A DNA stretch of 64,000 nt from an uncultured Verrucomicrobiae bacterium (GCA_963739345.1 CAVUAA010000001.1:1180714-1244713), one strand, 5' to 3'; positions 1-64,000 are shown, counted from the stretch's first letter. Made by a program: numbers and translations. The notes: generated by a model from the sequence alone, not told the origin.

Positions 1-9554: not shown

Positions 9555-9917
9555 CTAGCCACAGGTTCCCTCACCGCAGCTTCCCTCGTCCGACTTGTCC
9601 TCTTCTTCTGGCTTAGGATCGCCGCCACAAGTTCCCTCACCGCAAGACCCTTCGTCAGTCTTTCCCTCTTCAGCGGCAGCAGTAACTGAGCGCCAGTTGT
9701 AGCGGCTCTGCTTCTTCCCATCCTCAGGACGCTTTGGTCGCGGACACTTTCCGTCTTGGCAGGCCGCCAGCGGCTCTTCGTTGTTCAGCAGCTTGCTTCG
9801 CACATTGCTCCCCGACCCCAGATCGCAATAGTCGGTCATGGCTTGTAAGCCCTGTGTGCTGAGCACACCGGCTACCAATGTTCCCGCCGCGAGGGCTATA
9901 ATCTTCGTCTTGTCCAT
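9555..9917 (-). CDS. Secreted Cys-rich RiPP precursor with tandem EGxCG repeats (HvfA/oxazolin-like)
   Basis: 120 aa. Signal peptide MDKTKIIALAAGTLVAGVLSTQGLQA, 7 Cys, C-terminal repeat DEGSCGEGTCG x2 (coded at 9624-9656 and 9558-9590). GGAGGAG Shine-Dalgarno lies upstream of the ATG. Confidence 0.7.
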   Translation of the reverse strand: MDKTKIIALAAGTLVAGVLSTQGLQAMTDYCDLGSGSNVRSKLLNNEEPLAACQDGKCPRPKRPEDGKKQSRYNWRSVTAAAEEGKTDEGSCGEGTCGGDPKPEEEDKSDEGSCGEGTCG

Positions 9918-9966
9918 CTACTCCTCCATTTAGGTGATTGACGTTAACAATCCCTAACGTAGCGAT

Positions 9967-10911
9967 TCAAGCAGGAGGAGGCAATAAATTTTTCACTTTT
10001 TCTAACAAGCCGTCAGTCGGCAGAAGCTGCAGCTTGACGCAGGCTACGGGAAGAGGGAGCTCGCCCGAGCACTTGACCCAGTCCTTTTCCGTGCAGACCA
10101 ACATCTCAGCGCCCGCCGCTTTCGCACGGGTCGCATAGAGCGCCAGAGCCTTCCCATCAATCGGATCATGGTCGGGGAGACACTGCTCCGCCACAATATG
10201 AGCGCCCAAAGTCTCCACCGTCCGAACAAAACGTTCGGGTCGCCCAATCGCACAAAATAGCCCCACATGTTTTCCCTCCAAAGGGGGATCGCAATGAGCG
10301 ATAAACTCCGGATCGACCACCAGGCTCGCCCGCTCCAGCCCCCCTCTAGACTCACGCAGCCGTCCTCTTGGAAAAAGATGTCTCGCCTCCCCATCGTCAA
10401 CAGCGATCTCTACATCGCGCGCCAGCCGTCGGTGCTGCATCCCGTCGTCGAGAATCACCACCTCGGCACCCATCTCCTGCGCGAGCCTAGCCCCCGCCAC
10501 CCTGTCGCGCCCCGCAATCACAATCACTCCGGGCAGCTTCTCCGCCAATAGATAGGGCTCATCACCCGATCGCTTCCACGACATGAGCGGCCCATTCCCT
10601 GCACTGACCACCACCGGATCCCGCTCCCGCTCCGCCTCTCCTCGGTAGCCGCGCGAGACAATCGCCACCCTCCGATCTTTCGCCAATTCCTCCGCTAAAA
10701 ACAATGTCAGCGGCGTCTTACCGGTCCCACCAATCGCCACATTGCCGATGCTAATCACCGGAATTTTCACCCGATGCGTCTTAAGAATCTTCCAATCGTA
10801 GAGTTTGTTGCGAATCGCAACGATAAGTCCGTAGACCCAGCTCACCGGAATCATGAATGGAGAGAGCTGCCCCCCACTCCACAGCCGTTCAAGACGGTTT
10901 TTCATGCTCAA
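9967..10911 (-). CDS. lpxK: Tetraacyldisaccharide 4'-kinase
   Basis: 314 aa. P-loop GNVAIGGTGKTP, VSRGYRG motif. Confidence 0.85.
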   Translation of the reverse strand: MSMKNRLERLWSGGQLSPFMIPVSWVYGLIVAIRNKLYDWKILKTHRVKIPVISIGNVAIGGTGKTPLTLFLAEELAKDRRVAIVSRGYRGEAERERDPVVVSAGNGPLMSWKRSGDEPYLLAEKLPGVIVIAGRDRVAGARLAQEMGAEVVILDDGMQHRRLARDVEIAVDDGEARHLFPRGRLRESRGGLERASLVVDPEFIAHCDPPLEGKHVGLFCAIGRPERFVRTVETLGAHIVAEQCLPDHDPIDGKALALYATRAKAAGAEMLVCTEKDWVKCSGELPLPVACVKLQLLPTDGLLEKVKNLLPPPA

Positions 10912-11476
10912 AAAGCTGCTTTTCCATCACCTCAATGATGGTGTGTAGAGCCACCATGTGGGCCTCTTGAATTCTATCGGAAGTGGCAAATCCTTCGATG
11001 AGCAGCTCATGATCGGCCACCCCTTTCAGCGCCCCTCCCCCCTTTCCCAGAAACGAGACCGTGGTGAGGCCGAGCTGCTTGGCCCTCTCAAACGCCAACA
11101 CCAAGTTGCGCGAGTTGCCGCTCGTCGTCAGCCCAAAAAAAAGATCGCCCCGCTTTCCATACGCCTCAACGCCACGAGCAAATATCTGATCAAATCCCGC
11201 ATCATTACCCACACAAGTGAGATGGCCCGGCTCGCACAGCGCGATCGCCGGCAACGCCTTCCGGTCGCTCCGGAAGTACCCAGTCAATTCTTCAGCAAAG
11301 TGCATCGCATCACACAGACTGCCGCCGTTTCCCGCCGCAATCGCCTTGCCACCTGCCCTAAACGTCGCCGCAAGCGCAGTCGCCACCCCCTCCATGAAAG
11401 CGAGTGCCTTAACAGTCTTCAATTGAGCAACCGCCCTCTCTGCATCCGAAATCGATTGTAAAATCAAGTCTTGCAT
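10889..11476 (-). CDS. SIS-domain phosphoheptose isomerase-like protein (GmhA/DiaA family)
   Basis: AAGNGGSLCDAMHFAEELTG and TTSGNSRN motifs. The ORF-track N-terminal extension to 11734 runs antisense into glpD. ATG at 11476 (MQDLILQ). Confidence 0.75.
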   Translation of the reverse strand: MQDLILQSISDAERAVAQLKTVKALAFMEGVATALAATFRAGGKAIAAGNGGSLCDAMHFAEELTGYFRSDRKALPAIALCEPGHLTCVGNDAGFDQIFARGVEAYGKRGDLFFGLTTSGNSRNLVLAFERAKQLGLTTVSFLGKGGGALKGVADHELLIEGFATSDRIQEAHMVALHTIIEVMEKQLFEHEKPS

Positions 11477-11506
11477 CAGAGGCAATTCTACACTAATAAC
11501 AGCATT

Positions 11507-13087
11507 ATGCGCACTGATGTCCTCACCGAAAAAATATTTGATCTTCTCGTGATCGGCGGCGGCGCCACCGGCGCTGGCATAGCCCTTGACGCCGCCACCC
11601 GCGGTCTCGAAGTGGCTCTTGTCGAGCGGGATGACTTCGCGGCCGGCACCTCCTCCCGAAGCACTAAGCTCATTCACGGCGGCGTCCGCTACCTTGAGAG
11701 CGCCATCAAACACCTCGACGCCAAAGAATTTCACTTAGTAACGGATGCGCTTGAAGAGCGCAAAACCCTCCTCAACCTCGCCCCCCACCTCACTAGGCCC
11801 CTTCCCCTCGTCACCCCCCTCTACTCTTGGATGGACCTCCCCTACTACGTCGCCGGCCTCAAGCTCTACGACTGGATCTCCCGCAAATCGAGCCTTGGCG
11901 CCTCCACCTTCATCTCCGCCGCCCACGCCCTCCAGCGATTTCCTATGCTAAAAAAAGAGGGGCTCAAAGGAGCAGTCATCTATTACGACGGCCAATTCAA
12001 CGACGCCCGGATGAACGTCGCCATCGCCCTCACCGCCGACAAACAGGGAGCCGCTGTCTGCAATCACGTCGAAGTGACCAATTTCATCGATGGCGGAGCC
12101 CGCTGCCGCGACACCCTCAATGATCACTCCTTCGACATCCGCGCCAAAACCATCATCAACGCCACCGGCCCCTTCGCCGACACCCTCTGCAAACTCGACA
12201 ATCCCGACCACACGCCGCTCATCGCCCCAAGCTCCGGCGTCCACATCATCATCGACGCCAAGTTCTCACCCCCCGGCACCGGACTCCTCATCCCCCACAC
12301 AGAAGATGGCCGCGTCCTCTTCCTCCTCCCATGGGAAAACGCCACCCTCGCCGGCACCACAGATAATCCCTGTGACATCACATCCACTCCCCGCCCTCAC
12401 GCCGAAGAGGTGGACTACATCCTCCGCCACCTCAACCACACCTTCGATCTCAAGATCACCCGCAAAGATGTCCGCGCCGCCTGGTCGGGCATCCGACCGC
12501 TCGCCCGCAACCCCGAAGCCAAATCCACCGCCGACCTCGCCCGCGACCACGTCATTACCGCCAGCCCCTCAGGCCTCATTACCATCGTCGGCGGCAAGTG
12601 GACCACCTACAGGCGGATGGCTCTGCAAGCCGTTGACAAGGCGATCGAAGTGGGCGATCTCTCCCCCGCCGGCCCCTCCCTCTCCGCCACCACACTTCTT
12701 GACGGTGCCGACGGATTTACACCCCAACTCAAAACGTCGCTCGAAGCCGAATATGCCCTCGACCACGACATCGCCTCCCACCTTGCCCACTGCTACGGCG
12801 TCCACGCCACCACCCTCGCCGCCCAACAGCAATACAAGCGGCTTAGCCCCGACTACCCTTTCATTGAAGCCGAAGTGACCTACGGCGCCCGCCACGAGCT
12901 CGCCCTCACCGCCACCGACATGATTGCCCGCCGCATGCGCCTCGCCTTTCTCGATCAACAAGCCACCCTCACCGCCCTCCCCCGCATTATCGAATTGATG
13001 GCCGCCGTCCACTTCTGGGACCCAAACCGTTGCGCACAAGAGCTCGAAAAGGCACAATTCTTTCTAGAAACAATGAGAGCGTCATGA
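11507..13087 (+). CDS. glpD: FAD-dependent glycerol-3-phosphate dehydrogenase
   Basis: N-terminal [35 protein letters not shown]-terminal GlpD-type domain. ATG at 11507 preferred over TTG at 11471. Confidence 0.85.
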
Positions 13088-13671
13088 ACTTTACCCTCCA
13101 ACTTGGCGAACAGGCCCCCGATTTCTCCCTCCCCGCCACCGACGGCCGCACCTACTCCGTACAAGACTTCGCCACCTACCCCGCCCTCTGCATCTTCTTC
13201 ACCTGCAACCACTGCCCCTATGTGCGCAACTCCGACGAAAACACACGCGTCCTTGTCGAAAAATATCAACCCCAAGGGGTTGCCTTTGTCGCCATCAACT
13301 CCAACTCCGAAGAGACCGTCCCCGAAGACTCCTTTGCCCACATGATTACCCGCATGGATGAAGAGGGTTTCCCCTGGCTCTACCTACGCGACGAGTCCCA
13401 GCAAACAGCGCTCGCCTACGGCGCCCTTCGCACTCCCCACTTCTACCTCTTTGATAAAGAGCGCACCCTCATCTACACCGGCCACGCCATCGAAAACCCC
13501 CGCCGCCCTGAAAAAAGCCACACCCACGAGCTACAAAACGCCCTCGACCAACACCTTGCAGGCGAGACCATCACCACCCCCCTCACCAATCCCGTCGGCT
13601 GCAACGTCAAATGGAAAGGGCACGACCGCCACTGGATGCCCCCGGACGCCTGCGACCTCGTCTCGATTTAA
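13084..13671 (+). CDS. Thioredoxin-fold protein (AhpC/TSA-TlpA-like, CxxC)
   Basis: [10 protein letters not shown] redox motif. ATG at 13084 overlaps the glpD stop (ATGA). Confidence 0.75.
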
Positions 13672-13767
13672 GCGCGACTACAGCATATCTCGGGGCCTAT
13701 GCGCTTGAAGCAGAGTCTGTTAGTTGTTTCTAAAGAAACTCCCACTGATAAAGAATCAATGCAGGTG

Positions 13768-13796
13768 TTGAGATAAAATGGCGAAGAGGTTATAAT
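13768..13796 (+). promoter_or_regulatory. Sigma-70-type promoter candidate (TTGAGA-17 nt-TATAAT) for the 13806 gene; near-leaderless
   Basis: -35 at 13768-13773, 17-nt spacer, consensus -10 at 13791-13796, ATG 9 nt downstream, no Shine-Dalgarno. Confidence 0.45.
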
Positions 13797-13805
13797 CACA
13801 CAACT

Positions 13806-14618
13806 ATGGAAGAATATCAAACTGTAAGCAACGACTTGTCACGGCTCAAGCGGATGGAGATAATGGTCTACCCTCCCCCCGCTAACCGCCTATTGTGGCG
13901 CATAAATATTAACGGCACCAACTTCAGGATCCTCACCGAGGAGCCGCCCGAAAAGATGCCGACATCTGTGGAAGTGGACGTTCTATCGGATTTTAGACCC
14001 TCCCATCTGATTTTATTGGCTCCACTTACAGCCAAAAAAATAATCCACTTGAAATGCAAGACACTTATCAGCCTATGCCATCTTAAAGCGCGTAACATCC
14101 TGTTGGAGGCATCGGAGTGCACTGTACGATTAGATCAGAAAGTGGACGTGAACATCCTAAAAAAGCTTCGAAACAAGCTGACTGATGGACTTGTTAAAGA
14201 AAACGGCAACGAGATTCTCGAGGCGTTGGTTTCGATCCACGCGCTGCATACTGGGAAGCACGACACTAAGGCCACGTGGCAGTTTTTTGGTATCAACGAG
14301 TGCAAGCATGCTACTGACGCCAAACAGAGTCCTCCATCGCAAGGCACGCAAAAATCTTCGTGGTATGACGATCCAGAAGGGCGACGGGAATACCTGGCCG
14401 GGCTAGCGCAGAAGCGTAAGGAACCACCAAAACCAGGGGAACGCCTAGCTCAACTAATGCGTGAGAAAGAGGAAGCTGAACAGCAGATTCGTGAACTCCG
14501 TCAACAGGAAGAAGACGATTATAGGGCAATCGACGAGGATGAGAGTAATCATGCCTGCCTTAAAGAGAAATTTAGCCAGTACAAGCAGCTGCTGCTCGAC
14601 CGTCGAAACCGGAAATAG
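13806..14618 (+). CDS. Hypothetical protein, charged coiled-coil C-terminus; visibly AT-richer than neighbours
   Basis: 270 aa ORF, no TM segment or signal peptide, C-terminal EKEEAEQQIRELRQQEEDDYR-type helix. No homolog recognised. Confidence 0.45.
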   Translation: MEEYQTVSNDLSRLKRMEIMVYPPPANRLLWRININGTNFRILTEEPPEKMPTSVEVDVLSDFRPSHLILLAPLTAKKIIHLKCKTLISLCHLKARNILLEASECTVRLDQKVDVNILKKLRNKLTDGLVKENGNEILEALVSIHALHTGKHDTKATWQFFGINECKHATDAKQSPPSQGTQKSSWYDDPEGRREYLAGLAQKRKEPPKPGERLAQLMREKEEAEQQIRELRQQEEDDYRAIDEDESNHACLKEKFSQYKQLLLDRRNRK

Positions 14619-14651
14619 GACTCCCTGGCCGATGAGTTTTCAAGCCCATTG

Positions 14652-16250
14652 CTAGCGTTTCTGTCCCACCGTCACAACGGTCCCATCAAACTTCGTTAGA
14701 GTGAAGCCCTCGAAATTCTCATTAAAGAGGAACGACTCATTGTCGAGCACATCGATCGCAATCTTCTCGCCCAAGTTCATCCCATCAAACCCATCGCTCC
14801 GGTAGTGAACACCAGCGTGATCGCGACCAAGCGCAATATTGGCCGCCAACTTATTTAACTCTCCCCCAACCGTGAGCATAGCTGCTACTGGCACCAGCGT
14901 ATCATTGGCTCCATTAGGCTCGACCGGATTCGGAATCACAAATTGCTCGTTGAAAAGAGCCTTCAGCACAGTAACCGCCGCCCCCATCAACACGGCGTGA
15001 CCCGCCGGATAGGAAGGGTGAACCGGACTCCCCTCCGGATAGGCGAGGGGAAGAAAGTAAGAGTTGTAAGCGCTAAAAATCGCAGGAAGCGCAGCAGAGC
15101 TGATCAGCTGAGGATTGATCCCCTGATTAACAGCACCAGAGACTTGCTGCTGAACATAGAACCCATATTCCTCAGGACGGAGCCGCCTGTTCACCTGCCA
15201 CTTATGGAACCACGCAGCTTTTAGCCCCTCTTGAATGGCCTCCCGCAACAGAGTCATGTACTCGCTGATCCCAAACGTAACGAAACCATCCTGGGTCGGA
15301 TTGTTGATGTAGGGGTTCGCTGGGTCAAGTGCCGCCGCGCCGTACGTATTAAGCAATAGAAGAGCTCCAAATGCCGCTTGGCCCGGCGAATCTTGATGCA
15401 CATATTCAGTGAGATCACGCGGCGTACGCAGGAAGTGCGCCATACCATCGTAGGCAATTGCGCCGGCTGCCGCCCCGCCTGTCTCCACCTGGAGCCAGAG
15501 CGGGAAGGTGGTGACAAAGTCATTTGCCGTGCCGGCCGTAGGGACCCGGTAGTTTTGAGGAACAGTCGTCGCCCCAAACGGAATCGTTTGGTAGAGAAAC
15601 TGAGAAATGTAGGGCCCGATCAAGTCTCCAGGAGTGTTGCCGCGAAGAAACGTCGCAGGCGTCACCATTCCTGCAACTTTGGGCCCCCTAAAGTCGGTGA
15701 GCATATTAAGATTCGCAACAGCGCTTGCGACCGTTGCATCTGCGCCAAATGCATTGAACGGCACATCTCTTACCAAAGCAGTCCAGTAGAGCTCAACCAT
15801 CTCTCCTGCAGTCTGAGCCGATGCAAACGTTGGCGCTGGAGGTATCGCATGCAGCCAAGCGTCGTTGCCCGCTAGTGAAAAGGCGAGCGAGCCTTGAGGG
15901 TTAACCATCCGAAAGATCCCCTGACCCACCAAAATCGAGTTGAAATCAAAGTCGAGACCGGTCGAGAGAGCTCTAACTAATGACTGAAATGCCGGTGTGC
16001 TAGCAAATCCAGTCGTTTGATGCTGCAGTCCCTTGTTGAAGCTGCCGCGCAAATCAGCATAGCGCTGCTCATCACCGTTCTGAGGCTGCGGAGCCAGAGA
16101 AATCCTCTCATCAAAACCGGCAACTTCGGCCTTCACCGTATGCGCAGTCACCTGCCTTTCAAACCGCTGGAGGCGTAAGAACTCCGCGTCCGAAATAGCA
16201 GAAAGAGTCACCACAGGAATAAGTGCTGCTGCAACGATTAGCCGATTCAT
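14652..16250 (-). CDS. Secreted vanadium-dependent haloperoxidase-like / PAP2-superfamily enzyme
   Basis: Motifs KWQVNRRLRPEE, HPSYPAGHA, GRDHAGVHYRSDG. ATG at 16250 (MNRLIVAAALIPVVTLSA signal peptide) with GGAGG 6 nt upstream. Confidence 0.7.
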   Translation of the reverse strand: MNRLIVAAALIPVVTLSAISDAEFLRLQRFERQVTAHTVKAEVAGFDERISLAPQPQNGDEQRYADLRGSFNKGLQHQTTGFASTPAFQSLVRALSTGLDFDFNSILVGQGIFRMVNPQGSLAFSLAGNDAWLHAIPPAPTFASAQTAGEMVELYWTALVRDVPFNAFGADATVASAVANLNMLTDFRGPKVAGMVTPATFLRGNTPGDLIGPYISQFLYQTIPFGATTVPQNYRVPTAGTANDFVTTFPLWLQVETGGAAAGAIAYDGMAHFLRTPRDLTEYVHQDSPGQAAFGALLLLNTYGAAALDPANPYINNPTQDGFVTFGISEYMTLLREAIQEGLKAAWFHKWQVNRRLRPEEYGFYVQQQVSGAVNQGINPQLISSAALPAIFSAYNSYFLPLAYPEGSPVHPSYPAGHAVLMGAAVTVLKALFNEQFVIPNPVEPNGANDTLVPVAAMLTVGGELNKLAANIALGRDHAGVHYRSDGFDGMNLGEKIAIDVLDNESFLFNENFEGFTLTKFDGTVVTVGQKR

Positions 16251-16261
16251 TTCCAACCTCC

Positions 16262-16993
16262 CTAAAACGTATATCCAACCAGCGCGCGCAAGCCGCCATT
16301 CAGCCGCCAAAGTCGCGGAATCGTAAGCATCGCGCCAGCCGAATTATTCACTCGTACCGCACCGAACCGGTTCCAATCAAAAAATGGGACCAATTCAAGT
16401 GTCAGGCAGCGGCAGATGTGAATTTGTTTCTGACAGGGGAGCTGAACGCGGAAGCCGTGCCCCCACGACGGGCTCAAATCGATGCCGATCAGCGTCAGCT
16501 GTGACCACATATCGGGTCGCCACTCAAACTGCACACCACACCGCCAATCACAAACCGGTCGCCACAAGTAAAATCCAATTGGAAAGAACACCTTGTCGTA
16601 TTGATAGAGTAGATTGGCCGCCCCCGGATCTTGCCGATTCTGGAACCGATCCCAGCCCACTCCCAGATAGGGGGCAACTTCAAAACCACACCACCAGTAA
16701 CTCGTCCCCACCTGAAGCTCGAGGAAGTACTCCGACAAATCACTTCTCTGGCACGGCCGTCCCGTGATCGGCCCCGCGTCCCAAGTCCCCTCAAAACCGA
16801 GCGATGCAAAATAGCCGCAGTACCGCGTCGTTATCCCTGCGCTCACACCCGCCTGATATCCCTCCAGATCAGATGGATTGTTAAACGCCACTCGCGTGTA
16901 GTTGAAGTGAGGACCGACATATACGTCGTAGTTCAATGCTCCGAGCAGAGCGGGAAAGATCAATAAAAGAGCTGGTAGCAGGTAAGTGCGCAT
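16262..16993 (-). CDS. Putative outer-membrane beta-barrel protein
   Basis: Signal peptide MRTYLLPALLLIFPALLGA, alternating aromatic/Gly-rich strands, C-terminal ...LVGYTF. Its stop is 12 nt before the haloperoxidase start. Confidence 0.5.
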   Translation of the reverse strand: MRTYLLPALLLIFPALLGALNYDVYVGPHFNYTRVAFNNPSDLEGYQAGVSAGITTRYCGYFASLGFEGTWDAGPITGRPCQRSDLSEYFLELQVGTSYWWCGFEVAPYLGVGWDRFQNRQDPGAANLLYQYDKVFFPIGFYLWRPVCDWRCGVQFEWRPDMWSQLTLIGIDLSPSWGHGFRVQLPCQKQIHICRCLTLELVPFFDWNRFGAVRVNNSAGAMLTIPRLWRLNGGLRALVGYTF

Positions 16994-17094
16994 TAGGGAA
17001 AATTTATGACACAGACCCTGGATTTGGATCAACTTCTTTGCCCCATTCAGCCGGACTTGGAAATAATCAGCGCTGATGCTATGGATTCAAATAG

Positions 17095-18123
17095 ATGAGT
17101 AAATGGATTTTGATTGCCTGTTTGGCCTCGGCTAGCTGCTGGGCGTGTACCGACTTTCTCTTCAAGTGCGAAGATGGGACGGTGATCGCAGCCCGCTCAA
17201 TGGAATTTGCCCAATACCTCCCAACTGTCCCCACTGCGGTCCCCGCAGGCCAAAAGATGGAGAGCCCCGCCCCAAATGGGAAAAAGGGGATGACATGGAC
17301 GTCGAAATACGAATTTGTGGCGATGATGGTTGATAAAAACCTCCTCGCCGACGGCTTCAACGAAAAAGGGCTTTCGTGCGGTATTCTCTGGTTTCCCGAC
17401 GCTAAGTATCCTGATATCAGCGACAAACCGGATGATACGATTCTCGGCCTAATGGAGCTTCCCTACTGGCTCCTCGGCAATTTTGCTACCGTTGCCGAAG
17501 CACGCCAAGCGCTCAAGAGCGTCAACGTCTACAGCTACGTCGTTCCCTTTCTCAAAGAGGTCCCCACAATCCACTTTCCCATCCACGATGCGACGGGCGA
17601 TAGCATCGTGATTGAGTTTATCGATGGAGAAATGCACATCTGGGACAATGAGGTGGGCGTTTGCACCAACTCCCCCTCATACCCATGGCATACAACTAAC
17701 CTGCGCAACTACATCAACCTCAACGCCCTCAACGCTGGCAATACAACCCTTGATGGCTCCGTCCTACAGCAAACTGGACAAGGGACCGGAATGCTCGGCA
17801 TCCCTGGGGACTGGACTCCCCCCTCCCGCTTCGTCCGCATCGCTCTCTTCAAAGACTTCCTCACCCAGCCCAAGACGGCCGCAAAAGGAATCAACGCCGC
17901 CCTCCATCTCCTCAATACCGTTGATATTCCCTTCGGCGATGTTCGGGAGGGAGAGAAGAGCAACACCTTTGACTACACGCAATGGGCCGTTGTTAAGGAC
18001 CTCACCCATAAGAAGCTCTATTTCCGCACCTACGACGACCTCAACACCCACACGTTTGATAGCTCTACCCCCTCTGACGGAGCGCCTCATACATCAGCAC
18101 CGTCGTTGCCATCGCCACGTTAA
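17095..18123 (+). CDS. Choloylglycine hydrolase / linear amide C-N hydrolase (Ntn hydrolase, Cys nucleophile)
   Basis: Signal peptide ending ...SASCWA followed by CTDF (N-terminal nucleophile Cys after cleavage), 342 aa. Confidence 0.75.
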   Translation: MSKWILIACLASASCWACTDFLFKCEDGTVIAARSMEFAQYLPTVPTAVPAGQKMESPAPNGKKGMTWTSKYEFVAMMVDKNLLADGFNEKGLSCGILWFPDAKYPDISDKPDDTILGLMELPYWLLGNFATVAEARQALKSVNVYSYVVPFLKEVPTIHFPIHDATGDSIVIEFIDGEMHIWDNEVGVCTNSPSYPWHTTNLRNYINLNALNAGNTTLDGSVLQQTGQGTGMLGIPGDWTPPSRFVRIALFKDFLTQPKTAAKGINAALHLLNTVDIPFGDVREGEKSNTFDYTQWAVVKDLTHKKLYFRTYDDLNTHTFDSSTPSDGAPHTSAPSLPSPR

Positions 18124-18844
18124 GCGAGTCTGCAACACCTCTCATGGGAATCCGCACCTTTAGATCGGCCCCCTCCATCCACTTGTCGCTCAACCCCAGC
18201 TGCTCCGTCCCCACCACAATCGCCAGTGGGCTCGTCATGTCCACCTCCGTGTAGCTTTTTTCCGCAGCCGGCGTCGCGGCAAGCGTCCGAATCTTACGCG
18301 CGGCTAACCACTCCAACGTCTCTTCACTCGTCGCTTCAACGACCGGAATCGTGAATAGCGTCCCCACGCTCGCTCGCACCACATTCGGATTGTGCACGTC
18401 CGTGCACCGGTCGACCACAATCACCCCATCCACACCCGTTGCATCGCTTGAGCGCAAAATCGTCCCCAAATTTCCCGGCTTCTCAATCGCCTCCGCAATC
18501 ACAAAAAGCGACCCACTCAACTCATCCAACTTTCGATGTCTCTGCTTCGCAACGGCGAGCAGTCCATCGGGACGATCCCGATACGACAACTTCCGAAAAA
18601 CCGTCTCATTGCACTCCAACACCTCGCCACCCGCACGATCAATCAGCGCCCCCTCATTGCTCCCCAAAAACAACTTAGAACAGGTGTAGAGCCGCTCGAT
18701 CTCCATCCCCCCATCGACCGCCCGCAACAACTCCCGGTATCCCTCAATCAAAAAGAGATCAGACTTCTCCCGCTCACGTCGCTCACGCAACTTGACCGCC
18801 CCCTTCACCCCCTCATTTTGCAAACTTGTAATCACTTCTCCCAC
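18065..18844 (-). CDS. TrmH/SpoU-family RNA 2'-O-methyltransferase
   Basis: 259 aa. SPOUT motifs GNLGTILRS, IVVGTEQLGLS, IPMRGVADSLNV. Confidence 0.8.
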   Translation of the reverse strand: MGEVITSLQNEGVKGAVKLRERREREKSDLFLIEGYRELLRAVDGGMEIERLYTCSKLFLGSNEGALIDRAGGEVLECNETVFRKLSYRDRPDGLLAVAKQRHRKLDELSGSLFVIAEAIEKPGNLGTILRSSDATGVDGVIVVDRCTDVHNPNVVRASVGTLFTIPVVEATSEETLEWLAARKIRTLAATPAAEKSYTEVDMTSPLAIVVGTEQLGLSDKWMEGADLKVRIPMRGVADSLNVAMATTVLMYEALRQRG

Positions 18845-40032: not shown

Positions 40033-40365
40033 ATGGCCACCAAAGCACCAAAGAAAGCACCCACCGAGCAACGGATCCGCATCCGCCTGAAGGGATACGA
40101 TCCACGCGTCCTTGACCATGCAGCGATGGACATCGTCGAGACTGCCAAGCGAACTGGTGCCCGGGTAGCCGGCCCCATTCCCCTCCCCACCCGCATCGAG
40201 CGATTCACCGTCCTTCGCTCCACCAACAACAACAAGACCTCGCGCGAGCAGTTCGAGAGCCGCACCCACAAGCGTCTTATCGAAGTGATCCCCACAGCGG
40301 ACACCGTTGAAGCCCTCCGCGGCCTCAACCTTGCTGCTGGCGTCGACATTCGCATCAAAACCTAA
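40033..40365 (+). CDS. rpsJ: 30S ribosomal protein S10
   Basis: ...[39 protein letters not shown]...THKRLIEV. 110 aa, intact. Confidence 0.95.
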
Positions 40366-40367
40366 GA

Positions 40368-40525
40368 CCAGACTGCCACCCTCTCCTCCCCCTATGGCGT
40401 CTGCTTTTGATGATCTACTTTGCCTCGCTCCTCAGACGTGGCTGGTGGCCACGCCGTTCATCGCGATACTCGTATCTCACTCAAAATCACCCGGCCCTAG
40501 CGGAACGATAGGGTAGCAATCTCGG
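40368..40525 (-). repeat. Rod-forming intergenic element, copy B (candidate structured RNA, subfamily 2)
   Basis: Begins 2 nt after the rpsJ stop. Terminal arms 40368-40382 / 40510-40525 pair, and the mismatches are C-A on the + strand, which is G-T on the - strand. Core 40413-40486 is 70/74 identical to the reverse complement orientation of 1052-1125. Confidence 0.55.
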
Positions 40526-40544
40526 TCTCTCCACCGCTTCTAAC

Positions 40545-40582
40545 AAAAGGCCCAACACACCTGTGTCGGGCCTTTTGTTTTT
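40545..40582 (+). terminator. Rho-independent terminator of the str/S10 transcript
   Basis: AGGCCCAACACA / TGTGTCGGGCCT stem followed by TTTTGTTTTT. An A-run precedes it, so bidirectional use is possible. Confidence 0.65.
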
Positions 40583-40592
40583 GTATCAGACA

Positions 40593-40656
40593 AATCCGTG
40601 TCAGACATGACAACCTGACAACTCGAGTTGTCAGGTTGTCATGTCTGACACGGATT
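40593..40656. repeat. Perfect 64-bp palindrome (32-nt arms, no spacer, CTCGAG centre)
   Basis: AATCCGTGTCAGACATGACAACCTGACAACTC|GAGTTGTCAGGTTGTCATGTCTGACACGGATT, verified base by base. It abuts the stop codon (40657-40659) of the minus-strand C58 protease-like gene. Confidence 0.9.
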
Positions 40657-41292
40657 CTAGGTCTTGACTTTGCGAAGGATGACGTCGCTGGGCGTGGAGT
40701 AGTAGTCGAGGAGAAGGTCGGCGAGTGCGTTAGCAAAGGTGGTGAGATCGTCATAGCGGTAGATGCCGACATTGGAGTCGAAAAAGCCAACCTGGCGGTG
40801 TTTGCGGTTGCCGTGCAAACCAATGACGTGACTGCCCGTCTTAGTTTTAAAGCTGATCAGAAAGATCGCTTTTCCCTCATCACCCATCGTCTTGGCAAAT
40901 TCAATCACCGCCTGCTTGACCGACTTGACCATTCTCGTCTCAACAGCAACTCCCTCCCGGCTAAACACCTCAGCTGGGTCGCCCGTCAACTTGTAGGCCG
41001 CTTGCATCTGACGAAGCCTGGGGCCGAAAATGCTCTCCTGTCTAGCAATACCAAGCTTTCCCCGGTGCTGGTTAGCCGCGGCGGTCAGGTCGCGCACCAC
41101 ATGCCGGTCAAGACGGCGATCGTCTTTGACCATCTCTTTCGCCCAACGGGCTGTCACCGCTAAACAGACACCTCTGATCAGCACCAGCTGCGGATCGGCA
41201 GACTGCCGCACTTCCACCTTACGGAATGGAGCATTCTCCTCCAACCAGCGGGCGCGCCATGACATTGCTTTTGTGGTTCGTACCTCTTCCAT
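40657..41292 (-). CDS. YopT/AvrPphB-type papain-like cysteine protease (peptidase C58-like), candidate secreted effector
   Basis: 211 aa. Putative triad C43 (RGVCLAVTARW), H155 (GSHVIGLH), D172 (FFDSNVGIY). Spacing C-H 112 and H-D 17 is close to what I recall for YopT and AvrPphB. Confidence 0.55.
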   Translation of the reverse strand: MEEVRTTKAMSWRARWLEENAPFRKVEVRQSADPQLVLIRGVCLAVTARWAKEMVKDDRRLDRHVVRDLTAAANQHRGKLGIARQESIFGPRLRQMQAAYKLTGDPAEVFSREGVAVETRMVKSVKQAVIEFAKTMGDEGKAIFLISFKTKTGSHVIGLHGNRKHRQVGFFDSNVGIYRYDDLTTFANALADLLLDYYSTPSDVILRKVKT

Positions 41293-41377
41293 GAAATACC
41301 CTTTCTCTATAGTACTATTTTAACCCGCCTACGTTAAGATGGTTATGGGACCGGTATTAAGATTAAGGAGGGTGTAA

Positions 41378-42874
41378 GTGACTAACGGCGAGAGTGCTAA
41401 GACGCGGATCTTCGTCCTCATCTGCACGATTATCGCCACAGGGATGGCTTTTCTTGATGGGACGGTGGTGAACGTAGCGCTGCCGACGCTGCAGAAGACG
41501 TTTGGAGCAACGGTCTCGCAGATCCAGTGGATCGTCGATTCGTACGCGTTGACACTTGCTGCGCTACTTCTTACCGCCGGCACCCTCTCCGACAACTTTG
41601 GTCACAAACGAGTCTTTGTAGTGGGAATTGCTCTATTCACAGCGGGATCGCTGGTCTGTGCCGGCGCGCTCGGCGCCAACTCGCTCATTTGGGCAAGGGC
41701 CTTTCAAGGTATTGGCGCGGCATTCATGATCCCCGGAAGCTTGGCGATTATTTACGATACCTTCCCTGAGAACAAGCGGGGAAAGGCGATTGGAATCTGG
41801 GCCGGGTTTTCGGGAGGAATCGCCGCCTTCGGTCCTTTTCTCGGCGGCTGGCTAACCGAAGTGTGGAGCTGGCGAGCAATTTTTGTGATCAATCTCCCGC
41901 TGGGCGCACTCGCTCTCTATCTCACCATTGCCTTTGTCCTCCCCATCTATCCAAAGAAACGGCAGCCAATTGACTGGCTAGGCACCGCCCTCATCACTGC
42001 CTCTCTTTTTCTTCTCTCCTTTGCGCTCATCGAGGCGCCCAACTTTGGCCCTTCCCACCCCGCCATCTGGGGGCCATTTGTCGCCGGCGTCATCTCCCTC
42101 GCCCTCTTCCTCCGGCAAGAGCTGCGCACGCCCTACCCCATGCTCCCCCTCTCTCTTTTCCGCATCCGCGAAGTGGCGGTTGCCAACACCGCCACCTTCT
42201 TCGTCTACCTCGCTCTCAACGTCAATATCTTCCTCGTTGTCCTCAACCTCCAGCAGGTCCAAAACCTCTCCCCCATGTATGCGGGCCTTGGCATGATGCC
42301 CCCCATCGTCCTCATCACCTTCCTCTCCTGGACAGGCGGCAAGCTGACCGATGCTCGCGGCCCCCGCCTCCCCCTCCTTCTGGGCACTCTCATCATCTCC
42401 TTAGGCATGTTTTGGATCGCCTTTGCTAAGCCCGGCGGCAGCTACTGGACCGCCTTCCTTCCCGGCCTCACCCTCTTTGGCCTCGGGATGGCCATAGTCA
42501 TCGCACCCGTCACTAAATCAGCCCTAGCAGTTGAAGAGGAGCGGGCCGGCATCGCCTCCGCCGTCAACAACGCCCTTTCCCGCGTCGCCGCCCTCTTTGC
42601 CATCGCCATCTCCGGCACCGTCGTCGCCCTTATCTTCCGCCGCAAGCTCCTTGATACTCTCCCCGCCCACCTCAAAGATGAAATTCTCCCGCAACTCAAC
42701 CGCCTCGCCGCCATTGAGACCACCCCCGACGCCCAACACCTCATCGACAATGCCTTCACCACCGGCTTCTTCTGGAGCCTTATTGGCTGCGGCGCCTCTG
42801 TCCTGCTAGCTTTCTTTATTGTTCTTTTTGGTCTGAAGAAGACTTCCAAATCGAGCCCTGAACGATTGTCCTGA
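41378..42874 (+). CDS. MFS transporter, DHA2 (EmrB/QacA, 14-TMS) family
   Basis: 498 aa, GTG start. LDGTVVNVALPTLQKTFGAT...WIVDSYALTLAALLLTAGTLSDNFGHKR. Confidence 0.8.
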   Translation: MTNGESAKTRIFVLICTIIATGMAFLDGTVVNVALPTLQKTFGATVSQIQWIVDSYALTLAALLLTAGTLSDNFGHKRVFVVGIALFTAGSLVCAGALGANSLIWARAFQGIGAAFMIPGSLAIIYDTFPENKRGKAIGIWAGFSGGIAAFGPFLGGWLTEVWSWRAIFVINLPLGALALYLTIAFVLPIYPKKRQPIDWLGTALITASLFLLSFALIEAPNFGPSHPAIWGPFVAGVISLALFLRQELRTPYPMLPLSLFRIREVAVANTATFFVYLALNVNIFLVVLNLQQVQNLSPMYAGLGMMPPIVLITFLSWTGGKLTDARGPRLPLLLGTLIISLGMFWIAFAKPGGSYWTAFLPGLTLFGLGMAIVIAPVTKSALAVEEERAGIASAVNNALSRVAALFAIAISGTVVALIFRRKLLDTLPAHLKDEILPQLNRLAAIETTPDAQHLIDNAFTTGFFWSLIGCGASVLLAFFIVLFGLKKTSKSSPERLS

Positions 42875-43271
42875 GCTGATCGGCTGAGGCGAATTCGGCA
42901 CGGACGTTGTAGCCCCCCTCGGGGTTCCGCTCGTAGATCTCAAACCCCTCAAAGCCATACTCGTCGGTGCCGCGAAACTCCCACGCCACCACCTTGTCGT
43001 CTACCACGCCGCTCCCATCAATTTCGCCAAGTAGCGTATTGCTCAAATGCACGGCAAACTTCTCAGTGCTGATATCGGCAAAGGTAAAGGTGTTCTCCAT
43101 CTTCTCAGGAACCCCCTCTACTTCAACCTCTTGCATCGCCGTGATCACTCCATCCTCGGCTGACTCCACCGTCCACCGGCAGTGATACTTTAGCCAGTCG
43201 GGCGACTCGGTGAACTTGATTGTCCCCTCACCCAACCACTGCCCCGGCTCTAGCATGAATTCGTGTACCAT
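42816..43271 (-). CDS. Hypothetical soluble protein
   Basis: 151 aa ORF, convergent with the MFS gene and overlapping its end. No motif recognised. Confidence 0.4.
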   Translation of the reverse strand: MVHEFMLEPGQWLGEGTIKFTESPDWLKYHCRWTVESAEDGVITAMQEVEVEGVPEKMENTFTFADISTEKFAVHLSNTLLGEIDGSGVVDDKVVAWEFRGTDEYGFEGFEIYERNPEGGYNVRAEFASADQLRTIVQGSIWKSSSDQKEQ

Positions 43272-43288
43272 ACCCTCATCCTACCAAC

Positions 43289-44410
43289 TCAAAACATAAA
43301 TCTGCGACTGTAAATACTCTGCAAAATGCCCAAGGCCGCCATTGTCACCAACACAGACGATCCTCCATACGTCACCAGCACCAGCGGCACACCAGTGACC
43401 GGCAGAAACCCACACATCATCGCAATATTTGTGATCACATGCATTGCCAGATAGACCGTGATCCCGGCCGACAGCAACCGTCCAAAGTGATCTTTGGCCA
43501 CCGCCGTCACCTGAAAACCGAAGTAGATCAGCGCATAGAAGAGCACTAAAATGGCCGCCATCCCCACCAATCCGAATTCTTCACCAAATGATGGAAAGAC
43601 ACTATCCGTCTCCGCCGCCGGCAGCCACCCCCGCCCGCTGTACTCCCCCTTCTTCCATCCAGCGCCGGTCACCCCCCCACTCCCCATCGCCACCAAAGCG
43701 GCCCGTTGATGATGCGTGTTGGGATTCAACCGCTCATACTGGTAGTCCTTCATCACCTTGGTCGCCAGCGGCCGCATCCCCTCGTGATCGACCAGCCCCA
43801 AGAAGATCGACAAAACCACCACCAGCCCCACCAACGTGAATCCCATCATCGCCCTAAGAAGCGCCGGCCGCACTCCCCCAAAATAAAACATCACCATCGT
43901 GATGGGCCACAGCACCACCGCGGATCCCAAGTCAGGCTGCTTCAAAATAAGCAGAAACGGCACTCCCATGATCACACACGCCCGCACCGCGGTCCGCCAC
44001 GTCCCTGCATGTGCCCGCGCCCGCTCCAAATACCAACTGAGCGTCAACACCACCACAAGCTTCGCAATCTCCGACGGCTGCACCGCCACATGGACCACTG
44101 GCAGCACATACCACCGATGCACTCCCGCCACCGTCCTAGTGAAAAAGAGCCCCACCAGCGCCACCACCATCAGCACATAGAAGATCCAGGTCGCCTCCCG
44201 CAGTTTCGTATAGTCGAGACCGGCACACGCCACATAGACCCCACCCCCAATCACAAACCATCTCAGCTGCGTCCACGCCTTCCGGCTGAGCAGCTCCTCC
44301 TCTCCCCCCATCGTCTGCGCAGAGATCACCAACAGGCTCACCACCATCAGCGCCCCAATGACCACCACCATCCGCAAATCTAACCGCTTAAGATAGCGCG
44401 AACTCCACAT
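43289..44410 (-). CDS. SEDS-family peptidoglycan glycosyltransferase (FtsW/RodA/SpoVE)
   Basis: 373 aa, 10 TM. QPSEIAKL, ETDSVFPSFGEEFGLVG, PVTGVPLVLVTYGGSS motifs. Confidence 0.85.
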   Translation of the reverse strand: MWSSRYLKRLDLRMVVVIGALMVVSLLVISAQTMGGEEELLSRKAWTQLRWFVIGGGVYVACAGLDYTKLREATWIFYVLMVVALVGLFFTRTVAGVHRWYVLPVVHVAVQPSEIAKLVVVLTLSWYLERARAHAGTWRTAVRACVIMGVPFLLILKQPDLGSAVVLWPITMVMFYFGGVRPALLRAMMGFTLVGLVVVLSIFLGLVDHEGMRPLATKVMKDYQYERLNPNTHHQRAALVAMGSGGVTGAGWKKGEYSGRGWLPAAETDSVFPSFGEEFGLVGMAAILVLFYALIYFGFQVTAVAKDHFGRLLSAGITVYLAMHVITNIAMMCGFLPVTGVPLVLVTYGGSSVLVTMAALGILQSIYSRRFMF

Positions 44411-44453
44411 GCCTCATTGATACCACCTCCCCCACCACCCTGTCGATACCCCA

Positions 44454-44492
44454 AATTGTCACATTCTGGGACAGTCCCCAATTGTGACAATT
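44454..44492. repeat. 39-bp compound palindrome, copy 2 (inverted relative to copy 1)
   Basis: AATTGTCACATTCTGGGACAGTCCCCAATTGTGACAATT, between the divergent SEDS and birA genes. TTGAGA (-35-like) follows immediately. Confidence 0.7.
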
Positions 44493-44528
44493 TTGAGACA
44501 AATTGCGTTATCGTCTAAACCAGAGGCA

Positions 44529-45104
44529 ATGATGGAAACAGAACACAAGCATTTCGATGTCCTTGGATCGACGGCCGAGTGGGCGAAGCGGCACGCCAAA
44601 GAACTCAACCCCGACAAGCTGACGGTGATTACCGCCGGCTACCAGACGGGAGGGAAGGGGCAATTCGGTAAAACGTGGGCCTCGCCGGAGGGGAACCTCT
44701 ACGCCACCTACTGCTTTGTGGTCCCGACCGGCTTTGAGGCGCTCCCTCACGCCGCTCAACTGATCGCCTGGTCAGTCGCACAGGTGTTGATGGAAATGGG
44801 CCTTGAACCAAAGTTCAAATGGCCCAACGATATCCTCATCGATGGGAAAAAGATCTCAGGAGCTTTGGTCGAGACGGAGACGTTTGTGAAAGAGACCTTC
44901 GTCTTTGCCAGCACGGGGCTGAACATCAATACGAATGTACAGGTTGACCAACCGACCACATGCCTCGCCAATGAACTGGGCGAAGCCCAAGATGCGCAGG
45001 CGATCTTCCGCCGCATCACTCATCAAATAGAAGCAGACTTAGAGGTCTACCTTGAAGAGGGCTTTCACCCCTTCGTGCAACCCTTCGAAGAGCTTCTTGT
45101 CTAG
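44529..45104 (+). CDS. birA: Biotin--[acetyl-CoA-carboxylase] ligase, class I (no N-terminal HTH)
   Basis: GYQTGGKGQFGKTWASPEGNLY (GRGRxGRxW-type motif), KWPNDILIDGKKISG. ATG at 44529 or 44532; the GTG at 44484 lies inside the palindrome. Confidence 0.75.
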   Translation: MMETEHKHFDVLGSTAEWAKRHAKELNPDKLTVITAGYQTGGKGQFGKTWASPEGNLYATYCFVVPTGFEALPHAAQLIAWSVAQVLMEMGLEPKFKWPNDILIDGKKISGALVETETFVKETFVFASTGLNINTNVQVDQPTTCLANELGEAQDAQAIFRRITHQIEADLEVYLEEGFHPFVQPFEELLV

Positions 45105-46136
45105 GCTAAGATGACCGTGGAGACGAGCCAATACGATCTCCGCCCCCTCGACTTCTCCGAACACTTTGAGAGCATCCTGCGAGAGCCGACTAAGTGCCTT
45201 GAGATGAAACTCGAGATCTGTTCCCTTATCCAGGGCCTCGGAAATTTTTGGCATAAGAGCCTCGGCGTTGAACTTGTAGGCCAGCTGGACCTGAGCATCG
45301 GTCCAGTCCTGCTCTTTTAGTTGGTCTATCAGGTGCGAGTCGATATCCCTACTGAATCCGGCATCCACCAGTCTCTTGGCCACCTCTAATTTGTTTTCGA
45401 TTAGTGCCCTTTCAACTGGCGTTGCATGGCCTTGGTTTTTGACAAAAAACCGTCCATCGAGCTTCTCCACCCCCTTGGTCATCAGGTATTCGAAGATTTC
45501 ATCCTGTTTATGAATAATCGCATCGTGGAGGTAGGGGAAGTAACCCTCGGTGTACCGGTCGAGCTTGCACGCCTTCTCAATGAACTTCAGGGTCTCGAGA
45601 TCCCGTTCCTTAGCCGGTCGCTGCAGAAGCTCATTGCGAACCGCATCTTTGAAGTCACTGCGAGCTTCCTTGTCCTTAAACGCGCCTAGGATCTCATCGT
45701 AGTTCTCCCGCGTCACCTTCTTCCCATCGATTTGGAGCTCGACCAACTCTCCCTTGGGCTCAACGTATTCAGCAACCTCCTTCATCCCCACACGCTTCTG
45801 CCCAAATAGCTTTGTGAGCTCTTGTCCAGTACCCAGATGAAACTGGCCATAGATCCGGGCAATGGTGTTCTTATGGTCCTCTGTGATGAGCGCTCGATTG
45901 ACGTCGAGGAATGAGGTGAGATTGGTGACGACGTGGGGGAGCTTTTTACTCGGTGGCGTGACCCCAAAGTACTCCCGTTTCCTAAAACTCGTCGTTGCTA
46001 CAGGCAACATGCCCAGGACTTCAATATGAGCCTTCCCATCAGCTACCTGACGCAAGCCGCTCATTATCTCACCAAACTTCTTTACATCTACCTGTCTCGA
46101 ACCGTAGTCTTCCATCACCCCCCCTTGCTTACTCAA
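45039..46136 (-). CDS. Hypothetical protein with ankyrin-like repeats; AT-richer than neighbours
   Basis: 365 aa. GYFPYLHDAIIHKQDEIFEYLMTKGVE and GHATPVERALIENKLEVAKRLVDAGF resemble ANK repeats. Confidence 0.45.
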   Translation of the reverse strand: MSKQGGVMEDYGSRQVDVKKFGEIMSGLRQVADGKAHIEVLGMLPVATTSFRKREYFGVTPPSKKLPHVVTNLTSFLDVNRALITEDHKNTIARIYGQFHLGTGQELTKLFGQKRVGMKEVAEYVEPKGELVELQIDGKKVTRENYDEILGAFKDKEARSDFKDAVRNELLQRPAKERDLETLKFIEKACKLDRYTEGYFPYLHDAIIHKQDEIFEYLMTKGVEKLDGRFFVKNQGHATPVERALIENKLEVAKRLVDAGFSRDIDSHLIDQLKEQDWTDAQVQLAYKFNAEALMPKISEALDKGTDLEFHLKALSRLSQDALKVFGEVEGAEIVLARLHGHLSLDKKLFEGLHEGVKALFKVDL

Positions 46137-46179
46137 TTATAAACTAATATCTTAAAGAGTAAACAAAGAGGCTATCTTA

Positions 46180-46938
46180 CTAAGCAAGAGTGAGATCGGG
46201 AACGACGACGAGGTCGGGGTGGATCTTGGCGCGGAGCATTTGCTGGATCGAGGTGAGGGTGGAACCGGTAGCCGAAGGGCAGGTAGTGCAGGACCCTTCG
46301 TAGGCGATGAGCACTTCGCGCGAATCGATGATCTTGAGCACTTCGACGCCGCCGGCGTCGAGCTCGATGTAGGGCTGGATCTCCTCTTTCACAAAGGTGG
46401 CGAGGAGGCGGAGCTGTTCGTCAGCGGGCATCTCGGTGAAGCCGGGGATGCCCCCCTCCAAGACTTCAAAATCATGTTCGATGGGCGTGGAATAGGTCTC
46501 GGGGAGGGGAATATCGGTGCACTGCTCCGCGCACACTTCGAGAGCGTGGATCACCATGTTGAGATGGGCAGACGTTTCGGCGGGGAAAGAGGGGATGTCG
46601 GATTTGTCGCGGAGATGTTTGTCGATGATGTCAGCGCCAATGCGGTTGGCCTGATCCCAGTTCTTGCCGACGGTCAGTTCACAGGCGGTTTCGGCGGCGC
46701 CGATAAGGGCCGATTGGCCAAAGGTTTGGTGCTTGGCATCGGCAATGATGCCGTCGGCTTCGTCGATGAGCCAGTAGAAGCGGGTGATGTTTCCAGACGC
46801 GACGGAACCGTATTCGCCGATCACCAGGCGCATGCCGCGGGCTTCCTCGGGGGCGAAATGACCTCCCCAGCGGGGGGTTTCGATACGGGCGGCCAGTTTC
46901 TTGGAGTAGCGAGTCCAGGGAAAGGAGACGAGCCTCAT
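46180..46938 (-). CDS. NifU-like Fe-S cluster scaffold protein (IscU-like N-domain + NifU C-domain)
   Basis: 252 aa. C-terminal GSCTTCPSATGSTL CxxC motif. 4-nt overlap with the upstream cysteine desulfurase gene. Confidence 0.7.
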   Translation of the reverse strand: MRLVSFPWTRYSKKLAARIETPRWGGHFAPEEARGMRLVIGEYGSVASGNITRFYWLIDEADGIIADAKHQTFGQSALIGAAETACELTVGKNWDQANRIGADIIDKHLRDKSDIPSFPAETSAHLNMVIHALEVCAEQCTDIPLPETYSTPIEHDFEVLEGGIPGFTEMPADEQLRLLATFVKEEIQPYIELDAGGVEVLKIIDSREVLIAYEGSCTTCPSATGSTLTSIQQMLRAKIHPDLVVVPDLTLA

Positions 46939-48035
46939 GCGTAGATCTCCTTGGAGAGGGCGGCTAGCGATTGCGCATGTTTGTTGATGAGAGCGACCGC
47001 GGCATCAACATCTTCTGCTGTCGTGTGTCGCGAGAGACTAAAGCTGACCGCGCAGTTGGGGAGGGGCTGGTAGGTGCCCCCCCCAAAGCTGGCGTAGAGG
47101 CCGGCCCGATTAAGGCGGTAGAGGAGGGCATCGGCGGTGACGCCAGGAAAGCTGAGCGCCGTCGTGGTAGGTGTGCGGAGGGTGTTTTGGAAAAGGGGCG
47201 TAGCGTTGAGTTCGGTCTCAAGTCGGTTGCGGAGACGGGCCGTTTCAATAGCGACGTGGTCGCGGTGAGCGAGCGCCTCTTCACAGGCGACAGAGAGCGC
47301 TGCAAGGAGTGCGACGCTAAAGGGGCCGGCGCGCCGGCCATCCTGTTCCATCCCACCGAGAATGAGATTGGAGAGGCGGAGGCCGGAACGGATCCAGAGG
47401 CCGCCGGTCCCTTGGGGAGCGTGGAGGTGATTGCCATTTAAGGTGATCAGGTCAGGGGCGATCTCGTCGAGGTCGAAGTCAATTTTTCCGAGAATGTGAG
47501 TGGCGTCGAGGTGGAGCCAGATCCCCCGCTCGCGGCAGATCTCGGCAAGTTCTGCAACGGGGTGGACGACGCCAGTGAGGCCGTTGGCCCAGGAGAGGGA
47601 GACGAGGGCGGTGCGGGGGGTGATGGCGTCGATGAGGGCGTCGGGGGTGAGGATGCCGTCAGCATTGACGGGAGCAAGGGTCGTCTCGCAGCCGAGCAGC
47701 TCGAGCCGCTCATAGGCCATGATCACCGGTGCTTCGTCAGCACTGGTAGTGATGAAGTGGTTGCGGCCAGTTTCACGGGCGATGTCTAAATAGGCGGCCT
47801 GCACAACGTGGTTGGTTGCCTCTGCGCCAGAGGAGGTGAAGACGAAGTTGTCGGAAGAACGGGCGCCCAGCAGCTGATAGATCGGCTCGTAGAGCTTCTC
47901 AAGATCGGGAAGGAGGCTCTGTCCCATCTTGTGCGGCGCTGCAGGCGATCCCCACTTCTCCTCGAGAAACGGCTGCATGGCAGCAATAGCTGCTGTTGAG
48001 GGTTTGGTGGTGGTGTGGTTGTCGAAGTAGATCAT
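46935..48035 (-). CDS. Cysteine desulfurase (class V aminotransferase, NifS/IscS-like)
   Basis: 366 aa. FTSSGAEATNHV, HLDATHILGKIDFD (PLP-Lys context). Confidence 0.8.
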   Translation of the reverse strand: MIYFDNHTTTKPSTAAIAAMQPFLEEKWGSPAAPHKMGQSLLPDLEKLYEPIYQLLGARSSDNFVFTSSGAEATNHVVQAAYLDIARETGRNHFITTSADEAPVIMAYERLELLGCETTLAPVNADGILTPDALIDAITPRTALVSLSWANGLTGVVHPVAELAEICRERGIWLHLDATHILGKIDFDLDEIAPDLITLNGNHLHAPQGTGGLWIRSGLRLSNLILGGMEQDGRRAGPFSVALLAALSVACEEALAHRDHVAIETARLRNRLETELNATPLFQNTLRTPTTTALSFPGVTADALLYRLNRAGLYASFGGGTYQPLPNCAVSFSLSRHTTAEDVDAAVALINKHAQSLAALSKEIYA

Positions 48036-48709
48036 CGTTTGGTGAACACACCATCCTTGTAGTCGTAGATGATGGGGAGGCCGGTAGGAATCTCCAAGCT
48101 AACCACCTCCTCTTCGCTCAAGGAATCGAGCTCCATCAGGATCGCGCGGAGGGAGTTGCCATGTGCAGAAACAAAGGCGTTTTGGCCCCCCTTAAGGGCG
48201 GGGATGATCTTCTCATGAAAGTAGGGAAGAGTGCGCTCAGCGGTGTTCTTGAGCGCCTCGCCTCCCGGCGGCCGCGTCGCGTAGCTCCGGCGCCAGATCT
48301 GCACTTGGTCAGCACCATATTTGGCTCGTGTGTCATCCTTGTTGAGCCCCTGCAACTCACCGTAGTGCCGTTCGTTGAGCTCCCATGCTTCGAACACGGG
48401 GATCGTCTCCGGCTCACCAAAGTTAGTCGCCCAATCTTGCAGCTTCCCCTCTCCCTGATGTTGGATAACAGGGATTTTTCCTGAGTGGTGGCTCATCATC
48501 GCGAGCATGCTGGTCATCTGCGCTCGAATGAGAGTGGATGTGAACATGACGTCGATTGGCAGATCGGCAATTGCCTTTCCCCCCTCTATCGCCTCATTTA
48601 CCCCCTTTTCACTAAGGGGAATATCAACCCAGCCCGTAAAAACATTTTTTTTATTCCATTCAGATTGGCCGTGACGCATCAGAATCAGTAAACTCATCTT
48701 CCCTCTCAT
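48032..48709 (-). CDS. gpmA: 2,3-bisphosphoglycerate-dependent phosphoglycerate mutase
   Basis: LILMRHGQSEWNKKNVFTGWVDIPLS, ERHYGELQG, SAHGNSLRA. Alternative ATG at 48697. Confidence 0.9.
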   Translation of the reverse strand: MRGKMSLLILMRHGQSEWNKKNVFTGWVDIPLSEKGVNEAIEGGKAIADLPIDVMFTSTLIRAQMTSMLAMMSHHSGKIPVIQHQGEGKLQDWATNFGEPETIPVFEAWELNERHYGELQGLNKDDTRAKYGADQVQIWRRSYATRPPGGEALKNTAERTLPYFHEKIIPALKGGQNAFVSAHGNSLRAILMELDSLSEEEVVSLEIPTGLPIIYDYKDGVFTKR

Positions 48710-48734
48710 TGTCTTTTGAGATAAAATAGCTCAC

Positions 48735-49433
48735 ATGGAGAAAAAACGGTTAGCAAAAGTTCTCGCTTCTGCAGGGGTAGCGGCCAGGCGGAAGTGTGAA
48801 GAGCTCATCTTCGCCGGAAAGGTCAGTGTCAATGGAGAAGTTTGCAAGATTCCGCAGACGCTCGTTTCAATCGAAACAGACGCTCTGATGGTGGAGGGGA
48901 AGCTAGTTAAGCAGGCTGAAGACAAAGTCTACTTTTTGCTTAACAAGCCAACGCGGACGGTCTGCTCCAACACGCCTCCGCAGAGTGGACAGCGGGTGGT
49001 TGATCTCTTCCCTAGTGAGCACCGCCTCTTCACCGTTGGCCGGCTCGATCGGGAGACCACTGGCCTCCTGCTGGTCACCAATGATGGCCACCTCGCCCAA
49101 CGGATCATCCACCCCAGCGCCGGCGTTCAAAAAGAATATGTCGCCGTCGTCGAGGGGGACCTTACACCCACCCACATTGAGCAGCTGCGGAAAGGGACTC
49201 GGGTTGAGGGAATCTTCGTGAAGCCCGCAGCAGTAGAGAAAATGGGGCGATCAAAGGTTAAAATTGTGGTGTCAGAAGGGAAGAAGCGAGAAGTGCGCTT
49301 GATGCTCTTACACGCTGGCCTTAAGACAGTTGAGCTCTGCCGCACCCGCATCGGCAATCTCCGCCTTGGCCGGATGCACCCTGGTGAGTGGCGACAAGTC
49401 ACTCTGGCTCAGTGCGAAAAGATTTTTGACTGA
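48735..49433 (+). CDS. Pseudouridine synthase, RsuA/RluB family (S4 domain)
   Basis: KRLAKVLASAGVAARRKCEELI (S4), GRLDRETTGLLLVTNDG catalytic Asp motif. Confidence 0.85.
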   Translation: MEKKRLAKVLASAGVAARRKCEELIFAGKVSVNGEVCKIPQTLVSIETDALMVEGKLVKQAEDKVYFLLNKPTRTVCSNTPPQSGQRVVDLFPSEHRLFTVGRLDRETTGLLLVTNDGHLAQRIIHPSAGVQKEYVAVVEGDLTPTHIEQLRKGTRVEGIFVKPAAVEKMGRSKVKIVVSEGKKREVRLMLLHAGLKTVELCRTRIGNLRLGRMHPGEWRQVTLAQCEKIFD

Positions 49434-49478
49434 GATTGATGCCCTAGCGGAACGATAGGGCATCAATCTCAGTTTTTT
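49430..49478 (+). terminator. Rho-independent terminator; its stem-loop is the minimal form of the subfamily-2 repeat termini
   Basis: 16-bp stem CTGAGATTGATGCCCT / AGGGCATCAATCTCAG, 11-nt loop AGCGGAACGAT, then TTTTTT. The loop plus flanks match 40495-40525 (28/31). Confidence 0.75.
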
Positions 49479-49510
49479 ATTGATCTTTACATTCGCTTAA
49501 CGTAAATCCG

Positions 49511-50011
49511 TTGTTCATGGGCTATAATAGGGACATGAGCAAGAAAGAGACCAAAACCTCCAAGGTGAGTGGCCAAATCGGCCGCTTTGCGCCGATCGAT
49601 CTGGAGAAGCCGTTTGGCCACCGGGCGCGCAAGCAGGCGGATAGGGGCCGACTCAAAGAACTCCTCGCTAAGGCGTTTGAGAGTGGTGAGGTGGAAGTGG
49701 GTGTGGTCCTTGGCACCCTGCAGTTCCTCCTCGGCAAGGCTCAGCGGCAGGTCTCTAAGAGCTCCTTCAAAGAGGCCGTGCAGAAAGATGCGGCAGCTGC
49801 AGCAACTCGTCTCCTCACCCTCCTCCGCGATTCGGCACCCGAGACACTCTCCGCACGAGTGGTGATTGAGGACGGACAGCTCAAGGCCGAAGCAGCGGCA
49901 GAAGACCCACGTGACCAGAGGTCAGGGCTTCATCCTGAGAATCAGGCGGTCCTCTACCCGGGTCGGGCCATCCTCTATCCCCACTCTAACATCGTTCGAC
50001 TGTACAAATAG
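49511..50011 (+). CDS. Hypothetical protein
   Basis: 166 aa ORF (TTG; ATG alternatives at 49517 and 49535). No motif recognised. Confidence 0.4.
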   Translation: MFMGYNRDMSKKETKTSKVSGQIGRFAPIDLEKPFGHRARKQADRGRLKELLAKAFESGEVEVGVVLGTLQFLLGKAQRQVSKSSFKEAVQKDAAAAATRLLTLLRDSAPETLSARVVIEDGQLKAEAAAEDPRDQRSGLHPENQAVLYPGRAILYPHSNIVRLYK

Positions 50012-50059
50012 TCTCCTCTCCCCTAAAATCCTGGGCACGACTGAACAGGAGACCCTTAA

Positions 50060-50152
50060 ATGTCATCCGTTAAGAAGAAGCGAAAGCTAAAAATTAACAA
50101 GCACAAGCGGAAAAAACGCCGCCGTCGCGACCGTCATAAGAAGAAGAAGTAG
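50060..50152 (+). CDS. 30-aa highly basic peptide, bS22 / AURKAIP1-COX24-like candidate ribosomal protein
   Basis: Below the ORF-track size cutoff. AGGAG at 50047-50051, ATG at 50060. MSSVKKKRKLKINKHKRKKRRRRDRHKKKK resembles my recollection of mycobacterial bS22 (MGSVIKKRRKRM.KKKHRKLL...). Confidence 0.45.
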   Translation: MSSVKKKRKLKINKHKRKKRRRRDRHKKKK

Positions 50153-50160
50153 TAGATTCT

Positions 50161-51951
50161 GTGTGGACCTACCCTGATCACTTCGATGTGATCGTGGTGG
50201 GAGCAGGACACGCTGGCTGCGAGGCGGCTTTAGCCGCGGCGCGACGTGGCGCACGCACGCTCCTGCTCACGATGACTCTCGACACTGTGGCTAAGATGAG
50301 CTGCAATCCCGCTATTGGGGGGATTGCAAAGGGCCATCTTGTGCGCGAAATCGACGCTCTTGGTGGCGAGATGGGAAAGGTCACTGAGGTGGCCAACATC
50401 CACTCCCGCCTCCTCAACCGGAGCCGCGGCCCCGCCGTCTGGGCCCCCCGCGCCCAGTGTGACCGTGTCGTCTACCAGTTTGAGATGAAGCGGCGGATCG
50501 AAAACACCCCTAACCTCTTTCTCAAGCAGGGGACGACTGAGGGACTCGTCGTTGAAAACGACCACATCGCCGGCGTCCACACCAAAGAGGGAATCGAGTA
50601 CCGCGCCCCCAAAGTGATCCTCTGCTCAGGCACCTTCATGCGGGGCCTCATGCACATTGGCGACAATAACGCGGAAGGGGGCCGCGCCGGCGATCGCCCA
50701 GCCATCGGCATCTCCGCCGACCTCGAAAGACTTGGCTTTGAGCTCGGCCGTCTTAAGACCGGCACCCCTCCCCGCCTCCACATGCGGTCACTCGACTTAT
50801 CCCAATGCGAAGAACAGCTGGGCGAAGAGAGAGTCCGTTTCTCCTTCGATGATCACGAATACACACCCCTCCCCCGCCGCTCCTGCTGGATCACCTACAC
50901 CACTCAGCGCACCCAAGAGATCATCGAAGCCAACATCCACCGCTCTCCCATGTACTCAGGCAAAATCGGCGGCGTCGGCCCCAGATACTGCCCCTCCATT
51001 GAAGACAAAGTGATGCGCTTCCGCGACAAGGATCGTCACCAGGTCTTCCTCGAGCCCGAAGGGATCAGCACTCAAGAGGTCTACGTCAACGGCATCTCCT
51101 CCTCCCTCCCCTTCGACGTGCAGGTGGATTTTGTTCGATCAATTATTGGCCTCGAAAACGCTGAGATCATGCGGCCTGCCTACGCCGTCGAATATGACTA
51201 CGTCGAATCGGGTCAGCTCCAATCCACACTTGAAACCAAAACCATCAAAGGCCTCTATCTCGCCGGTCAGGTAAATGGCACCTCCGGCTACGAAGAGGCT
51301 GCAGCGCAGGGGCTGATGGCCGGCATCAATGCCGCCAGTACAACCCCACTTATTCTCAAACGCTCAGAAGCCTACATCGCCGTCATGATCGATGACCTGG
51401 TCACCAAGGGGGTTGACGAGCCCTACCGCATGTTCACCTCCCGCGCTGAGCACCGCCTCCTCCTCCGTCAAGACAACGCCGACATCCGCCTCACCCCCCA
51501 CGGCCACACCTACGGCCTCATCAGCGACACCCGCTACGCCCACTTCATCACCAAGCGGGACACCATCGCTAGCGAGACCGAGCGGCTCACAAAAACTCAT
51601 ATCAACTACAACGACAAGCAGACCACCCTCGGCAAGCTCCTCTGCCGTCCCGAGATTACCTACAACGACCTCGACCTCCCCGACCACGGCGCTGAGATCA
51701 ACCTTCAAATCGAGCTCACACTCAAGTACGCTGGTTATGTGAAGCGGCAAGAGGAGGAGGTGGCCCGCCACGCCAATATGGAAGAAAAACAGATCCCCGC
51801 TACCTTCGACTACCTTGCTCTAAAAGCCCTCCGAAACGAGGCGCGCGAGCGTTTCACATCCGTACAGCCGCGCACCCTCGGCCAAGCCTCCCGCATTCCC
51901 GGCATTTCCCCCGCTGACATTTCCGTCCTCATGGTCGCCCTAAAAACATGA
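50161..51951 (+). CDS. mnmG: tRNA uridine 5-carboxymethylaminomethyl modification enzyme MnmG (GidA)
   Basis: FDVIVVGAGHAGCEAALAAARRG, SCNPAIGGIAKGHLVREIDALGG, GPRYCPSIEDK. 596 aa, GTG start. Confidence 0.92.
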   Translation: MWTYPDHFDVIVVGAGHAGCEAALAAARRGARTLLLTMTLDTVAKMSCNPAIGGIAKGHLVREIDALGGEMGKVTEVANIHSRLLNRSRGPAVWAPRAQCDRVVYQFEMKRRIENTPNLFLKQGTTEGLVVENDHIAGVHTKEGIEYRAPKVILCSGTFMRGLMHIGDNNAEGGRAGDRPAIGISADLERLGFELGRLKTGTPPRLHMRSLDLSQCEEQLGEERVRFSFDDHEYTPLPRRSCWITYTTQRTQEIIEANIHRSPMYSGKIGGVGPRYCPSIEDKVMRFRDKDRHQVFLEPEGISTQEVYVNGISSSLPFDVQVDFVRSIIGLENAEIMRPAYAVEYDYVESGQLQSTLETKTIKGLYLAGQVNGTSGYEEAAAQGLMAGINAASTTPLILKRSEAYIAVMIDDLVTKGVDEPYRMFTSRAEHRLLLRQDNADIRLTPHGHTYGLISDTRYAHFITKRDTIASETERLTKTHINYNDKQTTLGKLLCRPEITYNDLDLPDHGAEINLQIELTLKYAGYVKRQEEEVARHANMEEKQIPATFDYLALKALRNEARERFTSVQPRTLGQASRIPGISPADISVLMVALKT

Positions 51952-52622
51952 CCTTTCACCTACTCCAGCTCGAAAACACTCCCATCCTCGAGCAGCTTCA
52001 ACTCGAAGAAGCCCTGCTTCGCGCCGACGACCGCAACTGGATCCTCATCAACCGGGGCACTCCCCCCGCCATCGTCATGGGCATTTCCGGTAAACCCGAA
52101 ACCCTCCTCCACTCTCAGCCTTATCCCCTCATCAAGCGCTTCTCCGGCGGTGGCACTGTCGTCGTCGATGAAGAGACCCTCTTCATCACCCTCCTCGGTA
52201 ACCACACCGCCCTCTCCTTCACCCCCTTTCCAGAAAAACTCATGCGCTGGACCGACCAGTTCTACTCCCCCCTCGGCATCACTCTTCGCGACAATGACTA
52301 CGTCATTGGTGACCGGAAGTGTGGTGGCAACGCCCAGTACATCCAAAAAAACCGCTGGCTCCACCACACCTCCTTCCTCTGGAACTTCTCCCCCGAGCGC
52401 CTCTCTTGCCTAAAAATCCCCCAAAAACAACCCCCCTACCGGCAAGACCGCCCTCACACCGACTTCCTCACCCCCCTCTCCGCCCACTTCGAGTCTTCCG
52501 ATACGTTCCTCACCGGGCTCATCGACCAACTCTCCCACCACCTCCCCATCGAAGAGATCACGCTCGATGCAGCAGAGTCTGCGCTCCACACTCCGCACCG
52601 CAAAACCACCAGCCTGACGTAG
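51948..52622 (+). CDS. Lipoate-protein ligase / octanoyltransferase-family protein (BPL/LPL catalytic domain)
   Basis: 224 aa. KRFSGGGTVVVDE and GDRKCGGNAQY motifs. Overlaps the mnmG stop by 4 nt. Confidence 0.65.
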   Translation: MTFHLLQLENTPILEQLQLEEALLRADDRNWILINRGTPPAIVMGISGKPETLLHSQPYPLIKRFSGGGTVVVDEETLFITLLGNHTALSFTPFPEKLMRWTDQFYSPLGITLRDNDYVIGDRKCGGNAQYIQKNRWLHHTSFLWNFSPERLSCLKIPQKQPPYRQDRPHTDFLTPLSAHFESSDTFLTGLIDQLSHHLPIEEITLDAAESALHTPHRKTTSLT

Positions 52623-52632
52623 CACGCTAAGA

Positions 52633-52677
52633 TTCGACTGTACCGATTGGGGCCAGGCCCCAATCGGTACAGTCGAA
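52633..52677. repeat. GGGGCC(A/T)GGCCCC-core palindromic hairpin, copy 1 (22-bp perfect arms)
   Basis: TTCGACTGTACCGATTGGGGCC-A-GGCCCCAATCGGTACAGTCGAA, 10 nt after the ligase stop. No U-run on either strand. Confidence 0.8.
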
Positions 52678-52901
52678 GGGGTTGTTCTAGGAAAAAAGAT
52701 CCGTCGTTCGAGGGGCCGGCGTGAGCTCCGTCAACCAGGCTCATTTAGGTGGGGCAGTTCCAAAGGGTTGGAATCCAACCCTTAAGCGTCGTAGCCCCTT
52801 AGTCTTCTAATACGTTGAAGGGCGTTTTCGCCAGTTTATCCCTCTCAAACGACGGACCAAAGACTCTAGCTCCATCATAGCACGCCGCCCCTTTCCTGAC
52901 G

Positions 52902-52942
52902 CTAAACTGCGATATGGGGCCAGGCCCCAAATCGCAGTTTAG
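52902..52942. repeat. GGGGCC(A/T)GGCCCC-core palindromic hairpin, copy 2
   Basis: CTAAACTGCGATATGGGGCC-A-GGCCCCAAATCGCAGTTTAG (one mismatch). Overlaps the sdhB stop codon (52939-52941). Confidence 0.75.
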
Positions 52943-53706
52943 TCGCGATCATTGAAAGAGAGCCAGCGACGGAAGGCTTCGAGGGTGGTGTCGCGGCCAA
53001 TAGCGGCGATGCCGTCGAGGAGGGGGATCTCCTTGGGGCACACCTTCTCGCAATTTTGAGCATTGCCACAATGATTGATCCCCTCTTCTCCCATGACGGC
53101 CTGGAGACGGTCCGACTTGGTGGTGGCGCCGGTAGGATGGGCGTTGAAGAGGCGCACCTGAGTCATGGGAGCGGGGCCCATAAACTTAGAGTGCTCATTG
53201 ACTTGAGGGCACGCTTCGGAACAGCAGCCGCAGGTCATGCAGGTGGACATGACGTACATAAGCTCCTGTTTTTTGGGGGAGATCTTGGGGCCAGGGCCCG
53301 AGTCCCAGGTGCCATCAGATTCGATCCAGCCACGGACTTTTTTGAGGCTTTCGAACATGGAAGAGCGATCAACCATCAGGTCGCGGACGAGGGGGAACTT
53401 GGTGAAGGGGGCAAGGGCGATCTCGTTGGAGCCGGCCTGAGCGAGCATGTCCTTGACGAGAGCAGAACAGGACTGGCGGGGGCGGCCGTTGATGAGCATG
53501 GAGCAGGAGCCACACACCTCTTCGAGGCAGCCGTCTTGCCAGACGACGGGGGTTGTGGTCTCCCCCTTGATATTGATGGGATTTTTGCGGATCTCCATCA
53601 GGGCGGCGATCACATTGAGGTGGGGGCGAAGTTCGAGCTCAAAGGTCTCCCAATACTGGTTACCAGGAGTACCGCGGTAGATCTTGAGCTTGAATTTCTC
53701 GGTCAT
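52939..53706 (-). CDS. sdhB: Succinate dehydrogenase / fumarate reductase iron-sulfur subunit
   Basis: Cys clusters CLEEVCGSCSMLINGRPRQSC, CMTCGCCSEACP, CGNAQNCEKVCP. Confidence 0.9.
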   Translation of the reverse strand: MTEKFKLKIYRGTPGNQYWETFELELRPHLNVIAALMEIRKNPINIKGETTTPVVWQDGCLEEVCGSCSMLINGRPRQSCSALVKDMLAQAGSNEIALAPFTKFPLVRDLMVDRSSMFESLKKVRGWIESDGTWDSGPGPKISPKKQELMYVMSTCMTCGCCSEACPQVNEHSKFMGPAPMTQVRLFNAHPTGATTKSDRLQAVMGEEGINHCGNAQNCEKVCPKEIPLLDGIAAIGRDTTLEAFRRWLSFNDRD

Positions 53707-55574
53707 ATGGGGAGTTCGATGTTTTCTGGGATGTTGCTTAGCTCGGGAGCGTGCTTTTTCTTGGTGGTGTAGTCGCGTGCGATCGGTTTGAGGTAGGGCA
53801 TGTCTACGTCGCGGTAAGTGATATCTGGCTCCCCTTTTTCTTTGTTATAGTTAGCCATGGTAAATTTTAGCCATTTTTTATCATTTCTATCTGGGAAGGC
53901 TTCTTTGAAATGGGAGCCGCGCGATTCGTCGCGAAGAAGAGACCCTTTGGCGATGACGAGGGCAAGCTCAATCATGGAGTGGAGGCGGTGGGCAAACATA
54001 TAGCTCTGGTTAGCGAAGCGCCCCTTGTCGGCAAGAGTGATGTGGGGAAGCTTAGCTCGCATCTCTTTGAGACGATCGATTACTTTAACCAGCTCCTCGT
54101 TCTCCTTCCAAACGGTGCAATGGCGGAGCATCATCTCCCCCATCTCCTCGTGGATCTTGTAGGGGTTTTCGCCCCCGTCGCGAGAGAAGAGATCAGCCTT
54201 GAAAGCCTCTTCAGCCGCCACTTCAGCGTCGAAGTTGACCTGGGGGCAGTCGCCGGTGACAGTCTCGAGGTAGCGGGACATCTCCATCCCGACGACGAGG
54301 CCGGAGTAAATGCACGACATGAGCGAGTTGGCGCCCAGGCGGTTGGCACCGTGAAACTGGAAGTCGGCCTCGCCAATGACGAAAAGGCCCGGGACATTGG
54401 TCATCTGACGGAAGCGGGTGTTCCGGTCCTTCGCATCGGCGGCAGGCCAGTCAACCCACGCGCCCCCCATGGAATAGTGGACGCCGGGGTAGATTTTCAT
54501 CGGATGTTTGATTGGATCTTCGCCGGTGAACTTGCGATAGATGTCGAGCACCGACCTGAGCTTATGGTGGACCTCTGCGGAGAGGTGGGTGACGTCGAGG
54601 TGAACTTGGTTTTTCCCGTCGATGCCAAGGCCCAACTGACAGACCCGCATCAATTCGCGGGCGCCAATGTCTCGGGGCACCAGATTGCCGTAAGCAGGAT
54701 AGAGCTCTTCGAGGAAATACCACGGCTCGCCAGTTTTGCCGCACGGAATGGTTTCGCCAGTGGACGTGGTGATGCTCTTTGTGGAGTCGCCATAGACCCA
54801 CACCCGTCCCCCTTCGCCCCGAACGGACTCGGAGATGAGCCGCCGCTTGTCTTCGCCGGTGATGGTGGTGGGATGAACCTGGATGAACTCGCCATTGGCG
54901 TAAGTCATCCCCTGTTGGTAGAGACGGGCGTTGGCGGCGCCGGTGCAGAAAGTGGAGTTGGTGGAGAGGCCAAAGACTAGCCCTGGCCCACCGGTCGCCG
55001 TGATGACGGCGTCCGCTTTGATCGTCTCGGTCTTCAGATTGAACAGGTCGCAGATCACAATCCCCCGCGCTCTCCCCTCATCGTCACGCACCAATCGAAC
55101 AAACTCGTGGAACTCATACTTTACTACCTGCCCCTCGACTTCGAACCGGCGCACCTGCTCGTCTAGCGCATAGAGCAGCTGCTGGCCAGTCGACGCCCCG
55201 CAGAAGGCGGTCCGGTGATAGAGCGTGCCGCCAAAGCCGCGAAATTCGAGGTTCCCCTCAGAGGTCCGGTTAAACGGACAGCCGAAACGGTCCAGCATGT
55301 GCAAAATCTTAGGGGCGGTGAGGCACATCTCGAGAACGGGGGGCTGGTCGACCAAAAAGTCGCCCCCCTTGATGGTCTCATAGGCATGCACATGAGGAGA
55401 ATCCCCTTCACCACGAGTGTTCATGGCGGCGTTGATCCCCCCTTGCGCGCAAACCGAATGAGACCGTTTCACCTTGGTGACTGAGACCAGGTGCACCTTG
55501 CACCCCTGCTCGGCCAGCTTCATGGTGGCGGAAAGGCCAGCAAGCCCTCCCCCTACGACAATCACTTCTCTCAT
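53703..55574 (-). CDS. sdhA: Succinate dehydrogenase / fumarate reductase flavoprotein subunit
   Basis: VIVVGGGLAGLSA, HSVCAQGGINAA, HPTT, HYSMGG motifs. ATG at 55574 (ATGA overlap with the sdhC stop). Confidence 0.9.
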   Translation of the reverse strand: MREVIVVGGGLAGLSATMKLAEQGCKVHLVSVTKVKRSHSVCAQGGINAAMNTRGEGDSPHVHAYETIKGGDFLVDQPPVLEMCLTAPKILHMLDRFGCPFNRTSEGNLEFRGFGGTLYHRTAFCGASTGQQLLYALDEQVRRFEVEGQVVKYEFHEFVRLVRDDEGRARGIVICDLFNLKTETIKADAVITATGGPGLVFGLSTNSTFCTGAANARLYQQGMTYANGEFIQVHPTTITGEDKRRLISESVRGEGGRVWVYGDSTKSITTSTGETIPCGKTGEPWYFLEELYPAYGNLVPRDIGARELMRVCQLGLGIDGKNQVHLDVTHLSAEVHHKLRSVLDIYRKFTGEDPIKHPMKIYPGVHYSMGGAWVDWPAADAKDRNTRFRQMTNVPGLFVIGEADFQFHGANRLGANSLMSCIYSGLVVGMEMSRYLETVTGDCPQVNFDAEVAAEEAFKADLFSRDGGENPYKIHEEMGEMMLRHCTVWKENEELVKVIDRLKEMRAKLPHITLADKGRFANQSYMFAHRLHSMIELALVIAKGSLLRDESRGSHFKEAFPDRNDKKWLKFTMANYNKEKGEPDITYRDVDMPYLKPIARDYTTKKKHAPELSNIPENIELPI

Positions 55575-56359
55575 CTTAGAGTCACCGTCGATGTCAGCCA
55601 GATGGCCGCCATCCCCAAAAATCCAATCACAATCATCAGGCCAATCGTCCCCCACTTCATCACATTCTGCGACCGCTTAGTGAGCGTGATCCCCCACACA
55701 ATCGCAAACGACCACAAGCCGCGGAAGCCGTGATAAACGCCAGACAACACAAACACCGAGTAGAGTATGCGCTGCGTCCAGCTCTGCATCACATTGCGTA
55801 CCGTGAAGAGCATCGCTTTGCCCATCGAATCGGCCACCACCTCATAACCATGAGCCTCGTCAATTACCTGCGCGCCCAAACGGGCCGCCACCTGCTCAAG
55901 CCCCGCATCCGAGCTCACCTGAACCGTGTACTCTGCGGTTTTAATCTCTTCTGGGTAGCGGAGAAAACGCATCTGAATCACGTGCAGGGTCACCCCCACC
56001 AGCAACACATAGGCGGCGATTCTCATCCAGCTATACGCCTTATTCGCTCCGTACTTTAGCTTCGGCGCCTTCTCTCCGCTTCCCATCGAATTGTACTTGG
56101 CGGTGATCGCAAACTTGATCCCCCATCCTGCGTGGAGCAAAAACGGCAAGCCGATCAGCACAATTTCAAGCACGGGAAGATAGGGCAAGCTGTGAATCAG
56201 GTTCACCTCGTGAATGAATCCCGCGCCGTATTGGTCGAAAAAGAGGGCCGCCTGCGAGTTGGTTATCAGGTGGAAGATGATGAAGAGGGCAAGCCACAAC
56301 CCAAGGAGCGAGTGTAGTCTCCTGCTCCCCCAATCTCTTGGTAACAATCCAAATCGCAT
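55571..56359 (-). CDS. sdhC: Succinate dehydrogenase cytochrome b558 subunit (Bacillus/Chlamydia type)
   Basis: 262 aa, 5 TM with conserved His positions. Operon position upstream of sdhA-sdhB. Confidence 0.75.
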   Translation of the reverse strand: MRFGLLPRDWGSRRLHSLLGLWLALFIIFHLITNSQAALFFDQYGAGFIHEVNLIHSLPYLPVLEIVLIGLPFLLHAGWGIKFAITAKYNSMGSGEKAPKLKYGANKAYSWMRIAAYVLLVGVTLHVIQMRFLRYPEEIKTAEYTVQVSSDAGLEQVAARLGAQVIDEAHGYEVVADSMGKAMLFTVRNVMQSWTQRILYSVFVLSGVYHGFRGLWSFAIVWGITLTKRSQNVMKWGTIGLMIVIGFLGMAAIWLTSTVTLR

Positions 56360-56560
56360 GACAACAGAAATAGCCTCCGAGCCCCCCTTCCGTCAATCAA
56401 ATTTGATATGAGATGCCGCCAGGAAGCTCATAACCCCCTGACTGCCAGATGAATAAATATTAAGTATTTCATGTGAATTCTTTATACAATACTACAACAC
56501 CGCTGCTATAATAGAGGATTATTAGTTGTCGAACTGGATCTAAACAAGCTAGGAGCGATC

Positions 56561-57106
56561 ATGAGAACTCCCGAATCGGTCAATTTGAAACGTGATGACT
56601 TTCTGACAGGCGCCTGGGTGCAGCAGAACAAAGTGGTTGGTGGTCACGAGGTCACCGTCGATCGCGATATGAAGAGCGACCAGTACTACATGAGCGAGGG
56701 GACGGGGTCGCTGCGCTTCCAAGCGGTCTGGCTGACGATTGCAACACCGATCACACAAGCGATTGCCGCAGTGGCCAATATTGTTGTGCGCGCCCTCGCC
56801 ACCATCACCCTCTTCCGCCTCTGGGAGTCAAAGGATGGTGAGTACGATCTTAAGGAGCGGGTCAAAAGTATCGGGAAGGATCTCTTAATCATATTGGCCC
56901 AGCCAGCCGGCATCATCGGCCTCCAGCTCTCTGCAATCTACGGAATCATTTCACCAAAGGATGGCCGGAAATTGTACGCCTCAATTGAGCGCGCGCTATA
57001 CGGGAACAATGCCGTTTTTGATTTCCTCCAGCCAGTTGAGGTGAAGGACGTGATGGGGAGTCAACAGGAGGTCGCCGAGCCAATCACTGAATACGAGGAA
57101 TTGTGA
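56561..57106 (+). CDS. Hypothetical membrane protein with two hydrophobic segments (Inc-like); first of a tandem paralog pair
   Basis: 181 aa. WLTIATPITQAIAAVANIVVRALATITLF and LLIILAQPAGIIGLQLSAIYGII. AT-rich upstream region. Confidence 0.45.
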   Translation: MRTPESVNLKRDDFLTGAWVQQNKVVGGHEVTVDRDMKSDQYYMSEGTGSLRFQAVWLTIATPITQAIAAVANIVVRALATITLFRLWESKDGEYDLKERVKSIGKDLLIILAQPAGIIGLQLSAIYGIISPKDGRKLYASIERALYGNNAVFDFLQPVEVKDVMGSQQEVAEPITEYEEL

Positions 57107-57140
57107 TCCCAAGAGGCTAAAGACCCACACTGCAGGGCGG

Positions 57141-57437
57141 GTCAGCGAAAAGTACGATCAAGACAGCAAATCCGAGAAGCTCTACGAACACCAGTCGAAC
57201 AGCTCCCTCGGCTTCCAGGCTGCTCTCCTGGCGGTGACAACTCCAATCATCCAAACCATGGCTGGTGTCGCGAACATCGTCATCCGCGCCCTTGCCACAG
57301 TCACCCTTCTTCGCTTCTGGGAGTCGAAAGATGGCCGTAAGGCCTACGCTAAAATCGAGCGATTCCTCTACGCGGACTACCGCCTTGCCCCCTGCTGGCA
57401 GCCACTGACGCAAACTCAGGCAGATAAGCTGGAATAA
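57141..57437 (+). pseudogene. Shortened paralog of the 56561 gene lacking an obvious start codon (possible pseudogene, or a 67-aa GTG-initiated peptide from 57234)
   Basis: In-frame translation ...SLGFQAALLAVTTPIIQTMAGVANIVIRALATVTLLRFWESKDGRKAYAKIERFLYADY parallels SLRFQAVWLTIATPITQAIAAVANIVVRALATITLFRLWESKDG[43-aa segment]RKLYASIERALYGNN. Confidence 0.35.
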
Positions 57438-58199
57438 TTAGATTCGAAATAGCGAGCTCGCATTGCGAGCGGTGGTGGCGCGCACCTGCTCGACGTCTAC
57501 CCCTTTGGCTGTGGCAATCGTTTGCGCCACTTCGCCGACAAAGGCGGGCTCGTTTCTTTTGCCCCGATGCGATTGGGGAGCGAGGTAAGGCGCATCGGTT
57601 TCAATCAGCAAATGTTCCAGCGGAATTTCTCGAGCGACCTCTCTAAGAGCGTCGCTCTTTTTGAAGGTGATGATGCCCGAGAGGGAGAGGTACCAGTTGC
57701 GGGCAACTACCTGCCGCGCCTCGTTGAGGGTGCCGGTGAAGCAGTGGAGGACACCGCGTACAGGAGGGCCTTCGTCGAGGATGCGGAAGAAGTCAACGAA
57801 TGCGTCACGGCAGTGGATGACGACGGGTAGATCTAGACGACGGGCGAGATCTAGATAGCGACGAAGATACTTCTTCTGAAGCTCGCGCGGGGAGTGCTCA
57901 TAGAAATAGTCGAGGCCGGTCTCACCAATGGCGACGAGAGAGTCGGCATGTTTCTCGACGAGAGGAAAAAAGCTCTCCCCTTCATTGGCAACGTCGTGGG
58001 GTGTGGTGGCGGCGGTGAGGTGGATCCAGGGATGCGCTTTGCGCAGTTTCAGCCCCGTCTCGAGAGTTTTAGCATCGGTACAGATGTTGACGATAGAGGT
58101 GAGGCCCGCTTGCTTAGCACGCGCAATCACCTCATCGCGATCGTCAGCAAACGCCTCATCAGCTAGGTGGCAGTGCGAGTCAATTAAGGCCAATCCCAT
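57438..58199 (-). CDS. tatD: TatD-family metal-dependent hydrolase (YcfH-like)
   Basis: MGLALIDSHCHL, GETGLDY, VIHCRDAF, HCFTG, ETDAPYL motifs. Confidence 0.88.
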   Translation of the reverse strand: MGLALIDSHCHLADEAFADDRDEVIARAKQAGLTSIVNICTDAKTLETGLKLRKAHPWIHLTAATTPHDVANEGESFFPLVEKHADSLVAIGETGLDYFYEHSPRELQKKYLRRYLDLARRLDLPVVIHCRDAFVDFFRILDEGPPVRGVLHCFTGTLNEARQVVARNWYLSLSGIITFKKSDALREVAREIPLEHLLIETDAPYLAPQSHRGKRNEPAFVGEVAQTIATAKGVDVEQVRATTARNASSLFRI

Positions 58200-58327
58200 T
58201 GACTATTCCAACATCTGAGTGCGGCTGGTCTCCCATCCGCTTCGTTGCGCTGCTTCGGCGATGAACACATCGCCTGCATCGCGCGCCTCGCAGCTAGCAG
58301 ACCGCGCCTTCTCAGATGCCGAACTAG

Positions 58328-60424
58328 TCAACGGGGTTGGCCTAGTGCGTGGATCAGTTTGCCGGCGGTGAGCATCTGGGGGAGGATGACCGGCTGGTCT
58401 TCTGGGCCACCGGTGTAGAGGAGGTAGAGGGGGACGCCGTTGCGGCCATGCTTGGCCAGCTCTTCAGTGATCCGAGGATCCCGCTTGGTCCAGTCGGCTT
58501 CCATCATGACAACGCCCCGCTCATTGAACGCGGCGAGCACCTCCGTGCTGGCCATGGCCACCTTGTTGGCCTGACAGATCATGCACCACTTCGCGGTGAA
58601 GTCGACGAAGACAGGAACACCTGCAGCGCGCAGTTGATCAAACTTGTCGGGATCCCACTCCTGCCATCCATTTTCTTCAGAAGCGGTGCGGGCAATCTGG
58701 TTGGGAGGCTCGTTGCTCGCCTGATAGCCGACAAGGCCAGCAAAGGCGACAAGGAGGAGAGTGACGCCATAGGCGACATAGCGGCGGCTACGCTTAACAA
58801 GGGCTGTTCCCCACCGGCCGTAGACCCAGGCGCCAATGCCCATCACTAGAAGAGCGCCAAGCACCTTGATCAGGCCAATGCCCGACTGCACCTGCGCATC
58901 GAAGACCCAGAGGAGCCAGAGGACAGTGGCGAGCATGACAAAGCCCATGAGCTGCTTGAAGACGACCATCCATGGCCCCGGCTTGGGAAGCTTGTTGATG
59001 AGCTTAGGGAAGGCGGCCAGGAGAAGGTAAGGAGAGGCCATCCCGATACCCATCACAGTGAAGGTGAGGAGGGCGGCACTCGGCGGCAAGGTGACCGCAA
59101 CACCCAAGGCTGGAGCTAGGAGGGGACCTGTGCACGGGGTGGCGACCACAGTAGCCAGCACACCGCTAAAGAAGGTAGCCATAGCCCCCTTCTTTCCAGA
59201 GACCTTTCCTCCCAGCTGAGAGAGGGAGGTGCCAAATTCAAAGACACCTAGCAAACTCAATCCTAAAAGGAACATCACCCCGGTCAAAATCATCACAAAG
59301 AGGGGCTCTTGGAGCTGGAAGCCCCAGCCCACCCCTTCGCCATAAGCGCGGAGCACGAGCAGGATAATGGCTAAAATCCAAAATGAAACCACTACTCCAA
59401 GCGTGAATAGGGCGCCGTGTTTAAAAAGTTTTTTACGACTACTTCCCGACATGTTGACGAAGCTCAAAATTTTGAGCGAAATGACTGGAAGGACGCAGGG
59501 CATCAAATTCAAAATTAAACCACCCGCAAAGGCAAGGAGGAGGATCACCCCAAAACTCATGCCGCCAGCTGCCGCAATCGGCTCGGTCGCACCAGGTAGC
59601 GGAGCGTCCAATCCAAGTGGCATGTCGATCTGGAAGGAGGCGAGCACCTCTTTCTCTCCCATCAGGACAAGGACCCCGCTGAGCGCGACAGTGGAATCAA
59701 TCCCCTCTTCCGATGGGACGGCGAGGGTGAAGCCTGTAGCCGTCTTAGTCACCTCTTGGGCTGCGCTATAGTCAAATACCCCGTCCAATCCTGGATCTGG
59801 GAAGAAATAGGCGCTCTCGACCTTGGTGCCAGCAGTCTTGACATCGAGGAGGACCTTGTCCCCATCATGCGTAGCTGCAACGGCTTGTGTAGCTGCGGGG
59901 ATATGGTCTCGAGCTGTTGCAAACAGCTCAGTGTGCTGGGGATCTGCTTTGGGGGCCTGAGTCAGGACGGGGATTGAGAGCTTCTTCTCTGCACCACCCG
60001 GCACACAGCTATCGTTACAGACAACCCAGCGAGCTGAGAGGCCAATATCTATCGCCTCCGCCTCAATCGCCTCAGGAGTGGTGATCTTCGCTAGAAGGGT
60101 AAGCGAACGCTCGTAGCCGTAGCCCACGAGGCCGCTAGACTCAAACCTCTGAGGATGAGGCCATTGCACATCGGCAACCTCAAACCCTTTAGGAAGATCC
60201 CAGTCGAGCTGAGGGGCGAGGCCTGCCTCACCCGGATTCTTCCAATAGACGTGCCACCCCTCTTCCATCTCCAGGCGGGCGGCCACCCAAATGGGCTCTC
60301 CAGCCTGAACTGACTGATGCTCAGCAGCTAACTCCAGCTGAACCGGGTGAGCAGGGGCCTCCTCTTGCGCTGCCAAAGGCAGCACTGCGACGAGAGCACC
60401 AACTAGGAAGTAACGTAGCTTCAT
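58328..60424 (-). CDS. dsbD: Thiol:disulfide interchange protein DsbD (N-terminal DsbD-alpha, TM core, C-terminal thioredoxin)
   Basis: 698 aa. TM-core Cys motifs LNLMPCVLPV and VATPCTGPL, C-terminal FTAKWCMICQ. Confidence 0.85.
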   Translation of the reverse strand: MKLRYFLVGALVAVLPLAAQEEAPAHPVQLELAAEHQSVQAGEPIWVAARLEMEEGWHVYWKNPGEAGLAPQLDWDLPKGFEVADVQWPHPQRFESSGLVGYGYERSLTLLAKITTPEAIEAEAIDIGLSARWVVCNDSCVPGGAEKKLSIPVLTQAPKADPQHTELFATARDHIPAATQAVAATHDGDKVLLDVKTAGTKVESAYFFPDPGLDGVFDYSAAQEVTKTATGFTLAVPSEEGIDSTVALSGVLVLMGEKEVLASFQIDMPLGLDAPLPGATEPIAAAGGMSFGVILLLAFAGGLILNLMPCVLPVISLKILSFVNMSGSSRKKLFKHGALFTLGVVVSFWILAIILLVLRAYGEGVGWGFQLQEPLFVMILTGVMFLLGLSLLGVFEFGTSLSQLGGKVSGKKGAMATFFSGVLATVVATPCTGPLLAPALGVAVTLPPSAALLTFTVMGIGMASPYLLLAAFPKLINKLPKPGPWMVVFKQLMGFVMLATVLWLLWVFDAQVQSGIGLIKVLGALLVMGIGAWVYGRWGTALVKRSRRYVAYGVTLLLVAFAGLVGYQASNEPPNQIARTASEENGWQEWDPDKFDQLRAAGVPVFVDFTAKWCMICQANKVAMASTEVLAAFNERGVVMMEADWTKRDPRITEELAKHGRNGVPLYLLYTGGPEDQPVILPQMLTAGKLIHALGQPR

Positions 60425-60500
60425 ATCTTTAGCCCCTTGACACTAGAACCGTCCAGTGCGAACATACCCCTGATAACCAATTTCAGCAATTACTATATAC

Positions 60501-61175
60501 ATGCACCTATTAGCAAGCAACCCATTTTTCAGTTCATTCGGACAGTCAGATTTGTTCGGTAAATTCATTTTTTTAACACTTTTCTTCATTTCAATAGCTT
60601 CTTGGAGTTTACTCATTCACAAGATTCGGGCCGCTCGAGCTATCCGAAAAAAATCGTCCGAACTAAATAACATTTTTGAATCCTTCAAACACACACCCCT
60701 CTCCGTTCAGCTCCCATCGGGCAATCCATTTTCAAATTTATACTACACGCTCAAGAAGAACGCAGGAGAAGTCCTGAGTAAAAATCAAGCTAACTACCTA
60801 TCGAACTCAGATATCGACCTCGTCTCCTCCCACGTCGAAACGACAATCGCCACTGAAGCTCAAAACTTAGAGCGACACCTTTATATACTCCCCACCACTG
60901 TGAGCCTCGCCCCCTTCCTTGGCCTCCTTGGAACCGTGTGGGGCATCTTACTCGTCCTAGCAGAACTCGAGGGACACAGCGCCGGCGCCTCGTTAAGCGG
61001 CATCTCGATGGCGCTCGGCACCACAGTGCTCGGCCTTCTCGTCGCCATCCCTCCTCTCATCGGCTACAACTACCTCAAATCGGTCATCCGCGACTACCGG
61101 GTGGAGATGCACAATTTCGCCACCACCGCTTTAGCCGCCGTCGAACTTCAATATCGCAAAGTGGATGTAGACTAG
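60501..61175 (+). CDS. tolQ: MotA/TolQ/ExbB proton-channel protein
   Basis: 224 aa, 3 TM. LGLLGTVWGIL...MALGTTVLGLLVAIP motif. Confidence 0.85.
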   Translation: MHLLASNPFFSSFGQSDLFGKFIFLTLFFISIASWSLLIHKIRAARAIRKKSSELNNIFESFKHTPLSVQLPSGNPFSNLYYTLKKNAGEVLSKNQANYLSNSDIDLVSSHVETTIATEAQNLERHLYILPTTVSLAPFLGLLGTVWGILLVLAELEGHSAGASLSGISMALGTTVLGLLVAIPPLIGYNYLKSVIRDYRVEMHNFATTALAAVELQYRKVDVD

Positions 61176-61585
61176 TGCGCCGACTCACCTGGGAAGAATC
61201 ACCTGACGCAGAGATCAATCTCACTCCCCTATTGGACGTCGTCTTCGTCGTCCTCATCATGTTCATCGTGGTGGTCCCCATTCTCGAGCTCGACAAAGTG
61301 GCGCTAGCTCCCGGAAAGATCGATCAAGAGCAAGTCGTCGGCGCTCGGGGGAGCTCGCCGGTCGCCATCCACGTCCGTCACGATGGCACCGTCTGGTTGG
61401 GGAAACGGCAGGTGGGGGTTGAGCGGCTCACCGAAGTGATGCGAGCGCTCCACACCAAGTTTCCCGACGAAGCGCCGCAGCTCTTCTGCGACAAGCGAGC
61501 CCCTTTTGGCACCTATCAGATTGTGAAAAACGCCGTCGAGGCGGCCGGGTATGAAGAGTTAGATGTTGTTCTCCAACCGACCTAA
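61175..61585 (+). CDS. tolR: ExbD/TolR biopolymer transport protein
   Basis: GTG at 61175 overlaps the tolQ TAG by 1 nt. [21 protein letters not shown]. The ORF-track N-terminal extension from 60938 overlaps tolQ and is rejected. Confidence 0.8.
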
Positions 61586-62240
61586 AGTTCTGGTAGCCGC
61601 CGTCGCAGCTGCCCACCTGCTCGCTCTTCTGGTCTTTGTTATCTCCAAGACACCACCTCCCATCCAGAAAGCACCGACGCAGTTTGTCGTCCACACGGTG
61701 AAACTCAAGCCGCCACCTCCGAAACCGAAACCTCAACCAGCACCCCAACCCGTTGTCGTCGCTACGCCAGAGCCTAAACCCAAACCAGCACCAAAGCCGT
61801 CACCCAAACCCAAGCCGGTCGTCGTCGCCGCGAAAAAACCGACACCAAAATCCAAACCAAAACCACAGTCTAAGACGAAACCACAACCCCCAAATAATCG
61901 ACTTGCAAAGCTTGTACAGGAGGCGCAAGATAAGTTGTCAAAAGTTGATGAAAAGGTGAAGCATACGCCGGTGGCAATCGACCAGAGTTCGTATGAAAAG
62001 GAGCTGGCCGAACGACTCCGCCTCCTTCTCAAGCTACCTGAGTGGGGAAGCGTCCGAGTCGCGCTCACCCTTAACCGCAGCGGAGCAGTTTGTGGAGTGA
62101 AGATCCTAAATGCGCAGAATGAGGCCAACAGCGACTACGTTGCCGACCGCCTCACCGGACGGACGCTAGCTCCCTTTGACAAGCACTTTTCTGGCGAACA
62201 ACAACACACCTTCACCCTAACGCTAAACAATGAGCTCTGA
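61563..62240 (+). CDS. TolA/TonB-like protein (N-terminal TM anchor, Pro/Lys-rich spacer, small C-terminal domain)
   Basis: [19 protein letters not shown] anchor, [14 protein letters not shown]...[13 protein letters not shown] spacer. Position between tolR and tolB. Confidence 0.6.
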
Positions 62241-63589
62241 TGATTAAGCAAACCCTCCTTCTCCTCTTCCTCCCCGTCGCTCTCTTCGCCAACGACATTA
62301 CCATTAAACTGGCGACCGAGAAGCAACTCCTCCCCGTCTACGTCGCCTCGTGGACAGCTGGCAAGAGGGACCCCGCGCTAAACAACAACCACCTCCGCGA
62401 GCTCCATCGCCTACTGCAGTTCGATCTCAACTACAATGGCCGGACCGAGGTAGCCTCGTCGAATCCCGAACGGAAGGCGCAGGTGGCCAACGAGCGGATG
62501 GACGGCCGCCCCAATGCCGAGGCTTGGCGCAATTTGAGCATCGCCTATCTCGTCCGCGGCCATGTGAGTGGAAGTACTCTCGCCATCAAGGTGTTCTCCA
62601 CATCAAGTGACTCCAACGTCGGCGTCTATGAAGTGCCCCTTTCCGGCGAGGTGGCAGTCGATCGGCAGCGGGTCCATCAGCTCTCCGACACCGTCCATCG
62701 CGCTCTCTTTGGGACGCCCGGCATCGCCAGCAGCCGCATCCTCTACACCGTGAAGGACAAAACAGCCGGTGGAGAGCAGCCGCGCGCCGAGGTGTGGATT
62801 GCCGACTATGATGGTTCGGGACCAAAACAGTTGACCCATGACGGTGACTTCACCGTCACCCCCCTCTTCCTCCCTCCGGCTGAGGGAAAAAGAAGCGGCG
62901 CCTACTTCTACGTCTCGTACAAGACCGGCCAGCCAAAAATCTACCTCTCCTCCCTCGACAACAATCACGCTAGGCCGCTCACCACTCTTAAGGGCAATCA
63001 GCTGATGCCAAACATCTCTAAGGATCAGCACCAGATCGCCTTTGTTAGCGATGCCGCCGGCAACCCCGACCTCTTTCTCCTTTCCTTCAACCCCGAAACG
63101 GGAGCACAGGGAAAACCCCGACAGATCTTTTCACAGAGAGCGAGCGCCCAAGCCTCCCCCTCCTTCAGCCCCGACGGCACCCGCCTCGCCTTCGTCTCCA
63201 ACAAAGATGGCACGCCGCGCATCTACATCTTAGAGCTTCCCGCCCCTGGCCAAAAACCAACTGGCGAGCCCCACCTGATCACCCGTCGCAACCGGGACAA
63301 CACCGCCCCCTCCTGGTCGCCCGACGGCAAAAGGATTGCCTACAGCTCCATGACCCACGGAGTGCGGCAAATTTGGATCTATGAGACCGCAACCGGCGAG
63401 GAGTGGCAGCTCACCCACGGCACCTCTGGCAAAGAAAATCCATCTTGGGCCCCCAACAGCCTCCACCTCGTCTTCAACTCCGCCACCCCTTCTGGCTCCG
63501 AGCTCTACATGGTCAACCTCAACCAGCCCAAAGCGGTCCGCCTCACCTCCGGCCCCGGCGAAAAACGTTTTCCCTCTTGGGAAAAATAG
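62240..63589 (+). CDS. tolB: TolB periplasmic beta-propeller protein
   Basis: 449 aa, signal peptide, repeated S(F/W)SPDG(T/K)R(L/I)A(F/Y) blades. Confidence 0.85.
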   Translation: MIKQTLLLLFLPVALFANDITIKLATEKQLLPVYVASWTAGKRDPALNNNHLRELHRLLQFDLNYNGRTEVASSNPERKAQVANERMDGRPNAEAWRNLSIAYLVRGHVSGSTLAIKVFSTSSDSNVGVYEVPLSGEVAVDRQRVHQLSDTVHRALFGTPGIASSRILYTVKDKTAGGEQPRAEVWIADYDGSGPKQLTHDGDFTVTPLFLPPAEGKRSGAYFYVSYKTGQPKIYLSSLDNNHARPLTTLKGNQLMPNISKDQHQIAFVSDAAGNPDLFLLSFNPETGAQGKPRQIFSQRASAQASPSFSPDGTRLAFVSNKDGTPRIYILELPAPGQKPTGEPHLITRRNRDNTAPSWSPDGKRIAYSSMTHGVRQIWIYETATGEEWQLTHGTSGKENPSWAPNSLHLVFNSATPSGSELYMVNLNQPKAVRLTSGPGEKRFPSWEK

Positions 63590-63597
63590 ACCCACCA

Positions 63598-63632
63598 GTG
63601 TACCGATCGGGGCCTGGCCCCGATCGGTACAC
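63598..63632. repeat. GGGGCC(A/T)GGCCCC-core palindromic hairpin, copy 3
   Basis: GTGTACCGATCGGGGCC-T-GGCCCCGATCGGTACAC. Same arms as copy 1 with a compensatory T-A to C-G change. Confidence 0.8.
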
Positions 63633-63699
63633 ACCCCAAAAAGCCTATGGCAAATAATGGGTCAGCGGGTTACAACGGGGGACAAAATCGGAGGATCGT

Positions 63700-64000
63700 A
63701 TGAGAAGAAGTTTGCTTGTTGTGTTGGCGGTAGCGTGTGTGGCGTTACCTGGTTGTCGTCGGTCGGGCGGCGAGGTGTGGCAAGATACCAAATCGTGCGG
63801 GAAACATGTGAAAATGGGTTTTTTCTCGCTGTTTGGAAAACACCCAGCGCAGGAGCGAATGGCTAAACGGGGTCCCTCTTCAGAGGAATCGGACTTCGTC
63901 CCACTGCACGACGAAGACCTGTATAGCCGAGTGATGGTGGGCGAGATCGATGCCGATACGGCAATTCCCCAATCAGGACTCGCTTTGGGAAGAGACCTAC
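63700..64000 (+). CDS. pal: Putative peptidoglycan-associated lipoprotein Pal, N-terminal part (runs off the right edge)
   Basis: GGAGGA then ATG at 63700. MRRSLLVVLAVACVALPGC lipobox. Position after tolB. The OmpA-like domain would lie beyond the window. Confidence 0.5.
   Translation, partial: MRRSLLVVLAVACVALPGCRRSGGEVWQDTKSCGKHVKMGFFSLFGKHPAQERMAKRGPSSEESDFVPLHDEDLYSRVMVGEIDADTAIPQSGLALGRDL

Follow-up and report, generated by a model that had tools for sequence, protein, structure and literature searches.

The small open reading frame at 9555..9917 of the window, by which we mean the whole 64,000-nucleotide stretch of DNA analyzed here, probably encodes a captophorin or HvfA-type precursor, that is, an exported peptide whose cysteines would be converted to copper-binding 5-thiooxazoles. 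The precedents are HvfA of H. influenzae, FonA of Fontimonas and NgoA of N. gonorrhoeae, which are made as Sec-signal precursors, carry a 5-thiooxazole at every CG-Cys and bind copper; in this class, which has been named the captophorins and for which the structure has been revised to 5-thiooxazole, an MNIO-PME1 pair oxidizes each Cys of EGKCG repeats with a loss of 4 Da (PMC13097082). A first-pass annotation had read the same frame as possibly a distinct substrate subclass, on account of its Lys-less repeats, its extra upstream cysteines and its termination exactly on the last repeat. This suggestion stands in part: the precursor is indeed one of a small chlamydial lineage in which a C-x4-C unit is conserved, the MNIO enzyme has lost a pocket aromatic residue and most members fall below the HvfA models. 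The Lys-less units, the upstream cysteines and the terminal repeat are all precedented, however, and the precursor already passes one of those models.

The precursor gene lies on the minus strand, as do all the features described below. It starts with an ATG placed 5 nt downstream of a Shine-Dalgarno sequence, GGAGG (9923..9927), found by inspection, ends with a TAG stop at 9555-9557, and encodes 120 amino acids including the signal peptide. Residues 1-26, MDKTKIIALAAGTLVAGVLSTQGLQA (9840..9917), have the hallmarks of a Sec-type signal peptide when judged by eye, namely a K-rich n-region, a 14-residue hydrophobic core, Ala at -1 and Leu at -3. They are nearly invariant among five homologs, and AlphaFold models residues 4-18 as a helix. 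Precursors of this family as a rule have signal peptides (PMC12452194). Cleavage after LQA26, as the earlier annotation also had it, would leave 94 residues that begin MTDYC and end in EGTCG directly before the stop. The seven cysteines counted in this region are all present, at positions 31, 53, 58, 92, 97, 114 and 119; the first three stand in DYC, AAC and GKC contexts, respectively, and the other four form two successive pairs of GSCG and GTCG. Cys31 was also considered as a lipobox cysteine, a reading we rejected for lack of an L-(A/S)-(G/A)-C context. The precursor gave only sub-threshold chance matches in Pfam (Haemadin and FPP), and AlphaFold2 returned no confident fold for it (mean pLDDT 44, pTM 0.15).

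The core consists of two exact copies of DEGSCGEGTCG, the first at 9624..9656 (C92 and C97) and the second, which forms the C-terminus of the peptide, at 9558..9590 (C114 and C119), joined by the linker GDPKPEEEDKS; a longer form of the repeat reads EE(G/D)K(T/S)DEGSCGEGTCG. An exact repeat of 11 residues is far beyond chance, given that 100,000 shufflings of the mature peptide never produced a repeat longer than seven residues. The two copies differ at 6 of their 33 bases, and every difference is silent (GAA/GAG, GGG/GGA, TCT/AGC, ACT/ACC), which bears out the earlier remark that the copies are synonymously different. The residue before the four core cysteines is Ser, Thr, Ser and Thr; none of them follows a Lys, as it would in a canonical EGKCG unit, and within the precursor a GKC is found only in the degenerate unit upstream.

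Units of this type are known substrates. In vitro, FonBC processes EATCGEGTCG and tolerates Ala, Arg and Thr at position 3, where it rejects Phe and Glu; it needs a double repeat and a Gly or Ala after the Cys, and it rejects Pro and charged residues there (PMC13097082). The E-G-(S/T)-C-G units around all four core cysteines, which stand in double repeats as FonBC requires, agree with these published position rules, by which we predict that C92, C97, C114 and C119 are 5-thiooxazole sites. The experimentally characterized NgoA, the gonophorin precursor, has in its natural sequence three EGSCG units in addition to EGKCG units (PMC13097082). Unlike the window peptide, FonA and NgoA have EGKCG as their main unit, are proteobacterial, lack a CPRP unit and are served by an MNIO that keeps Phe250. 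The Thioalkalivibrio 'HvfA family' proteins (P0008), with EG(A/S/T)CGEGTCG four times and 43.8 bits on NF050137, are, like the window peptide, wholly Lys-less and built from the same 5-mers; they differ from it in having four repeats and a proteobacterial-type leader, in lacking both the LGSGxxVR motif and the upstream C-x4-C, in an MNIO that keeps Phe (LLERDFNFPPL) and in a DoxX gene that lies upstream. Among close relatives the residue before Cys is Ser, Thr, Arg, His or Gly, and in the window's clade as a whole Lys occurs as well, which argues that this position is unconstrained rather than newly specified. Termination on the last repeat, with the stop directly after the last Gly, is likewise no mark of a subclass, as 36 of 72 related precursors end on, or within two residues of, their last CG.

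The enzyme side of the pair is less ordinary. FonB Asp249-Phe250 aligns with Asp247-His248 of the window HvfB (LLERDF vs LLERDH), and in an alignment with PDB 3BWW (4.8e-66) the His is again opposite a Phe. FonB Phe250 contacts Lys3 and Gly5 of the substrate and is conserved in enzymes of the Lys-Cys group, and the F250D variant shows an altered substrate tolerance that extends to an aromatic residue at position 3 (PMC13097082). The FonBC substrate rules may therefore not transfer exactly to the window HvfB, which has His in place of the Phe that contacts substrate positions 3 and 5. The equivalent residue is Phe in 55, Tyr in 24 and Leu in 1 of 80 relatives from genomes, and it is Phe or Tyr in 110 of the top 120 database homologs. 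A non-aromatic residue (His, Asn, Gly, Cys or Ser) is carried by the window enzyme and by those of loci L001, L002, L083-L087 (L087 being labeled Simkania negevensis) and L090 and of P0013 and P0048. All nine non-aromatic loci with a known precursor have Lys-poor core repeats, whereas across the 72 loci with Phe or Tyr a Lys precedes 310 of 358 CG-Cys (87%).

This association invites the alternative that the window peptide belongs to a co-evolved, distinct subclass, in which an altered HvfB pocket prefers small polar residues before Cys, or also modifies cysteines outside Cys-Gly contexts (C53-Gln, C58-Pro and Tyr-C31), to give a product with 5-7 heterocycles or with different metal properties. 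The contacts made by FonB Phe250 and the effect of F250D would fit such a subclass, as would the strong conservation of C-x4-C-P-R-P in the clade. We nevertheless consider it unlikely. The non-aromatic enzymes are adjacent in a neighbor-joining tree, and the association of Phe loss with Lys-poor repeats is therefore essentially one evolutionary event, and one-directional. Phe is kept with the fully Lys-less precursor of Thioalkalivibrio, for which reason we reject strict Phe-Lys co-variation of enzyme and substrate as a general rule, and it is kept beside Ser/Thr-Cys units in L021, L037, L025, L059 and NgoB. Wild-type FonBC already takes Thr at position 3, and the C-x4-C of HvfA that corresponds to the upstream unit is unmodified. 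Because the replacing residues vary (His, Asn, Gly, Cys and Ser) and Thioalkalivibrio keeps its Phe, the loss of the pocket residue looks like a relaxed constraint once the substrate Lys was gone, rather than a new specificity. A Phe-less chlamydial HvfB lineage that co-evolved with Lys-free C-x4-C-P-R-P precursors and that modifies cysteines not followed by Gly, or confers another metal selectivity, has in our judgment a slim chance of being real; if true, it would add a fourth class of enzyme-substrate specificity to the Lys-Cys, Cys-Lys and DUF2282 classes. The lineage provides a natural test of the published model in which FonB Phe250 reads the residues on either side of the target Cys, since here the Phe and the substrate Lys are both gone, while other bacteria have lost the Lys only. 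L089 (Chlamydiales SCGC AG-110-M15), a chlamydial relative, has an HvfB with Phe and a precursor with canonical EGKCG repeats.

The upstream cysteines were part of the case for a possible subclass in the first-pass annotation, and here a close parallel exists. The degenerate first unit CQDGKCPRP (9735..9761), which contains C53-x4-C58, corresponds to the PCVGDKCV of HvfA from nontypeable H. influenzae (NTHi), which lies upstream of the repeats and in which C38 and C43 form an unmodified disulfide (PMC11252979); this disulfide aids processing, as its mutants yield partially processed products (PMC11252979). A unit of the form C-x-(D/G/N)-G-(K/T)-C-(P/G/S) is kept across the chlamydial clade; the L086 and L090 versions, ACRNGKCG and ACKDGKCG, respectively, are barely degenerate units of the EGKCG type. 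The unit stands where relatives of the FCB type have their first (E/A)xKCG unit ('ELKCG...'), 20-35 residues past the leader motif. Under the FonBC rules C53 and C58 should remain unmodified because they are followed by Gln and Pro, and by analogy with C38 and C43 of HvfA they most likely form a disulfide.

Between the signal peptide and this unit lies a leader-like motif, DLGSGSNVRSKLL (residues 32-44, 9786..9824). In a survey of 72 precursors that adjoin related HvfB genes, drawn from Bacteroidota, Ignavibacteriota, Calditrichota and Chlamydiota, 71 contain the motif (L/M/I/V)G(S/T/N/A)(G/A/S)xx(V/L/I)R, and in the common layout a signal peptide is followed by an LGSGxEVR-type motif, then by a spacer and xCGxGxCG repeats. 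The RRE-type domain of HvfC most likely engages the precursor at the leader-like motif; in FonA, alanine scanning found no single essential residue (PMC13097082). The codon of Cys31 (9825..9827) directly precedes the motif. Cys31 is invariant in the five closest homologs and missing in L083, L084, L086 and L090, and it aligns with the Ser of SDLGAGYM in FonA (fontiphorin), the counterpart of CDLGSGSN in the window. Since Asp, a disfavored context, comes next, Cys31 is probably left unmodified and would remain a thiol. A profile of precursor residues 27-80 searched against 1.84 billion representatives retrieved three true clusters only, which argues that this N-terminal segment is not a widespread domain; a fourth match, P0011, was discarded as a spurious low-complexity repeat protein.

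The precursor is the first gene of a four-gene operon in the order hvfA-hvfB-hvfC-hvfX, with all genes on the same strand and overlapping or abutting. The hvfB gene (8732..9562) encodes the MNIO (DUF692) enzyme, which scores 362.5 bits against NF003818 (cutoff 360) and 1.4e-95 against PF05114, and which retains the catalytic Asp and the Arg-Arg pair that corresponds to FonB R15/R16. Its probable GTG start at 9562 overlaps the last codons of the precursor by 8 nt, and the N-terminus read from there, MASGVGMGFRR, matches the MVxGVGLGFRR of relatives. A longer reading of HvfB, 8732..9721, was rejected because it would run into the precursor in a different frame and because the N-termini of relatives fit the GTG. 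The hvfC gene (8008..8748) encodes DUF2063 and NGO1945_C domains, that is, a type-1 MNIO partner (PME1) with an RRE-type domain; it matches PF09836 (5.3e-15) and PF22106 (1.4e-07), both above the gathering scores, and reaches 112.8 against the NCBIfam equivalog NF050145, below the cutoff of 142. A sequence search of the PDB with HvfC gave no match. The hvfX gene (7568..8020) encodes a DoxX membrane protein (NF050144, 88.6 against a cutoff of 80; PF07681, 1.1e-14). A pattern scan placed a terminator-like hairpin of 13 pairs followed by a T-run 3' of hvfX (7458..7487), which could mark the end of the operon; its position is only suggestive, as terminator-like sites in the region are no more numerous than in shuffles. 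No sigma-70-like site was found in the 49-nt gap after lpxK, and the overall counts of the promoter scan were not above those of shuffles.

The precursor frame is syntenic in at least nine related loci, and a homologous small frame separates lpxK from the MNIO gene in L001, L002, L083, L084, L085, L086 and L090, with a neighborhood that is kept on both sides (AhpC, GlpD, GmhA, LpxK / precursor, MNIO, HvfC, DoxX / SDF transporter, E2). Compared with its counterpart in L001, the precursor has a dN of 0.18 and a dS of 2.2, that is, a dN/dS of about 0.08. This synteny and this ratio establish that the precursor is a real gene under strong purifying selection, and no other conserved small frame was found in the cluster, so that its earlier designation as the partner of the DUF692-DUF2063 pair holds. 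These relatives were reached through protein searches and an HvfB-based scan; scans of the genome and metagenome contig collections with the precursor alignment gave no match.

The same observations bear on a second alternative, in which the peptide is an unmodified Cys-rich periplasmic protein with a metal-binding or structural role, or the cluster is decaying, and the MNIO acts elsewhere or on nothing. Such a reading could draw on the presence of only two double repeats, on the marginal scores against the HvfA models, on the loss of one repeat pair in a relative (P0003) and on the shortened HvfC calls in L002 and L084. We hold it to be very improbable, given that the four genes of the window are intact and translationally coupled, that the precursor is under the purifying selection just described without a competing small frame, and that a PME1 partner nearly always serves only an adjoining MNIO and a Cys-rich precursor.

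With regard to family, the precursor scores 20.4 bits against the NCBIfam HvfA-family domain model NF050137 (KCGExKCG_twice), which is above the cutoff of 19.5, a marginal pass that clears it by less than 1 bit, and 22.1 bits against the HvfA equivalog NF050188, below the cutoff of 95. Within the lineage NF050137 is passed only by the window precursor and by L085 (22.2), and it is failed by P0001-P0004, P0009, P0010 and L086; current annotation models thus miss most precursors of the chlamydial lineage. The DUF2282 family, which the first-pass annotation had also put forward for alignment, gave no match in the precursor at E <= 1 in Pfam. Of the features of repeat-type captophorins (Buf_EGKCG/oxazolin, 'Lys-Cys' group), those present are the Sec signal peptide (by eye), paired x-G-x-C-G 5-mers, an HvfB-family MNIO and a PME1 partner; those absent are the Lys before Cys, a match to NF050188 and the MNIO Phe equivalent to FonB Phe250. 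For the product, the class is defined by conversion of Cys to 5-thiooxazole (-4 Da, ~305 nm) and by Cu(I) binding. Gadgil et al. (2026, PMC13097082) assign 508 of 6347 repeat-type precursors to 'Other repeat', under which the window peptide would fall in their scheme.

The neighboring classes fit less well. Bufferins (BufA1 with DUF2282 or BufA2 with Buf_6/12Cys, each with BufBC) share with the window the enzyme superfamily, the type of partner and a precursor with a signal peptide, and they share thiooxazole chemistry and a copper-buffering role with the product proposed here. The window has neither the DUF2282 precursor nor the BufB equivalog of bufferin 1 (HvfB scores 271 against the BufB model NF050167, below the cutoff of 310), and its core is built of repeats rather than folded. 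Methanobactin systems have an MbnB equivalog and a leader-core precursor without a signal peptide, and the precursor in the window has a signal peptide. Conversion of the cysteines to oxazolone/thioamide pairs as in methanobactin, which was the original assignment for HvfA (PMC11252979) and survives in NCBIfam names ('oxazolone/thioamide-modified'), is extremely improbable, as the structure of the hvf, fon and ngo products was revised to 5-thiooxazole by means of alkylation-assisted HMBC (PMC13097082), the titles of later preprints use thiooxazole for HvfA, and the window HvfB scores 55.9 bits against the MbnB model TIGR04159 (cutoff 325).

Among known systems the HvfA (NTHI1441, 'oxazolin')/HvfBC/HvfX system of nontypeable H. 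influenzae resembles the window in its Sec signal, in the same four gene families, in an N-terminal C-x4-C whose second Cys follows a Lys (PCVGDKCV vs ACQDGKCP), in C-terminal paired xGxCG units, and in the Arg-Arg pair and catalytic Asp of HvfB. HvfA has three double repeats against two in the window and Lys rather than Ser or Thr before Cys, and H. influenzae HvfB has Phe (LLERDFNFPPF) where the window HvfB has His. The window precursor, unlike HvfA, has the DLGSGxxVRSxLL motif, a basic RYNWR segment and the extra Cys31, and the window system differs further in its A-B-C-X order with DoxX last and in its chlamydial host. The closest HvfB relatives, with 55-65% identity, adjoin EGKCG precursors of an FCB/PVC type (Bacteroidota, Ignavibacteriota, Calditrichota and Chlamydiales SCGC AG-110-M15). 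These precursors share with the window peptide the (F/Y)xxLGSGxEVRSxL motif and a first Cys about 20-35 residues later, and many of them end on CG, whereas they differ from it in the Lys that dominates before their CG-Cys and in the Phe or Tyr of the HvfB pocket. What remains specific to the window lineage is the CPRP unit with the basic RYNWR segment, a cognate MNIO that has lost its pocket Phe and the occurrence in Chlamydiota, and we regard these as the residual novelty.

Arguing by homology at every step, we hypothesize that the 120-residue pre-peptide is bound in the cytoplasm by an HvfB-HvfC heterodimer, with the DLGSGxxVRSxLL stretch after the signal peptide probably helping to engage HvfC. 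Iron- and O2-dependent HvfB would then carry out a four-electron oxidation of each of C92, C97, C114 and C119 to 5-thiooxazole, at a cost in mass of 4 Da per site and 16 Da in total. Sec export and signal peptidase cleavage after LQA26 would release the 94-residue peptide into the periplasm, where C53 and C58 would stay unmodified, most likely as a disulfide like that of HvfA, and C31 would probably persist as a thiol. The mature peptide predicted from the sequence would thus most likely contain 5-thiooxazoles at four of its cysteines, a disulfide between two others and a spare thiol at the last. Its two thiooxazole pairs would bind Cu(I) and so buffer copper in the periplasm of an intracellular chlamydia, a role that we extrapolate from Proteobacteria. 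With its four genes the set is small and should be easy to express.

As to the host, the window is, on the evidence of its genes, from a deep-branching member of the Chlamydiota. It carries a transporter of the ATP/ADP translocase type, and its TolB matches the chlamydial equivalog PRK01029. No match to its MnmG exceeds 73% identity, and the best named matches are from Parachlamydiales, Parachlamydiaceae and a 'Verrucomicrobia' MAG. These matches bear out the PVC placement that the earlier annotation had assumed. Eleven MNIO-PME1 clusters have already been counted in Parachlamydiales (Table S3, PMC13097082), and the window would extend a very widespread and recently defined group of copper-binding RiPPs (captophorins, oxazolins and bufferins) into deep-branching, obligately intracellular Chlamydiota, in which the cluster sits in a conserved housekeeping neighborhood (gmhA-lpxK ... 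SDF transporter-E2). The GC content is 56%.

Within the sequence that encodes the last repeat of the precursor (9558-9575, minus strand), the GEG codons, ggtgaggga, contain a Shine-Dalgarno-like GAGG about 7 nt upstream of the probable GTG start of hvfB at 9562. Therefore, ribosomes that translate the enzyme gene would bind at the codons of the C-terminal repeat, and this placement within the precursor's own repeats suggests that hvfA and hvfB are translationally coupled.

In Parachlamydiales and Rhabdochlamydiaceae, the precursors encoded upstream of HvfB (L025:2558-2971 and locus L059) contain the unusual units QCGQAKCG, GTCGADN, ANCGAAG, and GTCGAAGASKG, and place a Cys directly behind the point where the signal peptide is predicted to be cut (NEVCAEE). 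They are a second divergent precursor type in chlamydiae. Despite these units, their HvfB proteins retain Phe at the pocket site, that is, the position equivalent to FonB Phe250. In three Chitinophaga loci (L076, L077, and L081), the Gly after Cys is replaced in some precursors (EGKCTPGKCSPGKCAG; HKCSQGKCAEGKCVG), which is a further natural variant of the Cys context. The MNIO of L076 has Leu at the pocket site in place of Phe/Tyr.

In L086, from an assembly labelled "Verrucomicrobia bacterium" (GCA_018239785.1), the precursor is flanked by two MNIO genes, one on each side (L086:2749-3576 and L086:4001-4996). The upstream copy has the sequence VVLEREYNF, in which Glu occupies the catalytic Asp position of the other MNIOs, and the downstream copy contains an insertion of about 55 residues. 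The Lys-less repeat protein P0005 (EGSCGEGSCG...; L093:439-750) is encoded beside the genes of an ECF sigma factor and its paired DUF3379 anti-sigma protein, and no MNIO gene lies in the 4.2 kb of L093 sequence. P0005 may be an orphan precursor, or its enzyme may be encoded distally.

Among the conserved neighbours of the cluster are an AhpC/TSA-redoxin gene (13030-13671, plus strand) and the gene for a 552-aa protein (14652-16310, minus strand), syntenic with the vanadium chloroperoxidase-like VCPO_2nd gene of locus L001; a DUF6624 gene (4407-5006, minus strand) is also present. Several relatives have the redox-related genes at this place too. A 698-aa DsbD/TsoB-like thiol-disulfide protein (58328-60424, minus strand) could bear on the redox handling of the Cys-rich peptide in the periplasm.

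The best match of the window's MnmG is just 73% identical and, therefore, this genome has no close sequenced relative. GC content is 56% from end to end, which is unusually high for Chlamydiota. The window also encodes an ATP/ADP-translocase-type NTP transporter (31440-32834, minus strand), a chlamydia-type TolB (62240-63589, plus strand), and a Fic-domain protein (19747-21009, minus strand) that weakly matches adenylyltransferase/XopAC-type effectors.
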